This document shows positions 1-64,000 of a stretch of 64,000 nt of DNA, piece by piece. The DNA lies in contig MFRW01000001.1 of NCBI GenBank assembly GCA_001786575.1, forward strand, positions 22,179 to 86,178. Reading direction: 5' to 3'. Both the position numbers and the translations under genes were made by a program. The DNA comes from Candidatus Moranbacteria bacterium RIFCSPHIGHO2_01_FULL_55_24. GTDB lineage: Bacteria; Patescibacteriota; Minisyncoccia; Moranbacterales; UBA1568. Within the stretch, counting starts at the first letter, position 1. Each line of letters starts with the position of its first letter. Under the pieces are notes generated by a model. The model made no database searches. It had not been told where the DNA came from and saw nothing but the letters and a program-made list of their open reading frames with translations.

Positions 1-861
1 TTCCATCCGCTTGCGGTAAAGATCGCCTTCGTCTTCGTGCTCGTCGGGTACGGGACCAAAGTCGGCCTCGCACCGCTCCACGCCTGGCTCCCGGATGCCC
101 ACAGCAAGGCGCCTTCGCCTATTTCCGCGCTCCTCTCGGGAGTGCTTCTGAATGTCGCCCTCTTCGCAGTGCTCCGCTTCAAGGGAGTGGCGGACCTCGC
201 TTTGGGAGACGCAGTGTTTACGGGACAGCTCCTTATCTTCTTCGGAATGCTTTCGCTCGCCATCGCTTCGCTCATCATCTTCGTCCAGAAGAACTACAAG
301 CGTCTGCTTGCCTATTCGAGCATCGAGCACATGGGCATCATGGCGCTCGGTTTCGGCTTCGGGGGGCTCGGCGCCTATGCGGCGCTTCTCCACATGCTCT
401 ACCACGCGCTGGCGAAGTCGCTCCTCTTCCTCTCGGCAGGAAATATCTTTCTCCGCTACAGTTCGACCAAACTCAAGAACATTTCCGGCGTCCTCTCGGC
501 GCTTCCGGTGACTGGCGTCCTCTTCTTCGGGGGATTCCTCATGATCGCCGGCATGCCGCCGTTCGGCATCTTCACGAGCAAGTTCCTGCTTCTCTCTGCC
601 GGCATCGGCGCGCATCCTTGGGTGACGGGAGTAGCACTCTTCCTGATCGCTCTCGTGTTTTTCGGATTCTTCAAGCATGTGACCGCTCTCGCTTTCGGCA
701 AGCCGGCCGAAACGATCGAGATCGGCGAGAGCCGCAACCCGCTGACCATTCTGCCGCTCGTGGCGCTTGCGCTCCTCATCGTTTTCCTCTCCTGGCGTTT
801 CCCGGCATCGCTCGAAATGCTCATCCGGCTCGCCGCGGAGCAGCTCATCCTCAATTCATAG
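1..861 (+). CDS. NuoL/M/N-family proton-translocating membrane subunit (complex I / Mrp antiporter / hydrogenase-4 type), 5' truncated by window edge
   Basis: Frame 1 is open from nt 1. Motif GLAPLHAWLPDAHSKAPSPISALLSG is typical of NuoN/NuoM/MnhD. Several hydrophobic helices follow. Confidence 0.75.
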   Translation, partial: FHPLAVKIAFVFVLVGYGTKVGLAPLHAWLPDAHSKAPSPISALLSGVLLNVALFAVLRFKGVADLALGDAVFTGQLLIFFGMLSLAIASLIIFVQKNYKRLLAYSSIEHMGIMALGFGFGGLGAYAALLHMLYHALAKSLLFLSAGNIFLRYSSTKLKNISGVLSALPVTGVLFFGGFLMIAGMPPFGIFTSKFLLLSAGIGAHPWVTGVALFLIALVFFGFFKHVTALAFGKPAETIEIGESRNPLTILPLVALALLIVFLSWRFPASLEMLIRLAAEQLILNS

Positions 862-871
862 GTCCACGCAT

Positions 872-2461
872 ATGACAGACATCGCCCACATCGTTTCGCG
901 CTACGGGATCGCCGGATACCCGGGACAGCTTTCCGGGAATACCTATGCCTTTCCGGTTCCTGAAGGGGACCTGGTTTCCGTCATAGAGAATCTGAAGGGT
1001 ATCCACGGCTTGCCGCTCAAGACGGTCGCAGCGACGGATGAGCGCGAGACGCATGGGACGTTCCGCATCTACTATGTTTTCGGCATCCCGAAAGAAGGGA
1101 TTTTCCTGGTGCCGTACTTGAACGTCGACAAGTACACCCAGGTGTTCCCGTCGCTGACGCCCTTGTATCATGAGTTTTCCGCGTACGAGAAAGAGATCAA
1201 GTCCTTCTTCGGCCTGCTTCCAGCCGGGCATCCGGATGCCAAGCGCGTCATTCTCCATAGCGAGACGTTCCCGAAGAACTTGTACCCGCTTCTCAAGGAC
1301 TTCGCCTGGGATAGCAAGACCACCCTTTCCGAAGAAGAACGCGAATGGCCGGAGTTCCAGACCTATGCCGGAGAAGGCGTGTATGAGATTCCGGTAGGGC
1401 CGGTCCATGCCGGCATCATCGAGCCAGGCCACTTCCGCTTCAGCATGCTCGGGGAAGAGATGCTCCGCCTCGAGCCGCGTCTCGGCTATGTCCATAAGGG
1501 GACCGAGAAGCTCTTCGAGCACCTGCCGATGGAGGACAAGCTCAAGCTTTCCGAACGCATTTCCGGCGACAGTTCCTTCCATCACGCGCTCGCTTGGAGC
1601 CAGGCGGTTGAGACGCTTGCCGGGGTGACGGTATCTGAAAAGGCGCGCATCCTCCGGGTAGTGTATGCGGAACTGGAGCGCCTGGCCAACCACTTCAATG
1701 ACCTGGCCTTCATCATGCTCGACACGGGCTTCAGTTTCGGCGGTTCGCACGGGACCAGGATCCGGGAACGCATCCTCCAGTGGAACGAGAAGCTTTCCGG
1801 CAGCCGTTTCCTGCGCGGGGTGGTCATGCCCGGCGGCGTGACGAAAGACATCTCTACCGAAACGATCGACGAGCTCCAGAATGATCTCGATGTCATAGAG
1901 AAAGACTTTTCCGAAGTGATCGAAGTCGCCGAAGAGACCGTATCCGTGCTCAATCGTTTGAAGACTACCGGTATCTTGGACCGGGACGTCGCAGAAGACC
2001 ACGGCGCGCTCGGCGTGGCTGCCCGGGCCGTAGGGCTCGGCCTCGATGCCCGCGCGGATTACCCGTACGCCGAATATCAGAATATCCAGTTCTCGGTGCC
2101 GACCGAAGAGACCGGAGACGTGTACGCCCGCTATCGGATCCGTGTCCGCGAGGCGCACCAGTCATTCCGCATCCTGCATCAGGCGCTGACGATGGCGCTC
2201 CATGCCGAAGGACCGCTTGCTCTCGAGCTCCCGTCCCTGCCCGCCGATAGTCAGGCCGTCGGTATCGTCGAGGGTTTCCGCGGCGATATCGTGTACTTCG
2301 TGAAGACCGACCAGCAAGGCAAGATCACCCGGGTGAAGGTCCGCGACACCTCGTTCATCAACTGGACGGTCTTCCCGTATATCGTCAGCCGCGATGTCAT
2401 CCCGGACTTCCCGCTCATCAACAAGAGCTTCAATCTCTCCTATACTGGAAACGATCTCTAG
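872..2461 (+). CDS. Fused NuoC-NuoD-like / group-4 [NiFe]-hydrogenase large-subunit homologue lacking Ni-ligating cysteines (Ehr-type)
   Basis: ATG at 872 is in frame with ORF 767..2461. N-terminal NuoC-like region then NuoD/HycE-like core (GPVHAGIIEPGHFRF, LEPRLGYVHKG). The position of the RxCGxC motif reads ERISGDSSFHH. The C-terminal DPCxxCxxH position reads RDTSFINWTVFP. Confidence 0.8.
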   Translation: MTDIAHIVSRYGIAGYPGQLSGNTYAFPVPEGDLVSVIENLKGIHGLPLKTVAATDERETHGTFRIYYVFGIPKEGIFLVPYLNVDKYTQVFPSLTPLYHEFSAYEKEIKSFFGLLPAGHPDAKRVILHSETFPKNLYPLLKDFAWDSKTTLSEEEREWPEFQTYAGEGVYEIPVGPVHAGIIEPGHFRFSMLGEEMLRLEPRLGYVHKGTEKLFEHLPMEDKLKLSERISGDSSFHHALAWSQAVETLAGVTVSEKARILRVVYAELERLANHFNDLAFIMLDTGFSFGGSHGTRIRERILQWNEKLSGSRFLRGVVMPGGVTKDISTETIDELQNDLDVIEKDFSEVIEVAEETVSVLNRLKTTGILDRDVAEDHGALGVAARAVGLGLDARADYPYAEYQNIQFSVPTEETGDVYARYRIRVREAHQSFRILHQALTMALHAEGPLALELPSLPADSQAVGIVEGFRGDIVYFVKTDQQGKITRVKVRDTSFINWTVFPYIVSRDVIPDFPLINKSFNLSYTGNDL

Positions 2462-2489
2462 GAGGTATTCTCGAAAGGACATCGGAAGA

Positions 2490-2521
2490 ATCCCCGGAAT
2501 CATGATTCCGGGGATTTTTTT
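2490..2521 (+). terminator. Rho-independent terminator
   Basis: Perfect 12-bp stem ATCCCCGGAATC/GATTCCGGGGAT with a 2-nt loop, followed by TTTTTTT. Confidence 0.8.
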
Positions 2522-2541
2522 GACCATTCCCTGCGAGGAGG

Positions 2542-3756
2542 GTGTATAATGGAAACATGAACAGAAAATATCTCATCTTCGGAATTTTCGCGGTGTTTTT
2601 TCTCATTCTTGCGGGAGTAGCATGGAACTATTTGGGATTGGATCGGAAAACCTCGACTCCGGGCGAGAAAGTCGTCTTGGATGAGAGGGAGAAAGTCTCT
2701 CCCGAGGATCAGACCGGAGCGGTCGCAGAGAAAGAGTGGGTGACAGAGACGGTCGCAGAAGGGCTCGTCGTCCCGTGGAGCCTCGCTTTTACGGCCGAGA
2801 ACCGTATGCTGGTGACCGAGCGGCCGGGGAGGGTCCGGGCCATCGTGGACGGGGAGCTCCTCGAGAAACCGCTCTACACATTCAAGGACGTCTCTTCGAC
2901 CGGCGAGGAGGGTCTCATGGGACTTGCAATCGATCCGCACTACGCGGAGAACCGCTACCTCTACGTTTCTTATGCCTACGGCAGTCCGCTTCGGGTGAAG
3001 GTGGTGCGTCTCAAGGACGAGGGCGAAGCGCTTTCCGAGCCTACGGTGATTCTGGATAAGATTCCGGCCGCACAGTATCATGCCGGCTCGCGCCTGAAGT
3101 TCGGTCCTGATAAGGCTCTGTACATCACGACGGGGGATGCCACGGATAAGGCGCTCGCCCAGAACATGCAGAGTCTTGCCGGGAAGATCCTCCGGATCAA
3201 CACGGACGGCTCGATTCCGGAGGATAATCCGGATCCGGCGAGCCTGGTCTATAGCTACGGTCATCGCAATCCGCAGGGTATCGCTTGGGATCCGTATTCC
3301 GGAGAGATGTATGCGACGGAGCATGGGCCAAGCGTTTTCGACGGTCCGGCCGGAGGCGATGAAGTGAACCATATCATGCCGGGCGCGAACTATGGTTGGC
3401 CGCTCGTCTCGCATGAGAAGAAGCTGGACGGTACCGAAGAGCCGCTGCTTCTCTTTACGCCGGCGATCGCGCCGTCCGGGGCGACGTTCTACTCGAGCGA
3501 TAAGATCCCGCAGTTTACGGGGAAGTTCTTCTGGACAGCACTCAAGGGAGAAGGGGTGTTCATGGGAACGGTGGATGTGGAAGACCCGGATGATTTCGAT
3601 GATTATGAGAAATTGCCGAACCTTGATTATGGGCGGATCCGCGACATCGTCGAGGGACCGGATGGTGCGTTGTATTTCCTGACGAGTAACCGGGACGGCC
3701 GCGGCAAGCCGCAAGCGGGGGACGACAAAGTCATCCGGTTGAGAACCAAGGAATAA
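2542..3756 (+). CDS. PQQ-dependent sugar dehydrogenase (soluble quinoprotein glucose/sorbosone dehydrogenase family), signal-anchored
   Basis: N-terminal hydrophobic anchor then beta-propeller motifs (LVVPWSLAF, GLMGLAIDP, GSRLKFGPDKALYITTGD, YSYGHRNPQGIAWD, GWPLVSHE). GTG at 2542 or ATG at 2557. GGAGGAGGG RBS upstream. Confidence 0.7.
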   Translation: MYNGNMNRKYLIFGIFAVFFLILAGVAWNYLGLDRKTSTPGEKVVLDEREKVSPEDQTGAVAEKEWVTETVAEGLVVPWSLAFTAENRMLVTERPGRVRAIVDGELLEKPLYTFKDVSSTGEEGLMGLAIDPHYAENRYLYVSYAYGSPLRVKVVRLKDEGEALSEPTVILDKIPAAQYHAGSRLKFGPDKALYITTGDATDKALAQNMQSLAGKILRINTDGSIPEDNPDPASLVYSYGHRNPQGIAWDPYSGEMYATEHGPSVFDGPAGGDEVNHIMPGANYGWPLVSHEKKLDGTEEPLLLFTPAIAPSGATFYSSDKIPQFTGKFFWTALKGEGVFMGTVDVEDPDDFDDYEKLPNLDYGRIRDIVEGPDGALYFLTSNRDGRGKPQAGDDKVIRLRTKE

Positions 3757-3775
3757 GCGAGTTGGGAAAAAGAAA

Positions 3776-3803
3776 AGACCCTCTTTCGGGAGGGTCTTTT
3801 TTC
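3776..3803. terminator. Bidirectional intrinsic terminator between convergent genes
   Basis: Stem AGACCCTC/GAGGGTCT with a 6-nt loop, T-runs on both sides. Confidence 0.7.
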
Positions 3804-3822
3804 TCTTTTTCTCTAAGGAAAG

Positions 3823-4368
3823 TTAGGCCTTGTTTTCCTGGAGATACTTGAGCATAGTGTCCGCGTCGCTTACTTCGAACGGATCATCCTGGCAGTTGTC
3901 GGAGTAGCCCTTCTCGACGAACATCTGCTTGATCGTCCCGTCCTCGACGTACATGGAGTAGCGCCAGGAACGGTCGCCGAAGCCCAAGTTCTCTTTCCGG
4001 ACGAGCATTCCCATCTTGCGGGTGAATTCGGCGTTTCCGTCGGGAAGCATGAAGACCTTCTGGGCACCCAGCTTGTCTGCCCATTGCTTCATGACGTAAG
4101 CATCGTTGACGGAGAGGCAGATGACTTCGTCTACGCCGAGCGCTTTGAATTCATCGTATTTGGCCTCATAGCCCGGAACGTGCGTCGAAGAGCAGGTCGG
4201 AGTGAAGGCGCCAGGCAGAGCGAAGAGTACGATCTTCTTGCCTTTGAACACATCATCGGTCGTGAGATCCTGCCAGCGGTAAGGATTCTCTCCGCCGACG
4301 GATTCATCGCGGACGCGGGTCTTGAAGACGACGTCCGGCACTTTCTGGTTGACTAAAGTATGCGACAT
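3823..4368 (-). CDS. Peroxiredoxin, Prx5/type-2 (AhpC/TSA family)
   Basis: Motif LFALPGAFTPTCS with peroxidatic Cys. Length 181 aa, typical of Prx5-like thiol peroxidases. Confidence 0.85.
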   Translation of the reverse strand: MSHTLVNQKVPDVVFKTRVRDESVGGENPYRWQDLTTDDVFKGKKIVLFALPGAFTPTCSSTHVPGYEAKYDEFKALGVDEVICLSVNDAYVMKQWADKLGAQKVFMLPDGNAEFTRKMGMLVRKENLGFGDRSWRYSMYVEDGTIKQMFVEKGYSDNCQDDPFEVSDADTMLKYLQENKA

Positions 4369-4473
4369 ACGTTTGAAAAAAATGATTATTTCGGATGCCT
4401 TGAAGCATCACTTTATTTTACCTTACCGGAAACGGGTGTCAAGCAGCTTTCTCGAAATGTGGTGTAATATTTT

Positions 4474-5589
4474 TCAGCGAAGAGAAGTGTAGCCTCCTGG
4501 TATGCCTTCTTTCGAGAGGATGATCTGCCAGAGCTGGTTCTTGCGCGCCCTGAATGAGGCGGCGCAGGAAAGGAGGTAATACTTCCACATGCGCCGGAAG
4601 CGCTCACGGTAATTCTTCTGCAGTTCCGGCCAGGCGGCTTCGAAATTCCGATGCCATGCCATGAGCGTCTTGTCGTAGTCGGCGCCGAAGTTATGCCAGT
4701 CTTCCATGACGAACAGTCCTTCGATGGACTTGCCGATCTGGCTTGTAGAGGGAAGCATGCCGTTCGGGAAGATGTAGCGGTCGAGCCAGGAGTCTGTCCT
4801 CCGGACAGAAGTGTTGCTGCCGATGGTATGGAGGAGAAAGCGTCCGTCTCTCTTGAGCAGCCGGGAAGCTGTTTCCATATAGGTACGGTAATTCTTGGAC
4901 CCGACGTGCTCGAACATGCCGAGAGAGACGATATGATCGAATGCTCCGGATGTCTCCCGGTAGTCTTCCAAGCGGATTTCTACCGGAAGTCCGGCGCAAA
5001 GTTCTCTGGCGAGTGCGGCCTGTTCCTGGGAAATGGTGATGCCGACTACCTCTACTCCGTAGCGCTCGGCGGCAAAACGAGCGAAGCTGCCCCAACCGCA
5101 GCCGATATCCAGCACTTTCTGTCCCGGCCGGAGGCCGAGTTTCCGGCAGACGAGATCGAGCTTGGCTTCCTGGGCCTGATTGAGGCTGTCCGTGTCTTTC
5201 CAATAGCCGCACGTATAGACAAGTCGCTTATCCAGCATGGCCTGATAGAGGTCGTTCCCGATGTCGTAGTGGCGTTCGCCGACTTGGAAAGCGCGCCGCT
5301 TCGATTGGCGGTTCAGGAGAAGGGAAGAGAAGAAAAAGAAAAGTTCCGGCAGGGAGAAGACTTGCTTCTTGTTGAGCCCTGCTTGGAATATCCGAGTGAA
5401 GAATTCATCGAGAGCCGGCACATCCCACCAGCCATCCATATAGGACTCGCCGAGGCCTAAGGAACCCTCCCGGAACACCCGCGAGAAAAAACGCTCGTCA
5501 TGGACCGTAAGATCCCACGGCCGTGAACCGCCGATCTCGATGTCGGCTTTGGCAAGCAATTCCGCCGCTTTTTTCTCGAGTGTTTCCAT
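4474..5589 (-). CDS. cfa: Cyclopropane-fatty-acyl-phospholipid synthase
   Basis: SAM-MTase motif VLDIGCGWGSFARFAAERYG plus the conserved CFA synthase C-terminal region (LMAWHRNFEAAW, YYLLSCAASFRAR). Confidence 0.85.
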   Translation of the reverse strand: METLEKKAAELLAKADIEIGGSRPWDLTVHDERFFSRVFREGSLGLGESYMDGWWDVPALDEFFTRIFQAGLNKKQVFSLPELFFFFSSLLLNRQSKRRAFQVGERHYDIGNDLYQAMLDKRLVYTCGYWKDTDSLNQAQEAKLDLVCRKLGLRPGQKVLDIGCGWGSFARFAAERYGVEVVGITISQEQAALARELCAGLPVEIRLEDYRETSGAFDHIVSLGMFEHVGSKNYRTYMETASRLLKRDGRFLLHTIGSNTSVRRTDSWLDRYIFPNGMLPSTSQIGKSIEGLFVMEDWHNFGADYDKTLMAWHRNFEAAWPELQKNYRERFRRMWKYYLLSCAASFRARKNQLWQIILSKEGIPGGYTSLR

Positions 5590-5734
5590 ACGCCGAAGCG
5601 AAAGAGAGTTCTTCCTGGAAAAGACGAAAAGGTATTGGAGTGTATTATAGAATATCCGGAAAATCCTGCATAGGGCCTCCGGACATGTTTCTACAGAGGG
5701 GTTCCAAGGAATCGGCTTTGTCTGATCCAGACAC

Positions 5735-5764
5735 TAAAAAACCGCCCCATGAAGGGCGGTTTTA
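5735..5764 (-). terminator. Intrinsic terminator downstream of csp (minus strand)
   Basis: AAACCGCCC / GGGCGGTTT stem. On the minus strand it is followed by a T-run. Confidence 0.7.
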
Positions 5765-5778
5765 GGTATCGGGGCCGA

Positions 5779-5976
5779 TTAGGCGCGGGATACGTTGGTA
5801 GCTGCTGGGCCTTTCTCACCTTGGGTCACTTCGAAAGTAACCTTGTCTCCGACCTGGAGCTCGTTGAAAGTAACGCCAGAGAGCTCGTTCGAATGGAAAA
5901 ACAGGTCCTTTTCCTCGCCTTCGCGAGAAATGAATCCGAATCCCTTTTCCGTGAGCGTCTTGATTGTTCCGTCCAT
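5779..5976 (-). CDS. Cold-shock protein, CspA family
   Basis: 65 aa. RNP motifs KGFGFI and FFHSNEL; S1-like cold-shock domain. Confidence 0.9.
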   Translation of the reverse strand: MDGTIKTLTEKGFGFISREGEEKDLFFHSNELSGVTFNELQVGDKVTFEVTQGEKGPAATNVSRA

Positions 5977-6114
5977 AGTTTTATGTGTGGGCTATAGTTG
6001 CTTTGAAATTCGACGACGTTTCATTCTGCGTTAATTGCATGTGCTAAGAATAACACATACTGGGAAAAAGTAAAGGAGGAGGGGAATTCGATCCCTATCC
6101 ATCTGACAATACCA

Positions 6115-6145
6115 TAAATAAAAAAGCCCCTAGGAGGCTTGTTTA
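6115..6145. terminator. Possible weak hairpin terminator in AT-rich spacer
   Basis: AAGCC/GGCTT stem with a 7-nt loop, flanked by A-run and T-run. Could serve the minus-strand hypothetical gene. Confidence 0.3.
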
Positions 6146-6233
6146 TTTGTGTATGTTGGGCTTATTGGATGCGTTCGGAACTGTGAATTGGAAAGAGGTA
6201 GCCACTGAGCTAAAAAGCTTAGATTTATTTTAG

Positions 6234-6839
6234 TTAGTTAGAGGATTTTAGAACAATCTTTATTAATTTATATTTCGATTCTTCTATTACAAGAATAATT
6301 TTTCTGAATGGAGATTTGAGAGTATTAGATTCTTCTTGTTTGCGAAGATAGGCAAGTATTTCAGATTTTTGCTTATCTATTCCAGCAACTAAATCACCAC
6401 TGTCGTATATTAGTAAATCAATACTTTCTAAAGTTTTATCGTATTGAGAATACTTTGAGTTTTTACTCGCTACTAATCTCTTTAAAGCTTCTATCCTTTC
6501 TGGACTTTGAGGTAAAGACCTCAGCACCCCAGCAGATAGCGGTGTTTCTGTTCCGTCATCCTCAATCTTAAATATAGTATCAATGACTTTTAAGTTCCCT
6601 ATATCTTCCTTATGAATGAAGTTTTTGCTAAGGAGTCTGCCAACATAATTTGGAATATTTTTAAATCTACCACTAGTGGGGGTGTCAAAATACTGTGTAA
6701 CTTCAACCCCGAAAAGGATGTTGCTAGAATTATCCTTTAATATAAAATCTGGATTTTCAGAGGAATTGATGAGGCTATATTCAGACTCAGGATAAAAAGT
6801 CCTTAGTATTTTAAGCTCACCTGGCTTCTTTTTATTCAT
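6234..6839 (-). CDS. Hypothetical protein, low-GC (about one-third GC by eye), no recognisable domain
   Basis: The 230-aa ORF 6234..6926 overlaps tRNA-Gln. The internal ATG at 6839 (MNKKKPGELKIL...) gives 202 aa clear of the tRNA. Composition differs sharply from flanking genes. Confidence 0.5.
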   Translation of the reverse strand: MNKKKPGELKILRTFYPESEYSLINSSENPDFILKDNSSNILFGVEVTQYFDTPTSGRFKNIPNYVGRLLSKNFIHKEDIGNLKVIDTIFKIEDDGTETPLSAGVLRSLPQSPERIEALKRLVASKNSKYSQYDKTLESIDLLIYDSGDLVAGIDKQKSEILAYLRKQEESNTLKSPFRKIILVIEESKYKLIKIVLKSSN

Positions 6840-6853
6840 ACTTCTAGATCTAG

Positions 6854-6925
6854 CTGGGGAGGAAGGGATCGAACCTTCGCATGGGGGCTTCAAAGGCCCC
6901 TGCCTTACCGCTTGGCTACTCCCCA
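6854..6925 (-). tRNA. tRNA-Gln (anticodon UUG)
   Basis: Minus-strand sequence UGGGGAGUAGCCAAGCGGUAAGGCAGGGGCCUUUGAAGCCCCCAUGCGAAGGUUCGAUCCCUUCCUCCCCAG. 7-bp acceptor stem; anticodon loop CUUUGAA; GGTTCGATCC T-arm; close to E. coli tRNA-Gln. CCA is not encoded. Confidence 0.85.
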
Positions 6926-6939
6926 AGAAGCGTCTTAGT

Positions 6940-8583
6940 TTAGACGCTTTCAGCGATGCGTCCGCCGAGCATGCTCATGGCCTGGCTGATGAGGGGATTG
7001 TCCGAAAGAGATTCTCTGGGAGAATTCTTCTGCGATCCCTCGGCTACGATGACACGGAGGCGGATTTTTGTCCCTAAAATCCTATCAAACGCCTCCATGA
7101 GTGTCAATTGATTGTGGGCTTCATCGAGACGCTCTTTGTGGAAAGGATAACGGACGGCGATCACGAGGAAGTTGTCTTCCAGCGAGCGCGGTTCCGCCGT
7201 CGAAAGAGCGAGAGAAAGCGAGGCGTTCAGGTCCTTGGCGGTACCGAGGAAGCGCTGCCAATGCTCCCGTATGTCCTCGATGCTGAAAGAAAGCTTTTCT
7301 GGGGCAGAGGTTTCAGTTTCGCTAAGGGTGTTTTTTGTCGTTGTGGCTGTTTTTGTTTGGGATTTTTTTGGCGTTTCTCTCGTTTCTTTCTGCGGCTGGC
7401 TGGGGGCTTCCGGCGCGCCTTCCTGTTCTCCTCCCGGCGCGTCTCCGGGATTTCCCGGTTGCGGTCCTGGTCCGGCTAGAGGAGGGGTTTTCGGAGCGAG
7501 AAGAGTGATGATCTTCACGACCGCGATTTCCAGCGGAAGCTCGAGGATGACGGTGTTCTTGCTTTCGCGTTGGGCGATCTGGAGGATTTCCAGCATGGAA
7601 ACGACCTCATTCGGAGAAAACGCCTGGGCGAGAAGGAGGATGTCGCTCTTGTCGGTTTCGCTTAGGTGAGGGAGGGCTTCCAGGCCGCGCTCCGGCTCGG
7701 CAGATACGAGAAGCAAGTCGCGCAGATAGTGGATGAGCGCTGTGAGGAACACCGAGAGATCACGGCCGTCCTGGGAGAGGGTGCGCACGAAGGCGAGTGC
7801 AGAAGGGAGGTCGCGCTCGGCGATGCGGGAGAGGAGGTTGTGGAAGGCATCTCGGCGAGCTGTCCCGAGAATCTCGATCACCTGGGCCTCTGTGATCTTC
7901 CCTTGGCCGAGGGAGGATATCTGGGTGAGGAGGGATTCGGCGTCGCGCATGCCGCCTTCTGCAGCGAGAGCGATCATTTCGAGAGCGCCTTTCTCGATCT
8001 TGAACTTTTCTTCTTTCGCGATCTTCTCCAGCTTGGCGACGATATCGGCAATCGGGAAACGGGAGAGGTCGAAGCGCTGGCAGCGGGACAGGATGGTGTC
8101 GGGTATCTTATGGAGCGCCGTCGTGGCGAGGATGAAGAGCGCGTGGCGAGGAGGCTCTTCGAGGGTTTTCAGGAGCGCATTCCAGGCTCCGGCAGAGAGC
8201 ATATGCACCTCGTCGATGATGTAGATCTTGTGGGACCCCAGAGAAGGCGGGAGCGCGATGGTCTCGCGCAGCTCGCGGATGTTGTCGACGCCGGTATGGG
8301 AAGCGGCATCGATCTCGATGATATCGAGCGAGCGGCCTTCGCTCATGAGGATGCAGTGCTCGCATTTGCCGCAGGGCTCCGCGCCTTTCCGATCCAAACA
8401 GTTCACTGCTTTCGCGAAGATGCGGGCCAGGGTCGTCTTGCCGGTCCCGCGCGGCCCGGTGAAGAGGTAGGCTTGGCCGACTTTGCCGAGGCGTAAAGCG
8501 TTCTCGAGCGTGGTAACGATGTGTTTCTGTCCGACAACGTCGGAGAATGTCTGCGGGCGATACTTCCGATACAGGGTAGTCAT
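6940..8583 (-). CDS. dnaX: DNA polymerase III subunit gamma/tau
   Basis: N-terminus MTTLYRKYRPQTFSDVVGQ. Walker A GPRGTGKTT. Zn module CGKCEHC. Motifs IIDEVHML and SRC. Pro/Thr-rich linker and C-terminal domain. Confidence 0.9.
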   Translation of the reverse strand: MTTLYRKYRPQTFSDVVGQKHIVTTLENALRLGKVGQAYLFTGPRGTGKTTLARIFAKAVNCLDRKGAEPCGKCEHCILMSEGRSLDIIEIDAASHTGVDNIRELRETIALPPSLGSHKIYIIDEVHMLSAGAWNALLKTLEEPPRHALFILATTALHKIPDTILSRCQRFDLSRFPIADIVAKLEKIAKEEKFKIEKGALEMIALAAEGGMRDAESLLTQISSLGQGKITEAQVIEILGTARRDAFHNLLSRIAERDLPSALAFVRTLSQDGRDLSVFLTALIHYLRDLLLVSAEPERGLEALPHLSETDKSDILLLAQAFSPNEVVSMLEILQIAQRESKNTVILELPLEIAVVKIITLLAPKTPPLAGPGPQPGNPGDAPGGEQEGAPEAPSQPQKETRETPKKSQTKTATTTKNTLSETETSAPEKLSFSIEDIREHWQRFLGTAKDLNASLSLALSTAEPRSLEDNFLVIAVRYPFHKERLDEAHNQLTLMEAFDRILGTKIRLRVIVAEGSQKNSPRESLSDNPLISQAMSMLGGRIAESV

Positions 8584-8703
8584 AGTGAGCGGGGTCTTAG
8601 GAAAAAGGAGGAGTTGTTTTCTCTTATTATACAGCCATCAAGGGAAGAAAAAAAGCCTCGTAAGAAAGAGGCTTTTTCAGTCCCTTATATCCCTTGGAAG
8701 GCG

Positions 8704-9165
8704 TTATTTCTTGAAGACGAAGAACTTGTAGCCGACGAAGTTCCAGACAAGCGAGAGGCCGGTTGCCATAAGTTTGGCGACGTTGGCCCAGAGAACTGCC
8801 GAGAGGCCGAAGAGCGGCGGGATGAAGTAGGTGATGCCGGAGAGCACGCCGCCGTTTATGATGATGCCGACGACGCTTACGGCCAAGAACTGGGAGAATT
8901 TCACCGGCTCTTTCTCCGAAACACTCTTGTCTTCGAAGGTCCAGCGCTTGTTCATGAAGTAGCTGTTGATGACAGCCACGGAGAAGGAGATGGTGTTCAG
9001 GACGAAGAGCTCGATTCCGGCGGTAATCCCGGTCAGATAGATGAGGATATTCAGTACGAGGAAATCGATTCCCGTATTGACGCCGCCGACGATGATGAAT
9101 TTGGAAAACTGCTTAACAAGCTTCGCGAGCGGATTCTGGGCCGCCTGGGTCTGGATAGTATCCAT
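8704..9165 (-). CDS. GtrA-family membrane protein (polysaccharide biosynthesis-associated)
   Basis: 153 aa with 4 TM segments. Motifs FSKFIIVGGVNTGIDF ... NKRWTF ... typical of GtrA/DUF2304-like proteins. Confidence 0.7.
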   Translation of the reverse strand: MDTIQTQAAQNPLAKLVKQFSKFIIVGGVNTGIDFLVLNILIYLTGITAGIELFVLNTISFSVAVINSYFMNKRWTFEDKSVSEKEPVKFSQFLAVSVVGIIINGGVLSGITYFIPPLFGLSAVLWANVAKLMATGLSLVWNFVGYKFFVFKK

Positions 9166-9189
9166 GTTTCTGGAATAAAAATTTATAGC

Positions 9190-9981
9190 TTACTTCCCCT
9201 GATTGATTTCCTTCTCTATGTCTTCCATGTCTCTCACCCAAGAATTGAGAAGAGAAGACCGACCGGTCTTTTCTTCTTCCGAGGCGTTGTGGAATGTCAT
9301 GGCAGAACCGCCCTGGCCTTCTTCGGAATTGTCGGAAATATCCAGATCTTTCTTCCAGCTGTTCACGACACTGTTCGATTCCGCGGCTTTTTGGAATTCA
9401 CCCTGCCAATCCTTGTGAGCGCCCTTCTGGATGATGTTCTCTATGGCGGCCCAGGAGGCGTCGAGGTCGCGCGGAAGGACAACGGCTACCTCGTCTCCCG
9501 GGATAGCCTTGAAGTAGGTGATGGAAGCGAGCAGGATGCGGTACGGCTTGCCGTTCGCGAGGACGTAATAGTTCCCGTTCTCGTCCTGGGTGACGATCCC
9601 GATCGCATGGCGCCGCTCGATGGGGCCGATCTGCTTGTAGAGGAAGGTGCCATCGGGAGTGATGGTGAGCTTCAGCATATCGCCCTCGACCAGCTTGGAT
9701 TTCGAGGCGTAATTGGCCGGAACAGGGTATTGCTTGCCATCGGTGCCGGTCATCAGCTGGCCGTCGAAAGTGCCTTCGACCACAGTGCCGTCTTCAGGGC
9801 TGCCGACCTCTGTTTTGCGCGGCCGGCCTGTCTTTTTCTTGCCTTCCAACTGGAGGAGCATGGCCTTGGCGCCCTGGATAGTCTTTTCGGCGTTCAAGAC
9901 CATATCGCGGAGGGCCTGGATTTTCATGGCGCGGTCCGCTTCGTTCGGAGGTTCTTCGTCGTGGGGGTTTATTTTTGTCAT
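9190..9981 (-). CDS. Hypothetical protein (AT-hook-like GRPRK motif)
   Basis: ORF 9190..10179; the internal ATG at 9981 (MTKINPHDEEPP...) is the likely start. No recognisable domain. Confidence 0.45.
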   Translation of the reverse strand: MTKINPHDEEPPNEADRAMKIQALRDMVLNAEKTIQGAKAMLLQLEGKKKTGRPRKTEVGSPEDGTVVEGTFDGQLMTGTDGKQYPVPANYASKSKLVEGDMLKLTITPDGTFLYKQIGPIERRHAIGIVTQDENGNYYVLANGKPYRILLASITYFKAIPGDEVAVVLPRDLDASWAAIENIIQKGAHKDWQGEFQKAAESNSVVNSWKKDLDISDNSEEGQGGSAMTFHNASEEEKTGRSSLLNSWVRDMEDIEKEINQGK

Positions 9982-10127
9982 AACTTTTATTTTGGGGCGC
10001 AGAACCTGGTTCTGCTTTTCATGTCTATTATAAATGGGGGAGGATTTCTTGACAAGCAACGCAAGAAGTTTTCTGATGATGATTTCCGGGAGAAAGTGCC
10101 GCTTTTTTCCGGGGAAGGCCCAGACTC

Positions 10128-10157
10128 TTGACAAAAATACAGAACGTGCGTTAATAT
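10128..10157 (+). promoter_or_regulatory. Sigma70-type promoter (TTGACA-N18-TAATAT)
   Basis: Consensus -35 TTGACA at 10128-10133 and -10 TAATAT at 10152-10157, about 45 nt upstream of the ATG at 10204. Confidence 0.55.
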
Positions 10158-10203
10158 AAGTTGATTCCTTCGGGAGCATTATTCATCTAAATAGACAGCT
10201 TGT

Positions 10204-11271
10204 ATGGCAGGAAAGAACATCGCTTCCGAAACCAATCAGGGTGTACGGAAAGTATCATTTCAGAACTCTCTGGAACAGTTCCTTATGGGACTGCCTGAAC
10301 GCTCGCGCGCGATCGTCGCGGCCCGCTTCGGCATCGGAGCGGAGTCTGCAAAGACGCTTGAGGAGATCGGCAAGTTCTACGGGATCACCCGGGAGCGCGT
10401 ACGCCAGGTTATCTGCAGCGCTGTCGCCCAGCTCGCGCAGGCGCTCGAGAAGGACAAGGAATTCGCTTCTGCCGTAGGGCGTATCGAATCGACACTGGAA
10501 AAGAGAAATGGTATCATGCAGGCAGAGGACCTGATCCGCGAACTCTCTTCTGGTGATACGAATGAAGCCGGACCGCTCCATGCCTTCCTTGAATCGCTCC
10601 GCTCCGTAAAGTGCGAGAAGGCGACCAAGGATCATGAGAAGCTGTACCGCTTGGAAAGCTTTTCACTGGAGACTTGGAAGCGTGTGAAGGAAGCCGCGAA
10701 AAAAATCCTGGCAGAAGCCGGTGAAACCCTTTCCGACAAAGACCTCTACGCACGTTTCAAAAAAATCTCCCAAGATGACCTTTCCCAGGAGCAGTTCTTC
10801 GATTTCCTGGCTGTTGCCAAGGACGTCAAGCAGAACGTTTTCGGGAAATGGGGACTCACGACGTGGAGCGATATCAAGCCGCGCGGTACCCGCGAGAAGG
10901 CTTACCTCGTCCTGAAGACCTCTAAGAAGCCGCTCCATTTCCGTGAGATCGCCGATCTGATCGATCAGCACGGCCTGCACGGCAAAAAGAAACGGAGTCA
11001 TCCGCAGACGGTACATAACGAGCTTATCAAGGACAAGCGTTTCGTTCTGGTCGGCCGCGGTATCTATGCCCTCTCCGAATGGGGGTACAAGAAGGGGACC
11101 GTGAAGGAAGTCATCGAGGAGATTCTGAAGGCTGCCAAGAAGCCGCTCTCGCGCGAAGAGATTCTCGCCGAGGTGCTCAAGGTGCGCCAAGTAAAAAAAA
11201 CAACCATCATCATCAATCTGAATTCTTTTTTCAGCCGGGTCGGTAAAGACGCCTACTGGCTCAAGAAGTAG
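10204..11271 (+). CDS. Sigma-70 region-4-like HTH protein with C-terminal HARE-HTH domain
   Basis: Region LPERSRAIVAARFGIGAESAKTLEEIGKFYGITRERVRQV resembles sigma70 region 4. The C-terminal region (KKPLHFREIADLI...GRGIYALSEWGY...KKPLSREEI) resembles HARE-HTH / RpoE-delta N-terminal domain. Confidence 0.55.
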   Translation: MAGKNIASETNQGVRKVSFQNSLEQFLMGLPERSRAIVAARFGIGAESAKTLEEIGKFYGITRERVRQVICSAVAQLAQALEKDKEFASAVGRIESTLEKRNGIMQAEDLIRELSSGDTNEAGPLHAFLESLRSVKCEKATKDHEKLYRLESFSLETWKRVKEAAKKILAEAGETLSDKDLYARFKKISQDDLSQEQFFDFLAVAKDVKQNVFGKWGLTTWSDIKPRGTREKAYLVLKTSKKPLHFREIADLIDQHGLHGKKKRSHPQTVHNELIKDKRFVLVGRGIYALSEWGYKKGTVKEVIEEILKAAKKPLSREEILAEVLKVRQVKKTTIIINLNSFFSRVGKDAYWLKK

Positions 11272-11334
11272 GGAGCGCAAGAGGAGGAAACGGAGAGATG
11301 CTTCAAAAGGTCAACGAACCTGAATCGCATACCC

Positions 11335-12639
11335 ATGAGTATTTTATTTGAAAGCCTGGCAAACGCATTTTCTTTTTTCGGCAACATGTTTTCTGTTGCT
11401 GCTGATCTGTGGTTCGTCCTCTTTCCTCCGGCCCTCTACGCCGTTTTCAAGATTCTCTGGCTCCCGCACGTGTGGGGGCATTACGGTTCCAAGATCAAAT
11501 GGGTGCTCTTGGAGATCATCCCGCCTCGCGATATCGAGGCGAGCCCGCTTCCGATGGAGTCGATCTTCGCTGGCCTTGCCGGCGTAAGCAAGGGTTCGAC
11601 GATAGCAGAAGAGTGGGTCAAGGGTGAATTCCCGACAGCCTTCTCTCTGGAAATCGTGAGCCAGGAGGGCAATGTGCATTTCTATATCCGCACCCAGACC
11701 GCCTTCCGCAACCTCGTGGAGGCGCATTTCTACGCCCAGTATCCGAATGTCGAAATCGTCGAAGCCGACGACTACGTGAACACCGTGCCGCGCACCCTGC
11801 CGAACAAGGACTGGGATCTGTGGGGTACGGATTTTGAATTGGTGAAGCCCGACCTCTATCCCATCAGGACTTACAAATACTTCGAAGAATCCGTGACCGG
11901 CAAGATGATCGATCCCTTGGCCGGTCTCATAGAGACTATGGGCAAAGCGGGTCCCGGCCAGCATATGTGGCTCCAGTTCATCATCGCTCCGGAAAAGGAG
12001 AAATGGTACGCGACTGGCAAGGCGACGGTCGATGAGTTCCTGGGAAAGAAGAAGAGCGAAAAGCACGGAGTCTTTATTCGTCTTCTGATCGATCTCAAGG
12101 ATATTTTCACGAATATTTTTTCCGGTATGCTCGGGAAAGAAATGACGCATACTGTTCTTGAAGAAGAAAAGACAGATGAAAACGGCGTTCCGATCGAGTC
12201 GAAGCTCACTTTCGGGCAGCGCGAAGTCCTGAAGGCGCTGGAAGAAAATCTCGGCAGGATCATGTTCAAGACCAAGATGCGCTACCTCTATGTGGGCCGG
12301 CGCGAAACCTTCAACAAGCCGACCGGCGTTTCCGCTCTCATCGGCGGCATCAAGCAGTTCAATGACCAGAATCTGAATAGTTTCAAGCCGAATGATGATA
12401 CCAAGACCGATGCCAAGTATCTCTTCGTCGAGCCGCGCCTCCGCTACCGCCAACGCCGCATTTTCCGCCGCTACGTGAGCCGCGATTCGGATCCGCAGTT
12501 CAACCGTTTCGAGTTGAGCACGACAGAGCTCGCAACGATTTTCCATATCCCGGATATGTCCGTGGTGGCTCCGTCGCTCACGCGTGTGGCTGCGAAGCGC
12601 GGAGGTGCCCCGTCGAACCTGCCGATCCAGAGCGAATAA
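11335..12639 (+). CDS. Membrane protein (N-terminal 2 TM) with large soluble domain, partner of the downstream T4CP-like ATPase
   Basis: 434 aa. Hydrophobic N-terminus FFGNMFSVAADLWFVLFPPALYAVFKILWL. No recognisable catalytic motif. 33-nt spacer to the next gene on the same strand. Confidence 0.55.
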   Translation: MSILFESLANAFSFFGNMFSVAADLWFVLFPPALYAVFKILWLPHVWGHYGSKIKWVLLEIIPPRDIEASPLPMESIFAGLAGVSKGSTIAEEWVKGEFPTAFSLEIVSQEGNVHFYIRTQTAFRNLVEAHFYAQYPNVEIVEADDYVNTVPRTLPNKDWDLWGTDFELVKPDLYPIRTYKYFEESVTGKMIDPLAGLIETMGKAGPGQHMWLQFIIAPEKEKWYATGKATVDEFLGKKKSEKHGVFIRLLIDLKDIFTNIFSGMLGKEMTHTVLEEEKTDENGVPIESKLTFGQREVLKALEENLGRIMFKTKMRYLYVGRRETFNKPTGVSALIGGIKQFNDQNLNSFKPNDDTKTDAKYLFVEPRLRYRQRRIFRRYVSRDSDPQFNRFELSTTELATIFHIPDMSVVAPSLTRVAAKRGGAPSNLPIQSE

Positions 12640-12672
12640 TCACAAGAATACACATTCACATTTTCTTTTCCT

Positions 12673-14631
12673 ATGCACGCTTCCCCGCAAAACGAAATCG
12701 CTTTTTTCGCCAAGACGAACTTCCGTAACCAGGATCGCGTTTTCGGTATCAAGTTGGATGACCGGCGCCGGCACATGTACGTGATCGGAAAGACCGGCAT
12801 GGGCAAGACCAATCTTTTGGAAAACCTGGCGATCCAGGATATCCAGAACGGGCACGGTATCGCCTTCATCGATCCGCACGGAGACACGGCGGAAAAGCTC
12901 ATCAAGGCTATCCCGTCTTCGCGCATCAACGATGTCATCTATTTCAATCCGGCCGATCAGGACTTTCCGATCGCGTTCAATGTGATGGAGAAAGTGGATC
13001 CCGAATACCGTCATCTGGTCGCCTCCGGCCTGGTCGGAGTCTTCAAGAAGCTCTGGGCGGAATCCTGGGGACCGCGTCTCGAATACATCCTGCGCAATGA
13101 CATCATCGCCCTTCTCGAGTATCCCGGAAGCACGCTCCTCGGCGTGACGCGCATCCTCGTCGACAAATCCTACCGCGAACGGGTGGTAGAGAAGATCACC
13201 GACCCGGTGGTACGCAGCTTCTGGGTGGATGAATTCACCAAGTGGAACGAGCGCGTGCTCCAGGAAGTCATTTCTCCGATTCAGAACAAAGTAGGTCAGT
13301 TCCTCTCGAGCTCGCTTATCAGAAATATCGTCGGCCAGACGGCATCTTCTTTCGATGTGCGCAAAGTCATGGATGAGAAGAAGATTCTCATCATGAACCT
13401 CTCGAAGGGCCGCATCGGCGAGGACAACAGCGCGCTTCTTGGCGCTATGATGATCACCAAGATCCAGCTGGCCGCCATGAGCCGCGTAGATATCCCGGAG
13501 GAGACCCGTAACGATTTCTACCTCTACGTCGATGAGTTCCAGAACTTCGCTACCGAATCGTTCGCGAACATCCTGTCCGAGGCCCGCAAGTACCACCTGA
13601 ACCTCATTCTTGCGAACCAGTATGTGAGCCAGATCGACGAGAAAGTGCGCGATGCGATCTTCGGAAATGCCGGTACGATCATCTCGTTCCGCGTGGGAGC
13701 GATGGATGCGGAGTTTTTGGAGAAGGAATTCGAGCCGGTCTTTATGGCGAACGATATCATCAATCTTCCCAAGTATCAGATCTACCTCAAGCTCATGATC
13801 GACGGTATCGCAGGAGACGCCTTCAGCGCGACGACGCTTCCGCCGATCAAGCTGGAAGACGCCGGGAATGAAGACAAGATCATCCAGGGTTCGCGCGAAC
13901 GCTATGCCTCGAAGAAGGATGATGTCGAAGATAAGATCCGCCGCTGGAGCGGCATGCTGACAGCCGAAGAGCGCCAAGCGCTTATCAAGCCGGTGAATGC
14001 GCCTCGGAGAGAAGCGCCAGTTATCACGAGGAAAGCCCCTCCGAAACCAGCGCCGGTCTCGAAGAAGGAACAGGTGCCGCGTGCGGAAGCTCCTCGAGCT
14101 CCTCAAGCCGCAGAAGTCCTCGCAGAAAGACCGCGAGAAGAAGCGGAGCTGCCTCCTCTGGAAGAGGAGAAAAAGCCGGCAGAAGTGCCGGCGGAGATAG
14201 AGGAAGTGCCTGAAGAGGAACCTGGAGCAGAAGCTGCCGTCCCTCGTACCCTGTACGATACGGTCTGTGCCACGTGCGGCACGCCTATCCAGGTACCATT
14301 CAAGCCGGATGGCAAGCGCCCGACATTCTGCAAGGATTGCCTGCGGGATTACCAGCGCGCCACCGCCAAGGCCCGTCTCGAAGAAGAACGGAAGCACGGA
14401 GCGGGCGAAGGCCAGGGGATAAGGACCGGACAACGGAACTCTATAAAAGAGCAGCCGGAACGCCGACTGGAGCGCAGGGTGTATGCTACGGATGAGAGGC
14501 CGGTTTCTCTCGCCCAAGTGCAGCATATCGGCCCCAAGAAATTCAAGAGTCTGCGAAAGCGCCCGGAAGTGAACCTTTCCGAGCTCCGCGAGCTCATCCA
14601 CACGACGCAGAAAAAGAATGGAGAAAGCTGA
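12673..14631 (+). CDS. VirD4/TraD/TraG (type IV coupling protein)-like P-loop ATPase, soluble, with Pro/Glu-rich linker and C-terminal 4-Cys zinc ribbon
   Basis: Walker A VIGKTGMGKTNLL followed by IDPHGD (T4CP DPKGE-like). Motif YFNPADQDFPIAFNV. Walker B FYLYVDEFQNF. Sensor ARKYHLNLILANQ. Tail EEAELPPLEEEKKPAEVPAEIEEVPEEEPGAEAA then CATCG...VPFKPDGKRPTFCKDC. Confidence 0.65.
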   Translation: MHASPQNEIAFFAKTNFRNQDRVFGIKLDDRRRHMYVIGKTGMGKTNLLENLAIQDIQNGHGIAFIDPHGDTAEKLIKAIPSSRINDVIYFNPADQDFPIAFNVMEKVDPEYRHLVASGLVGVFKKLWAESWGPRLEYILRNDIIALLEYPGSTLLGVTRILVDKSYRERVVEKITDPVVRSFWVDEFTKWNERVLQEVISPIQNKVGQFLSSSLIRNIVGQTASSFDVRKVMDEKKILIMNLSKGRIGEDNSALLGAMMITKIQLAAMSRVDIPEETRNDFYLYVDEFQNFATESFANILSEARKYHLNLILANQYVSQIDEKVRDAIFGNAGTIISFRVGAMDAEFLEKEFEPVFMANDIINLPKYQIYLKLMIDGIAGDAFSATTLPPIKLEDAGNEDKIIQGSRERYASKKDDVEDKIRRWSGMLTAEERQALIKPVNAPRREAPVITRKAPPKPAPVSKKEQVPRAEAPRAPQAAEVLAERPREEAELPPLEEEKKPAEVPAEIEEVPEEEPGAEAAVPRTLYDTVCATCGTPIQVPFKPDGKRPTFCKDCLRDYQRATAKARLEEERKHGAGEGQGIRTGQRNSIKEQPERRLERRVYATDERPVSLAQVQHIGPKKFKSLRKRPEVNLSELRELIHTTQKKNGES

Positions 14632-14673
14632 AAGAAACGCCCGTAGTTGTTCGGAGTGGCCGGTTTTGGTATC

Positions 14674-14793
14674 ATGGAGGATATGAGTTTCAGAAAATGG
14701 CACAAACGAGCCTACACCTTCTGGGTAGGGATCTCTATTCTCGTGGTGGTTTCCATGGTGGCGTTCCTTTTCGCGCCGTTCTTTATGTACTAG
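14674..14793 (+). CDS. Possible small membrane protein (36-39 aa)
   Basis: ORF MEDMSFRKWHKRAYTFWVGISILVVVSMVAFLFAPFFMY immediately upstream of the ftsB-like gene. One TM helix. Not in the ORF track because shorter than 60 aa. Confidence 0.3.
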   Translation: MEDMSFRKWHKRAYTFWVGISILVVVSMVAFLFAPFFMY

Positions 14794-14799
14794 GAGCCT

Positions 14800-15189
14800 A
14801 TGAAGCCCAAAGACTGGTACATGCGCCTCTTCGTAGCAGGCCTTCTGGTCCTGATCGGCTGGGCGCTCTATGTGTCTTCCAAACAGCTGGAGAGGAATAA
14901 GCGGATCGCACAGGAAGTGAACACGCTCCAGGAAGAGGCGGAAAAGATCAGGAAGGAAAACGAGACGCTTTCGGAGAGGATCGGGTACTTCTCTTCGCAG
15001 GAATTCCGCGAACAGGAAGCCAAGAAGAAATTGGGTCTGAAGAAGCCGCAAGAGACAGTCGTAGCGATCAAAGAAGAGGTTCCGGAGGAGCAGGGACAAG
15101 ACGCGGTTTCCGAGTCTCCGAAGGAGGCATCCAAGAGTCCGTCGGAAATTTATATGAAATGGTGGCAGCTTTTTTTCGCAAAAAACTAA
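14800..15189 (+). CDS. Septum formation initiator (FtsB/DivIC-like)
   Basis: N-terminal TM (LFVAGLLVLIGWALYV) followed by coiled coil LERNKRIAQEVNTLQEEAEKIRKENETL. GGAG RBS upstream. Confidence 0.55.
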   Translation: MKPKDWYMRLFVAGLLVLIGWALYVSSKQLERNKRIAQEVNTLQEEAEKIRKENETLSERIGYFSSQEFREQEAKKKLGLKKPQETVVAIKEEVPEEQGQDAVSESPKEASKSPSEIYMKWWQLFFAKN

Positions 15190-15208
15190 CTTCTCAAACG
15201 TCAAATGT

Positions 15209-16273
15209 ATGGACATAAAGAAGGATGTCTTGCAGAAGGTCAAAGTGAAATGGGAAACGGCGGCATACGCGCTTCTTGCGGTCGTCGTCTTCGTATTCGC
15301 GGCGAGCCTCATCGCTGTGTACGCGGTACCGCGCGGCACCTATCCGCTTATCGAACGCTTCTCCAAAGCGACTCCATACCCGGTTTCGATCGTCGGCATG
15401 AAAAACTTCATCAGCGAGCGCGAGCTTTCCGGAAATATGCGCTCTATCCGACGTTTCTATGAAGCCCAGGATTTCTCGCAGATCGGGCTACGGGTAGACT
15501 TTTCGACCGAAGAAGGCCAGAAACGCTTCCGTATCCGCGAGAAAGAAGTCCTAAACAAGATGATCGAAGACGCCGCGGTAGTGGAGATCGGCAAGAAGTA
15601 CGGTATCACTATCACCCAAGAGATGGCTCGCGAGGGCGTGCGCCGCTCGCTCGACGAATACGGCAACAGCGATACTGTGAAACAGGATTTGGAACGCCTC
15701 TACGGGTGGAGCTTGAGTGATTTCGAAGAGAAGATCGTATTGCCGAGCCTGTATGAAGAGAAACTCCAAGAAGTGTTCGCCAAGGAAAACGAAGCTTCAG
15801 ACGTCGCGAAGGAAAAGATCCAGAAAGCCGACCAGGCGCTGCGGGACGGCAAGCCTTTCCGGGAAGTAGCGATCGAATATTCGGACGGACAGACCAAGGA
15901 GAAAGGCGGGGAGCTGGGATGGTTCCAGATTTCAGATCTGACTCCCGAACTCCAGAAGCCGGTATCGATCCAGAAAGTCGGTGCTCCGGGGAGCATTATC
16001 GAAAGCGCTCTCGGGTACCATATCGTCATAATCGAAGAGACGAAAAGCGAAGACGGGGAGATGTTCTATCGCTTGAGTCAGGTATTCGCCCGCAAAGCTA
16101 CCTTTGCAGATTGGATGACAGAGAAGATGAAGGGCGTGTCGATTTTCGTCCTGTCTCCGGAATACCGCTGGAATGCCGAAGAAGCGCGGGCCGAATTCAG
16201 GCGCCAGGAGATGCGAGAGTTTGAGGAGGAAGTCTACAAGAATACGAACGGCGATGCCCTTTTTTTCTTCTAG
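15209..16273 (+). CDS. Peptidyl-prolyl cis-trans isomerase, parvulin type (PrsA/SurA-like), membrane-anchored
   Basis: N-terminal TM, chaperone-like region, then parvulin domain (FREVAIEYSDGQTKEKGGELGWFQ ... GYHIVII). Confidence 0.75.
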   Translation: MDIKKDVLQKVKVKWETAAYALLAVVVFVFAASLIAVYAVPRGTYPLIERFSKATPYPVSIVGMKNFISERELSGNMRSIRRFYEAQDFSQIGLRVDFSTEEGQKRFRIREKEVLNKMIEDAAVVEIGKKYGITITQEMAREGVRRSLDEYGNSDTVKQDLERLYGWSLSDFEEKIVLPSLYEEKLQEVFAKENEASDVAKEKIQKADQALRDGKPFREVAIEYSDGQTKEKGGELGWFQISDLTPELQKPVSIQKVGAPGSIIESALGYHIVIIEETKSEDGEMFYRLSQVFARKATFADWMTEKMKGVSIFVLSPEYRWNAEEARAEFRRQEMREFEEEVYKNTNGDALFFF

Positions 16274-16290
16274 CAGGAGCTTTCCAAGAA

Positions 16291-16317
16291 AAAGACCCTT
16301 GATAAGGGTCTTTTTTC
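16291..16317 (+). terminator. Intrinsic terminator
   Basis: AGACCCTT/AAGGGTCT stem with a 3-nt loop, followed by TTTTTT. Confidence 0.75.
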
Positions 16318-16329
16318 GGCCTTTTTTGA

Positions 16330-16356
16330 TTAGCACTCTCACATAGAGATTGCTAA
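16330..16356 (+). promoter_or_regulatory. CIRCE-like inverted repeat (HrcA operator-like) upstream of clpB
   Basis: TTAGCACTC-N9-GATTGCTAA versus consensus TTAGCACTC-N9-GAGTGCTAA (one mismatch), 55 nt upstream of the clpB ATG. Confidence 0.55.
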
Positions 16357-16410
16357 TTTTTTATTTTCATGATATTTTTCAAGTGGAAAAAATATCGAAA
16401 TATTTTGAGT

Positions 16411-19050
16411 ATGAATATCAATAAATTCACTACCAAGTCGCAGGAAGCCCTGCGCATGTCACAGGAGATCGCTTTGTCGCGGAGCAATCCGCAGATGGAC
16501 ACGGCGCATCTTCTCTACGCGCTCCTCTTGCAGGAAGAATCCATCGTCCCGGTAATCGTGGGCAAGCTGGATGTCGATATCGAGGACATCAAGGGAGCGA
16601 CGCTTACGGAGATCGAGTCCTTTCCGCAGGCAGAGTCGGGAGCGGTCGGCCAGCTGTATCTTTCGCAGGCCCTGGCCCAGGCGTTCGGCGAAGCGGAGAA
16701 GCAGATGGAGAAGATCGGCGACAGTTTCGTATCGACGGAGCATCTGCTCCTGGCGCTTCTTTCAGTGCCGAGCAAGGTACAGAAGATCCTGGAAGAAGCG
16801 GGCATCAGCTATGACCGAACGCTTCAGATCATGACCGAAGTGCGCGGCGGGCAGAGAGTGGAAAGCCAGGCGCCCGAAGCGACGTATCAGGCTCTCGAAA
16901 AATACGCAATCAACCTGACCAAGGAAGCGCGCGAAGAGAAGCTCGACCCGGTAATCGGACGCGACGAGGAGATCCGCCGGGTGATGCAGGTGCTTTCGCG
17001 CCGTACCAAGAATAACCCGGTCTTGATCGGAGAGGCCGGGACCGGAAAGACGGCTATCGCCGAAGGTCTGGCCCAGCGCATCGTTTCCGGAGATGTGCCG
17101 GAAAATCTGAAGAACAAGGAGATCATCGCGCTCGATCTGGGAGCGCTCCTCGCTGGGGCGAAGTTCCGCGGCGAGTTCGAAGAGCGCCTCAAGGCGATTC
17201 TGAAGGAAGTGGAACGCGCCGCAGACCGTTTCATCCTCTTCATCGACGAGCTCCACACGCTCGTCGGAGCGGGAGCGACTGAAGGGTCGCTCGACGCGTC
17301 GAATATGCTGAAGCCGGCACTCGCGCGCGGCAAGCTGCGCACGATCGGCGCGACCACGCTCAAGGAATACCAGAAATATATCGAGAAAGACGCGGCGCTC
17401 GAACGCCGCTTCCAGCCCGTCTACGTCTCCGAGCCGTCCGAAGAGGATGCGATCGCCATCCTGCGCGGCATCAAGGAGAAATATGAGCTCCATCACGGCG
17501 TCAAGATCACGGATGACGCGCTCATCGCAGCCGTCAAGATGTCGCGGCGCTATATCACCGACCGCTTCTTGCCGGACAAAGCAATCGACCTCATCGACGA
17601 GGCAGCATCGCTCCGCCGCATGGAGATCGATTCGCTTCCGACCGAGCTGGACCAGCTGGAACGCAATATCCGCCGCATGGAAATCGAGAAACGGGCGCTC
17701 GAGAAAGATAGCGACAAGGGCAGTAAGGCGAAGATCAACGCTCTGGAGCGCGAGCTTTCCGAATTGAAAGAGCGTTCCAAGAAATTGATGCTCCAATGGA
17801 AGTCCGAGCGCGATCTCATCATGGCGATCCGGAAGCATAAGGAGGAGATAGACCGGTTCCGTTCAGAGGCGGAAATGGCCGAGCGTCGGGGCGAATTGGA
17901 TCAGGTCGCCGAGATCCGCTACGGGAAGATCCCGAATCTGGAAAAGGAAATCAGTACAGAGGAGAAAAAAATGGCTCGGCTCCAGAAGACGAGTTTTCTC
18001 TTGAAGGAGGAGATCGCTGAAGAGGATATCGCACAAGTGGTTTCCCGCTGGACAGGTATCCCAGTCGCGAAGATGCTCGAGAAAGAGACCGAAAAACTCG
18101 TCCATTTGGAGGCAGAATTGAAGAAACGAGTGGTCGGGCAGGATGAAGCGATTCATGCGATCGCGAATGCTATCCGCCGCTCCCGTGCCGGCCTCTCGGA
18201 AGAGACGCGGCCGATCGGATCCTTCATCTTCCTCGGGACGACCGGCGTCGGGAAGACCGAACTCGCCAAGGCTTTGGCCGAGGTGCTTTTCGACGATGAG
18301 AAATCGCTGGTACGGGTGGATATGAGCGAGTACATGGAATCGCATTCGACGGCGAAGCTCATCGGTTCGCCGCCGGGATACGTGGGTTATGAGGAGGGTG
18401 GGCAGCTGACCGAGACGATCCGGCGCCGCCCATACAGCGTGATCCTCTTCGATGAGATCGAGAAGGCTCATCCGGATGTCTTCCATATCTTCCTTCAGAT
18501 TCTGGACGACGGCCGCCTGACGGATGCCAAGGGACGGACAGTGAACTTCAAGAATACCGTCATCATCATGACTTCCAATGTCGGATCGGAAATCCTCGTA
18601 CGTTCCCGGGACCTGGGATTCAAGGAAGAGAGCAGGAAGAATGTTGCCTTGCGCGAGACCGAGATCCGCGAGCGGATCGAAGGGGCTCTCCGCGAGACGT
18701 TCCGCCCGGAATTCTTGAACCGTATCGATGAGACGATCATCTTCCATCCGCTCTCGCCGGAAGTGCTTTCCGGGATCGTGGATCTTCAGATCGAGATTCT
18801 GAAAAAGCGTTTCGAAGAGCGGGAAATCTCCATTACCTTCGAGCCGAGCGCGAAGCGGTACTTGGCCAAGCAGGGCTATGATCCCCTCTATGGCGCCCGG
18901 CCGCTCAAGCGGGTCATCCAGAACGAAGTGCTCGATCCGCTCGCGCTTGAAATTTTGGAGAAAAAGGTTCAAAGTGGGGATAGCGTCCGTGTCACTCTCG
19001 CGAAAGGCAAGCTGATTTTCAAGAGCGAAAAGAAAGGCCGGACCCGCTAA
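16411..19050 (+). CDS. clpB: ATP-dependent chaperone ClpB
   Basis: N-domain, D1 ([15 protein letters not shown]; FILFIDELH), long coiled-coil middle domain, D2 ([15 protein letters not shown]; [10 protein letters not shown]; sensor 2 GARPLKR). Start moved to the ATG at 16411 (MNINKFT). Confidence 0.9.
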
Positions 19051-19078
19051 TTTCCGCTTTCACCGAACCCGGCTTCCT

Positions 19079-19834
19079 ATGGTCTTCCATTTCTCCGTTT
19101 TCTTCTGGTCAGTAGTGTTCTTCCTCGGACTCCAAGGGGTAATACTGAACCCGATCACGCTCACCTGGAGCTGGTACCTCTTCGCAATCATCCCGCTCCT
19201 GGTGGTGGCCTTTCTGGCGGCGAACCGTCTGACGGGGAAGTATGCCGATGCCTATCTTCCCGGCCTCCTGGCAGTCTCGTCGCCGATTCTCCTCTCGTTC
19301 GTCGATCATCCGACGGAGCAGCAGATTTTCGTCTTCCTATGCTCCGGGATGTTCTATTTCGCGCTCCTCGGGATCTACCGCCTCCGCTATGCTCCGAATG
19401 ACAAGACCGCACAGGCGATTTTGAGCACCGCCGCTATGGCGGCGCTTTTCTTTTTCTTTTCCGGTATCTATGGGTTCTACCTGAACTTCTCTTTCCCGCT
19501 CTGGGGGATGATGCTCATTTTCTTCCTCGGGACCGCTCTGACGAGCTACGAGACGTTCATCGGCGTGGAGCGGGAAAACAAGCGGCGGGTGAAAATCTAC
19601 AGCGTGCTCCTCGGGCTCATGATGGGGGAGCTTGTCTGGATCATGAGCTTCTGGCCGTTCGGTTCGCTGACGACCGGAGCGATCGCCCTCATCTTCTACT
19701 TCATGGCCTGGGATATCGCTTTCGATACCTTCCGGAAGACGCTCTCGCTGCGGCGCGCCGTCATCCGCATGTTCCTCTTCTCGCTTTTGATCATTTTGCT
19801 CCTGGTGAGCTCGCCCTGGAGAATCCTGGTCTAG
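19079..19834 (+). CDS. Hypothetical polytopic membrane protein
   Basis: 251 aa with about 7 hydrophobic segments. No motif recognised. Confidence 0.5.
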   Translation: MVFHFSVFFWSVVFFLGLQGVILNPITLTWSWYLFAIIPLLVVAFLAANRLTGKYADAYLPGLLAVSSPILLSFVDHPTEQQIFVFLCSGMFYFALLGIYRLRYAPNDKTAQAILSTAAMAALFFFFSGIYGFYLNFSFPLWGMMLIFFLGTALTSYETFIGVERENKRRVKIYSVLLGLMMGELVWIMSFWPFGSLTTGAIALIFYFMAWDIAFDTFRKTLSLRRAVIRMFLFSLLIILLLVSSPWRILV

Positions 19835-19892
19835 ACAGTTGACAAACCCGCTAGAAAGGGTTTAGATAGAGTGTTCTTTACCAGAGAAAGGA

Positions 19893-20414
19893 GTGGGTTC
19901 TTTGAAACACAAGAAAATCATACTACCCGGCGCTATAAGCGAGCCGGAGCCTACATGTGTCGATTATCTGCTTTCGAAGATCAACCCCAAAGCGCGAATC
20001 AGCGATCTCATACGGGAGGCAAACTTCGAGTGGAATCTCACACCCGTGCCTTTCGTGGCCAGGCGGCGGTTGGTGCGCGAGATGCTTTACTATGGCCAAC
20101 CTGATTACGTGACGCTCGTGTTTTTTCCGCATGACATGTTCTTCGATCGCATCGCACCGCGTATCGAGTCTCTCGGGTATCGCTTCGCAGTCCTTCCCGA
20201 GCTTCTCCAGTTCGCAATCGATCATCCTGAAGTGCAGAACAGCCACCCGGTAGCAAGTCTCGATTACAAGTCAAAGTCTCGCCACGGCCCTTATAAGTAC
20301 CCTGTCCTCACGCGGAGGACCGATGGGCGGCTTATCGAGATGCGGGTCCCTGGAAAGAGACCGTGGAGCAAAGCGACCGGCTATCTATGTGTCCGGCAGG
20401 GAGAAATCCCATGA
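19893..20414 (+). CDS. Hypothetical protein
   Basis: GTG at 19893 or TTG at 19902, just after an AAGGAG RBS. No recognisable domain. Confidence 0.45.
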   Translation: MGSLKHKKIILPGAISEPEPTCVDYLLSKINPKARISDLIREANFEWNLTPVPFVARRRLVREMLYYGQPDYVTLVFFPHDMFFDRIAPRIESLGYRFAVLPELLQFAIDHPEVQNSHPVASLDYKSKSRHGPYKYPVLTRRTDGRLIEMRVPGKRPWSKATGYLCVRQGEIP

Positions 20415-20424
20415 ATCCCTACTG

Positions 20425-20461
20425 AAGCCCTGTAGAATATTCTTCTGCAGGGCTTTTCTCT
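20425..20461 (+). terminator. Intrinsic terminator
   Basis: GAAGCCCTG ... CAGGGCTT stem followed by TTTCTCTT. Confidence 0.6.
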
Positions 20462-20495
20462 TGTCAGGAATCGCGAAATGTGTTACAAATAGTAC

Positions 20496-21689
20496 TTGCA
20501 TATGAAGGCACCCCTTATTACAAAAAGCGCCCTTTTCATCCTCTTTCTCGGGGCAGTTTTCTTCGTGGGAGGCTTGGGCGGTATCGTCCTGGACCGCTAC
20601 GCCATACCGAAATTGGCAGCTCTTCCGAGCTTGAGCGGCAACCCGCTCCTCAAGAAGGCGACCGAACGCATCACTATCATCAATAAGACGGAACAGGTGG
20701 TGATCCGCGAAGATGATTCAGTAGAGAAGATCATTTCCCAACCGGCGACGACCGTGGTGAATATCATCTCCGTCTTCGATGCGCCCGTGGCCAAGAACGG
20801 CGAAACCGCGACGGAAGTAGCCGGTACGGAAGCGGCAGTAACGCGCACCGGCGTGCTTTTGACCAACGACGGGCTCATCGTTACATACGCGAACCGGGTA
20901 CCGGAGACGGAAGGCGTGCGCTACTCGGTCCTTCTTTTCGATGGCAAGAACTACGGCGCCCGCTTTGTCGGCTATGATACGCTGACGAACCTGGCATATT
21001 TCCACTTGGAGGAGAATCTCTCTGTTCCCGCTATCGCGCTTGCGAACTCCGATGATGCGCGTACCGGGAAGCGTCTTATCGCCATCGGGAACAGTTTCGC
21101 TGAATACCAGAACCGCATAGCTCTCGGCGTTTTAGGAAACATCAACCGCACCTTCAATCTCGCGGGAAAGTCAGTCTCTTCTTCCGAGAAATGGGAGGGA
21201 GTCTTTGAAATGGATTTTGCGAATGCTCGGAACTTCGTAGGAGGACCGGTCATCGGCTTTAACGGCGAGATGGTCGGCCTTGTCGGCCTGCTTTCGATCG
21301 ACAATCAAGAGGAGACTTTCCTCATTCCGGCGAATGTCGTCCGGAGCTCTTCCGAACGCGCCCTCTCCGGCAACCTGGAGAAGCGCGCCAATCTCGGCGT
21401 CTATTACCTGCCCATTACCAAGGCCTACGCATTGGGCCAGGGGATAAGCCGCGATCGCGGGGCGCTCGTCTACTCCTCTTCGGGGAAGACCGGTCTCGCC
21501 GTCCTCGACAACTCTTCCGCTATGCGCGCGGGTATCCGTGCCGGCGATATCATCACGGCCGTGGATGGCACCGAGATCAATCTCGACACGCCGCTCCCGG
21601 AAGTCCTGAACCGCTACAGCCAGGGCGACACGATCGAACTCACCCTGCTGCGGAACGGAGCCGAACTGAAGCTTCCGGTGAAGTTCTAA
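20496..21689 (+). CDS. HtrA/DegP-like trypsin-fold protein with C-terminal PDZ domain; catalytic triad H/D/S replaced by N/N/V (predicted inactive)
   Basis: N-terminal TM. Aligns to DegP with GYVVTNNHVV -> GLIVTYANRV, SDIALI -> TNLAYF and GNSGGALVNLNGELIG -> NFVGGPVIGFNGEMVG. PDZ motifs (GALVYSSSGKTGLAVLDNSSAMRAGIRAGDIITAVDG). Confidence 0.7.
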   Translation: MHMKAPLITKSALFILFLGAVFFVGGLGGIVLDRYAIPKLAALPSLSGNPLLKKATERITIINKTEQVVIREDDSVEKIISQPATTVVNIISVFDAPVAKNGETATEVAGTEAAVTRTGVLLTNDGLIVTYANRVPETEGVRYSVLLFDGKNYGARFVGYDTLTNLAYFHLEENLSVPAIALANSDDARTGKRLIAIGNSFAEYQNRIALGVLGNINRTFNLAGKSVSSSEKWEGVFEMDFANARNFVGGPVIGFNGEMVGLVGLLSIDNQEETFLIPANVVRSSSERALSGNLEKRANLGVYYLPITKAYALGQGISRDRGALVYSSSGKTGLAVLDNSSAMRAGIRAGDIITAVDGTEINLDTPLPEVLNRYSQGDTIELTLLRNGAELKLPVKF

Positions 21690-21711
21690 TATCCTTTGTC
21701 CGGATGTCCGT

Positions 21712-21744
21712 ACCGCGCCCCTTTTCCGGCGCGGTTTTTCTTTT
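21712..21744 (+). terminator. Intrinsic terminator
   Basis: ACCGCGCC/GGCGCGGT stem with an 8-nt loop, followed by TTTTTCTTTT. Confidence 0.75.
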
Positions 21745-21794
21745 GACAGGGGGTTTTCGCTCCGGTATCATTGAGAAAAGAACGAAGCCTCCTT

Positions 21795-23033
21795 ATGCGA
21801 CAGTCACGCCTGTTTACTCGGACCAAGAAAACTGCCCCCAAAGACGAAGTGAGCAAGAACGCGGAACTCCTGATCCGCGCTGGTTTCGTGCACAAAGAAA
21901 TGGCCGGAGTGTACGATTACCTGCCGCTCGGCCTGCGGACGCTCAACAAGATCATCGGGATCATCCGTGAAGAAATGAACGGTCTCGGCGCCGAGGAGCT
22001 CCTCATGAGTTCGCTTCAGAGGCCGGATGTCTGGAAGGCGACTGACCGCTGGGATAGTGAGAAAGTAGATGTCTGGTTCAAGACGACACTTCAGAGCGGC
22101 TCCGAGCTCGGCCTGGCGCTGACCCATGAAGACCCGCTTACCGATCTCATGCGCTCCTTCGTCTCTTCGTATCGCGACCTGCCGTTTTCTGTCTACCAGT
22201 TCCAGACGAAGTTCCGGAATGAGATGCGGGCCAAGTCCGGCATCATGCGCGGAAGAGAATTCATCATGAAAGACCTGTATTCATTCGCGAGGACCGAGGC
22301 AGAGCTCGATGCCTTCTACGAAGAGGCGGCTCTGGCCTATGAGCGCATCTTCGCGCGCGTGGGGCTCGGAGAAGAGACCTACAAGACGTTCGCAAGCGGC
22401 GGTATTTTCAGCAAGTACAGCCATGAGTTCCAAACGCTTTGCGAAGCCGGGGAAGACATCATCTATGTCGATGAAGAGAAACGGATCGCAATCAATGAGG
22501 AAGTGTTCACTGACGAAGTCCTCCAGGAGCTCGGTCTCGACAAAGAAAAGCTGGTCCAGAAGAAAGCCGTGGAAGTCGGCAACATCTTCAAGCTCGGCAC
22601 GCGTTTCTCGGAGCCGCTCTCGCTTACGTACAAAGATGAGCAAGGGAAGGACCAGATGGTCATCATGGGCTCCTACGGCATCGGTCCCGGTCGGGTGATG
22701 GGAGCTATCGTAGAAACCCATGCGGATGACAACGGGCTGGTCTGGCCGGAGGCAGTCGCGCCGTTCCGCGTGCACCTCCTTTCTCTCGGTGCGGACGAGA
22801 AAGCGACGGAAATCTATGAGGCTTTGGAAAAGGCTGGCATCGAAGTGCTCTATGACGACCGGGAAGCGAGCGCCGGCGAGAAATTTGCCGATGCGGATCT
22901 CCTCGGAATCCCGTACCGGGTCGTCATCGGCAAACGCTCCCAGGAGAGCGGCCATGCCGAGGTGAAGAAGCGTACCGAGAGCGCTGCCCAAGAAGTGGCT
23001 CTCGAAAGCCTCGTCTCTTATTTCCAGTCATAA
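21795..23033 (+). CDS. proS: Proline--tRNA ligase (class II, short form without editing domain)
   Basis: Motifs MRQSRLFTRT, FRNEMRAKSGIMRGREFIMKDLYSF (motif 2) and GSYGIGPGRVMGAIVE (motif 3). C-terminal anticodon-binding domain. Upstream in-frame ATG at 21771 is less likely. Confidence 0.9.
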   Translation: MRQSRLFTRTKKTAPKDEVSKNAELLIRAGFVHKEMAGVYDYLPLGLRTLNKIIGIIREEMNGLGAEELLMSSLQRPDVWKATDRWDSEKVDVWFKTTLQSGSELGLALTHEDPLTDLMRSFVSSYRDLPFSVYQFQTKFRNEMRAKSGIMRGREFIMKDLYSFARTEAELDAFYEEAALAYERIFARVGLGEETYKTFASGGIFSKYSHEFQTLCEAGEDIIYVDEEKRIAINEEVFTDEVLQELGLDKEKLVQKKAVEVGNIFKLGTRFSEPLSLTYKDEQGKDQMVIMGSYGIGPGRVMGAIVETHADDNGLVWPEAVAPFRVHLLSLGADEKATEIYEALEKAGIEVLYDDREASAGEKFADADLLGIPYRVVIGKRSQESGHAEVKKRTESAAQEVALESLVSYFQS

Positions 23034-23043
23034 AGAGCTGCTT

Positions 23044-24159
23044 ATGCGCGTCGCTCTCCAAGCGAGTGATCTCGATCATGAGCGGATCGATGGGACGCGT
23101 GTCTATCTCCGCGAGCTCTTGCGCCGTTTCGGGAGTCTTTCTCCCGAGACGGATTTTCTTCTCTACCACAGGTCGCGCTTCAACCCGGCGCTCGCTCCGC
23201 CAACTTTTCCGAATTACGTGGAGCGACTCCTCTCTTTCCCTCTAGCGTGGATGCAGACGCGCTTCGCATGGGCGATGTATCGTGAGCGTCCGGACAAGCT
23301 TTTCCTGCCGATCCAAGCTGCGCCGCTTTTCTTGCCGCAAGGATTGGAAGTCACCGCGACTATTCATGATCTGGCATTCAAGAAGTATCCGAAAACCTTT
23401 CCCCGGGAAGACCTGTTCAAGCTGAACTTCCTCTTAAACCGCGTGGTAAGCCGTGCCGACAAGCTCATCGCCGTATCGGAAGCGACCAAGCGCGATCTCC
23501 TTGATTTCTTCCCTCATCTTCCGCCGGAGCGCATCCATGTGATCCATCACGGCTTCGACGGAGCCTTTTTCGGAACGAAGCTTTCCCCGGAAGATCTGAA
23601 GCGCGAGCTCTGGGAGCATCGATTAGAAGCAGGAAGCTATATCCTCTATGTCGGCGCGCTTCAGCCGAGGAAAAACCTGATACGGCTCATCCGGGCGTTC
23701 GAAGGTGTGAAGCGCGAGTTTCCCGGACTCAAGTGCGTGTTGGCCGGAGAGGATGCCTGGCTTTCCGGAGGTATCAGGGAAGCGAGGGAAAAAAGCCCTT
23801 CTCGGGAAGACATTCTCTTGACCGGCCGCGTCTCTTTCGAAACATTACGTGCGCTCTACCAAGGAGCGCGGGCTTTCGTGTTCCCGTCGCTCTATGAAGG
23901 TTTCGGACTGCCTATCCTCGAAGCCTTCGCTTCCGGGACGCCGACCCTGGTGGCGCGGAACTCGAGCCTAGCCGAAGTGGCCGGCGAAGGAGCCCTTTTC
24001 TGCGAAGCGGAAGACGAGCGAGACATCGAAGAGAAACTCGGACTGCTTCTCCGGGACGAAACGCTCCGGGCATCGCTTCGGGAGAGAGCTTCCCGGGAGC
24101 TCGGACGGTTTTCTTGGGAAAAGACGGCAGAAGAGACCCTCCGCTGTATCCTGGGATAG
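23044..24159 (+). CDS. Glycosyltransferase family 4 (GT-B, group 1)
   Basis: C-terminal motif [26 protein letters not shown] (EX7E). Confidence 0.8.
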   Translation: MRVALQASDLDHERIDGTRVYLRELLRRFGSLSPETDFLLYHRSRFNPALAPPTFPNYVERLLSFPLAWMQTRFAWAMYRERPDKLFLPIQAAPLFLPQGLEVTATIHDLAFKKYPKTFPREDLFKLNFLLNRVVSRADKLIAVSEATKRDLLDFFPHLPPERIHVIHHGFDGAFFGTKLSPEDLKRELWEHRLEAGSYILYVGALQPRKNLIRLIRAFEGVKREFPGLKCVLAGEDAWLSGGIREAREKSPSREDILLTGRVSFETLRALYQGARAFVFPSLYEGFGLPILEAFASGTPTLVARNSSLAEVAGEGALFCEAEDERDIEEKLGLLLRDETLRASLRERASRELGRFSWEKTAEETLRCILG

Positions 24160-24212
24160 AGGGTGTATACTAGGAAGCAGAGTACTTTGAGAATGCGGAA
24201 GGAGGAAAACAG

Positions 24213-24728
24213 ATGCAAGCTCTCCAATCGGAATCGGCGGAGCGTCTCCGCTCGATATCATTTCTGCTCGGCAGGAGCGTAATCGGTTGCCAGGGTCTCG
24301 CGCATAATATCCGCACCAGCGGATACGGCCTTTCTGATCAAGCGGAAGCGCTCGTGTATGCGAATACCGAATGGTTTTATCTGGCAGATAATCGGAAATT
24401 CGCAGCGTTCCGGCTCATGGAACTCGGTTGCCGCAAGAAAATACCCTGGACAGAGCTCGAAGGGTATGCGGATGCGAACCATCTGGAGTACTGTCCGCTG
24501 GAGGGAGTGCTCCTCTATCGGCTTGAAAGACGCTCCGAGTTTGGCAGCGATGATTTCGTGACTGCATACATGCGGCCGCAGCTTCTCGCAGGCCGTCCGG
24601 CAGTATTGGAACTTTACTCGAAGGTCGACGGTTCGCAGGCCTTGCATGGCCTTCAGACCGAGCATGTCGATACGCTCGAGCTTGAGCCGCAAGATGCCGT
24701 GCTGTTCATGCTTCCCTACTACAGTTGA
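24213..24728 (+). CDS. Hypothetical protein
   Basis: 171 aa. GGAGGAAAACAG RBS upstream. No domain recognised. Confidence 0.45.
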   Translation: MQALQSESAERLRSISFLLGRSVIGCQGLAHNIRTSGYGLSDQAEALVYANTEWFYLADNRKFAAFRLMELGCRKKIPWTELEGYADANHLEYCPLEGVLLYRLERRSEFGSDDFVTAYMRPQLLAGRPAVLELYSKVDGSQALHGLQTEHVDTLELEPQDAVLFMLPYYS

Positions 24729-24735
24729 ATGCCAG

Positions 24736-24775
24736 CGGCCCTGTTTCGTGAATCACGAAGCGGGGCCGTTTTTTA
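24736..24775. terminator. Bidirectional terminator between convergent genes
   Basis: 15-bp stem CGGCCCTGTTTCGTG / CACGAAGCGGGGCCG (two G-U pairs) followed by TTTTTT. Confidence 0.7.
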
Positions 24776-25180
24776 GTCTCTTGCGAAGAAGAGCTGCCAG
24801 AAGAGAAAGAGGAGGGCCAGGGATGCCAAGACGAGGACAATGATTGCCCAGAGAGGGAATTTGTAGAGCGAGAGCGCGAGGATCCCCAGTATCCACAGAA
24901 GTGCGGGAACGAAGAGCAGGCGGTGCCAGGGTTTTTGGAGAGGGACATAGCTTTTCTCGAGCTTCTCTGCGAGGATGGCCGCCAGGAAGGTGAGGATGAG
25001 AAGGAAAAGGAGAAGGCCCGCGAGGCTGAAGCGCACCGTGACGAAGGTAGGGAGAAGGGTCTCCAGGGTAAACAGCCCGAGGAATCCGAGGTATCCGAAG
25101 ACGAGGAATTCCAAGAGGAGCGCGTGCATGACCGCGAGTGCGTTCCGATCTTTGAAGATGGCGGGGGATATTTTCTTCAT
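24773..25180 (-). CDS. Hypothetical membrane protein (4 TM)
   Basis: 135 aa, strongly hydrophobic. Confidence 0.5.
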   Translation of the reverse strand: MKKISPAIFKDRNALAVMHALLLEFLVFGYLGFLGLFTLETLLPTFVTVRFSLAGLLLFLLILTFLAAILAEKLEKSYVPLQKPWHRLLFVPALLWILGILALSLYKFPLWAIIVLVLASLALLFLFWQLFFARD

Positions 25181-25187
25181 AGTGTTT

Positions 25188-26336
25188 CTAGATTCCGAAG
25201 CGGGTCAGGAAGCGCTGCTTCATCTGTGAGAGGAGGAAGAGCATGTTTCCCGTACTTTTGTCGGTATGGAAGTCGAGCTCGAGCGAAGCGATATCGATGG
25301 ACGCGGATCCGTTCGCGATGTGAAGCTCGTAGTCATTCCCGGCGTTGTCCTGGAGGCTTAGGAGCGGGAGGCGGCAACCGAAAGAGCGGGTGAGAAGCGA
25401 AACGCTTTCTCCTCTGCAGGAGACGGATTCATCCAAGCGGCTCTGGCTGTAGCGGATGGGCGTCTGCTGTGCTATGAGGAAGTCTCTGTAGCCCGGATCC
25501 TTCAAGGCATGGCGCATGCCGTCCTGGATAAGGAAAAAGGTATCGGAATCCGTTTCTTGGAAAAGAGTCCCAGCCGGATGCAAAGCGCCTAAGAGGAAGA
25601 TCCTGCCGCGCTCGTAGATGCCGAGCTCCTCGGCATTCGCCGGGTACACATCCTCGAAGCGGTAGCCGAGTGCGAGGAAGATATCCGCGCTTCCGATCGG
25701 CCGCATCTCCGTCTCGCTTGTGATGATGAAGACGCCGTCCGCGAAGGAGACGAGAAGACCCGGGCGGAAGCCGAGCAGAGTTTCAGATAAAGGATAGCGG
25801 GAAAGAAATGTTTCGTCTTGCGGCAATGCCTGATCTTTCCGATAGCGCGTGAGGAATGCGTCTTCGCTAACGAAACGGTAGAGCGTATCGTCACGCAGGG
25901 AATAGTAGCGGTCGCCGATCCGATAGAGCGTGTCTTTCGGGAATCCGTCTAGAGGTGCGCCTTCCGGGAGCCAGGCGGCCCGATAGCCGCGGCGGAGAGA
26001 GAACTCGAGCGTTTCCGGATCGGAAGATTTGTCCTCCGGCACCAGGGAGATGCTTGCGTGTGAGAAGTTGCCGCTTATTCCGGCATTCCCTATAAGTATT
26101 CCTTCTGCCTCGAGGCGGCCGTTTCCGCGCGAGCTGCCATCGGGAGCCCGAGGATCAAGGAATGAATTCTTGCTGGCGCCAGGATTCTTGAAATCGAAGG
26201 TGAAAGGAATGGTCGGGAAGAGCGCCTTCTGGGCGAGGAAGAAAACGGTCGAGAACATCGCGATGAAGAGGAGGACACGCAGGCTCCTGTAGCGTTTGGA
26301 CCAGACTGGCGAAAGGGTTTCAGAGAGGAAAGGCAT
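25188..26336 (-). CDS. Hypothetical signal-anchored extracytoplasmic protein
   Basis: N-terminal TM (LLFIAMFSTVFFLAQ). No domain recognised. Confidence 0.5.
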   Translation of the reverse strand: MPFLSETLSPVWSKRYRSLRVLLFIAMFSTVFFLAQKALFPTIPFTFDFKNPGASKNSFLDPRAPDGSSRGNGRLEAEGILIGNAGISGNFSHASISLVPEDKSSDPETLEFSLRRGYRAAWLPEGAPLDGFPKDTLYRIGDRYYSLRDDTLYRFVSEDAFLTRYRKDQALPQDETFLSRYPLSETLLGFRPGLLVSFADGVFIITSETEMRPIGSADIFLALGYRFEDVYPANAEELGIYERGRIFLLGALHPAGTLFQETDSDTFFLIQDGMRHALKDPGYRDFLIAQQTPIRYSQSRLDESVSCRGESVSLLTRSFGCRLPLLSLQDNAGNDYELHIANGSASIDIASLELDFHTDKSTGNMLFLLSQMKQRFLTRFGI

Positions 26337-26348
26337 AGGGAGAATGGG

Positions 26349-28181
26349 TCAATAGAGTTGGAACAGAAGGTTCTTGGTTTCCTTGGTTGTCACTTCCGGC
26401 AGCGAGATCGAGGAGACTTCCGAAAGATTTTCCGGTTCCAGCCCGCTCGTCTTGAAGGTATACTCGCCCCGGTAGATCATCTTGTCGCCGAACACAGATG
26501 CGTAGCGCGGCAGATTCTCGTTCGGGGTGAGGAGATAGATGCGGCTGAAGCGCGAAGTATCGAGCTTCGCCAAGTCTTCCGGATTGAAGAAATAGACGGT
26601 GTTCTTCTTGAAGAGGGCATTGCCCGGGCCGGTGAGCATAGCGTAGCCGTTCCCGGTCGCGAAACGGTCGACCAGAACCAGATCTTCTTCGGTGAACTGC
26701 GAAGCGAAGGCTTCTACCTGGGGTAGGAGCTCCGGGTTTTCGCGGGAAGTCATGGCGAGGCGCCAGCTCGGGAATTGCAGGGCGAGGAGGATGATGCAGA
26801 AGAGCACGAAAAGCGGATTGAATACTTTCTTGAGCGCCGGTCCGCCTGGGGCAGCGGCCCGCTTGCTTTCCAGGATGGCAGCGAATGCGAAGACGGCTGT
26901 CAGGAGGAGCGCCGGAAAGAGCGAGAAGAGATAGCGGCGGAGCATCCAAGGATGATCGAGCGTGATATTCGGCGAGAAGAGATAAAGGAATGTCGGGAGC
27001 GCGAGCGCCACAGGAATGAGCTGCTCGTAGCTCTTCTTGCGGATGAGTACGAGGATGCCGAAGAGCCCGGCTATGAAGATTCCCAAGAGTCCGTAGAGGA
27101 TGAAAACGGAACCGAGCGGATAGGCGGTAACGAGGCCGGCGAAGGGCGTGCCGTTCGCTATGATGTCATTCCCGAAGCCATGGAGGAATTTGAAGAGAGC
27201 CTTTCCGATGACCTTGTAGTAGGGGAGATTGATGAAGAAGTTCCGCAGGAAGATGAAGCTGAAGATGGCTCCCGGGAGGAGGAGACTCTTTACGGGATAG
27301 CTCTTCCAGATAGCGCGCGTTTTGGGGTTCGCGGCGAAGAGAAGGAGTGTGACCCCGAGAAAAGCGAAGCCCTCGATCCGTGTGAACGCGAAGAGAGTGG
27401 CGGAAAGCAAGGCGCTTGCATACGAGACGAACTTTCCCTCACGGAAGAGGAGGATATGGGAGAGAACGAGAGAAAGGAAGAGAAAGAGCGCGAAGTTTTC
27501 GGTAAGGGTGAACTTCGGGAACCATGCAAGGAGAAAAGAGAAGGCTCCGAGCCCGAGACCGAGCAGCGCATACCCTGAAGAGAGCGATAAGCGCAGGATC
27601 TGGTAGAGAGTGATAAGAGAAAGAAAGACGAGAAGCGCATTGGCCGCGAGCAGGCCCAGAATGCCGAAGAGGGTCATGAAACTCGCCAGCCAGGCGGTAT
27701 AGGCGACCGGGAATTGGGTTATGAGGTATCCGGATTCGGTATAGATGAACCCGGGGAAATTCAAAGCCGTTCCCGGCCCGTAGATCCGGAAGAAAGCGTC
27801 TGTTGCCGGTGTGTTCCAGGCGAGTTCTCCATTCTGGGAAAGTCGGATCGCCGCTTCGCTGATCGACCCCTGGTCGCGTCCCGAAAAGAGGGTGGGTGTG
27901 GTGGCGCTCCAGGCGATGAGGAATGCGTAGAGGAGAGAGAGAACGAAGACGAGCCGCCTGTCCGAAGAAGTGCGCGAAAGGTATTTCCAGCCGAAGAAGA
28001 GCGCCGCGAGGGCGGCGAAGAGAGCGATGCTTACGATGAGCGGGGACGAGAAAAGACCGAAAAGAGCGAGAACGAAAACGACCCACCCGAAAACGAGGAA
28101 AATCATTCCGAAAAGCACGAAGGGGATATCGCTTTTCATGTCGAAAGAGGGGAGATTCATAATGCTCATAGTATACCGCAT
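26349..28181 (-). CDS. Polytopic membrane protein with GT-C-like (ArnT/PMT-type glycosyltransferase) architecture
   Basis: 610 aa; more than 10 TM segments in the N-terminal two-thirds, C-terminal soluble domain. Assignment by architecture only. Confidence 0.4.
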   Translation of the reverse strand: MRYTMSIMNLPSFDMKSDIPFVLFGMIFLVFGWVVFVLALFGLFSSPLIVSIALFAALAALFFGWKYLSRTSSDRRLVFVLSLLYAFLIAWSATTPTLFSGRDQGSISEAAIRLSQNGELAWNTPATDAFFRIYGPGTALNFPGFIYTESGYLITQFPVAYTAWLASFMTLFGILGLLAANALLVFLSLITLYQILRLSLSSGYALLGLGLGAFSFLLAWFPKFTLTENFALFLFLSLVLSHILLFREGKFVSYASALLSATLFAFTRIEGFAFLGVTLLLFAANPKTRAIWKSYPVKSLLLPGAIFSFIFLRNFFINLPYYKVIGKALFKFLHGFGNDIIANGTPFAGLVTAYPLGSVFILYGLLGIFIAGLFGILVLIRKKSYEQLIPVALALPTFLYLFSPNITLDHPWMLRRYLFSLFPALLLTAVFAFAAILESKRAAAPGGPALKKVFNPLFVLFCIILLALQFPSWRLAMTSRENPELLPQVEAFASQFTEEDLVLVDRFATGNGYAMLTGPGNALFKKNTVYFFNPEDLAKLDTSRFSRIYLLTPNENLPRYASVFGDKMIYRGEYTFKTSGLEPENLSEVSSISLPEVTTKETKNLLFQLY

Positions 28182-28295
28182 CGTTCACGGTGAAACCAGA
28201 CGGTTTCTCCTTGCAACGAAAGCGGAAACATGGTTTGCCAAGCGGGACCCGAGGCTTTAAAATGGAAAAAAGGCAGACCAACCACTTTTCATCGT

Positions 28296-30749
28296 ATGAA
28301 TGATTCTTTTTTTCTGTGGTATTACACGCGCGGATTGTCTGGCGCGCCTTTTGTGCTTTGGAATTATCTGCGCTACACGCTCCACCGCTTCAATATCCTC
28401 GGATTGCTCGGGACGCTGGTATCGCCTTGGAAGCGCGATGTGACCCCGCGGACCTGGAGAGGTTGGCATCCGCTGAAATCCTTGAACCGCTTGGTCGAGA
28501 ATCTCCTCTCGCGCTTTTTAGGTATGCTGGTGCGTCTCGGGGTCATTGTCTTCGGGATTACCGTATTCTTGCTGGTTCTCTTCGGCGGTACGCTCCTTCT
28601 TTTCGGATATGCGCTCGCCCCGCTTTTCCTGGTGACAGGATTGATAACTCTGGGAGCCGATATTCTCTGGGGAGCCGGGTTGCTTCTTTTGGGAATCGCC
28701 GGCATAGCTTTCGGTTTCTTCGGCTATCAGGCACGGGAGCGCGAGGAGCCGGCGGATTTCTCTCTCGCCAGCCTGCGGCATTCCCGGTCTTTCCCGAGAA
28801 TCTTGGCGCGTCTGGGCCTGAAGAAAGGATTTTTCGACGAAGGAATACTTGAGAACGATGAGCGCTTTATGGAATTCCTGCAGTCCCTGGGTATCTCGCG
28901 CCTCACGTTCGAGCGTTCGGTGCTGATAGAGCGCCATCGGGAACAAGAAGAGAGGCTTCGGGCGCGCTTCTGGTCATGGGACCGCCTCGAGAAAGCACCT
29001 CGCCTCGGCAGGACGTGGAAGTTCGGGTACACGCCGAAGCTCGACCGCTATGTGACGGATCTTTCGCAGGGAGATTTTTCCGAATATGCCCATGCCGAGC
29101 TGGTGGGCCGGACCGATGAACTGAAGGTCGCCGGAGTGATCTTGGAGCGGCCGACAGAAAACAGTCTTATCCTCGTGGGAGATCCCGGTATCGGAAAACA
29201 GACATTCATCCATTACTTCGCGCGCCTCATCCGCGAGAACGCTTTCAGAGGGACATTTTTCGATGATTCACGCGTCCTGCTTTTCGACTTCGGGCGTGCC
29301 GTGGGCGATGCGACGACTCAAGGCAGCGATCCGGAGAATTTCTTGCGATACCTCTTGAGCGAAGCGGTGATGGCCGGGAATATCATCCTCGTGATCGAGA
29401 ACGTCGACCTTTTCATGGGCGGTGAGGAGACGGGTCGCCATAATTTCGCGCCGCTTCTCGGTGAGTTCCTCATCTATCCCGGATTCCGGGTGATCGGGAC
29501 CGCTTCTGCTTCCGCCTACCATGCGCTCATGAAGCATGATGAACACTCTCTCAAATATTTCGAAGCCGTGTATATGCGTGAGACCGATGCTGATGAGACG
29601 CTCGGTATCCTTATCGATGAATTCAAAGAGGTCGAAAAGAAACAGATCGTATTCACAATGAAGGGCTTCGAGCAGATTGTGGAGAACGCTGACCGCTACA
29701 ATTGGGAAACGCCGTTTCCCGAGCGTGCTCTCGACTTGGCGCACGAAGTCCTGACCTATTGGCGGACGACTGACGAGAGCTTCATCACCGAGGCTACGGT
29801 AGACGCTTTCATCGCGCTCAAGACCGGGATACCGCAGGGCGCTGTCGGAGAAGAGGAAAAGGACAAGCTTTTGCGCCTGGAAGAACTGCTCCATGAACGG
29901 GTTGTCGGCCAGGACACGGCGGTCACCCGGGTAGCGGAAGCCATGCGTAAGGCGCGCGCCGGATTCGGCAATGAGAAGCGCCCGCTCGGGAGCTTTCTCT
30001 TCTTAGGGCCGACCGGTGTCGGGAAGACCGAAACCGCGAAGGCATTCGCCGAGAGTTACTTCGGAAGTGAGGATCGCATGATCCGGCTGGACATGAGCGA
30101 GTTTCAGACGGCAGAGTCCATCGACCGCCTGATCGGCTCGCAGGAAAAGGGACTGACGGGCGAACTGACGAACGCTCTCCAGGAGAACCCCTTCTCGCTC
30201 CTCCTCCTCGACGAAATCGAGAAAGCCTATCCGCAGGCGCTCGACCTTTTCCTGCAGATTCTCGATGAAGGATACGTGAACGACGGATTCGGGAAGAAGG
30301 TCAGTTTCCGGAGCGCCGTCATCATCGCCACTTCCAACGCCGGTGCGCCGCTTCTGAAACAGCTCATAGAGGCGGGAACGCCCCAGGAAGAGATCGAGAA
30401 GCGCATGATCGATGAGGTCGTGAACCGGGGCATTTTCCGTCTGGAGTTCCTCAACCGTTTCGACGGAGTCGTCTTCTTCTCGCCGCTTCAGGAACAAGAG
30501 CTTCTCGAGGTCGTCGGTCTCAAGCTCCGCGACCTCCAAGCGCGTCTCAAGAAAGAGAAGAATATCGCGCTTCAGTTCGGCGAAGGCGTCCCGGAGGCGA
30601 TTGTCGCGAAGGGATACAGGCCCGAGTTCGGCGCCCGCTCGCTCAATCGTTTCATCAATGATACGATTGAGGACCGTGTTGCCAAAGCCATTATTTCCGG
30701 CGAACTGGCAAATGGAGGGACGCTCACCCTTACTCCGAATGACCTGTGA
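28296..30749 (+). CDS. Membrane-anchored ClpA/B/C-like double AAA+ protein with degenerate D1 (Walker A GKQ, Walker B EN) and intact D2
   Basis: N-terminal 190 aa with about 3 TM helices. D1: LILVGDPGIGKQTFI and IILVIENVD (versus ClpB GEAGTGKT / FIDELH). D2: FLGPTGVGKTETAKAFAE, LLLLDEIEKAYP, sensor ATSN, GARSLNRFI. No long M-domain and no IGF/L loop. ATG at 28296 in ORF 28230..30749. Confidence 0.75.
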   Translation: MNDSFFLWYYTRGLSGAPFVLWNYLRYTLHRFNILGLLGTLVSPWKRDVTPRTWRGWHPLKSLNRLVENLLSRFLGMLVRLGVIVFGITVFLLVLFGGTLLLFGYALAPLFLVTGLITLGADILWGAGLLLLGIAGIAFGFFGYQAREREEPADFSLASLRHSRSFPRILARLGLKKGFFDEGILENDERFMEFLQSLGISRLTFERSVLIERHREQEERLRARFWSWDRLEKAPRLGRTWKFGYTPKLDRYVTDLSQGDFSEYAHAELVGRTDELKVAGVILERPTENSLILVGDPGIGKQTFIHYFARLIRENAFRGTFFDDSRVLLFDFGRAVGDATTQGSDPENFLRYLLSEAVMAGNIILVIENVDLFMGGEETGRHNFAPLLGEFLIYPGFRVIGTASASAYHALMKHDEHSLKYFEAVYMRETDADETLGILIDEFKEVEKKQIVFTMKGFEQIVENADRYNWETPFPERALDLAHEVLTYWRTTDESFITEATVDAFIALKTGIPQGAVGEEEKDKLLRLEELLHERVVGQDTAVTRVAEAMRKARAGFGNEKRPLGSFLFLGPTGVGKTETAKAFAESYFGSEDRMIRLDMSEFQTAESIDRLIGSQEKGLTGELTNALQENPFSLLLLDEIEKAYPQALDLFLQILDEGYVNDGFGKKVSFRSAVIIATSNAGAPLLKQLIEAGTPQEEIEKRMIDEVVNRGIFRLEFLNRFDGVVFFSPLQEQELLEVVGLKLRDLQARLKKEKNIALQFGEGVPEAIVAKGYRPEFGARSLNRFINDTIEDRVAKAIISGELANGGTLTLTPNDL

Positions 30750-30754
30750 TACCT

Positions 30755-31939
30755 ATGAAGATCCTTGTTGTCGCTCCCACACCGTTCTTCTCGGATCGGG
30801 GGACACACATCCGTATATTGGAAGAAGCGCTCGCTCTGGAGAGGCGCGGCCATGAGGTGACGATTGCGACGTATCACATCGGGGCGGAGATCCCTCCATT
30901 CCTGGGGTCGAAGATCGACGTGCGCCGTATCCGCCGCTTGCTCTTCTGGTATAAGAAGCTCGAAGCCGGACCGGATTGGCAGAAGATCATTCTCGATCTC
31001 TTGCTGATCAAGAAAACGTTTTTCCTGGCCCGGACCAAGCGCCCGGATATCATCCATGGGCATCTCCATGAAGGAGCGCTCATCGGCTGGATCGTCCAGA
31101 AACTCCTCTTCTGGAGGAAAATGGGCCTGGTGGCGGATTTCCACGGCAGCCTGACCCGCGAGATGGTTTCGCATGACTATCTGCATGTCTCTTTCGCCCA
31201 GAAGGTCTTCCAGTGGGTGGAACGTCTGATCAACAACCTGGGCGATGCCGCGGTCGCGAGTTCTTGGGACAACGCCGAAGAGATCAATCAGGCGCGCACC
31301 AAGAAGCGTGCCCTCCCGCTTTTGGATGGAACGCGCCTGGATCTGTTCGAGAATCTGCCTTCTAAAGAGTCGCTCCGCAAGGAATACGGTATTCCCGAGG
31401 ACAAGGTGGTCGTTACCTATACCGGCGCGCTCATCCCGAATAAGGGCATCCGCTATTTTCTCGACGCTGTTCCGCTGGTGTTTGCCGCACATCCGGAGGC
31501 GCATGTGGTGATCGCCGGCTTTCCGGTAGATCAGATCAGCGATTATCTGGCGCGGCCGGAATTCCAGTCCGGCGTATCCGTCATAAGCCCGCTTTCGTAC
31601 TTCGAGCTGCCGAAAATCCTGCATATGAGCGATATCGGCGTGGATCCCAAGGATAGCGTGACGAGGCAGGCGAGCGGCAAGACGCTCCAGTATATGGGAG
31701 CCGGGCTCCCGGTCGCGGTATTCGACACCGAGAATAACCGCGAATATCTGGCCGATGGCGGCACATATGCCCCGGAGATTTCCGCGAAGGGACTGGCTTC
31801 CGCGATCGGAGAACTGGTATCTTCCAGGGAACTCCGTGATACGCGGGGACGGATCTGCCGCACACGCGCCGAACAATTCAGCTGGGACCAGACCGCGCTT
31901 CAGGCGGAAGCGATATATAAGGAACTTTTGGAAAAGTAA
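30755..31939 (+). CDS. Glycosyltransferase family 4
   Basis: Typical GT4 N- and C-domains. ATG at 30755 follows the upstream stop; the GTG at 30746 overlaps it. Confidence 0.75.
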   Translation: MKILVVAPTPFFSDRGTHIRILEEALALERRGHEVTIATYHIGAEIPPFLGSKIDVRRIRRLLFWYKKLEAGPDWQKIILDLLLIKKTFFLARTKRPDIIHGHLHEGALIGWIVQKLLFWRKMGLVADFHGSLTREMVSHDYLHVSFAQKVFQWVERLINNLGDAAVASSWDNAEEINQARTKKRALPLLDGTRLDLFENLPSKESLRKEYGIPEDKVVVTYTGALIPNKGIRYFLDAVPLVFAAHPEAHVVIAGFPVDQISDYLARPEFQSGVSVISPLSYFELPKILHMSDIGVDPKDSVTRQASGKTLQYMGAGLPVAVFDTENNREYLADGGTYAPEISAKGLASAIGELVSSRELRDTRGRICRTRAEQFSWDQTALQAEAIYKELLEK

Positions 31940-31944
31940 GCGCT

Positions 31945-33126
31945 ATGGATCTCTTTCTCATAAAAATAGGAAAAGCATGGAACGTCTTGCGGCGAGACGG
32001 TTTTTTCCGCGGATTGAAACGCGTCTTCTCGGCTTTCTTCCTCCAGTTCCGCCGGGTGCATCCGGGCGAGGTGCTTTTCATTTCCAACGGAGTAGGCGAC
32101 AGTGCCCGCTATCGGACGCGCCACGTCGCCGAAGAATTGAATCTCCATGGCTTCGCCGCATCCGTGACCGTGCAGGACAACCCGTTCCTCATTTCTTACG
32201 CGGACAAATTTTCCGTCTTCGTTTTCCACCGGGTGCTTTTCACGGACAAGATCGCCCGCTTCGTCGAAGTATTGAAGGGGCTCGGGAAAACGATCGTTTT
32301 CGAGACGGATGATTTGGTCTACGATCCGGAATTCCTCCGGCACATGGACTACTACGCCAAGATGAACGCGCTCGAAAAGAAGCTCTACGAGCATGGGGTA
32401 GGCGGCGAGATACTGGCTGATCCGTACGTCACGCATTGCACGACTTCCACCCGATTCCTCAAGGAGAAACTCGAAGCGAAGGGCAAACAGGTCTTCCTGG
32501 TCAGAAACAAGCTCTCGCAGGAAGACGTCTCGTGGGCGGAGGAGGTTCTCCGCAAGCGAGTGCCGCGAAACGACGGGCTCGTCCGCATCTGCTATCTCTC
32601 GGGTACCCCGAGCCATGACAAAGACTTCGCGACGATTACCGGGGCTCTCGTCCGTCTCTTGGAAAAGCATCCGGATATCCGCCTCGTCCTGGCCGGCCCT
32701 TTGGATACGGAGAGCGCTCTCAATCGTTATGAAGCGCAGATCGAACGCGTAGCGTATATGCCGCGGAAAGAATACTTCGGGACCATCGCCGAGATGGACA
32801 TCAATGTGGCGCCGCTCGAGATCGGGAACCCGTTCTGCGAGTCCAAGTCCGAACTCAAGTTCTTCGAGACGGGACTGGTCGGCGTCCCGACGGTCGCCGC
32901 TGCGACCGGAACTTTCCGGGAAGCGATCGCCGACGGCGTAGACGGCTTCGTCGCGGCCACGGAGGATGAATGGGTAGAGAAGCTGGAAGCTCTCATAGCG
33001 GATTCCGGCAGGCGCCGCGCGATGGGAGAAGCAGCGAGAGCGGCAGCGCTCCGGCACTATACGACCAAGGATGGCAGCTCGCCGGAATATTACGGATTTC
33101 TGAAGGAGCGCATCGGGAAGGCCTGA
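31945..33126 (+). CDS. Glycosyltransferase (GT-B, group-1-like)
   Basis: C-terminal domain with NVAPLEIGNPFCESKSELKFFETGLVGVPTV. Confidence 0.65.
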   Translation: MDLFLIKIGKAWNVLRRDGFFRGLKRVFSAFFLQFRRVHPGEVLFISNGVGDSARYRTRHVAEELNLHGFAASVTVQDNPFLISYADKFSVFVFHRVLFTDKIARFVEVLKGLGKTIVFETDDLVYDPEFLRHMDYYAKMNALEKKLYEHGVGGEILADPYVTHCTTSTRFLKEKLEAKGKQVFLVRNKLSQEDVSWAEEVLRKRVPRNDGLVRICYLSGTPSHDKDFATITGALVRLLEKHPDIRLVLAGPLDTESALNRYEAQIERVAYMPRKEYFGTIAEMDINVAPLEIGNPFCESKSELKFFETGLVGVPTVAAATGTFREAIADGVDGFVAATEDEWVEKLEALIADSGRRRAMGEAARAAALRHYTTKDGSSPEYYGFLKERIGKA

Positions 33127-33138
33127 CGGAAGAAATAT

Positions 33139-34113
33139 ATGGGAGAGCAGAAAACGGAGAAAGTCTTCATTACCGGCGGAGCAGGATTCATCGGGTCAGC
33201 GACCGCGAAAGCGCTCATGGACCGCGGAAACGAGGTAGTGATGATCGATAATTTCAACGACTATTATGATCCCCAGCTGAAGCGCGATCGCATCAGCGTC
33301 TTTCTGGCTGATTACACGGGGAAATTCTCATTGTACGAAGGCGACATCCGCGACGAAACGCTGCTTCGGGAAATATTCCAGAAGGAAAAACCGGAAAAGA
33401 TCATTCATCTGGCCGCGATGGCAGGAGTGCGGAATTCCTTAAAGAACCCCTCTCTCTATGTGGATGTGAATATTGTCGGCACTGTCCGTCTTCTCGATCT
33501 GGCCGTAGAGTATGGAGTGAAGAATTTCGTGTACGCATCATCGTCTTCCGTCTATGGGAACAATGAGAAAGTGCCATTTTCCGAAGAAGACAGCGTGGAT
33601 AGGCCGATCTCGCCGTATGCCGCAACCAAAAAAGCGGATGAGCTCTTGGCCCATGTGTACAGCCATATCCACGGGCTCCCGACGACGGGGCTGCGCTTCT
33701 TTACCGTGTACGGTCCTTGGGGCCGGCCGGATATGGGCGTATTTGCCTTCATCGAGAACATCCTAAACGGCAAGCCGATCGAGGTCTACAATCACGGCGA
33801 TATGCGCCGTAACTTCACCTATATAGACGATATCGTTTCCGGGATCCTGGTAGCGCTCGACACAGATCTGCCGTATGCCATAATGAATATCGGCGGCGAC
33901 CGCGATGAAGCGCTTCTCGACTATATCGCGGCAGTGGAGAAACATACCGGCAAGACCGCAGAAAAAATCCTGCTTCCCATGCAGCCGGGGGATGTGCCGA
34001 GGACAGTCGCGGATATCAGCCGCATGCGCGCGCTCGGTTGGGAGCCGAAAACGCGCATCGACGAAGGCATCAGGAATTTCGTCGAGTGGTACCGAGGGTA
34101 TTTCCATAAGTAA
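33139..34113 (+). CDS. NAD-dependent epimerase/dehydratase (UDP-glucuronate 4-epimerase-like)
   Basis: Motifs ITGGAGFIGS, YASSSSVYG, YAATKKADE and FTVYGPWGRPDM. Confidence 0.8.
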   Translation: MGEQKTEKVFITGGAGFIGSATAKALMDRGNEVVMIDNFNDYYDPQLKRDRISVFLADYTGKFSLYEGDIRDETLLREIFQKEKPEKIIHLAAMAGVRNSLKNPSLYVDVNIVGTVRLLDLAVEYGVKNFVYASSSSVYGNNEKVPFSEEDSVDRPISPYAATKKADELLAHVYSHIHGLPTTGLRFFTVYGPWGRPDMGVFAFIENILNGKPIEVYNHGDMRRNFTYIDDIVSGILVALDTDLPYAIMNIGGDRDEALLDYIAAVEKHTGKTAEKILLPMQPGDVPRTVADISRMRALGWEPKTRIDEGIRNFVEWYRGYFHK

Positions 34114-34133
34114 GATACTGAATACAAGAGAGC

Positions 34134-34856
34134 ATGACGTTGATTACAGCCAAAAACCTTTCCAAGATATACGACAACGAGGGCGTGAAGACGCAAGCGC
34201 TTGCTGATGCCAGCTTCTCTATCGAGAAGGGAGAATTCGTCGCGATCATGGGGCCGAGCGGAAGCGGCAAGTCTACGCTCATGCAGATCCTGGGACTTCT
34301 CGACAGACCGACCGGAGGGACATACTTCCTGAAAGACAAAGACGTGAGCAAGATGACTGATGATGAGCTCGCGCAGATGCGGAATAGCGAGATCGGCTTC
34401 GTGTTCCAGGCGTTCAATCTGCTGCCGCGAACCACCGTGTTCGAAAATGTCGAACTGCCGCTTCTCTACGATGAACATCCTATCAAGGACACCAAAGAAC
34501 GGGTGATGGAAGCGCTCCGAGCAGTCAATCTGGAACATCGGGCTTTCTATTATTCCAACCAGCTCTCCGGTGGCGAGAAGCAGCGGGCCGCCATCGCGCG
34601 GGCGCTTGTGAATGATCCGGCGATCATCTTCGCCGACGAGCCGACCGGAAACCTGGATTCCAAATCCGGCCTCCAGGTGATGCTCATCCTCCAGGCTTTG
34701 AATGAAAGCGGCGCGACCATCATCCTGGTGACGCACGAGACAGACACTGCCGAGCACGCCAAACGCATCATCCGCATGCTTGACGGACGCATCGTTTCCG
34801 ATGAGCTGGTAGCAAACCGCCAATTCGCAAACTCCAAAGGCGAGCTCACCAAATAG
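34134..34856 (+). CDS. ABC transporter ATP-binding protein (MacB/LolD-type)
   Basis: Walker [11 protein letters not shown]-loop, signature [15 protein letters not shown], Walker [13 protein letters not shown]. Confidence 0.85.
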
Positions 34857-34863
34857 TTTCCGT

Positions 34864-36105
34864 ATGCGTTATTCAGATCCCATCCGAATCGCCTATAACT
34901 CTTTAGTGGCGGCGAAACTCCGCTTTTTCCTGACGGTGCTCGGAATCGTGATCGGAGTCGCAGCGGTCATTATGGTGATGGGTATCGGGGCAAGCGCCCA
35001 AGGACTCGTACTTTCGCAGGTGAAAAAGGTAGGATCGGACCTGATCGGGATATTGCCGGGAGCCTCGGAAGAGGAAGGGGCTCCTGCTTCTGCCTTGGGG
35101 ATCGTGACAACGACGTTCAAGAATGACGATCTCAAGGCCCTGCGCGAACGGCGTTCGGTACCGCACTTTACCGCGATCTCCGGCTATGTGACTGGGAGCG
35201 CGACTATCGAATCCGCCCGTGAGAGCGAGAGCGTAAGTTTCCAAGGCGTTTCGCCGGAAATGATCGAGGTGGAGAATATCCAGGTGGCCGAAGGCCGCTT
35301 CTTTTTCCCGGAAGAGGAATCCAACCTTTCCCGGGTGATCGTCCTGGGCTCTACGCGCGCCGCCGAGCTTTTCCCTGATCGGAGCGCCGTCGGTGAGACC
35401 GTCAGGTTCAAGGACATCCCGTTCAAAGTGGTCGGGGTTCTGGAGGAGCGCGGTTCGACGGCATTCTCGAATCCGGACACGCTCGTCTATGTGCCGCTCG
35501 AGACCGCCCAGAAGCTTCTTCTCGGAATCGATTATCTCAACTTCGCTCGCGGCAAGGTGGATGACGTGGCGCATATCGATCAGACGATCGCGGATGTGGA
35601 AGAGCTTCTGCGCAAGCGCCATGACCTGGAAGACGATGAGGAATCCGATTTCTCCGTCCGCAGTACGGCTGCGGCGCTCGACGTCTTGACCTCCATTACG
35701 GATGTGCTCAAATATTTCCTTATGGCCATCGCTTCGCTGTCGCTTCTGGTGGGCGGTATCGGCATCATGAACTCCATGCTCATTTCCGTCTCGCAGCGTA
35801 TCCGCGAGATCGGACTCCGCAAGGCGGTGGGTGCCCGGCCGAAGCACATCATTCGTCAGTTTCTCATCGAGTCGGCCTTCATTACCTGTCTGGGAGGTAT
35901 CCTCGGCATCATCTTAGGTATCGGGCTTACCTTTGTCGCAAGCATCATCATCAAAGCCCTCGGCTATGAGTGGGAATTCCTGGTGCCGCTCATATCTCTC
36001 GCTCTCGGTTTCGGCGTATCGCTCGTGATCGGGATCGTGTTCGGCATCTATCCGGCGATCAAAGCCTCGCGGGTGACTACTATGGAAGCGCTTCGCTATG
36101 AATAG
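34864..36105 (+). CDS. ABC transporter permease, FtsX/MacB family
   Basis: N-terminal TM, large periplasmic domain, C-terminal 3-TM FtsX core ([28 protein letters not shown]). Confidence 0.8.
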
Positions 36106-37354
36106 AAAAACTCTCTTTCCACTCCTTTTTGCCATAAAGACGATCCGGTCGCACAAGGCGCGGACGGCTTTAGCGCTCCTCGGGGTGGTGATCGGCGTCT
36201 TCGCAGTCGTAGTCGTCATGTCCTTGGGCCAAGGCGTGAAGAATTTCGTCCTCGACCAAGTCGAGACCTTCGGGACAGATCTCATTCAGATAGAGGTGAA
36301 GGTGCCGAATACCGGGACCATGTCGAGCGAGAACGCGACATCGCGGGCCCAGGGCGTGCAGATCACGACCCTCACGACGGACGATAAAGATGAGATCAAA
36401 AAGCTGCCGAACGTGGCGACTGCCTATGCAGGGACTATCGGCCAGGAACGGGCGACAGTCGGCTCTATCGGGAAGCGCGTCCTCCTCTTCGGAGCGAGCG
36501 CGGAAGTGGCGGAAGTAGATCAGAAAGCGACGCTTGCGAGCGGCCGCTTCTATACTGAAGACGAGGGAAGGAGTCTGGCGAGAGTCGTGGTTCTCGGATC
36601 GGAAACCAAGGACACGTTTTTCGGCAGGGGCGATGCCGTGGGCGAGACAATCACGCTCAAAGGCGAGAAGTACCGTGTGGTGGGAGTGCTCGAGTCGCGC
36701 GGTACGGCCGGATTCTTCAACCTCGATACTCTCACGTACGTTCCGGTCGAGACGCTCCAGAAGAAGATCTTAGGCGTCGACTATGTCCAGATGATCTCGG
36801 TCCGGATGGAAGATCCTGCGAAAGAGCGCGAGACGGTCGCCGATATCATCTCGCTCTTGCGCAAGCGCCACGATATCGATGATCCGGACAAAGACGATTT
36901 CTCCGTCACCTCTACCCGCGAAGCGCAGGAAACGCTCGGCGATATCCTAGGCTCGCTTACCATCCTCCTGATCGCCCTGACCTCGATCTCGCTCGTCGTC
37001 GGCGGAGTCGGAATCATGAATGTCATGTATGTATCGGTCGCGGAACGGACGAGCGAAATCGGGCTCCGCAAGGCGCTCGGAGCGACGAGTAGCAGCATCT
37101 TGAAGCAGTTCCTCCTCGAAGCGCTCATCATCACGCTCTTCGGGGGCTTGCTCGGCATCCTTTTAGGAATCCTCGTTTCGCTCGCCTTGAGCGCGGTCAT
37201 CGGCGCTTTAGGGTACGACTTCGAACTGACCTTCACCCTTGATTCGCTCCTCCTCGGCTCGGGATTCTCGCTCTTCGTGGGACTCGTCTTCGGTCTGGCA
37301 CCGGCCTACCGGGCCGCCAAGCTTTCCCCGATGGAAGCTTTGCGGAAGGAATAA
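36098..37354 (+). CDS. ABC transporter permease, FtsX/MacB family (second copy)
   Basis: Same architecture (GGVGIMNVMYVSVAERTSEIGLRKALGA). 8-nt overlap with the upstream gene. Confidence 0.8.
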   Translation: MNRKTLFPLLFAIKTIRSHKARTALALLGVVIGVFAVVVVMSLGQGVKNFVLDQVETFGTDLIQIEVKVPNTGTMSSENATSRAQGVQITTLTTDDKDEIKKLPNVATAYAGTIGQERATVGSIGKRVLLFGASAEVAEVDQKATLASGRFYTEDEGRSLARVVVLGSETKDTFFGRGDAVGETITLKGEKYRVVGVLESRGTAGFFNLDTLTYVPVETLQKKILGVDYVQMISVRMEDPAKERETVADIISLLRKRHDIDDPDKDDFSVTSTREAQETLGDILGSLTILLIALTSISLVVGGVGIMNVMYVSVAERTSEIGLRKALGATSSSILKQFLLEALIITLFGGLLGILLGILVSLALSAVIGALGYDFELTFTLDSLLLGSGFSLFVGLVFGLAPAYRAAKLSPMEALRKE

Positions 37355-37356
37355 AA

Positions 37357-37384
37357 AAAGCCCCGGAAGGGGGCTTTGTTTTTA
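37357..37384. terminator. Bidirectional intrinsic terminator
   Basis: AAAGCCCC/GGGGCTTT stem with a 5-nt loop, followed by TTTGTTTTT. Sits between convergent genes. Confidence 0.75.
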
Positions 37385-38371
37385 CAGGAAGCTCGAGAAT
37401 ATGTGGTGCAGCCTGGCAAGGCGCGGAGCCTTCTTCGGTACGGTCTTTTCTTCGAAGGAGTTCTTCACCACGCGAGCGATACCTTCCTCGATGGGGACTT
37501 TCGGTTCCCAGCCGAGCTCGTTTCGGATCTTCTGGTGCGAGAGGCAGGAACCGCGTTGTTCCTTCCAGGGGGCGGGGATATGCTTCTTCTCGAAACGGTT
37601 TTCGAATTGTGAGTTCAGTTCATGGAAGACTTGGTTCACGCTTATCTCGCATTCGCAGGAGACATGGTAGATCCCGTAGGCGCTCTGGCGCTCGAGAACG
37701 AGGATAAAGGCGCACACCACGTCTTCGACGTAAACGAAGTCGCGGGTCTGCTCGCCGTCGCCGTAGATGATCGGGTTGTCGCCGCGGAGCATCTTCTCAA
37801 GGAAGATAGCGATCACTCCGGCTTCCCCGTGGGGATTCTGGCCGGGGCCGTAGATGTTCGACGGCCGAAGGGCCACAAAACGGATGCCGTGGGTTTCCGA
37901 GAAGAAGCGGAGGTAGTTTTCCGCGGACAATTTCGAGATGCAGTAGGGGATAGTCGGAAGCGCCGGAAAGGTCTCGTCGGTGGGACGAGGAGCCTCATCG
38001 CCGTACATGACGCCGCCGGTCGAGGCGTAGATGAAGGTGCGGAGGCTATAATCTTTAGCAGTTTCTGCCAGATTGATCGTCGCCCATGTATTGACCTGGT
38101 GATCGTACAGCGGATTATCGATGGAGCGGCGCACGTTTATCTGTCCGGCCAAATGAAAAATAGCTTCCGGGCGGATCTGGGAGAGGATGCGTCGCACCGC
38201 CTTGTGGTCGGTCACGTCTGCAACGAAAAGCCGCGCATCCTTATGCACGTTCTTTCTCTTGCCTCCGTGTTTGAGGCTATCGATGACGGAGACATCGTAT
38301 CCGCGCTCCACGAGCGCTTCGACGAGGTGCGAGCCGACGAACCCGGCTCCTCCGGTTACGAGCACTTTCAT
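37382..38371 (-). CDS. NAD-dependent epimerase/dehydratase (UDP-glucose 4-epimerase GalE-like)
   Basis: Motifs VTGGAGFVGSH, YASTGGVMYG and YCISKLSAE (YxxxK). Confidence 0.8.
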   Translation of the reverse strand: MKVLVTGGAGFVGSHLVEALVERGYDVSVIDSLKHGGKRKNVHKDARLFVADVTDHKAVRRILSQIRPEAIFHLAGQINVRRSIDNPLYDHQVNTWATINLAETAKDYSLRTFIYASTGGVMYGDEAPRPTDETFPALPTIPYCISKLSAENYLRFFSETHGIRFVALRPSNIYGPGQNPHGEAGVIAIFLEKMLRGDNPIIYGDGEQTRDFVYVEDVVCAFILVLERQSAYGIYHVSCECEISVNQVFHELNSQFENRFEKKHIPAPWKEQRGSCLSHQKIRNELGWEPKVPIEEGIARVVKNSFEEKTVPKKAPRLARLHHIFSSFL

Positions 38372-38581
38372 ACGCTTGACCGTTAGTCACTTTGCACATT
38401 TGTTGTACTCGTCCTTAGAAATAGCATTGGCACTAAGAACCTTATATAATACACCTTTTTTGTCTTTTTGTCAAGGGTAAGAAACCCCTTAATCAGAGGG
38501 AAGAAAAAACATGGAAGCTTTACGGAAGGAAGAGGTTTTGCTAGATTGGAGAGTCAAGTTCTTTGAAAGGGAGAAAGAGAG

Positions 38582-38797
38582 ATGAATGCTACGTCAGTCC
38601 TCTATACGAAGTCGCACGGGATTTCGGTCTTGGAGCTCGGTCGGGATATCGAGCACCTGCTCCGCAAGCAGGAAATAGCGACTATCAATGATCTGGGGCA
38701 CTGCTATGCCTCCGACCTTGCGGCGGGCGGTTTTTCGCGGGAGCAGATAGCGCTCATCGAGAGCAGCCTTGAGCAGCACGGTTTCGCGTTGGCATAA
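38582..38797 (+). CDS. Hypothetical small protein (possible HhH-like fold)
   Basis: 71 aa. Preceded by a 24-codon ORF (38511..38585) whose stop overlaps this ATG (ATGA). Confidence 0.4.
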   Translation: MNATSVLYTKSHGISVLELGRDIEHLLRKQEIATINDLGHCYASDLAAGGFSREQIALIESSLEQHGFALA

Positions 38798-38810
38798 GAA
38801 AGGGGTATCT

Positions 38811-39149
38811 ATGGAAAGGGAACGGATAGAGCATGCTCTGGTCGAGCTTCGCAAGGAGCTCGATGCTACCTGCAAGGTGCTTTTCGGGGATGTTCTGGAA
38901 CCTCAAGAAATAATGGATAAGGAGCTGCTAGAACTCTTACTGGAACACAAGCTCGCGCACCTCTTGTATATGATAGGACGGATCAACATCTTTCTCGACG
39001 AGGGGCGGCGCGAGAAGGCGATGCGCTGGATCGGATTCCTCCAAGGAGCCGTCTGGTGGGGAGAGTTCATTTCTATCGAGAAACTCAAGAAGATGAACGC
39101 CCCGGGCACCTACGTTATCCAAGGTGACCTTTTTGAAAAAGCTGCCTAA
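38811..39149 (+). CDS. Hypothetical protein
   Basis: ORF 38769..39149. The ATG at 38811 (MERERIEHALVE...) avoids overlap with the upstream gene. Confidence 0.4.
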   Translation: MERERIEHALVELRKELDATCKVLFGDVLEPQEIMDKELLELLLEHKLAHLLYMIGRINIFLDEGRREKAMRWIGFLQGAVWWGEFISIEKLKKMNAPGTYVIQGDLFEKAA

Positions 39150-39226
39150 GCATGGCAGAAGCCTCGCGACCGTAAATCGGAAGCGGGGCTTTTCTTTTTC
39201 TCGGAGACTAGTGTAGGCTGGAGTAT

Positions 39227-39745
39227 ATGAAACTTCCTGTCTGGAAACCGTTTTACTATCTTCTGAAAATAGCCCGTTTCCCGGTTGTCTGGGAGACTTC
39301 TGTCGGGGCGGTGGTTTTCTCTGTGAATCGGGAAGGAAAGCGCGAATACCTGCTTCTCCATTATCCGAGCGGACATTTCGATTTCGCCAAGGGGCACATC
39401 GAGCCTGGCGAAACCGAAGAGATGACGCTCCGGCGGGAAACGGAAGAAGAGACAGGGATCGCGGATCTCAAAGTGTTTTCCAAACGCACTAGCATCCGTT
39501 ATTTCTATGTCGCGAAGGGCAATGAACGCGCTCGGCGCATCCGCGAAGGACGAGCTATTTGGATTTTCAAAGACGTCCATTTCTACCCGGCTCAAACGAC
39601 CAACGGGCAGCGCGTGATACTTTCCCACGAGCATGTTGGATCGCTCTGGCTTCCCTACGAACAAGCGCTTCAGAAAGTGACCTTCGAGAACGCGCGCCGC
39701 GTCCTGCGTGAAACCGAAAGCCATCTCATCGCTCTCGGAGAATAA
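39227..39745 (+). CDS. NUDIX hydrolase
   Basis: Nudix box GHIEPGETEEMTLRRETEEETGI (GX5EX7REUXEEXGU). Confidence 0.8.
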   Translation: MKLPVWKPFYYLLKIARFPVVWETSVGAVVFSVNREGKREYLLLHYPSGHFDFAKGHIEPGETEEMTLRRETEEETGIADLKVFSKRTSIRYFYVAKGNERARRIREGRAIWIFKDVHFYPAQTTNGQRVILSHEHVGSLWLPYEQALQKVTFENARRVLRETESHLIALGE

Positions 39746-39806
39746 TCCGCACCTCTCTTGATTTTTTCGGTTTTCTATTGCATAATAGGAAACTCTCTCT
39801 TTATTT

Positions 39807-41468
39807 ATGCTGACACTCAAAGAAATTCGGAAAACTTTAGGCGGCCAACGCGTGCTCAACAAGATCTCGTTTTCGATCGGTGAGGGCCAACGCGTGGCGC
39901 TCGTGGGACAAAACGGCGTGGGCAAGTCCACGCTGCTTCGTATTATCGCGGGCCTGGAAGATGCGGATCGCGGCGAGATCCTGCTTCCGAACCGGGTCCT
40001 CAAGGGCTATCTGCCCCAGGAAGCGCTTGCGACCGCGGACGAAACTCTCGGGAGTTACCTCCGGCGCATGGCCGGGCTTGAAGCGCTCGAACAGGAGATG
40101 AAAGTCCTGGAAGGCAAGCTGGAGAATCCGGAAGCCATGGAGCAATATGAAACGCTCATGGGCGAATACCGGCGCCTCGGCGGTTACGACTTCGAGCGGC
40201 GCATGCAGAAGGTGGTCGAAGGATTGCGTCTCCATACCGTCGGCCCGGAACGGCTCGTCTCGGAGCTTTCTGGCGGCGAACGGCGCAAGGCGGCGCTTGC
40301 GGGAGTGCTTCTGCGCGGAGTCGACCTGCTTCTCTTGGACGAACCCACGAACAACCTGGATCTTCCGGCGCTTCTCTGGCTGGAGAAATATCTCGTGCAG
40401 TCCGGCGCGACCTGCCTTATCGCCTCCCATGACCGGAGCTTCCTTGACCATGTCGTAGAAAAGGTGATCGAGATCGACTGGATCAAGCGCGAAGCCAAGA
40501 TGTACACCGGCAACTGGTCCACTTATTCAGAAATGAAAGCGCATGCCTTCCGCCGGCACAAGGAAGAGTACCGCCGTCAAGAAGAGGAACGCGAACGGCT
40601 GACGGAATCCAAGGTCCAGAAGAAAGAATGGGCCGATCGCGTCTGGGATAGGAAGGTGTATGACCTCGACAAGATGGCAGCCCACTTCAAGAAAGAACGC
40701 GCGTCCAAGAAATTCCATGCCTCCGCCAAGGCGATCGAAGGACGCGAGAAGCGTCTCCGCACCGTCGAGACGCCTCTGGAGCGGGCGCCGCTCATGATCG
40801 ATCTCGGTATCCCGGAAGAGAGCGAAGCCAAGGATCTCTTGGTCCAGGCGGAAGAGCTCCGCTTCGGATACCCGTCCGGTTTTTCGGGCGGCCCGGTTTC
40901 ATTCGCTATCCCGTTCGGGAGCCGCATCGCGCTCCTGGGGGATAATGGTGCCGGGAAGACGACGCTTTTGAAGACGCTTACCGGACAGCTCGCGCCGCTC
41001 GGGGGCACGCTTACCGTGGGAGGTTTGGTCAAGTTCGGCTACCTGGTCCAGGAGCACGAAGAACTCATCCGGGACGAGAAGATAAAGGTCAGGGAATTCT
41101 TCAAGCGCCGGCTCAAAGGTTTCGACCATGACGAGCTCCCGAAGCGCTTCCAGGATTTCCAGTTGCCGCTCACGCTTCTCGACACCCGGCTAAGCCAAGT
41201 GAGCCCCGGGGAACGCGTGCGCATGCTGGTGCTCCTCTTGGTGCTCCAGCAGGTGAATGTTCTCGTCTTAGACGAGCCGACGAATCATCTCGACTTGGAA
41301 GCGATCGAAGCGCTTGAGGAATCAACGAATGCTTTCCCGGGAACGCTCCTCCTGGTCACGCATGACCGGAGATTTCTTGAAAACGTCCGGCTCGATGAAC
41401 ACTATCTGCTCCAAGAGGGGCAGCTGGCGCGCCTTCCCGGGAAAGATATCCTGGAGCAGACTCTTTGA
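39807..41468 (+). CDS. ABC-F family ATPase (tandem ABC domains, no TMD; EttA/Uup-like)
   Basis: Two cassettes: GQNGVGKSTLL / LSGGERRKAALAGVLL / LLLLDEPTNNLD and GDNGAGKTTLL / LSPGERVRMLVLL / VLVLDEPTNHLD, with an inter-domain linker. Confidence 0.85.
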   Translation: MLTLKEIRKTLGGQRVLNKISFSIGEGQRVALVGQNGVGKSTLLRIIAGLEDADRGEILLPNRVLKGYLPQEALATADETLGSYLRRMAGLEALEQEMKVLEGKLENPEAMEQYETLMGEYRRLGGYDFERRMQKVVEGLRLHTVGPERLVSELSGGERRKAALAGVLLRGVDLLLLDEPTNNLDLPALLWLEKYLVQSGATCLIASHDRSFLDHVVEKVIEIDWIKREAKMYTGNWSTYSEMKAHAFRRHKEEYRRQEEERERLTESKVQKKEWADRVWDRKVYDLDKMAAHFKKERASKKFHASAKAIEGREKRLRTVETPLERAPLMIDLGIPEESEAKDLLVQAEELRFGYPSGFSGGPVSFAIPFGSRIALLGDNGAGKTTLLKTLTGQLAPLGGTLTVGGLVKFGYLVQEHEELIRDEKIKVREFFKRRLKGFDHDELPKRFQDFQLPLTLLDTRLSQVSPGERVRMLVLLLVLQQVNVLVLDEPTNHLDLEAIEALEESTNAFPGTLLLVTHDRRFLENVRLDEHYLLQEGQLARLPGKDILEQTL

Positions 41469-41575
41469 CAGGACCTCATAAAGAGCGCATAACAATAGAT
41501 TCAGAGAAGGAAGAGAAAAAGTTCTTTGGAAAGGAGACAGGAAAAGAAGGGGAAACAGATAAAGAGGAGGAAGAG

Positions 41576-42079
41576 ATGCCTGATTCGTATCGCGTAAAGG
41601 CTTTCCTATGCCGAGCGTCGGCTGTCCTGTGCCTGTTGCTTGCCGCTTTCGGTATCGTTCCGGTCGCGTATGCCGCCGGATCTTGCCAAGAGCAGGGGCA
41701 TCAGGCTGGATGGTTCGCTGTAAGCGGCATGAAGACTCCGAGCGATCCCCGCGTAGCATTTGTCTATAACGGAGTAGCTCGGGATTTCTGCTTGTTCCGC
41801 CTAGAAAAGAAAAGGCTTGTCTTCAGGCCTCTCGTTGCCGCCGGGGTATTGTATGAAAAAGCTCCGTGGCATTCTTGGCACGAGATCATCGAAGATGGCT
41901 GGTCTGTCCGGTACATGATCCAGGGAGAATTCCGCTATCCGATCAGCCGCGACGGCAGTCTCGGGTTCGTCATAAGCAAGATGACGGCGCCGGATGACAG
42001 GTCGCTCCGGCATATCTATGGAGATGACGATGATGGAGTCTTTCTCGGCGTTTCCTTTGTCCGGAATTTCGGATTATGA
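41576..42079 (+). CDS. Hypothetical secreted protein
   Basis: ORF 41465..42079. ATG at 41576 gives signal peptide MPDSYRVKAFLCRASAVLCLLLAAFGIVPVAYAAGS. The upstream in-frame segment is purine-rich low-complexity. Confidence 0.45.
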   Translation: MPDSYRVKAFLCRASAVLCLLLAAFGIVPVAYAAGSCQEQGHQAGWFAVSGMKTPSDPRVAFVYNGVARDFCLFRLEKKRLVFRPLVAAGVLYEKAPWHSWHEIIEDGWSVRYMIQGEFRYPISRDGSLGFVISKMTAPDDRSLRHIYGDDDDGVFLGVSFVRNFGL

Positions 42080-42095
42080 ATGAGGAAGAGTAACA

Positions 42096-42130
42096 GGGCT
42101 TGTTGTTTACGGACAGCAAGCCCTCTTTCA
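42096..42130 (+). terminator. Possible terminator hairpin
   Basis: GGGCTTG / CAAGCCC stem with a 14-nt loop and a T-rich tail. Confidence 0.35.
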
Positions 42131-42199
42131 TTATCTGGTATTTTCTGAAAAATGGCTTGGTTTGCCTAAAATCTCTCTTTTGGATATACTTTTCTCTAT

Positions 42200-43876
42200 A
42201 TGAGACAACAGATCAAAATTCGCTGGCAATTCGCCGGAGTACTCCTTCTTGGCCTTGTTTCAGGCCTGATTGCCTACCCGGAGTCCGTCCGTTTCGCTGC
42301 TCCTATCCATGAATTCTTCTCGCAATTCAAGGTGAATCAGGGACTCGACCTTCAGGGCGGGATCCATTTGGAATACGCGGCCGACGTCTCCGCGCTTCCG
42401 AGCGACAAAGCGGATGAAGCGCTGGCGGCTGCCGAAGCGGTCATCGAGCGCCGTGTGAATGCCTTCGGCGTCGGCGAGCCTCTGGTACAGCTGGCCCGGT
42501 CCGGCACCGAGCACCGCATCATCGTCGAGCTTCCAGGCATCAAAGACATCGAGCAAGCCAAGAAGATGATCAAGGAAACGCCGTTCTTGGAATTCCGCGA
42601 GCCGGCCGGCGAGGAAGTGCAGAAAGAGATCGATACAGCGAACGAGGCAGCCAAGGGAAAGGCGGCGGTTCTGCTTGCGCGTGCCAAGGCCGGTGAAGAC
42701 TTCGCGACCATGGCCAAGCAGTCGAGCGAAGACCCGGGATCCAAAGACAACGGCGGAGACCTGGATTTCGTGAAGCAGGGGATGTTCGTCCCGCAATTCG
42801 ACGAGGTGATTTTCAAGCCGGACTTCAAGGCCGGCACGGTCTATCCGGAATTGGTCGAGAGCGATTTCGGATGGCATATCATAAAGAAACTCGAGGAGCG
42901 GGGCGAGGGCGATAACCGCGAAGTGCGCGCCGCGCATATCCTTCTCTTGAAGCGTTCGTTGAACGACAGTCCGCTCTTGGCCTATCAGCCGACGGGGCTT
43001 TCCGGCAAGCATCTGAAAGACGCCTATGTGGACTATCAGACCCAGGGTCTCGGCTCGCCGCAGATCGCACTCCAATTCGATGACGAGGGGACGAAGCTTT
43101 TCGCCGAAATCACCAAGCGAAACATCGGCAAGCCGGTAGCGATCTTCCTCGACGGGGAAATCATCAGTCAGCCGACGGTCCAGAACGAGATCGTCGCCGG
43201 CCAGGCAGTGATCACCGGAAACTTCACGCTGCCGGAAGCCAACGAGCTGGTGCGCCGCCTGAATGAAGGCGCGCTGCCGGTGCCGATCACACTCGTCTCG
43301 CAGCAGAGCGTCGACGCTTCCCTAGGAGAAAGCGCTCTCCGGCAGAGCTTGTTCGCCGGACTCGTCGGGCTCGCGGCAGTGGCGATCTTCATGGTTTTCT
43401 ACTATCGTTTTCTCGGAGTGATCGCGGTTCTGGCACTCCTCCTCTACACGGCGATGCTTCTCGCCATCTTCAAGCTTTCCGCTTTCACGCCATTCTCTAT
43501 CACTGTGACGCTTTCGGGTATCGCCGGGTTCGTCCTCTCGATCGGTATCGCCGTGGATGCGAACGTGCTCATCTTCGAGCGTACCCGCGAAGAGCTCTCC
43601 TATGGCAAGGGCGCGATCAAGTCGATCAAGGAAGGCTTCCGCCGCGCCTGGCCGAGCATCCGCGACGGCCACGTCTCGACGCTTCTCACGACGCTTATCT
43701 TGATCGGTTTCGGCACAGGCTTCGTCAAGGGCTTCGCGGTCATCCTCGCTTTGGGTGTGCTCCTCTCGCTCTTCACTGCCGTGGTCTTGGTGCGCATCAC
43801 GACGACGTTCTTCATCGGCGAATGGATGGAGAAACACCCATGGATCCTCGTCTCTCCCAAAAAGCCTCTGGAATAA
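42200..43876 (+). CDS. secD: Protein translocase subunit SecD with inserted parvulin-type PPIase module in the periplasmic P1 domain
   Basis: TM1, P1 head (GLDLQGGIHLEY ... VQLARSGTEHRIIVELPG), parvulin block EDFATMAKQSSEDPGSKDNGGDLDFVKQGMFVPQFDEV...FGWHIIKK followed by VRAAHILL, then canonical P1 base (AIFLDGEIISQPTVQNEIVAGQAVITG; GALPVP) and TM2-6. Confidence 0.8.
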   Translation: MRQQIKIRWQFAGVLLLGLVSGLIAYPESVRFAAPIHEFFSQFKVNQGLDLQGGIHLEYAADVSALPSDKADEALAAAEAVIERRVNAFGVGEPLVQLARSGTEHRIIVELPGIKDIEQAKKMIKETPFLEFREPAGEEVQKEIDTANEAAKGKAAVLLARAKAGEDFATMAKQSSEDPGSKDNGGDLDFVKQGMFVPQFDEVIFKPDFKAGTVYPELVESDFGWHIIKKLEERGEGDNREVRAAHILLLKRSLNDSPLLAYQPTGLSGKHLKDAYVDYQTQGLGSPQIALQFDDEGTKLFAEITKRNIGKPVAIFLDGEIISQPTVQNEIVAGQAVITGNFTLPEANELVRRLNEGALPVPITLVSQQSVDASLGESALRQSLFAGLVGLAAVAIFMVFYYRFLGVIAVLALLLYTAMLLAIFKLSAFTPFSITVTLSGIAGFVLSIGIAVDANVLIFERTREELSYGKGAIKSIKEGFRRAWPSIRDGHVSTLLTTLILIGFGTGFVKGFAVILALGVLLSLFTAVVLVRITTTFFIGEWMEKHPWILVSPKKPLE

Positions 43877-43880
43877 ACGT

Positions 43881-44786
43881 ATGCTCAATATCATCCAAAA
43901 AAGAATCTACGCCTACATTTTTTCCGGCATCCTGACGGCGGCAAGTATCGCCCTGCTTTTCTTCTGGGGATTGAACCTCGGTATCGACTTCAAGGGCGGA
44001 ACGCTCATGGAGGTGCGCTTTGCGCTTTCCGAAACCCCGAGTGTTCCGATGATCCAGGAGAAGATCGGCGGTCTGGGGCTCCAGAGCCTCACTATCCAGC
44101 CGACCGGGGACCAGAGCGTCCTTTTGCGCTATCTGGCTTCTGATGACAATGCCAACCAGGCCGTGCTCGGCGCGCTCCACTCGCTCGATCCGGGCATCAC
44201 CCAGCTCCGCACGGATTTCATCGGCGGATCGGTCTCGAACCAGATCACCCGGAACGCGATTACCGGGACGCTTCTTTCCATCCTCGGCATCGCACTCTAT
44301 ATCGCCTGGGCCTTCCGCGGCGTTTCCGGAGCGGTGACTTCCTGGGAATACGGCATCGGCGCGGTCATCGCGCTGGCCCATGACATCATCATTACCCTGG
44401 GCGTCTTCTCGATCCTCGGACACTTCTACGGAGTGGAAGTAGGCGTGCCGTTCATCGCTGCTATTCTCACCATTCTCGGCTATTCGGTGAATGACTCTAT
44501 CGTGGTATACGACCGGGTGCGCGAGAACCTCCAGCGTCGCTCGAGCAAAGAGCCATTCGAGCTATTGGTCAACCGCTCGCTCAACGAGACGCTGGGGCGC
44601 TCCATCAACACGTCGCTCACGGTCATCATCACGCTCATCGCTATCGTCCTTTTCGGCGGCGAGAGCATCCGCTGGTTCGGGGTCGCGCTCCTCGTAGGTG
44701 TCGGCTTCGGAACATACTCTTCCATCTATATCGCATCGGCCCTGCTCGTGACGCGCTATAATATAAAGAAGGGGATCGGAAGATAA
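43881..44786 (+). CDS. secF: Protein translocase subunit SecF
   Basis: Motifs MLNIIQKRIYAYIF, GIDFKGGT and C-terminal TM core (NDSIVVYDRVRENL). ATG at 43881 within ORF 43755..44786. Confidence 0.85.
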   Translation: MLNIIQKRIYAYIFSGILTAASIALLFFWGLNLGIDFKGGTLMEVRFALSETPSVPMIQEKIGGLGLQSLTIQPTGDQSVLLRYLASDDNANQAVLGALHSLDPGITQLRTDFIGGSVSNQITRNAITGTLLSILGIALYIAWAFRGVSGAVTSWEYGIGAVIALAHDIIITLGVFSILGHFYGVEVGVPFIAAILTILGYSVNDSIVVYDRVRENLQRRSSKEPFELLVNRSLNETLGRSINTSLTVIITLIAIVLFGGESIRWFGVALLVGVGFGTYSSIYIASALLVTRYNIKKGIGR

Positions 44787-44830
44787 CGGAACCTCTCGCA
44801 GCATTTATTTCTTTTCCAAAGCATTTCTCT

Positions 44831-45130
44831 ATGTGGAATCCATTTTCCAAAAACCAAGACGACAAGGATAAGCAAGATGAACTCGAAGAGCTCGCCGGCA
44901 TGCCCGGGATGCCGGAGACCAAGGACATGAGCATGATGCAGCGCTTCGCGATGAAGCGTCTGGCCAAGATGAGTCCGGCCGAGCGCGAGAAGGTCATGAA
45001 GAAGGCGATGACACCGAAGAATATCGAGAAGCACAAAGGCGAGATTATCGCGTCTCTCGAAGCCATGCGTAAGGCAGGCCAGATCTCGGACGACCAGTAC
45101 CGCCTTGCGAAGAAGCGTTTCGGCCTCTAA
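44831..45130 (+). CDS. Hypothetical small basic/Met-rich protein
   Basis: 99 aa. No domain recognised. Confidence 0.4.
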   Translation: MWNPFSKNQDDKDKQDELEELAGMPGMPETKDMSMMQRFAMKRLAKMSPAEREKVMKKAMTPKNIEKHKGEIIASLEAMRKAGQISDDQYRLAKKRFGL

Positions 45131-45150
45131 TACACAGCAAAGTCCTCTCT

Positions 45151-46347
45151 ATGAATACAAACAGCCAGGAGCAGAAAATCGAGGAGCTCTTGTCCCGCGG
45201 CGTCGCGGAGGCGATCGACCGGGAGCATCTCAAAGAGCGTCTTCTTTCGGGTGAGAAGCTCCGCGTGAAGCTCGGGATCGATCCGACCAGTCCGAACATC
45301 CACATCGGCCGCGCCGTACTCCTCCTGAAGCTTCGGGATTTCCAGGAACTCGGCCATCAGATCGTTTTCATCGTCGGGGATTTTACGGGCGTGATCGGCG
45401 ATACTTCTGACAAAGAGAGCGAGCGTCCCATGCTTTCGGAAGAGACGATTAAAGAGAACCTCAAAAGCTACACCGAACAAGCGGGGAAGATCCTCGACAT
45501 CTCCAAGACCGAGGTCCGCTACAATTCCGAATGGCTTGCCAAGCAGAGCTTCAGCGAGATCGGGAAGATGGCAGACGCTTTTTCGCTTGCCGAATTCAAC
45601 GCCCGCGAGAATATCAAGAAGCGCCTGGATGCCGGGAAGCGCGTTTCGCTTCGCGAGCTCCTCTACCCGCTCATGCAGGGCTATGACAGCGTTGCCGTAG
45701 AGGCGGACGTCGAGCTCGGCGGGACCGACCAGCGCTTCAACCTGCTCGCCGGCCGGCACCTCCAGCCGCTCTATGGACAGAAGCCGCAGGATATCCTCAT
45801 GACGGACCTCATCCTCGGGACCGATGGCCGCAAGATGAGCTCGAGCTGGGGCAACACCATCAACCTGACCGATACCCCGAACGACATGTTCGGAAAAGTG
45901 ATGAGCATCCCGGACGAACTCATCGTAAGCTACCTTGTTCATTGCACTCGGGCACCGATGGAAGAAATATCGCGGATTGAAAAAGAACTTTCTGGCGGTG
46001 CGAACCCGCGTGACGCCAAGGTCTTTCTCGCTAAAGCGCTTGTCGAACTCTATTACGGACCGGAAGCAGCTCTGGCTGCTGAAAAATATTTTATTGATAC
46101 CTTTTCCAAAGGTGTCGTACCGGAAGAGGTGCGTCCTTCCCAGGCTCCGGCCGGAAAGAGCTTGGTCGAGTTTCTGGTGGCTGAAGGGCTTGCCGAAAGC
46201 AAGTCGGATGCCCGGCGGAAAATAGAGCAGGGAGGCGTCAGTGTCGATGGAGAGAAACTTACCGATCCGGAAGTGGAAATCGGTGACGATTTCTCCGGCA
46301 AAGTCATGAAAGTCGGCAAGAAGGATTTCGTGAAGATAGTGTTGTAA
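45151..46347 (+). CDS. tyrS: Tyrosine--tRNA ligase
   Basis: HIGH motif PNIHIGR, KMSKS motif KMSSS, C-terminal S4 domain (SKSDARRKIEQGGVSVDGEKL). Confidence 0.85.
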   Translation: MNTNSQEQKIEELLSRGVAEAIDREHLKERLLSGEKLRVKLGIDPTSPNIHIGRAVLLLKLRDFQELGHQIVFIVGDFTGVIGDTSDKESERPMLSEETIKENLKSYTEQAGKILDISKTEVRYNSEWLAKQSFSEIGKMADAFSLAEFNARENIKKRLDAGKRVSLRELLYPLMQGYDSVAVEADVELGGTDQRFNLLAGRHLQPLYGQKPQDILMTDLILGTDGRKMSSSWGNTINLTDTPNDMFGKVMSIPDELIVSYLVHCTRAPMEEISRIEKELSGGANPRDAKVFLAKALVELYYGPEAALAAEKYFIDTFSKGVVPEEVRPSQAPAGKSLVEFLVAEGLAESKSDARRKIEQGGVSVDGEKLTDPEVEIGDDFSGKVMKVGKKDFVKIVL

Positions 46348-46419
46348 ATTTTGCAGCAGGATTGTTTCGTTAGCTGAAAAATCTTCGCCAAACGGAGAGA
46401 AATTAGATAGAATAGCAGT

Positions 46420-47454
46420 ATGCAAGAACGAATTCTCGAGATTGGACAGGCGGCGAAAAGCGCTCTCCTCGCTCTTCAGAGCACGGAGGCGCTTCTTGAT
46501 TGGGAAGTAGAATACCTGGGCCGCAAGAGCGAGCTCAATGCCATCCTGAAGGGTCTCAAGGACCTCTCTGCGGAAGAACGGCGCGTCGTGGGTCCGGCTG
46601 CCAATGCGCTGAAAACCGAACTCACCCTTCTTCATAAGGAAAAAGAGACAGCGCTTCGTGAATCCGCGCGCGACTGGGAGAGCGAAGGCATCGACGTGAC
46701 CGCTCCGGGTGCCAAGAAGCCGCTGGGTCATTTGCATCCTGTCACCACCCTCGAGCATGCTGTCGAGGACATTTTCACCGAACTCGGATTCGCCATTGCG
46801 GACGGTCCGGAGCTCGAGAAGGAATGGTACAACTTCGATGCGCTCAACTTCCCCAAGGATCACCCGGCGCGCGATATGCAGGATACGTTCTGGGTCTCGA
46901 CCAAGAAGGGAAAGGATCGGTTCGTCATGCGCACCCACACTTCTCCGGGCCAGGTGCGCTATATGGAGACTCACAAGCCGCCCTTCCGCGTAGTGGTACC
47001 GGGGCGCGTCTTCCGTAACGAAGCCACCGACGCATCGCATGAGCATACTTTCAATCAGTTCGAATGTCTTATGGTAGGGGAGGCCGGCGAAGTCAGCGTC
47101 GCCACATTCAAATACTTAGCAACCACTTTCTTCGAACGTTTCTTCGGAAAGAGGGTCGAGGTGCGTCTACGCCCGAGCTTCTTCCCGTTCACCGAGCCTT
47201 CGTTCGAATTCGATATCACCTGCGTGCTCTGCAATGGCAAAGGCTGCTCGACCTGCAAGCAGACAGGGTGGCTCGAGATCGGCGGCGCCGGCATGGTGAA
47301 CCAACGCGTCTTCGAGGCGGCCGGCTACCCGCGCGGCAAGTATCAGGGATTCGCGTGGGGGTTCGGTCTGACCCGGCTCGCCATGATGAAGTACAAGATT
47401 TCCGATATCCGCCTCCTCATGAGCGGCGATCTTCGTTTTATCCGGCAGTTTTAG
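46420..47454 (+). CDS. pheS: Phenylalanine--tRNA ligase alpha subunit
   Basis: Motifs FPKDHPARDMQDTFW, FRNEATDASHEHTFNQFE and GFAWGFGLTRLAM. Confidence 0.9.
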   Translation: MQERILEIGQAAKSALLALQSTEALLDWEVEYLGRKSELNAILKGLKDLSAEERRVVGPAANALKTELTLLHKEKETALRESARDWESEGIDVTAPGAKKPLGHLHPVTTLEHAVEDIFTELGFAIADGPELEKEWYNFDALNFPKDHPARDMQDTFWVSTKKGKDRFVMRTHTSPGQVRYMETHKPPFRVVVPGRVFRNEATDASHEHTFNQFECLMVGEAGEVSVATFKYLATTFFERFFGKRVEVRLRPSFFPFTEPSFEFDITCVLCNGKGCSTCKQTGWLEIGGAGMVNQRVFEAAGYPRGKYQGFAWGFGLTRLAMMKYKISDIRLLMSGDLRFIRQF

Positions 47455-47462
47455 TTTTCCCT

Positions 47463-49853
47463 ATGAAATACAGCTACCATTGGCTCAAAGAGCTTTCCGG
47501 AACCAAGAAGTCGCCTGACCAGCTGGCGAAGCTCCTTATGATGCACGCGTTCGAAGTGGAAAGCGTGGAGAAATTCCCTCACGGGCTTTCCGATATCGTC
47601 ATCGGCGAAGTCGCAGCTCTGGCACCGCACCCGAATGCCGACCGCCTACGCGTGGCGACGGTATGTACCGGCAAGGACGCCGAGCACACCATCGTCTGCG
47701 GCGCTCCGAACATCGAGGCAGGCCAGAAGGTGGCAGTGGCGCTTCCTGGAACAGTACTTCCTGGCGGCATGGAGATCGGCGAGGCGAAGCTTCGCGGAGT
47801 TCTCTCCCAGGGAATGATCTGCTCCGAGCGCGAGCTCGGGCTGGGCGAGAATCATGAGGGCATCCTGGTCCTGCCCGAAGACGCGCCGACCGGAGCGCTT
47901 TTTGCCAAGCATTACAAACTCGATGACAGCATCCTGGATATCAAGATCCTGCCGGATCGCGGTTCGGATGCGCTTTCATACGAAGGCATGGCGCGGGAGA
48001 TAGCGGCGCTCGACGGTCACGCTCCGCGTTTCGACGAAAAGCCGCGGAAAATCGTCAAGATTCCGGCCTACAATCGCGCACCGAAAGTGCTGCTTGCCGA
48101 CAAGAAGGCCTGCTCGCGCTACGTCGGACTGTCTTTCCAGGGCGTGAAGATCAACGAGTCCCCGCTCTGGCTCAAGCTGAAACTGTTTCTCTCCGGTCTC
48201 CGGCCGATTAACAACGTCGTAGACGCGACCAACTATCTCATGCTCCTTACCGGCCAGCCGATGCACGCCTTCGATGCCGATAAGATTTCCGGCCCGGTAT
48301 CGGTCCGCTTCGCCAAGAAGAACGAGAAGCTGACGCTTCTTTCGGGCGCGACGATCAAGCTCCACCCGGAAGACCTGGTCATCGCGGATGCCAAGAAAGC
48401 GCTCGCGCTTGCCGGCGTCATGGGCGGCAATCTCTCTGCGGTCACTCCGGAAACCGAGAATATCTTCCTAGAAATCGCGGTGTTCGACCCGGCGACGGTG
48501 CGGCGCACGAAGATGCGCCACGGACTCCCGACGGACGCCAGCTATCGCTTCGAACGGGGCTTGGATCCGAATCTTCCGACTGATGCGCTCCGTGAAGCAG
48601 CGATGCTCCTCACGTCGCTCACCGGCGGCAAGCTCATGGGACTGCGCGATGTTTACCCGAAAGCCGTCAAGCCATGGAAGATCAGGCTTTCCCTGGAACG
48701 CGTCGAGGAAATGCTCGGAACCAAAGTGCCGCTCTTCGAAGCGGTGCAGTATCTGGCGCTCCTCGGACTCAAGGTCAAGAAGATGGCCGACCGGAATATC
48801 CTCGAGGTAACCGTGCCGACCCGCCGCCCGGATCTCCTGGACGAATGGGATCTCATCGAGGAGATCGGCCGCATGCGCGGCTACGAGAAAATCCCGGCGC
48901 TTGCCCCGATCCTGCCGCTCACGCCGAGAGAGCCGGCTCCCGGGAAAACTTTCGAACGCGCTTTGAAGACCTATCTGGCCGATAGCGGTTTCGATGAGAT
49001 CATGACTTACTCGTTCTATGCCGTGAAAGACGCGGAAGCGGCGCGCCTGCCTGCCGACAAGCATCTCGTCCTGGAGAATCCTTTGAGCCCGGAGCACTCC
49101 TGGCTCCGTCTGTCGCTTTCTCCGACGATGCTCCGCAAAGTGCGCGAGAACCTGCGCTATCAGGAAGCATTCTCCTGCTTCGAATACGGAAGCGTCTTCC
49201 GAGCAGCGGGGAAATCCGAGACGCCGAGCGAACGGAAAGAAGTCCTCCTCGCTTCCGTGATTGAGAAAAGCGAGGAAAAAGGCAGCGCCTTCTTCGCTCT
49301 CAAGGGGAGTGTCGCGGCGATGCTCGAAAAGCTCGGCTGCCAGGACGCTTCCTTCGAACGACTCACGCCGGAACATGTCTATCTGACAGCTGCCATGCTT
49401 CATCCGACGCGAAGCGCGGTCATAAAGAGCGGCGACAAAGTGATCGGGCTCATGGGCGAGCTTCACCCGAGCGTTGCCAAGAGCTTCGGTCTGCCGGAAG
49501 GCCGCGTAGCTCTTGCCGGGTTCCAGGTGGAGGCGCTCTCCGAGTTACAGAAAGAAACTCCACTCTTCACCCCGCTCCAGAAATTCCCGTCAGTGTTTCG
49601 CGATGTCTCTCTCACATTCCCCAAGACGGTCATCGTGGGTGCAGCGGAATCCGTGATCCGCAAGGCGGGCGAGCCGCTTCTCCGCTCCCTGGAACTTTTC
49701 GATATCTACGAGCAGGAGGGCGAGAAGAGTCTTGCTTTCCATCTGGCCTTCGGCGCCGAAGACCGGACCCTTACGGCCGAAGAGGCGGATCAAGCCATGC
49801 AGGCTATCGTTTCGCATATCCATACCGAGCTCCAGGGCTACCTCCGCGCATAA
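47463..49853 (+). CDS. pheT: Phenylalanine--tRNA ligase beta subunit
   Basis: Motifs MKYSYHWLKEL, tRNA-binding domain, B3/B4 and B5 domains. The ORF 47064..49853 N-extension overlaps pheS in another frame; start taken at the ATG at 47463. Confidence 0.9.
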   Translation: MKYSYHWLKELSGTKKSPDQLAKLLMMHAFEVESVEKFPHGLSDIVIGEVAALAPHPNADRLRVATVCTGKDAEHTIVCGAPNIEAGQKVAVALPGTVLPGGMEIGEAKLRGVLSQGMICSERELGLGENHEGILVLPEDAPTGALFAKHYKLDDSILDIKILPDRGSDALSYEGMAREIAALDGHAPRFDEKPRKIVKIPAYNRAPKVLLADKKACSRYVGLSFQGVKINESPLWLKLKLFLSGLRPINNVVDATNYLMLLTGQPMHAFDADKISGPVSVRFAKKNEKLTLLSGATIKLHPEDLVIADAKKALALAGVMGGNLSAVTPETENIFLEIAVFDPATVRRTKMRHGLPTDASYRFERGLDPNLPTDALREAAMLLTSLTGGKLMGLRDVYPKAVKPWKIRLSLERVEEMLGTKVPLFEAVQYLALLGLKVKKMADRNILEVTVPTRRPDLLDEWDLIEEIGRMRGYEKIPALAPILPLTPREPAPGKTFERALKTYLADSGFDEIMTYSFYAVKDAEAARLPADKHLVLENPLSPEHSWLRLSLSPTMLRKVRENLRYQEAFSCFEYGSVFRAAGKSETPSERKEVLLASVIEKSEEKGSAFFALKGSVAAMLEKLGCQDASFERLTPEHVYLTAAMLHPTRSAVIKSGDKVIGLMGELHPSVAKSFGLPEGRVALAGFQVEALSELQKETPLFTPLQKFPSVFRDVSLTFPKTVIVGAAESVIRKAGEPLLRSLELFDIYEQEGEKSLAFHLAFGAEDRTLTAEEADQAMQAIVSHIHTELQGYLRA

Positions 49854-49877
49854 TCCGGTTTCTCTCCGTTTCGGCCT

Positions 49878-50996
49878 ATGAAGATCGCTCTCGTGCACGA
49901 CTATCTGGTGCAGTACGGCGGCGCAGAGCGCGTCCTAGAAATCTTCCAGGAACTCTATCCGTACGCTCCTATCTATACGCTGGTCCATGATCCGAGCGCG
50001 ATGCATGGCAAGTTCGCCGCAAGCCGCATCTACACCTCGTTCCTCCAGAAGATGCCTTTCTCACGGAAGCATCATCGCCTGTTCCCGCCGCTCATGCCGC
50101 TCGCTATCGAGCAGTTCGATTTCAGCAAGTACGATGTCGTGCTCTCGGATTCGTCGAGTTTCGCCAAGGGTATCATCACGCGGCCCGAGACGCTCCATAT
50201 CTGCTATATGCACACTCCCATGCGCTATGCCTGGGACGACTGCCAGAAGTACACCGAGGACTTCGGCTTCCCCGGTCTCATCAAGAAATTGGTGCCGTTT
50301 TTCATGAGCCCCATCCGCCTGTGGGACCGGGCGAGCGCCGACCGGGTAGACCGGATCATCGCCAATTCGCAGTTCGTGGCGAAGCGCATCCAGAAGTACT
50401 ACCGCAAGGATTCTCTCGTCATCCATCCGCCGGTGAACGTGAGCCAGTTCTACCGAAGCGAGACCAGGGGCGACTATTTCCTCATGGTAGGGCGGCTCAT
50501 CGCCTACAAGCGCCACGACATCGCGATCGAGGCCTTCAATCGCCTGAAGCTGCCGCTCAAAATCATCGGGCGCGGGCCGGAGTATGACCGGCTGAAGAAA
50601 CTGGCCGGTCCGACCATCGAGTTCTTGGGCCGCGTACCGGAGGAGGAGTTGCCCAAGTACTATGCCGAGTGCCGCGGCTTCGTTTTCCCCCAGGAGGAGG
50701 ACTTCGGAATCGTGGCGATCGAGGCTATGGCTTCGGGCCGGCCGATTATCGCCTATCGGGGCGGGGATATCGTCGAGCACATGGAAGAAGGCGTCATGGG
50801 CGAATACTTCGACGAGCAGACCCCGGAAGCCCTCATGAAAGCGGTAGAGCGTTTCGACGAATCCAAGTACGATCCGGGGTATATCCGGAGCAAAGCCGGC
50901 ATCTTTGACAAGGAGCTATTTAAGGCTACAATAAAGGGCTATGTGGAGGAGGCCGTACGAGAGCATTTACAGAAAAGAACCCGCTTATGGAATTGA
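49878..50996 (+). CDS. Glycosyltransferase family 4
   Basis: MKIALVHDYLVQYGGAERV ... FVFPQEEDFGIVAIEAMASGRPIIA. Confidence 0.8.
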   Translation: MKIALVHDYLVQYGGAERVLEIFQELYPYAPIYTLVHDPSAMHGKFAASRIYTSFLQKMPFSRKHHRLFPPLMPLAIEQFDFSKYDVVLSDSSSFAKGIITRPETLHICYMHTPMRYAWDDCQKYTEDFGFPGLIKKLVPFFMSPIRLWDRASADRVDRIIANSQFVAKRIQKYYRKDSLVIHPPVNVSQFYRSETRGDYFLMVGRLIAYKRHDIAIEAFNRLKLPLKIIGRGPEYDRLKKLAGPTIEFLGRVPEEELPKYYAECRGFVFPQEEDFGIVAIEAMASGRPIIAYRGGDIVEHMEEGVMGEYFDEQTPEALMKAVERFDESKYDPGYIRSKAGIFDKELFKATIKGYVEEAVREHLQKRTRLWN

Positions 50997-51589
50997 GAGA
51001 ATACATCCGCATTTTTTGGAAAGACCGGCTCCTCTTCGCGGTTTTGGTGATACTTTTCGTATTTTTCGGAGCTTTATGGCAAGGGCTCCAGCCCGTCCGC
51101 TATCAGGCAGCGCTCCTCTTGAATGTCGGCCGCCAAAGCGTCCAAGAAACCCAAGACTACACCTTCGACAGCTTCTACCGCCTCCAGGCCGACGAGCGCT
51201 TCGGCGATACGGTGGTGCGCTGGCTCCAGTCGCCGCGGGTGGTGACGGATATCTTCCAGGACGCCGGAGAAAGCGCTCCTGGGAACTCTACTGATTTCTT
51301 CCAGGCCAGGAGGCTGTCGTCCCAAGTGATCGAAGTGACGTTCGTTTCCGGAGATGAGGAAACGCTCCGCTCGCTGTCGCACGCCGCCGTGAAGGTGCTT
51401 AACCGCTACGCCGCAGACCTGAACCGCGAGAACAGCGAAGCCAATTGGTTCGTCGTGATCGGGAGCGAGCCGATCCTCTCCGATGCGCGCGTCCCGTTCC
51501 TGCCCGTCCTTCTCATAAGTTTCTTCATCGGATTCTTCGTGGCTTTCTGGACCATTCTCCTCAAGCATTATCTGATAGCCAAAGAGTAA
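50987..51589 (+). CDS. Wzz/polysaccharide co-polymerase-like chain-length determinant (small)
   Basis: N- and C-terminal TM helices flanking a soluble domain, located between GT4 genes. Weak family assignment. Confidence 0.4.
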   Translation: MELREYIRIFWKDRLLFAVLVILFVFFGALWQGLQPVRYQAALLLNVGRQSVQETQDYTFDSFYRLQADERFGDTVVRWLQSPRVVTDIFQDAGESAPGNSTDFFQARRLSSQVIEVTFVSGDEETLRSLSHAAVKVLNRYAADLNRENSEANWFVVIGSEPILSDARVPFLPVLLISFFIGFFVAFWTILLKHYLIAKE

Positions 51590-51590
51590 G

Positions 51591-52751
51591 ATGCGGATCG
51601 GCATAGACGTACGGTGCCTTACGGAGGGGAGGCGGACCGGAGTAGAAGAATACACCGAAAAGCTTCTGCGGGAGCTCTTTTCGCTTGACCAGGAGAACGA
51701 GTACGTTCTTTTCCTGAATTCCTGGCACGAGACCGCCGGGGACTTCGCCTGGCTGGAAGCCTTCCCTCGCGTCACGCTCTGCCGCTTCCGCTACCCGAAC
51801 AAGCTCCTCAATCTCTGTCTCTGGTACCTGGGCCGGCCATATCTCGACCGTCTCCTCGGCGGGGTAGATGTCTTCTTTGTCCCCAATCAGAACTTCGTCC
51901 GGGTCAGTCCCGGGGTGCCGCTCGTAGTGACGGCGCACGACCTCTCTTTCGAGCTTTTCCCGGAGACCTTCTCGTGGAAGCAGCGGCTCTGGCATTTCTT
52001 GGTCAATTTCCGCGGGCTGGCCCGGCGGGCTGCCCGGATCATCGCCGTTTCGCAGTCGACGGCCGGGGATCTCCAGGAATACTACGGCGTTCCGGAGGAG
52101 AAGATCACGGTGGTATTAAGCGGGAAAGATGAGACGTGCCAGCCGATGGATCGGAACAGTCTCACGCTTCTCGACGTGCAGAAGCGCTATCGTCTCCCGT
52201 ATCGCTTCATCCTTTCTTTCGGAACCTTCGAGCCGCGCAAGAATACGCTCATGCTCGTAGAGGCCTTCGAGGAGCTCCGGCGTAGCGGCGGAGAAGCGGC
52301 GAAGTATGACCTCGTGCTCGCAGGGAGCCCTGGCTGGGGCAGCGAAGGGCTCTATGCGCGTATCGAAGCTTCGCCTTTCCGCGAGAATATCCGTGTCTTG
52401 GGCTTCGTTCCGGACGAAGACAAAGCCGCGCTCTACAACCTGGCGAGCCTCTTCGTCTACCCGTCGCTCTATGAAGGCTTCGGATTCCCGCCGCTCGAAG
52501 CCATGGCTTCCGGCGTGCCGGTCATCGCTTCGCATGCCTCCTCGATTCCGGAAATCGTTTCCGATGCCGCACTTCTCGTCGATCCCTACCAGCCGAACGA
52601 GCTCCTCTTGGCGCTTCAGGCGGTGCTTACGGATCGCGAGCTGTCAGAACGCCTCAAGGCGCGCGGGCTTGCGAGAGCGGCGCGATTTTCCTGGAAGCGC
52701 TCCGCGGAGGAGACGCTCCGAGTACTCACAGAAGCAGGAAAAGGCTCTTGA
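51591..52751 (+). CDS. Glycosyltransferase family 4
   Basis: C-terminal motif [27 protein letters not shown]. Confidence 0.8.
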
Positions 52752-52835
52752 CGAGTCCTTTTTTTCTTCCCCAAAAGGTATATAATGAAAGAGGATGAAA
52801 AAATAAGCACTCTCATCCGCTAAAACAAAAAGGAT

Positions 52836-54236
52836 ATGTCGAAATTTAAAGATGGCCTCAAAGGCTTGGGAACGCTCCCAGCGCTTTTGATCGTCGTGGT
52901 GTCTTTCGGAGGATTTCTCGCAGCCGCGTCCATCGTGACGCACAACCAGCTGGCTTTGTCGCCGGTTTCTTTGGCGAAAGACGGCGAGGATGATGGCGGT
53001 GACAGCGAAGATAGCAAAGATAGCGAAGATGAAGACAAAGATGAAGATAAAGACGAGGACAAGGATGAAGATAAAGACGAAGATAAGTCTTTAGAGAAGG
53101 AAAGAGAAGCAGCCAAGAAGCAGGCCGAGCGTGAGCGCGAAGCCGCGAAGAAGAAGTCCAATAGCGGCCAAGGCGGCGATAACCTCTCTCTAGACGAGAA
53201 TGAAACGGAAGACGAGCTGGATGATGTAGAAGAAGACGAGCTGGATGATGAGCAACAGGCCGAAACAGAGAAGGCCATGTACAAGGATCGTACTAAGACT
53301 CTCGAGAAGCTGAACGAAGAGATCTACGAGGCCGAGAAGAAGATCATGGAAGCCAAGGCCGAAGGGGTCAATGTGAGCAAGGCGCTTGCAACTCTCGGAC
53401 TTGCCAAGGCGAAGATTGCCGAAGTAGAGCGAGCATTCAGCACATCCGACCTCGAAGCAGCGAAGCGTCTCGCCAAGGAAGTGAAGAAACTCGCGCATTT
53501 CGCGCGCAACGAGGATTTTCATGACGCCGAGAAACTTACCGAAGACCTTTCGAAGATCGCCAAGCGCATCTCGCAGGCTCGCGGCAAGATCGTGCTGTAT
53601 GAATCGCTTGGTGGTGACGGATCGGCATTTGCGAACTCGCTGAACAATCTTGAAGCGGAATTCAATGTCACCAAAGCGACTATCGCCGCGGGCGGAGACG
53701 GATCTCTTTCCGCTATTGATTCTCTGGATACCTTGGAGCGCAAGATAAAGTCCGTAAAGAGCAGCGTGGAGAACTCCATCTACGCTCTCGGCGGTACGGA
53801 TGAGGAATACGACGACGATTATAAGGACGAAACAGAGGACCTCATGGCAGAACTCGAAGATGTGGCGGAAATTGAGGGCGAGGACCTCGGCAAGCAGGTG
53901 CGCACTATCGCTCGTGCCCAGGGGATTTCGGCCAGCAAGGTAGGTGATACGGTAGAAAGTATCGATAACCGCAATGCTGCGCTTCAGTTCCTCTTCGGCA
54001 CCAAGAAGAGCGAGATCGAAAAATTGGAACAAGAAATTGCTGCCAACAAGGCGCGTGTCGATCTGCTCATCCAGGCTGCAGCCAAGGTCGAGGATCCAGA
54101 TGTGAAGCAGATCCTCCTAGACCAGGCAGAAGTTCTTAAGCAGGAGACCGCGAAGCTCGAAACCTTCGTTTCCGGTCAGAAGAACCGTTTGAGTCTCTTC
54201 GGCTGGCTCCTCAACCTGAACCCCGGCCAGAATTAA
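52836..54236 (+). CDS. Signal-anchored coiled-coil protein with (DEDK)n acidic repeat
   Basis: TM LLIVVVSFGGFLAAASIV, then DSEDSKDSEDEDKDEDKDEDKDEDKDEDK, then extended heptad-like Ala/Lys/Glu-rich coiled coil. Confidence 0.55.
   Translation: MSKFKDGLKGLGTLPALLIVVVSFGGFLAAASIVTHNQLALSPVSLAKDGEDDGGDSEDSKDSEDEDKDEDKDEDKDEDKDEDKSLEKEREAAKKQAEREREAAKKKSNSGQGGDNLSLDENETEDELDDVEEDELDDEQQAETEKAMYKDRTKTLEKLNEEIYEAEKKIMEAKAEGVNVSKALATLGLAKAKIAEVERAFSTSDLEAAKRLAKEVKKLAHFARNEDFHDAEKLTEDLSKIAKRISQARGKIVLYESLGGDGSAFANSLNNLEAEFNVTKATIAAGGDGSLSAIDSLDTLERKIKSVKSSVENSIYALGGTDEEYDDDYKDETEDLMAELEDVAEIEGEDLGKQVRTIARAQGISASKVGDTVESIDNRNAALQFLFGTKKSEIEKLEQEIAANKARVDLLIQAAAKVEDPDVKQILLDQAEVLKQETAKLETFVSGQKNRLSLFGWLLNLNPGQN
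53025..53087 (+). repeat. 12-nt tandem repeat (GAWGAYAARGAY) x about 5 encoding DEDK repeats
   Basis: gaagatgaagacaaagatgaagataaagacgaggacaaggatgaagataaagacgaagataag. Confidence 0.7.
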
Positions 54237-54262
54237 GCCAAAGACAGGAGAAAAGCTGAAAA

Positions 54263-54285
54263 AGAGGGAGAAATCCCTCTTTTTG
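54263..54285 (+). terminator. Intrinsic terminator
   Basis: AGAGGGA/TCCCTCT stem with a 4-nt loop, followed by TTTTT. Confidence 0.7.
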
Positions 54286-54323
54286 CTTGATTAAAGATCC
54301 ATTGAAATGTTTACGATATAATA

Positions 54324-54351
54324 TTGACAAATAGAGAAATTCGGGATATAT
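54324..54351 (+). promoter_or_regulatory. Consensus sigma70 promoter TTGACA-N17-TATATT driving the radical-SAM operon
   Basis: -35 at 54324-54329, -10 at 54346-54351, in an AT-rich spacer. Confidence 0.6.
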
Positions 54352-54356
54352 TCAGC

Positions 54357-54375
54357 TGTCAGAAACATTCTGACA
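54357..54375 (+). promoter_or_regulatory. Operator-like perfect palindrome TGTCAGAA-ACA-TTCTGACA at the predicted transcription start
   Basis: 8-3-8 inverted repeat starting 6 nt downstream of the -10 hexamer. Confidence 0.5.
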
Positions 54376-54417
54376 ACTTTTCTTTAACAAATTAGCCGAT
54401 AAAGAAGGGAAGTCAAA

Positions 54418-55500
54418 ATGTCTCATCAAGCTTTGTTCTGGAGGGTTGTGATGCAACCAACTTCCTTCTGTAATTTGAATTGTAGCTATTGCTATTTGAA
54501 GTACAGAAGAAGTAGCTATAAGATGAGTGTCACTGTGGCTCAAAGTGTGGCGCAGTCCGTCTTTCAAGCGGGTAATCCGGTAAGAATATTGTGGCATGGC
54601 GGTGAGCCATTGAGCTGTGGCAAGAAGCACTTCCAATCGCTACTTACGCCTTTCCAAGGCCTATGCGAAGCTCATATGGCCTCTCATTATATCCAGACAA
54701 ATGCAACTCTCATCAATGAAGAATGGTGCAGATTCTTCATTAACAATAATGTCCATGTGGGGGTAAGCATAGATGGGCCTGACTGGGCTAATAGAAATAG
54801 AACCGACTGGTCAGGAAGATCGTCGTTTAGCAGAATAATGGCTGGGGTATCATATTTAAAAGAATTTGATATACCATTTAGTGTTATCTGTGTTATCGAT
54901 GAATCAAGCTTGGAGAAGGCTGAAGAAATCTATACCTTCTTCTGCAATCTTGGATGTAGCGAGGTTGCATTTAATATCGAGGAGAAGCTTGGAATACATG
55001 AAACAAGTGCTCCGGATGATTCCAGACGTATAACAAACTTCTGGGCAGAACTGTTTAGATATTGGAAGGAAAGGCCGAATATCCCGATAAGGGAGGTGGA
55101 CAGGACTTTGCGTTGGATAGCAGCTCAAGAGGGTCCACAAGGAGATCCAGTAATAGAAGATTTCTTCCCTAGCGTTGCATATGATGGGAAGGTAGTATTG
55201 CTTTCCCCAGAGTTTCTCGATGTTTCCTGCAAGCTTTATTCTGATTTTTGTGCAGGAAATGTTTTGGATAGCACGTTAAATCAAATATGCGCCAAGGCAA
55301 AAAATCTTCAATACATTCAAGATTACTTGGAAGGTTTAAGAAAGTGCAAATCGGAATGCGAATATTTTGCATTCTGTAAGGGAGGCCAGGCAGCGAGTAA
55401 ATATTTTGAACATGGTACTACATGTGCCACGGAAACGGTATACTGCCGCAATTCAGAACAAAGGCTGCTTGAGGGAGTTCTTCAGTCAATAGAAGCTTGA
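54418..55500 (+). CDS. Radical SAM enzyme with C-terminal SPASM domain, anSME-family (peptide/protein-modifying maturase)
   Basis: N-terminal CNLNCSYCY (CxxxCxxC). Motifs ILWHGGEPL, IQTNATLINEEW and VGVSIDGP align with anaerobic sulfatase-maturating enzyme. C-terminal cluster CKSECEYFAFCKGGQ...C...C. No sulfatase gene in the window. Confidence 0.8.
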   Translation: MSHQALFWRVVMQPTSFCNLNCSYCYLKYRRSSYKMSVTVAQSVAQSVFQAGNPVRILWHGGEPLSCGKKHFQSLLTPFQGLCEAHMASHYIQTNATLINEEWCRFFINNNVHVGVSIDGPDWANRNRTDWSGRSSFSRIMAGVSYLKEFDIPFSVICVIDESSLEKAEEIYTFFCNLGCSEVAFNIEEKLGIHETSAPDDSRRITNFWAELFRYWKERPNIPIREVDRTLRWIAAQEGPQGDPVIEDFFPSVAYDGKVVLLSPEFLDVSCKLYSDFCAGNVLDSTLNQICAKAKNLQYIQDYLEGLRKCKSECEYFAFCKGGQAASKYFEHGTTCATETVYCRNSEQRLLEGVLQSIEA

Positions 55501-55530
55501 TGTTCTCTAATCGAAAGGAGGTGAGTTAGA

Positions 55531-55713
55531 GTGAGTGATTTGCAGAGCAGGTTGGTCAATAAAAGTTCTATGGCTACGGAAATCCTGGTTAAAACAGGAT
55601 ATGCCGAGGCCACAGAATTCTCTGCTGATGCCAATACTAGCCATGTAAAGGCTTTCAGCAAAGGCTGGGATAAGGGCTGGGGCAAGAGTGGCGGTCCTGG
55701 ACCGGATAGGTAA
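55531..55713 (+). CDS. Candidate RiPP precursor peptide (60 aa) with C-terminal KGWDKGWGKSGGPGPDR
   Basis: GTG start 10 nt after an AAGGAGG RBS, 30 nt downstream of the rSAM stop. Lys/Trp/Gly-rich C-terminus with a WGK motif. Followed by a strong hairpin. Confidence 0.45.
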   Translation: MSDLQSRLVNKSSMATEILVKTGYAEATEFSADANTSHVKAFSKGWDKGWGKSGGPGPDR

Positions 55714-55718
55714 AACTA

Positions 55719-55757
55719 GAGGGCTGGAGCTATAATATAGCTACAGCCCTCATTTTA
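55719..55757 (+). terminator. Stem-loop (attenuator/terminator) immediately after the candidate precursor gene
   Basis: AGGGCTG...CAGCCCT outer stem enclosing palindromic AGCTATAATATAGCT, followed by TTTTAAT. Confidence 0.55.
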
Positions 55758-55765
55758 ATGTATTT

Positions 55766-56578
55766 ATGGATAAAACTATCATTTCAAGGCAATTAAAAAA
55801 TGCCTATAAAAGACTAAATCACAAGGAGTATAAATCACCCTATAAGTACAAGCTTAAAAAGGGAAAACAGATACTCTATTTTTTCGGTTCCCGACATTCT
55901 TATAATCCAAAGGATGTGCAATTTGTTGAACTTCGGGACTTTTGGGATGATTTTCAAAAGAACGTTTCTGGCCCATATGAAGTTCTTATAGAAGGAGGCA
56001 AGAGGAGTAATAAATTTAAGGATGAAATTGAAGCAATAAAAAAGGAAGGAGAATTAGGCTTAGTGTATTTTTTAGGAAAAAAGGCTGGCGTAAAAATTGA
56101 TTCTCCCGATCTTTCTGATAGAGATTGGTTCAATGGTCTAGCGAAGATATTTAATAGGGACTTCGTAGCTTATTATGATTTTATTCGGGTTGCTTATCAG
56201 TGGAACAGGACTGACAAAAGCATATCTTTTAAAAAATATGCAAGCAGTTTCCTTAAGCAGAATGAGAAAAGTGTTCATTGGAAGGATTTTGATTTTTCTT
56301 TAAAAAATATGCAGCGTATTCATAAGGAGCTCTTTAAGACGCCTTTTGATGAGAACGATCAAAATTTCCTTGTATCTTTGCTTGATGTAAATTCGGATAA
56401 GTCGGTTATTAATGAAATTTCACGTTACGATGACGAGGGATTTCGCGATTTGAAAATTATCGACAATATCTCCAAAGAATGGAGCAAGAAATTAAGCCTT
56501 TTTATAATTTTTGGTGCCCCGCATGCCATTGTTATGAGAGACATTTTAAAGAAGATAGTTGGAGGAGGCGCTAAATAA
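55766..56578 (+). CDS. Hypothetical protein, very low GC (about one-third by eye), Lys/Phe/Asp-rich
   Basis: 270 aa. No recognisable domain. Composition unlike the rest of the chromosome. Confidence 0.45.
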   Translation: MDKTIISRQLKNAYKRLNHKEYKSPYKYKLKKGKQILYFFGSRHSYNPKDVQFVELRDFWDDFQKNVSGPYEVLIEGGKRSNKFKDEIEAIKKEGELGLVYFLGKKAGVKIDSPDLSDRDWFNGLAKIFNRDFVAYYDFIRVAYQWNRTDKSISFKKYASSFLKQNEKSVHWKDFDFSLKNMQRIHKELFKTPFDENDQNFLVSLLDVNSDKSVINEISRYDDEGFRDLKIIDNISKEWSKKLSLFIIFGAPHAIVMRDILKKIVGGGAK

Positions 56579-56624
56579 GCCTTTCTGGCTTGTGTTTATT
56601 TGGTGGTAGAATAAGGTCAACACT

Positions 56625-57377
56625 ATGTCCCAGTACTACAATCCTCGGAGGACGCGCAATATCTTCGATCCGGCGAGCACGGAGCCCTTCCGCTTGAGCC
56701 GCAGCCGCTTGGAGCTCTTCATGAGCTGTCCGCGCTGCTTCTACCTGGACCGGCGCCTGGGTATAGACCGTCCTCCAGGATACCCGTTTTCCTTAAACTC
56801 GGCCGTGGACACGCTCCTTAAGAAGGAATTCGATATCCACCGCGCGGCAGGCACGAGCCACCCGCTCATGGATACCTATGGCGTTGATGCGGTGCCGTTC
56901 CAGCATGAGAAGATGGAAGAATGGCGCGACTCGCTCCGCCGCGGAATAACCTTCTATCATGAGGAGAGCGGATTCTTCTTCACCGGAGGCGTCGATGACG
57001 TCTGGGTGGATCCGGACGGTGAACTGATTATCGTCGACTACAAGGCGACCGCCAAAGACGGTGAAGTGACGCTTGATGCCGAGTGGCAGGGCGGGTACAA
57101 GCGCCAGATGGAGATGTATCAGTGGCTCTTCCGCCAGAATGGCTTCCAGGTATCGGACACCGGCTACTTCGTCTATTGTAACGGCCAGACGGACCGCAAG
57201 GCTTTCGATGGCAAACTGGAATTCACCGTGAAGCTCATTCCGTACTCCGGAAGCGATGCCTGGGTTTCCGATACCCTTATGGCGGCGCGCGAATGCTTGG
57301 AACAGTCCGAAATCCCGCAGGCTCACCCCGACTGCGACTACTGCGCCTATCGCAAAGAAACCGCAAAGGTGGAATAG
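56625..57377 (+). CDS. PD-(D/E)XK nuclease with CxxC...CxxC cluster (Cas4/RecB-nuclease-domain-like), stand-alone
   Basis: N-terminal CPRCFYLD. Motif GVDDVWVDPDGELIIVDYKAT (D...D-x-K). C-terminal CDYCAY. No cas genes or repeats nearby. Confidence 0.55.
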   Translation: MSQYYNPRRTRNIFDPASTEPFRLSRSRLELFMSCPRCFYLDRRLGIDRPPGYPFSLNSAVDTLLKKEFDIHRAAGTSHPLMDTYGVDAVPFQHEKMEEWRDSLRRGITFYHEESGFFFTGGVDDVWVDPDGELIIVDYKATAKDGEVTLDAEWQGGYKRQMEMYQWLFRQNGFQVSDTGYFVYCNGQTDRKAFDGKLEFTVKLIPYSGSDAWVSDTLMAARECLEQSEIPQAHPDCDYCAYRKETAKVE

Positions 57378-57392
57378 GGTTTGAAATAAGCC

Positions 57393-57420
57393 AAAACAGG
57401 CGTCCAAACGCCTGTTTTCT
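57393..57420 (+). terminator. Intrinsic terminator
   Basis: AACAGGCG/CGCCTGTT stem with a 6-nt loop, followed by TTTCT. Confidence 0.7.
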
Positions 57421-57422
57421 AT

Positions 57423-57450
57423 TGACATTTTCGTGAAGAAGGTGTATAAT
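57423..57450 (+). promoter_or_regulatory. Consensus sigma70 promoter TTGACA-N16-TATAAT
   Basis: Perfect hexamers about 40 nt upstream of the GTG at 57492. Confidence 0.6.
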
Positions 57451-57491
57451 TGCTGGTTATAGTGCCTTAACAACCAAGCAGGAGATGTGTC

Positions 57492-58154
57492 GTGAAACAA
57501 GCGGTAATGCAAATTGCCGCGCGGATCGCGGCAATACTCAACAAGGTCTGGAGCTTTGCGGTTTCGATCCCGATCATCGGGAAAGGACTTCAGTGGCTCG
57601 CAACGCTGTCTAAAGAGGTTTCGGTAAGCTTCTTCATCCTCGAAGAGGCTACGAGCATCGAAGACGGCGCCGAGAGGGTTGCCAACACGGTTGCGAAGAG
57701 GATATTCTACTACTTCGCAGACTGGGGTCTGGCGCTTCTCTCGTGGTCTATGGTCGGCGGACTGAAACTCCTCGGAGTGCAGTTCGTGTACGCGCTCGGA
57801 GCGATGTGGGTCTATGACGTCGTTATAGCGACGGCGTTCCTCTACGTCTACAAGCGCCACAACACCGACCTCACGCTCGGCATCAATTTCCGCCGCGGCG
57901 TGGACGCAGTGTTCAGGCGGTCCCGTATCGCCGGAATGCTTGCGGTCGCCGGAGTGATCATCAAAGCCATCTATTGGGATGGCCCGGAACACATCGTCAT
58001 CTTCTTCGAAAAGGAGCTGAAGACGACTTCCCGGATGATGGTGCTTCTGGTGATCCTGACAGTCATTCAGGCTTATATCTGGACGGCTATCATCTATCTC
58101 GGGCTGGAAGGCCTGGGAGACCTTGTCGGGTTCCTCTGGAACCTGCTGACCTAA
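57492..58154 (+). CDS. Hypothetical membrane protein (about 5 TM)
   Basis: GTG start after an AGGAG RBS. Hydrophobic segments. Terminator-like GC palindrome plus T-run follows at about 58155-58198. Confidence 0.5.
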   Translation: MKQAVMQIAARIAAILNKVWSFAVSIPIIGKGLQWLATLSKEVSVSFFILEEATSIEDGAERVANTVAKRIFYYFADWGLALLSWSMVGGLKLLGVQFVYALGAMWVYDVVIATAFLYVYKRHNTDLTLGINFRRGVDAVFRRSRIAGMLAVAGVIIKAIYWDGPEHIVIFFEKELKTTSRMMVLLVILTVIQAYIWTAIIYLGLEGLGDLVGFLWNLLT

Positions 58155-58237
58155 GCGCGTGATTGGGAAATTCCCGATTACGCGCTTCTTTTTTTTGTTT
58201 GCATATCATATAATAGAAGTACTGTTGCGAAGAAAAT

Positions 58238-58792
58238 ATGAAAAAGAAAGCAAACTTCATTTTCTTACTCCTCATCATCATTTTCGCTGTTTCCGTTTTT
58301 TACGCGTTCCTGAAGTTTTTCGTGTTCCGGGATTATATGATCTACGCCCAGACGGAGTGCGACCCCTCTCTTGAAAGCTGTTTCATCTATACCTGCGACC
58401 CTGCGACCGAAGAGTGTACTGGCGACCCCGAAGAGGATACGTGGTATTACAATCTGATTACCAAAAATGCCCAGAATATCGCTGTCTGCGATCCATCCGC
58501 AGAGGAGTGCGAAGAGCTTTCCTGCGCTCCTGGCGAGATAGGCTGCGAAGTGGCGTTTTGCGATGAGGAACTGGCTGCCGAACAGGGCGAGGGAGTGACC
58601 TGCAGCAACCCGGCGGACTTCCAGGAGGAAGAAACCGAAGAAGGAGCCGAGGAAACGGAGATGACGGAAGAAGAGGGGGAAACGGATGGATCAGCGGATG
58701 AATCCGAAGAATCTGTTCCGGAAGAGAGCGAAGGCTCGTCCGAACCGGGAGAAGGGGCTTCTTCTGGGGAAGAATCTCCAGTCATGCTTTAA
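58238..58792 (+). CDS. Signal-anchored Cys-rich protein with poly-acidic C-terminal tail
   Basis: N-terminal TM. 12 Cys in about 90 aa (ECDPSLESCFIYTCDPATEECTGD...CSNP), then a Glu/Ser/Gly-rich tail. Confidence 0.5.
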   Translation: MKKKANFIFLLLIIIFAVSVFYAFLKFFVFRDYMIYAQTECDPSLESCFIYTCDPATEECTGDPEEDTWYYNLITKNAQNIAVCDPSAEECEELSCAPGEIGCEVAFCDEELAAEQGEGVTCSNPADFQEEETEEGAEETEMTEEEGETDGSADESEESVPEESEGSSEPGEGASSGEESPVML

Positions 58793-58861
58793 AGCTATCC
58801 TTGACAAAACACTTCAAAAGTGCTATTATACGCAGTCAATCTAAGATCTGGGGGAGTTTGA

Positions 58862-60181
58862 ATGATTTCTACTATGCGTATCTTGCTTGTTTCAGATGAC
58901 TTCTCGGCAGCCGATTTGGCGTACCGACTCCAGCAGGAAGGGAACGATGTGCGCGTCTATGTGGAAGACGAATCTTCCAGCCGGGACTACGCCGGTATGC
59001 TCCGCAAGGTGACGAGCTGGAAAAAAAGCCTCCCCTGGGTGGGGAAGGACGGCCTTATCGTCTTCGATGGCACCGGCCACGGCCGGACCCAGGACGAGCT
59101 CCGTAAGAAGGGGTATAGCGTGGTGGGCGGCAGCCAAGCCGGCGACCGCTGCGAAGACGACCGCACCTATGGGCAGGAAGTCTTGTGGGGCTGCGGTATG
59201 AAGATGATCCAGAGCCAAGACTTCTCGTCTCTCGATGACGCGATAGATTTCGTGAAGAAACACCCGAAGCCATGGGTCATCAAGCAGAACGGCCATGCCT
59301 CGAAGATCTTCAACTATGTAGGATCTCGTCGGGACGGGTCCGATGTGATCAGTGTCCTGGAGAGCTACCGCAAGACCGCTCCCAAGAAAGAAATCAAGAA
59401 CGTCCAGCTCCAGGAGCGCATCTACGGGGTGGAGATCGGCGTGGCCCGCTACTTCAACGGTCATGACTGGGTAGGGCCGATCGAAATGAACGTAGAGCAC
59501 AAGAACCTGTCTGACGGCGATCTGGGACCGAAGACCTATGAGATGGGAACGCTCATGTGGTTCGATTCCGATGAATCCAACCCGCTTTTCCGCGAGACCC
59601 TAGCCAAGATGAAGGGTTACCTCCAAGGCATCGGCTTCAAGGGGGATGTAGACATCAACTGTATCGTGAATGAGAAGGGAGTCTACCCGCTCGAGATCAC
59701 GGCGCGTTTCGGTTTTCCAGCGCTCCAGCTCCAGCAGGCCCTCTCGCCCGAAGTTTCCTGGGCCGAATTCCTGAAGGCGGTAGCCGACGGGGAACAGTTC
59801 GATTTCAAATACAAAAAAGGGGAATATGGCGTAATCGTCCTCTTGGCGGTGCCTCCCTTCCCGTATGCCGGGACACTCAAGGCCAAGAAATCGGTCAATC
59901 TAGACTTCTTCCTGGATGAAACACTCACCCCGGAGGAGCGCCGGCATATCCACTTCGAAGAAGTTTCGAAGCGCCGGAATGGCCAACACTACGTCTCCGG
60001 GAGCACGGGTTTCGCGCTCCATGTCTCGGGTGCCGGCAAGACGGTAGCCGCCGCCCGCAAGCAGGCCTACGACATCATCCAGAAAATCACCATCCCCAAG
60101 ATGTTCTACCGCACCGATATCGGCATCAAGTTCGAGCAGGAAGACAAGAAGAAGCTTAAGAAGTGGGGATATATCAAATAG
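58862..60181 (+). CDS. ATP-grasp protein, phosphoribosylamine--glycine ligase (PurD)-like, divergent (no GGREHA loop)
   Basis: Central and C-terminal similarity to PurD (EHKNLSDGDLGPKTYEMG versus DHKRVGDKDTGPNTGGMG; YRTDIGIKFE versus CRKDIGWRAIE). N-terminus lacks the GGREHAL motif. Probable start MRILLVS at 58874. Confidence 0.5.
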   Translation: MISTMRILLVSDDFSAADLAYRLQQEGNDVRVYVEDESSSRDYAGMLRKVTSWKKSLPWVGKDGLIVFDGTGHGRTQDELRKKGYSVVGGSQAGDRCEDDRTYGQEVLWGCGMKMIQSQDFSSLDDAIDFVKKHPKPWVIKQNGHASKIFNYVGSRRDGSDVISVLESYRKTAPKKEIKNVQLQERIYGVEIGVARYFNGHDWVGPIEMNVEHKNLSDGDLGPKTYEMGTLMWFDSDESNPLFRETLAKMKGYLQGIGFKGDVDINCIVNEKGVYPLEITARFGFPALQLQQALSPEVSWAEFLKAVADGEQFDFKYKKGEYGVIVLLAVPPFPYAGTLKAKKSVNLDFFLDETLTPEERRHIHFEEVSKRRNGQHYVSGSTGFALHVSGAGKTVAAARKQAYDIIQKITIPKMFYRTDIGIKFEQEDKKKLKKWGYIK

Positions 60182-60192
60182 AATGCAAGAAG

Positions 60193-60220
60193 CCCTGGAA
60201 TGAATCCAGAGGTTTTTAGT
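60193..60220 (+). terminator. Intrinsic terminator
   Basis: CCTGGA/TCCAGAGG stem followed by TTTTTAG. Confidence 0.55.
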
Positions 60221-60221
60221 C

Positions 60222-60249
60222 TTGACAAAATAATTCTTTATTATATTAT
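60222..60249 (+). promoter_or_regulatory. Sigma70 promoter TTGACA-N16-TATTAT
   Basis: About 40 nt upstream of the ATG at 60289. Confidence 0.55.
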
Positions 60250-60288
60250 AAAAGCGCAATATCATTTGCTTTAGAGGAGTATTTTGAG

Positions 60289-60876
60289 ATGCAGGTTCTT
60301 TTGCGTACCTCCCCCAACTGTGCAGCACCTCGCTGTAGTGATTGTAGCGGCCCAAGCAGCTGTGCCGCGGGAAAATGTTCCTCCGACTTTAAGTCGAGGG
60401 AAGAAAGTTCTGGTATTGTGGTTGCCAGATTCATCGATTCGTTTGATCTCGGTTTCTTGAGGCCGAAGCTCAAGGATTCTGAAATGGGTCCCGGTTGGAA
60501 TGATGAGGAAATCGAAAGAGCCATTCGTCGTTTCAAGCGGTTCTTTTATATGACAGGAACCCAGACAATTCCTGGTGGTCCCGGCTTCGTTCCCACCAAG
60601 GAAATCGACTGGGTCTGGCACATGTTTCTGCTCTATACCAAACGGTACGCCGAGACATGTTTCAATCTTTTCGGCCGGATGATTCACCATGCTCCTGATG
60701 AAGATGCGAGCATGGAGAGCAAAAACCAGCTTAGGAAAGGTTTCTCTGCGACAGCCGAACTTTACCAACGGCTCTTCGGAGAAAATTATGGAGAAGTGCG
60801 CGCGGAATGCGGCGCCTGCTGTGATGGTTCTGGCGGATGCCACAGCTGTCAACATATTGCCGTCGAGCAGCAATAG
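60289..60876 (+). CDS. DUF1399/glycine-rich-domain-protein (GRDP)-like protein with Cys-rich N- and C-termini
   Basis: Core EIDWVWHMFLLYTKRYAETCFNLFGRMIHHAPDED resembles the WHxHxLxPxxYxxDC motif of DUF1399. N-terminus CAAPRCSDCSGPSSCAAGKC; C-terminus CGACCDGSGGCHSCQH. Confidence 0.45.
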   Translation: MQVLLRTSPNCAAPRCSDCSGPSSCAAGKCSSDFKSREESSGIVVARFIDSFDLGFLRPKLKDSEMGPGWNDEEIERAIRRFKRFFYMTGTQTIPGGPGFVPTKEIDWVWHMFLLYTKRYAETCFNLFGRMIHHAPDEDASMESKNQLRKGFSATAELYQRLFGENYGEVRAECGACCDGSGGCHSCQHIAVEQQ

Positions 60877-60916
60877 AAAAACAGAATAACTTAAGGGAGT
60901 CCGCAGCGCGGACTCC

Positions 60917-61498
60917 CTATTTCTTTTTCTTGACTAAAAAATTAAAAAAATGCCAGTGTTTGGTGGTTCCGACGGCGGTGGAACCATCTTTTTCAATTTC
61001 TTCGAATTTGATCACTTCATAGCTGCCTAAGAGATCTTCCGTCTCTTGTTTTGTAAAGAAAGTCATCTTGGTTTCGGGGGTATTCCATTCATCCCGGTCT
61101 CCAAAAAGCTGGCCGCAGAATATAGCGCCAGGCTTGAGAGATTCTCTGATTCCTTTCCAGACTTTGGGGAAGTCCTCCTTTCTTAGGAAAGGGAGCGTAA
61201 ATTGTGAACTGACTAGATCGAAATGTTCCGTAGGGAAGTCATAGCTTTCGGTGCCACCGAATCTATAGCTGAAACGAGGATCTTTGATCTGCTCTGCTAA
61301 AGCTGGGAATTCCTTGGCGGAATCTATAGCGACTACCTCCTGGAATCCTTCCGCCAAGAGCCGCTTGACATCATTCAGAGTTCCAGCTCCTATATCGAGA
61401 GCAGAGCCTTTTTCGGATATGAAATTCAAACTTTCCACCAAAAGGGGTCGAGCAGGTGTCTGGTGAGTTTTTCGATAGTATGCTGACCAGTCAGGCAT
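60917..61498 (-). CDS. Class I SAM-dependent methyltransferase (small, TehB/UbiE-like)
   Basis: Motif I SALDIGAGTLNDVKRL; acidic post-I residue AID. Confidence 0.7.
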   Translation of the reverse strand: MPDWSAYYRKTHQTPARPLLVESLNFISEKGSALDIGAGTLNDVKRLLAEGFQEVVAIDSAKEFPALAEQIKDPRFSYRFGGTESYDFPTEHFDLVSSQFTLPFLRKEDFPKVWKGIRESLKPGAIFCGQLFGDRDEWNTPETKMTFFTKQETEDLLGSYEVIKFEEIEKDGSTAVGTTKHWHFFNFLVKKKK

Positions 61499-61693
61499 AG
61501 ATTTCTGATAATTTTATCTAAATCATACCCCAGTCTTTATTATATTGGAAATCTATCAGAAAACACCATTTATGTGACCCATTTTAAATTTTAAATAAGA
61601 CTATAAGAGCCCAAGAGCAATCCAGGGCTTTGTTTTTTTGAGGGAGGTGCTAAAATCGGGGTAGCTGTTTCTAACTGAAATAACAGGAAAAAT

Positions 61694-62095
61694 ATGCTTA
61701 ATTTGAAAATCCAGACCGTGCCCGATGATCAGCAGCGCTACAATACCGTAGGCGACTACTACCTGAATGACAAAGGGGAACGCATCTTTGTGATTTCGGA
61801 TATGCGAGACTGGCGCTACGAGATTCTGACAGCCGTCCACGAGCTGGTGGAGAGCGCGCTCTGCAAGCATCGGGGCGTCACAGATGAACAGATAGACGCC
61901 TTTGATCTCGAGTTTAGCGAGAAAAGAGCTACAGGAGACGTGAGCGAGCCGGGGGATTCTCCGGAAGCCCCATACTACAGGGAACACCAATTCTCCAATA
62001 AGATAGAGAAGATGCTGGCGGATGAGCTGAAAGTGGATTGGGAACAGTACGGGAAAACAGTGGATACGCTCATGAGAAATACCGAAGTCATCTGA
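61694..62095 (+). CDS. Hypothetical protein
   Basis: 133 aa. No domain recognised. Confidence 0.4.
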   Translation: MLNLKIQTVPDDQQRYNTVGDYYLNDKGERIFVISDMRDWRYEILTAVHELVESALCKHRGVTDEQIDAFDLEFSEKRATGDVSEPGDSPEAPYYREHQFSNKIEKMLADELKVDWEQYGKTVDTLMRNTEVI

Positions 62096-62278
62096 AAAGC
62101 CTAGCATTTAAAGGAGTTGTAGATTGCCGAGCCCTCTTGACATAATTTAATTTATAGATATAATATAATCACTTTGCTAAGCTTTCTCAAAGGGGGAATG
62201 GATGAAAATTCATTCCCCTTTCATTTTTTTACTTTTTCTTTGTTCCATAATTCTATCCATTTTATTAACTTTAAAAAA

Positions 62279-62893
62279 ATGCGCTTCTACAAAAATCTTT
62301 CAGATGATTTACATTGCTTCCAGGCTTCTTTAAAGATGGTGCTTTCAATCTATTTCCCTTCAGAGGAATTCTCATTCAAACAAATAGATAAGGCTACCGG
62401 TTTTAAGAAAGATAAGGGGACCTGGGATGCCAGGGGCTTTCTCTGGCTTGCCAAGAAAGGTTTCCGGATAATCCGTATTTCGGATTTTGATTATAAGAGA
62501 TTCGCGGATGAGGGTGAAAAGTACCTAAAATGGTTCTGGATGCCAGAAGTGTACGAATACCAAAAAAAGTATTCGGACTTTAAAAATGCTCAGAGGGCAG
62601 TTAAGGGTCTTTTGGATTATGCGAATTTTATTTTTCGGCGGCCTCTCCTTTCGGATATAGATAAATATGCGAGGAAAGAAGGTTCTACAATGATGGCTTC
62701 TGTGAATCCGAAGGTCCTTGATCACAAAGGGGGCTATGGAAACCATGTGGTAGTTATCGAGTCTATCTCAAAGAAGTATGTCGTTTTTAGTGACCCCGGC
62801 TTGCCTCCCGAGCCTCATCGGAAGGTTACGAGGAGCCTTTTTAAGAAAGCCTTATTTGAGCTTATAGTGATTACTCCTGCTAGTTTTAAATAG
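62279..62893 (+). CDS. C39-like / papain-fold cysteine peptidase domain protein (Peptidase_C39_2 / BtrH-N-like)
   Basis: Cys motif DLHCFQASLKMVLSIY and His motif GNHVVVIESISKKYVVFSDP. Low GC. ATG at 62279 within ORF 62174..62893. Confidence 0.5.
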   Translation: MRFYKNLSDDLHCFQASLKMVLSIYFPSEEFSFKQIDKATGFKKDKGTWDARGFLWLAKKGFRIIRISDFDYKRFADEGEKYLKWFWMPEVYEYQKKYSDFKNAQRAVKGLLDYANFIFRRPLLSDIDKYARKEGSTMMASVNPKVLDHKGGYGNHVVVIESISKKYVVFSDPGLPPEPHRKVTRSLFKKALFELIVITPASFK

Positions 62894-62995
62894 AGAAAAT
62901 AGGAATGTTAGATTATTTGAAAGCCCTGACTTGTCCCAGGGCTTTGATTTTTGCTTGGAAATGGTAGAATTGAATTATCTATTTGAACTTTATTT

Positions 62996-63835
62996 ATGCA
63001 TGAGACGAAAGAATACTGGTCAATGACAGAAGGAGTTTTTAATTGTTTGTTTGATAAAGAAAGAACGGAAGCATTTGCCAAGGCAATTCAGAATACTGTA
63101 AAAGAAGGGGATGTCGTTGTAGATATGGGAACGGGGAGCGGTATCTTGGCTATGCTTGCTGCCCAGGCAGGAGCAAAGAAGGTGTACGCTATTGAGTTTG
63201 ATGAGAATAACTACAGGAATCTTGAGAAGGTATTCAAAGTAAATGGTTTCGATCAGATTGTTTTATTAAATGAAGATGTGCGTTCTGTTGAAATTCCTGA
63301 AAAAGTGGACGTCATTATTGGAGAAATGATTGCGACGGGACTTATTGAGGAACAGCAGATCCAGGCTATGAATAACATCCTAAAATATACAAATCTGGGA
63401 TGTAAGACACTTCTAAAGAAGTACACTAATTATATAGACTGTGTTTATAACAAAGATCAGTATTACGGGCTACAGTTTCCCATTGTAAGGTATGAGTATT
63501 CAGGCGAGTCAGAATTAGAGTCCTGGCCGCTTACCGGCAAAGAGTCGTATTCAGTGACTGATTTTTCTAAGATTACCTCTGAAGAAGAACGGGTTGTTGA
63601 TAAAACCTTGAATCTTGTTGCGATAAAGGATGGTAAAATAAACGGGATAAGAATCAGTAGCGAAACAGAGTTTTCTGACGGTACAAAATTCTGGGGATCT
63701 TTTGCCTATAGTTACCCTATTATTCTTCCTGTCGAGGATGTTGAAGTTAAGGAAGGAGATAGGATTCAAGTGAAAATAAGCTACGTTTTATGCGGGGGAT
63801 TCAATAATCTAAAGTATTCTCTAAATAAAGATTAA
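62996..63835 (+). CDS. Protein arginine N-methyltransferase (PRMT)-like SAM-dependent methyltransferase
   Basis: [30 protein letters not shown] matches PRMT motif I / post-I ([27 protein letters not shown]). Double-E-like region IIGEMI. C-terminal beta-barrel-length region. Low GC. Confidence 0.6.
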   Translation: [279 protein letters not shown]

Positions 63836-63837
63836 GT

Positions 63838-64000
63838 ATGTTTTGCGAAGCTTTTCCTGATATACAGTTCTTTATTTTTACGAAACATGTTCCGTCGCTG
63901 CTTTACTATTCACATATCCCGACCGCTCTTACAGCCTTACTGATCGGCTTCTTTATTTATGTTAAAAGTAATCGGAATCAACTTTCAAAAATACTCCTTT
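63838..64000 (+). CDS. Hypothetical membrane protein, 3' truncated by window edge
   Basis: ATG at 63838. Hydrophobic N-terminus (LTALLIGFFIYV). Open to the end of the window. Confidence 0.3.
   Translation, partial: MFCEAFPDIQFFIFTKHVPSLLYYSHIPTALTALLIGFFIYVKSNRNQLSKILL

Follow-up and report, generated by a model that had tools for sequence, protein, structure and literature searches.

A triceptide-type RiPP cassette predicted in a low-GC island of a Candidatus Moranbacteria genome

The window, the whole 64-kb stretch of DNA that was analysed, belongs to a Candidatus Moranbacteria MAG (Patescibacteria/CPR) with a very small genome, in agreement with the patescibacterial host supposed by a sequence-only reading of the same DNA. 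Three genes lie close together on its forward strand: the first encodes a radical-SAM (rSAM) enzyme of 360 aa (54418..55500); the second, which starts 30 nt downstream, encodes a precursor peptide of 60 aa (55531..55713); and the third encodes a cytoplasmic protein of 270 aa (55766..56578). In the NCBI annotation both proteins are "hypothetical" (OGI22493.1 for the rSAM enzyme), and the peptide gene has no annotation, the locus tags being consecutive across it. Glycosyltransferases, an acidic coiled-coil protein, a PD-(D/E)XK nuclease and purD are the neighbours. The ORFs, promoter, palindrome, hairpins and low GC listed by the sequence-only reading were all recovered in place, and so was the layout that it had recognized, a compact RiPP cassette in which the maturase gene is followed by those of the precursor and an accessory protein, with its own promoter upstream of the rSAM gene.

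The full cassette is enclosed in a low-GC island (54285..56600, no strand), as shown by the composition profile and by per-gene GC and GC3. The block from 54.24 to 56.6 kb presents 39.1% GC against 54.8% in the remaining window, and GC3 ranges from 0.33 to 0.49 in the cassette genes against 0.62 to 0.75 in the neighbouring genes, which bears out the earlier description of a foreign-looking block. In eight related genomes the GC of the cassette equals that of its flanks, the contrast in GC and GC3 being peculiar to the Moranbacteria genome among the genomes compared. Since the contrast is absent from those relatives, it points to horizontal acquisition of the cassette by the Moranbacteria genome. 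A search for direct repeats flanking the island found none, and no transporter, regulator or immunity gene lies within it. Its left edge is a hairpin with a symmetric 11-bp stem and A/T runs on either side (54259..54284, no strand; hairpin/repeat search), which probably terminates transcription of the 466-aa gene that precedes it.

A motif search identified a sigma-70-type promoter, TTGACA-17-TATATT, on the forward strand (54324..54352), with 11 of the 12 consensus positions matched. A match of at least 11/12 arises by chance with p = 0.005 (181-nt intergenic region shuffled 20,000 times), and comparable near-consensus promoters are found upstream of many other genes of the window. From its position, this predicted promoter would direct transcription of the rSAM gene followed by that of the precursor. 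Just 3′ of the -10 box, the repeat search and RNA folding revealed a perfect 8-3-8 palindrome, TGTCAGAA-ACA-TTCTGACA (54357..54375, forward strand), which could serve as an operator for a protein or form a hairpin at the 5′ end of the mRNA. Perfect inverted repeats with 8-nt arms have a chance probability of p = 0.01 in the same shuffles, and this one occurs a single time in the window. The "operator" of the earlier reading is present as a perfect palindrome, but it is not conserved upstream of the homologous cassettes. A second predicted hairpin in the 5′-UTR (54377..54409, forward strand) pairs the SD-like AAGAAGGG of the 54418 start codon; the RNA fold of 54353-54420 (-15.5 kcal/mol, z = -2.7) and a 25-nt imperfect inverted repeat returned by the repeat search are both weak evidence for it.

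NCBIfam, Pfam and homolog searches classified the product of the first gene as a radical-SAM peptide maturase of the AmcB family (triceptide synthase / 3-CyFE). The AmcB equivalog model NF041718 scored 450.3 bits, above its cutoff of 425, and covered residues 7-358 of 360. GrrM/OscB (TIGR04261) was the second-best family, with 285 bits, below the cutoff of 310; the anSME models came next, far below their cutoffs (TIGR03942, 150.2 bits, cutoff 349.45; NF010321, 100 bits, cutoff 441; NF010308, 100 bits, cutoff 484), followed by DynA, YhhB and FxsB. The best 25 of 60 NCBIfam matches correspond to triceptide, daropeptide and anSME-branch families. The only Pfam domains detected were Radical_SAM (E = 3.7e-17) and a weak Fer4_12, and the Pfam search found no RRE/PqqD-like domain. 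These results show the enzyme to be an AmcB-family member, predicted to form three-residue cyclophanes, and speak against both a functional anSME and a relative of StrB/WgkB.

In all, 1678 homologs of the enzyme were found. The SAM-cluster CxxxCxxC motif (C18/C22/C25) is present in 117 of 120 aligned homologs, the remaining three being gapped there, and the auxiliary-cluster motif C310-x3-C314-x5-C320...C343 is present in 120 of 120 and is sufficient for one cluster. The "Cys-rich SPASM C-terminus" of the earlier reading holds as a conserved Cys set, but in a reduced form with four Cys only, for which the SPASM model TIGR04085 gave 20.8 bits, below its cutoff of 27. Identity to annotated AmcB proteins is 40–45%, and among the plasmid matches anSME (26% identity) comes after annotated GrrM/OscB proteins (30–33%). 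By sequence, the nearest proteins of solved structure are anSME (E = 5e-24) and the triceptide synthase ChlB, and with ChlB the window enzyme has in common the C-terminal Cys pattern and the "TVYCR" motif.

The second gene encodes an AmcA-like peptide that begins with GTG, preceded at 6 nt by the Shine-Dalgarno sequence AGGAGGTGA (55516..55524, forward strand, read from the sequence), and ends in KGWDKGWGKSGGPGPDR. It matched no family in the Pfam-A copy searched, and its identification comes from conservation of the frame over at least 10 further loci with rSAM enzymes 41–52% identical to that of the window. In ten of these (L005, L007, L011, L012, L013, L095, L096, L174, L175 and L176) a small ORF follows the rSAM gene directly in the same frame; their peptides share a leader motif and a W-x-K-G-W-x-K-type core, and all carry repeated C-terminal aromatic-X-(K/N/Q) triplets, with variation of the aromatic residue (W, F, H) and of residue 3 (K, N, Q, R). 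The N-terminal leader of the window peptide fits the conserved T-L-K-E-R..K-K..L motif, and its core is C-terminal; in the alignment of the precursors (A3), leader and core are both conserved, with W46, G49, W50 and G54 at 90% or above. This conservation supports the small ORF as a genuine precursor gene, as the sequence-only reading had proposed.

The core, HVK-A-FSK-G-WDK-G-WGK (55642..55686, forward strand), was delimited by a motif scan and by alignment with L174, whose four WxK repeats it matches position for position. It comprises four periodic aromatic-X-Lys triplets, H38VK, F42SK, W46DK and W50GK (residues 38-52), which are predicted cyclophane sites; the WGK noted earlier is among them, but the repeats are four and not two. 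The triceptide motif is defined as aromatic-X-X (Omega1-X2-X3), with the aromatic ring linked to C-beta of residue 3 (PMC11499958; also PMC12912966), a definition with which the window peptide agrees, and characterised sites include HTK, FTK and YSK (PMC11499958, PMC12912966).

After the peptide gene, the repeat search and RNA folding revealed a strong stem-loop with 16-nt arms, followed by AUUUUAAU (55719..55751, forward strand; -23.1 kcal/mol, z = -5.2), and the third gene starts 15 nt later. L005 and L007 have hairpins of unrelated sequence at this position (-25 kcal/mol and a U-run in the former, -27.2 kcal/mol in the latter); that at the equivalent site of L011 is weak. The stem-loop is a candidate partial terminator or 3′-end stabiliser. 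The role suggested for it earlier, to raise the ratio of precursor to enzyme transcript, is incompatible with the gene order, in which the peptide gene comes after that of the enzyme; the only effects left to such an element are reduced expression of the third gene or stabilisation of the enzyme–peptide transcript at its 3′ end.

The third protein belongs to an unannotated family for which the predicted structure and the conservation indicate a Tiki/TraB/PrgY/EreA/ChaN-like fold. The structure model is confident and presents the alpha/beta fold of the Tiki superfamily, with a central parallel sheet. The protein differs from known members of this superfamily in its long helical insertion, in being without membrane anchor or signal peptide, and in reaching none of the Pfam thresholds (TraB_PrgY_gumN, DUF5694, Cofac_haem_bdg); DUF5694 gave 17.9 bits for a cutoff of 27.5. 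Weak TraB_PrgY_gumN matches were obtained in 16 of 49 relatives (best E = 9.8e-5), profile matches to TraB, DUF5694 and ChaN were likewise weak, and Foldseek returned no significant PDB match. The conserved residues are H44 and H253, each in a G-x-x-H motif, E76, E96 and R227; over the 49 sequences H44, E76 and R227 never vary, and conservation reaches 90% or more at E96, G250 and H253. Active Tiki enzymes possess a His-Glu pair in a 2His/2Glu motif (PMC6254334), which the conserved H/E pattern fits at the level of sequence conservation. The model and these residues predict a hydrolase function for the third protein. Since esterases (EreA-C) and the haem binder ChaN have the Tiki fold as well, a peptidase activity is not assured.

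Relatives of this protein form a group of their own, with proteins of ~260 aa and 677 clusters at 50% identity. Linkage of the gene to rSAM and peptide genes was seen at six distinct loci, with two different orientations among them. Five close cassettes are without it: L012/L094, L095 and L013 have no third gene, and L174 and L175 carry instead an unrelated ~180-aa protein. The L177 member is not beside an rSAM gene, having a divergent gene upstream and an acetyltransferase downstream; the L092 and L093 members are on contigs of ~1.2 kb, with no rSAM gene visible within that little flank. None of the ~70 actinobacterial AmcB loci surveyed has the third gene.

The arrangement, which the sequence-only reading had expected to be new, is not unique: several CPR genomes (Zambryskibacteria, Liptonbacteria and further MAGs) carry the same cassette, and the rSAM family is abundant in Actinomycetota. 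The actinobacterial AmcB/AmcA system was probably described by Phan and Morinaka (ACS Chem Biol 2022). It has the same order of rSAM gene and then precursor gene, with an AmcA_3a (PF28164) peptide at the equivalent position and an enzyme family whose equivalog cutoff the window enzyme exceeds; its precursors also carry several C-terminal aromatic-X-X triplets, including WAK and WNK in some peptides. The window locus differs in its CPR host, in a distinct leader, in a (W-x-K-G)n core where the actinobacterial ones are of the CAWNHFENIPTFYNWNNRPR or WDNRPTWDNW type, and in the Tiki-like third gene of the six CPR-type loci. OscB/GrrM, the second-best family and best annotated plasmid match, acts on precursors with Gly-containing repeats and Trp/Phe-X-Asn/Asp triplets, linking Trp-C7 or Phe-C4 to C-beta (PMC11002830), whereas residue 3 is Lys in the window peptide. 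DarE, a radical-SAM enzyme of the same branch, forms a Trp-to-Lys C-C link inside a three-residue W-x-K (PMC9055067), a unit shared with the window peptide; however, DarE is larger, its model gave only 87 bits on the window enzyme (cutoff 650), and the peptide is without the W-x-W ether motif.

We consider it quite probable that the locus is a triceptide-type RiPP cassette, acquired horizontally by Candidatus Moranbacteria, with a putative hydrolase encoded by the third gene. Following the chemistry of the family, the rSAM enzyme would bind the precursor leader without an RRE domain; SAM would be cleaved reductively, and the 5′-deoxyadenosyl radical would take a hydrogen from the C-beta atom of the third residue of a triplet, Lys; the Lys C-beta radical would add onto the aromatic ring at position 1; and re-aromatisation, in which the one auxiliary Fe-S cluster predicted from the conserved Cys would accept the electron, would give a strained three-residue cyclophane. 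Each ring would correspond to -2 Da, and two to four rings may be expected, including the putative use of the His and Phe triplets, in a predicted product that is cationic and Trp-rich. The stem-loop would curb read-through to the third gene or stabilise the enzyme–precursor mRNA. Characterised triceptides undergo proteolytic maturation before the first cyclophane motif (PMC12912966). The predicted Tiki/TraB-fold hydrolase, with a putative His-Glu/His set that looks intact, may cleave the modified peptide, most likely in leader removal or tail trimming. Alternatively, it may act like PrgY, which is directed against a pheromone in self-protection, and destroy the intracellular product.

A streptide/WGK-type system, in which a StrB/WgkB-like SPASM enzyme would form a Lys-Trp link in a quorum-sensing peptide, is very improbable. 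Maturases of that type are larger and combine a peptide-recognition domain at the N-terminus with a complete SPASM domain, whereas the window enzyme has 360 aa, no RRE/PqqD-like domain and a single conserved auxiliary Cys set. The peptide does hold literal W-G-K and K-G-W, WgkB making a double Trp-Lys link on the WGK motif and StrB a Lys-Trp link at K-x-x-x-W in streptide (PMC11851443), and the enzyme is, like these, a radical-SAM protein with C-terminal Cys, of RiPPs that join Trp and Lys side chains. Yet clade and architecture, ring sizes and connectivities are different: AmcB heads the best 25 of 60 NCBIfam matches and no streptide/WGK-type maturase model is among them; the homologous precursors vary both the aromatic residue and residue 3, as triceptides do; and no shp/rgg-type regulator or transporter flanks the cassette, as would be found in quorum-sensing loci. 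The relevant motif is the triceptide aromatic-X-X (PMC11499958), and not K-x-x-x-W or the double Trp-Lys (PMC11851443) of the classes to which the sequence-only reading had compared the peptide. Still less credible is a true anSME serving a sulfatase elsewhere in the genome, with the small ORF incidental. The closest solved structure by sequence is indeed an anSME (PDB 4K36-4K39), with the radical-SAM core and the auxiliary-cluster-II Cys motif in common, and partial anSME model matches are significant, but they stay far below the family cutoffs. In anSME a full SPASM domain holds two auxiliary clusters, and the positions of the cluster-I Cys are non-Cys in the window enzyme and its 119 homologs. 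The sulfatase signature in its strict form, C/S-x-P-x-R, is absent from all six frames of the 64-kb window, as the earlier reading had said of the vicinity, and an ORF conserved in frame, leader and core over 10 loci is not incidental.

Within the triceptide assignment, the module might consist of two genes, the 270-aa gene being often adjacent but serving some unrelated function, as a housekeeping gene or an esterase. The five close cassettes without it, its absence from the actinobacterial loci surveyed, the terminator-like hairpin before it, and a family as large as 677 clusters, with the L177 member not next to an rSAM gene and the L092 and L093 members showing none on their very short contigs, speak for this. 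We nevertheless regard it as rather unlikely, since the third gene adjoins the rSAM and peptide genes in six loci with otherwise wholly different neighbourhoods, keeps this adjacency despite inverted orientation (L096, L176), and lies in the same low-GC island with no space for its own promoter in the 15 nt past the hairpin.

The locus adds a member with a novel accessory gene to an established RiPP class and does not represent a new type of system. The triceptide class was defined recently and is still growing, with ~3,900 pathways predicted and about ten enzymes characterised (PMC11499958), and graspetides are the only RiPPs discussed for CPR/Patescibacteria in the literature searched (PMC8939145). 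The locus extends a curated actinobacterial enzyme family to this group and brings a conserved, predicted Tiki/TraB-fold hydrolase into the triceptide context. No report of a Tiki/TraB-like hydrolase as partner of a peptide natural product was found in the literature searched, and the review of RiPP leader proteases that was searched does not mention the superfamily. As a tentative and somewhat doubtful extension, the ~260-aa Tiki/TraB-fold proteins may be unrecognised triceptide hydrolases dedicated to RiPPs, as leader/tail peptidases or in PrgY-like self-protection, and the cassette may give ultra-small CPR bacteria a mobile cationic Trp-cyclophane peptide for interactions with hosts or competitors. 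The practical gain is a corrected annotation and a target for heterologous expression, with a compact, testable substrate predicted to present four aromatic-X-Lys sites in a row, with His, Phe and Trp as the aromatic residues.

The cassette comprises three genes on the + strand. The ORF at 54418–55500 encodes a 360-aa radical-SAM enzyme; the 60-aa ORF at 55531–55713, which has a GTG start preceded by AGGAGGTGA, encodes a putative precursor peptide; and the ORF at 55766–56578 encodes a 270-aa protein. The block is bounded by the end of a 466-aa gene (54236) on the left and by the start of a PD-(D/E)XK nuclease gene (56625) on the right. Its GC content is 39.1%, against 54.8% over the remaining window, and GC3 is 0.40 for the enzyme, 0.49 for the peptide and 0.33 for the 270-aa gene, against 0.62–0.75 for the flanking genes. 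A search for direct repeats around the island, as scars of integration, found none. ORF, GC and fold checks confirmed what the sequence-only reading had described here, namely the ORFs, the low GC, the promoter, the palindrome and the stem-loop.

The upstream 466-aa protein (52836–54236) has a membrane helix at its N-terminus and also contains an (E/D-K) acidic repeat and a long coiled-coil region; no family matched it, and the protein collection searched contains no identical sequence. The downstream nuclease gene (56625–57377) has native GC; its product resembled Cas4 only weakly, at 30 bits where the cutoff is 65, and no CRISPR context was found within the region examined.

In the NCBIfam comparison, the 360-aa protein matched end-to-end, with 450.3 bits, the equivalog model NF041718 (cutoff 425), named "cyclophane-forming radical SAM peptide maturase AmcB". 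The GrrM/OscB model reached 285 bits (cutoff 310) and the anSME model 150 bits (cutoff 349), followed by DynA, YhhB, FxsB and DarW/DarE. Pfam revealed the Radical_SAM domain only, and no RRE domain. By these assignments the enzyme is, at the family level, a triceptide synthase. The names AmcB and AmcA occur in the searched literature only as unrelated acronyms. Homolog lengths favour the start at 54418; several gene callers choose M12 (54451), which is preceded by its own GGAGGG.

Among 120 homologs, C310, C314, C320 and C343 are the sole conserved C-terminal cysteines. In the alignment, these fall on the anSME auxiliary-cluster-II motif and on the C-x2-C-x5-C...TVYCR pattern of ChlB, and the aligned homologs have no Cys at the positions of anSME auxiliary cluster I. 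The Cys-rich SPASM C-terminus claimed earlier thus stands in a reduced, single-cluster sense, with four conserved cysteines, but not as a full SPASM domain, whose model scored 20.8 bits, under its cutoff of 27. The C-terminal third also carries the private cysteines C271, C278, C291 and C336, none of whose positions is shared by more than 2 of 119 homologs; these do not restore a full SPASM domain, since none coincides in the alignment with an anSME auxiliary-cluster-I ligand.

Ten other loci, with enzymes 41–52% identical to that of the window, likewise carry a small ORF directly 3′ of the enzyme gene and co-oriented with it. The peptides end in ...REAWNKGWNKDGH (L005), ...PKDWDKNWEKGWNKDGH (L007), ...GQFNQFNNGFNKVGKP (L011, Liptonbacteria), ...VNWNKGWGKYGKT (L012/L094, Zambryskibacteria), ...SWNKGWSKYGKT (L095), ...AWNKGWNLFNKPRGG (L096), ...NWDKGWDKGWDKGWGKTGK (L174), ...NWNRGWGKGWGKYGKT (L175) and ...FNNWDKSETWASWDKGADWGNVVKG (L176), and the C-terminal region of the L013 peptide (Chitinophagaceae) contains ...SWDNGWGNYGKT.... 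The alignment of the window peptide with those of nine loci, L176 being left out, showed a conserved leader, M-x-T-L-K-E-R..K-K..L, then a variable spacer and a conserved core, W-[ND]-K-G-W-[GN]-K-x-G-K. This comparative evidence identifies the window's small ORF as a conserved precursor gene, and a scan of every frame of the window found no second precursor-like ORF.

Downstream of annotated actinobacterial AmcB genes, too, come AmcA peptides (Pfam PF28164), for example ...CAWNHFENIPTFYNWNNRPR and ...WDNRPTWDNWAKNPAPFDNRPTWDNWNKKK; what they share with the precursors above is a repeated aromatic-X-X triplet. By the published definition, which the repeated triplet of these precursors reproduces exactly, a triceptide carries three-residue cyclophanes formed on Omega1-X2-X3 motifs by an aromatic-to-C-beta link (PMC11499958, PMC11002830). 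Cross-linking of HTK, FTK and YSK triplets, at −2 Da each, has been demonstrated experimentally (PMC11499958, PMC12912966). The window peptide presents four triplets, one every four residues, H38VK-A-F42SK-G-W46DK-G-W50GK, matched in the alignment by the four WxK repeats of L174. A search modelled on HtkB D214 for an enzyme residue that changes with the identity of the third motif residue (Lys, or Asn/Gln) separated just two columns, and both follow phylogeny.

At the sequence level, the cassette fits a triceptide pathway of the AmcB family. The enzyme had been taken for a member of the anSME family, a resemblance that is understandable, since anSME (4K36-39) is the nearest solved structure by sequence (E = 5e-24); the triceptide synthase ChlB, through its radical-SAM domain (9GM3, E = 6.5e-19), is also among the closest. 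At the family level, however, this reading fails on the score, far below the anSME cutoff, and on auxiliary cluster I. It also fails on the substrate: as had been remarked, no sulfatase is nearby, and no sulfatase signature occurs in any frame of the window. Among plasmid matches to the enzyme, annotated GrrM/OscB genes, with 30–33% identity, rank above anSME genes at about 26%. The comparison with streptide and WGK-type systems was not borne out either, as the enzyme clade, the architecture and the locus type all differ.

The 270-aa protein matched no NCBIfam or Pfam family above threshold, with a weak DUF5694 match only. A word-index homology search found only its own fragment, and an exhaustive HMMER search was needed, which yielded 677 clusters at 50% identity, almost all of them about 260 aa long. 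In a 49-sequence alignment of this family, H44 (in G-x-x-H), E76 and R227 are invariant, and E96, G250 and H253 (second G-x-x-H) reach 90% conservation or more. Weak Pfam matches among these relatives were to TraB_PrgY_gumN (16/49), DUF5694 (4/49) and ChaN (2/49). The structures listed for the protein are EreA-like (2rad, 2qgm), ChaN (2g5g), EreC (6xcq), HopBA1 (5t09) and RRSP (5w6l); Foldseek gave no significant match. In active Tiki-fold enzymes, a His-Glu pair in a 2His/2Glu motif hydrolyses peptide or ester bonds (PMC6254334), and the conserved residues of the 270-aa protein fit this pattern at the level of sequence conservation. PrgY/TraB are thought to degrade an endogenous peptide pheromone (PMC7117660).

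The third gene lies beside the radical-SAM and peptide genes in six loci (window, L005, L007/8, L011, L096 and L176), the other proteins being 34–45% identical to that of the window; in L096 and L176 it is convergent with the other two genes. Its retention in otherwise unrelated neighbourhoods argues for a functional link. The cassettes of L012/L094, L095 and L013 do not include it, and in L174 (3594–4136) and L175 (4390–4953) an unrelated protein of about 180 aa takes its place; these two proteins are 38% identical to each other, match no Pfam family and may serve this peptide class as a different accessory enzyme. Among other family members, L177 clearly has no adjacent radical-SAM gene, and none was found for L092 and L093 within their contigs of about 1.2 kb. 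Since proteolysis ahead of the first cyclophane motif is part of the maturation of characterised triceptides (PMC12912966), we predict, with moderate confidence, that the 270-aa protein is a maturation or self-protection peptidase. Peptidase_S9 (prolyl-oligopeptidase-type) genes are found near the cassette in two CPR loci (L007/L008:1-1190 and L011:6534-8324, the latter directly 3′ of the Tiki-like gene), and none near it in the window; S9 proteases process related cyclophane RiPPs (PMC12957482).

The cassette, as judged from its genes, thus represents a known RiPP class with three less ordinary aspects: the CPR host; an (aromatic-X-Lys)4 core combining His, Phe and Trp; and a conserved partner of predicted Tiki/TraB fold, unmentioned in the RiPP protease review searched. 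The ring connectivities, the ring number and the activity of the third protein are predictions.

Upstream of the enzyme gene, a symmetric terminator hairpin (54259–54284) is followed by a sigma-70 promoter, TTGACA-17-TATATT (54324–54352, 11/12 match), and by a perfect 8-3-8 palindrome at +1 (54357–54375). When the 181-nt intergenic region was shuffled 20,000 times, an equally good promoter had p = 0.005, and an inverted repeat with perfect 8-nt arms had p = 0.01. Promoters of at least 11/12 are common just upstream of window genes (21743, 50905, 57422, 58801 and 62137 on the + strand; 38474 and 4442 on the − strand), and are evidently in use by the Moranbacteria genome. The palindrome, which has no further copy within the window and is not conserved upstream of related cassettes, is a candidate operator or mRNA 5′ hairpin. 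A second 5′-UTR hairpin is predicted at 54377–54409, pairing the Shine-Dalgarno-like AAGAAGGG of the 54418 start codon.

The stem-loop 3′ of the small ORF (55719–55751) has 16-nt arms, −23.1 kcal/mol and z = −5.2, and the ATG of the third gene is only 15 nt beyond it. Hairpins of unrelated sequence keep this position in L005 (−25 kcal/mol, with a U-run) and L007 (−27.2 kcal/mol), and the hairpin is weak in L011. It had been proposed to raise the precursor-to-enzyme transcript ratio, which the gene order rules out, since the enzyme gene is upstream of the peptide gene. The hairpin can instead lessen read-through into the third gene or shield the enzyme-precursor mRNA at its 3′ end. An Rfam scan of the cassette gave no credible RNA family.

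The exact enzyme and 270-aa proteins are deposited in NCBI as OGI22493.1 and OGI22494.1, from a Candidatus Moranbacteria MAG, both labelled "hypothetical protein"; their consecutive locus tags imply that the peptide gene between them is unannotated. The cassette is carried on a 269-kb metagenome scaffold. In eight related genomes the GC of the cassette equals that of its flanks, and the gap of about 15 percentage points in this genome alone indicates that the cassette was acquired horizontally, and fairly recently, from a donor of lower GC, probably another CPR bacterium. A tblastn search of the third protein against plasmid and phage collections gave no match. At the end of the window (60200–64000), a second low-GC stretch (35–48%), which contains a PrmA/TRM5-like methyltransferase gene (62996–63835), may be another foreign segment.

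Follow-up and report, generated by a model that had tools for sequence, protein, structure and literature searches.

The open reading frame (ORF) at positions 55531-55713 of the window, i.e. the whole 64,000-nucleotide stretch of DNA that was analysed, is a real, conserved precursor gene located beside the gene for a radical SAM (rSAM) maturase in an uncultivated, groundwater-type bacterium. We judge, with a probability of roughly 0.78, that it encodes a triceptide-type RiPP precursor, the chemistry being read from family membership. The enzyme class has already been modelled; as far as the literature searched shows (subscription surveys of AmcB and of triceptides lie outside it), this is not so for the host group, the partner protein, or the precursor family with its (aromatic-x-K-G)n core. 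If our reading is correct, triceptides gain an (aromatic-x-Lys-Gly)n precursor family that is missed by current annotation models, with the consequence that such clusters are labelled just 'radical SAM protein' alongside hypothetical genes. It would also place a conserved RiPP cassette in candidate-phyla-type bacteria, whose genomes are very small and contain few recognised genes for natural products; a bacterial group that is poorly understood would gain natural-product chemistry.

The precursor ORF and its maturase

The ORF opens 30 nt 3' of the stop codon of the maturase gene, and its 60-aa product, (V/M)SDLQSRLVNKSSMATEILVKTGYAEATEFSADANTSHVKAFSKGWDKGWGKSGGPGPDR, terminates in FSKGWDKGWGKSGGPGPDR. 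An earlier reading made from the DNA letters (the sequence-only reading) had proposed a GTG-started 60-aa frame here, which is present as claimed, with two Trp and three Lys among its final 17 residues (KGWDKGWGKSGGPGPDR). The AAGGAGG Shine-Dalgarno (SD) sequence that it reported was located as well, at a spacing of 9 nt and not the 10 nt originally given. With this strong SD and the GTG start, the precursor would be translated efficiently; GGAGG or AAGGAG-like SD sequences also precede most of the orthologous small ORFs. The pattern W.K.W.K occurs in 1 of the 679 small ORFs of the window, i.e. in the precursor ORF alone.

Pfam and NCBIfam searches with the 60-aa peptide returned zero matches even at E 10, and a word-indexed search of 5.8 billion proteins retrieved just two near-identical copies. 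The description of the gene as unannotatable by homology therefore holds for these two family databases, but relatives were found via synteny. One of the near-identical copies was called by its gene caller from an internal ATG (Met14). Alignment supports the GTG start in preference to this ATG, because residues 2-11 (SDLQSRLVNK) line up with the leader start conserved among the relatives.

Table 1 Features of the cassette and C-termini of the related small ORFs.
Feature	Position	Strand	Description or basis
Palindromic terminator-like hairpin, left cassette edge, closing the preceding gene	54259..54284	.	11-pair stem, T runs on both sides
Low-GC island corresponding to the three-gene cassette	54250..56600	.	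GC 34-44% vs 53-60% in the flanks
Sigma-70-like promoter TTGACA-17-TATATT, 5' of the maturase gene	54324..54352	+	11/12 consensus positions; consensus match only
Radical SAM peptide maturase, AmcB class, 360 aa	54418..55500	+	NCBIfam NF041718, Pfam Radical_SAM
Shine-Dalgarno AAGGAGG	55515..55521	+	9 nt 5' of GTG
Precursor peptide gene	55531..55713	+	GTG start, 60 aa; leader ~1-41, core F42-K52, tail SGGPGPDR
Core FSKGWDKGWGK	55654..55686	+	F42-S-K44, W46-D-K48, W50-G-K52, Gly-separated; predicted cyclophane sites
Terminator-like hairpin and tail	55719..55759	+	8 bp, 1x1 mismatch, 6 bp, loop AAU, then AUUUUAAU
Partner protein of 270 aa, conserved; putative leader peptidase (candidate TIKI/TraB-like hydrolase)	55766..56578	+	Synteny, residue signature
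Terminator-like hairpin, right cassette edge	56575..56593	+	Terminator scan
L066 small-ORF C-terminus			...AWNKGWNKDGH
L154 small-ORF C-terminus			...SWQKGWDKGWNKDGH
L068 small-ORF C-terminus			...DWDKNWEKGWNKDGH
L156 small-ORF C-terminus			...NWDKGWDKGWDKGWGKTGK
L155 small-ORF C-terminus			...NWNRGWGKGWGKYGKT
L157 small-ORF C-terminus			...NWNKGWGKYGKT
L160 small-ORF C-terminus			...SWNKGWGKYGK
L158 small-ORF C-terminus			...FNQFNNGFNKVGKP, Phe in place of Trp

The maturase scored 450.3 bits against the AmcB model NF041718, passing the curated cut-off of 425 by 25 bits. GrrM/OscB (TIGR04261) was the second-best family with 284.8 bits, under its cut-off of 310, and was followed by the anaerobic sulfatase maturases (150 bits), DynA, YhhB, FxsB, DarW/DarE, and XyeB. 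The scores against DarE (87.4 bits) and DarW (93.9 bits) lie under the cut-offs of 650, and no StrB- or WgkB-type model appeared among the best 25 of the 60 family matches. The closest relatives of the maturase are 46-53% identical, the few named ones belonging to 'Candidatus Liptonbacteria' and 'Candidatus Zambryskibacteria'; identity to the nearest named AmcB proteins is ~44%. A scan of genome contigs with the single maturase query gave distant relatives only, mostly anSME-like (24-38% identity), and none of them could serve for synteny comparison. An alignment-based metagenome scan recovered mostly AmcB loci of actinobacteria and, at greater distance, GrrM-like ones, together with one further W-x-K-type relative (L074).

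Across 40 maturase relatives, the motif C18-x3-C22-x2-C25 (CxxxCxxC) is invariant, and so are C310, C314, C320, and C343, which are sufficient for one auxiliary cluster. The other C-terminal Cys residues (271, 278, 291, and 336) are not conserved in these 40 relatives, and a SPASM domain was not called by Pfam. Since only one auxiliary-cluster Cys set is conserved, the mechanism may differ from that of the classical SPASM 3-CyFEs.

Conservation of the leader and core

Nine further maturase loci with DNA, whose maturases fall within the same 46-53% identity range, were compared with the window. At eight of them, a small ORF of 45-63 aa lies directly 3' of the maturase gene, and these eight syntenic ORFs have in common a leader start xTLKxRxxxK and a periodic (W/F-x-K-G)n core, e.g. 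WNKGWNKDGH, WQKGWDKGWNKDGH, WDKNWEKGWNKDGH, WDKGWDKGWDKGWGKTGK, WNRGWGKGWGKYGKT, or FNQFNNGFNKVGKP. No small ORF was called at the ninth locus (L159), where an uncalled frame holds six W-x-x motifs; the small ORF of the more distant L074 contains WNKGWNLFNK. In an alignment of 10 peptides, W46, K48, G49, W50, K52, and G54 are invariant or nearly so. The third position of the relatives' W/F-x-K repeats is K, and also R or N, and the middle residue varies (D, G, N, E, and Q), the WGK triplet itself not being conserved.

These comparisons bear on the architecture proposed in the sequence-only reading, a leader-like region followed by a core with two Trp residues, next to an rSAM gene. The leader-plus-core layout stands, and the 5' neighbour is an rSAM enzyme of the cyclophane-forming AmcB class. 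The core, however, probably starts at F42 and would thus contain three aromatic-x-Lys motifs (FSK, WDK, and WGK) rather than two.

The check suggested in that reading, for conservation of the ORF at the protein level next to rSAM homologues, gave a positive answer, with the leader start and core shared at 8 of the 9 loci. Between loci, the Lys and Gly codons vary, as do the codons or residues of the middle position, and Trp and Lys are retained, indicating that selection acts at the protein level. The frames are intact and their codons differ; the disrupted frames with conserved nucleotides that would point to an RNA element were not seen. We also built a search profile from nine related small ORFs (the eight syntenic ones and that of L074), leaving the window peptide out. 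Searched against the 679 small ORFs of the window, this profile gave 30.5 bits (E 1.3e-8) for the precursor and 8.4 bits for the runner-up.

We rejected as exceedingly improbable the reading of this region as a non-coding RNA element, i.e. an attenuator or a 3' UTR structure of the rSAM mRNA with a fortuitous ORF, on the grounds of the protein-level constraint, the E-value of the profile match, and the lack of a relevant Rfam family. A strong hairpin immediately 3' of the ORF would suit such an element, and in an identical contig (L070) the ORF is missing from the output of one gene caller, but other gene callers call it, and an intact, SD-bearing ORF follows the maturase gene at 8 of the 9 loci, conserved as a protein and not as nucleotides. 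The Rfam search of the operon region yielded two chance-level matches (E up to 1), both elsewhere in the region.

Predicted cross-links and comparison with known systems

Triceptides are defined by an aromatic1-X2-X3 motif in which rSAM 3-CyFEs form a bond from the aromatic ring to the Cbeta of X3 (PMC11499958). The maturase of the window is a 3-CyFE-group rSAM with CxxxCxxC, and the adjacent precursor carries aromatic1-X2-X3 motifs in the sense of this definition (FSK, WDK, and WGK). Characterised enzymes join Trp-C6/C7 or Phe-C4 to the Cbeta of Asn, Asp, Arg, or Ser, with XncB and OscB linking Trp C6 or C7 to Cbeta (PMC11002830). Lys at X3 was shown by NMR to be cross-linked at Cbeta in the HTK motif of HtkA (PMC11499958), and -2 Da cross-links in MicA were placed on YSK and FTK by MS/MS (PMC12912966).

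On this basis, we propose that the rSAM and precursor genes would be co-transcribed from the promoter-like site at 54324-54352 and that the AmcB-class enzyme would presumably bind the N-terminal leader (SDLQSRLVNK...). Reductive cleavage of SAM would then lead to hydrogen abstraction from the Cbeta of the third residue in each aromatic-x-Lys motif, and the resulting Cbeta radical would attack the aromatic ring (indole or phenyl) of the first residue, so that each motif would lose 2 Da and close into a strained three-residue cyclophane. The motifs W46-D-K48 and W50-G-K52 would be expected to give one ring each, with a possible third at F42-S-K44.

The precursor could also be modified by the rSAM enzyme with a chemistry other than the ring-to-Cbeta triceptide bond, e.g. 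a WgkB-like double link on WGK (Trp-C5 to Lys-Calpha and Trp-C6 to Lys-Cdelta), a WprB-like bond from Trp-C5 to Cgamma, or an oxidation of X3 in the manner of formylglycine- or aminomalonate-type side reactions. We consider this unlikely. The WGK triplet is literally present in the window peptide, WgkB is an rSAM enzyme that cross-links Trp and Lys in WGK, and the AmcB clade keeps, like WprB, the Cys residues of one auxiliary cluster (PMC11851443); the maturase also resembles the anaerobic sulfatase maturases at 150 bits. However, its top-scoring families all form three-residue cyclophanes (AmcB, GrrM/OscB, YhhB, FxsB, and XyeB), and the middle residue of the motif varies freely among the relatives. 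In addition, WgkA/WgkB belongs to the StrB/WgkB rSAM group and has a separate RRE protein and a streptococcal quorum-sensing context, whereas neither a WgkC- or WprC-like RRE partner nor an shp/rgg context is present here, and NCBIfam and Pfam searches identified no RRE-like gene in the cassette.

A close known counterpart is AmcA/AmcB, described as the 'multiple cyclophane-containing RiPP' system of actinobacteria. Besides the equivalog score of the maturase, the two systems share the position of the precursor gene directly 3' of the rSAM gene and the presence of several aromatic-x-x motifs near the precursor C-terminus. In contrast, the AmcA core (AWNHFENIPTFYNWNNRPR) is aperiodic with Asn or His at X3, whereas that of the window is an (aromatic-x-K-G)n repeat; AmcA hosts are actinobacteria, whereas the window-type hosts have candidate-phyla-type genomes. 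The maturase of the window is ~44% identical to named AmcB proteins. A TIKI-like partner was not seen in the actinobacterial loci examined, in an unsystematic look. The small ORF directly after the rSAM gene in actinobacterial AmcB loci is a genuine AmcA, with 106.8 bits to NF041722, and the AmcA models NF041722 and NF041723 (65-bit threshold) left the window peptide and six of its relatives unmatched at E up to 10. By sequence, the system thus pairs a maturase of the AmcB class with a distinct, unmodelled precursor family. A region 3' of the actinobacterial AmcA gene looked conserved in multiple frames and matched no Rfam family; we suspect that it is an opposite-strand gene.

GrrM/OscB resembles the window system in having repetitive, Gly-rich precursors that contain several three-residue motifs with Trp or Phe. 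OscA-type precursors have been described from cyanobacteria and are longer. OscB joins Trp-C7 or Phe-C4 to the Cbeta of residue i+2 (PMC11002830), but X3 in its characterised sites is Asn or Asp, not Lys, and the window maturase remains under the family cut-off of 310. In HtkA/HtkB and MicA/MicB an aromatic-x-Lys motif is cross-linked, as is predicted for the window peptide, and HtkB takes WTK at low yield. These systems differ in belonging to other maturase clusters, in occurring in Betaproteobacteria and other groups, and in having single or non-periodic motifs in which the native aromatic residue is not Trp.

In darobactin, a cross-link is located on a W-x-K triplet. The DarE-family models match the window maturase weakly (87.4 bits for DarE itself), whereas the window core lacks the W-x-W ether motif and differs from darobactin in its precursor architecture and in the absence of a DarBCD-type exporter. 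More speculatively, tandem W-x-K rings might imitate a strand in rigid form, as the W-x-K ring in darobactin does, and the tandem-cyclophane product could then have as its target the envelope of the host or that of competitor bacteria. If the prediction of tandem Trp-to-Lys cyclophanes is correct, it concerns a ring type that is pharmacologically interesting because of darobactin, and an envelope-active product would offer a tractable molecular handle on the interactions of episymbionts with other cells.

Hairpin, partner gene, and cassette boundaries

The hairpin that follows the precursor gene consists of the stem arms GAGGGCTG (55719-55726) and CAGCCCTC (55744-55751), between which lies the perfect palindrome AGCTATAATATAGCT (55728-55742), with ATTTTAAT found 3' of the stem. 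Folding of 55705-55775 gave a dG of -24.2 kcal/mol (z = -4.4), and none of 200 shuffled sequences was as stable, so that the downstream hairpin with a nested perfect palindrome described in the sequence-only reading is confirmed by both its pairing and its fold. The hairpin sequence is unique in the window. Among nine loci folded, the window included, eight have a GC-rich hairpin and a U tract directly 3' of the precursor stop; the tract is usually UUUUU or longer, and that of the window is a weak one of 4 U. A simple consensus terminator scan did not flag the window hairpin. The hairpin of the sequence-only reading is supported by its retention at 8 of the 9 loci, but the element is better named terminator-like than a regulated attenuator. 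It is probably a leaky terminator that fixes how much rSAM-precursor transcript is made relative to partner transcript: the structure at 55719-55751 would end or attenuate transcription after the precursor, giving less of the downstream partner. We also weighed a TATAAT box in the hairpin loop as a possible partner-gene promoter and rejected it, given its poor -35 region and the fact that the promoter scan did not call it.

The partner gene begins 14 nt 3' of the stem with no recognisable SD, as it does in the relatives. Its product is 41-45% identical to its positional counterparts in L066 and L068. The order rSAM, small ORF, and partner of ~262 aa (259-270 aa) also occurs in L066, L068, L154, and L158, as well as on the P0041 contig according to its gene table; L159 has the rSAM and partner genes with just the uncalled frame in between. 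Overall, the partner was present at 7 of 11 loci, and three related loci have instead an unrelated gene of 163-187 aa. A word-indexed search with the 270-aa partner recovered just a fragment of itself, and an exhaustive HMMER search of 1.84 billion proteins gave a family of 677 representatives at E 1e-3 or better. One distant member of this family is not adjacent to an rSAM gene.

Among 62 members of the partner family, three residues (H44, E76, and R227) never vary, with G41, E96, G250, and H253 nearly invariant. Hydrolases of the TIKI superfamily are characterised by a 2His/2Glu plus Arg signature (PMC6254334), and the partner's G41xxH44, E76, R227-D, and G250xxH253 agree in order and spacing with G38xxH41, E67, R233-D, and G249xxH252 of the TraB-family protein YbaP. 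Sub-threshold Pfam matches were obtained for some of the 62 members (14 to TraB_PrgY_gumN, 6 to DUF5694, and 2 to ChaN), all confined to the C-terminal third of the profile, the best score being 22.8 bits against a gathering score of 26.8. The AF2 model of the partner has a pLDDT of 95.5 and an alpha/beta secondary-structure pattern; Foldseek found no neighbour of this model in the PDB, and comparing the partner family with E. coli YbaP by hhalign gave a negative result, so that neither search supports a place in the TIKI/TraB/PrgY/GumN superfamily. Searching PDB sequences with the partner profile returned a Fic helix of VbhT (E 0.003) and a sulfotransferase (E 0.08), which we rejected as chance or local similarities because the Fic catalytic motif is absent. 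Hence, we regard the partner, with moderate to low confidence, as a candidate TIKI-like peptidase, which would probably trim the leader or the tail of the cross-linked peptide. We know of no role of the TIKI/TraB superfamily in RiPP maturation, and the TIKI/TraB-like protein would, if this assignment is correct, be a candidate for a RiPP tailoring peptidase of a new class.

The same partner invites another interpretation, in which the small ORF encodes an unmodified small protein or signalling peptide, e.g. a pheromone handled by the TIKI/TraB-like protein, and the neighbouring rSAM enzyme acts on a different substrate. TraB/PrgY relatives work in peptide-pheromone systems (PMC7117660), and the modification is deduced from family resemblance. 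Nevertheless, where an unrelated gene takes the place of the partner, the small ORF keeps to the rSAM gene and not to the partner, and the conserved residues are precisely those, aromatic and third, between which enzymes of this class form cross-links. Moreover, the peptide has no signal peptide and the locus no export gene, and we consider an unmodified peptide quite improbable. The lack of a transporter or immunity gene, on the other hand, counts against the triceptide reading.

The three-gene cassette has a GC content of 39.6%, compared with 53-56% on either side, and the edges of the low-GC island coincide with the two terminators. At the other loci, the GC content of the cassette is the same as that of its flanks, and the flanking genes are unrelated everywhere. 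The low-GC island and the differing flanking genes suggest a self-contained unit that this genome would have acquired horizontally. We rejected a PD-(D/E)XK gene at 56625-57377 as a member of the cluster, since the low-GC island does not include it and all other loci lack it. A broader proposal, that Parcubacteria-type genome-reduced bacteria keep and exchange a three-gene cassette for a short, cationic, tandem Trp-Lys cyclophane peptide that is freed by a TIKI/TraB-like peptidase, is speculative and, taken in all its parts, doubtful. The cassette is ordinary in principle yet compact (2.2 kb, with one enzyme and one peptide), and directly testable by co-expression in E. coli.

Base composition and surroundings of the cassette

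The cassette, consisting of the rSAM maturase, precursor and partner genes, lies in a sharp low-GC island (34-44% GC at 54250-56600, vs 53-60% in the flanks), which coincides exactly with these three genes. In nine related loci, unlike the window, the GC content of the cassette equals that of its flanks, and the two observations together suggest that the window genome acquired the cassette recently by horizontal transfer. The gene before the cassette codes for a 466-aa protein that has a hydrophobic segment at its N-terminus, long regions of helix and a low-complexity stretch, (EDKD)n, of strongly acidic character; this protein matched no family in Pfam or NCBIfam.

Downstream of the promoter-like site, and still ahead of the start codon of the rSAM gene, there is a short hairpin (TGTCAGAAACATTCTGACA, 54357-54375) with a T-rich run after it, which may represent either a structure of the 5'-UTR or a match by chance. 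A second low-GC stretch (61200-64000, 37-46% GC) reaches the window end and may be another acquired segment.

Genes following the precursor

No recognisable Shine-Dalgarno sequence precedes the partner gene, which encodes a candidate TIKI/TraB-like hydrolase, either in the window (55766) or in the related loci inspected, in contrast to the strong ones that precede most precursor genes. This difference suggests that translation of the partner is kept deliberately low. In front of the gene for P0256, a distant member of the family, lie a hairpin and an ORF of 94 aa that looks like a coiled coil, but neither an rSAM nor a precursor gene (L162:1-440), so the family of the partner extends beyond the RiPP cassette.

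In three related loci, the partner is replaced by an unrelated protein of 163-187 aa with conserved FHG(T/S) and YA(T/S) motifs, for which a weak match to DUF952 was the only family match. The precursors found there have GWGKYGK(T) or GWGKTGK at the C-terminus in place of GWNKDGH. The replacing protein may be a second type of tailoring or processing enzyme.

Maturase cysteines and precursor variants

Across 40 AmcB-clade sequences (alignment A1), C310, C314, C320 and C343 of the maturase (54418-55500) are the only invariant C-terminal cysteines; elsewhere in the protein, C104 never varies and C180 hardly does. Because the cysteines expected for a second auxiliary cluster show no conservation in this alignment, the clade may be twitch-like rather than full SPASM. 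Two precursor variants from related loci are listed with the other features below.

Features of the window and of related loci
Feature	Location	Remarks
Gene preceding the cassette	window 52836-54236	466-aa protein
Gene replacing the partner	L155:3890-4453; L156:3594-4136; L160:3857-4348	163-187 aa; after the precursor
Phe-version precursor	L158:3615-3782	Liptonbacteria-type locus; Phe throughout: FNQFNNGFNKVGKP
Uncalled ORF	L159:~3590-3800	six W-x-x motifs: WRNTDWDKWVKWEADPWSNVTEPDWKN
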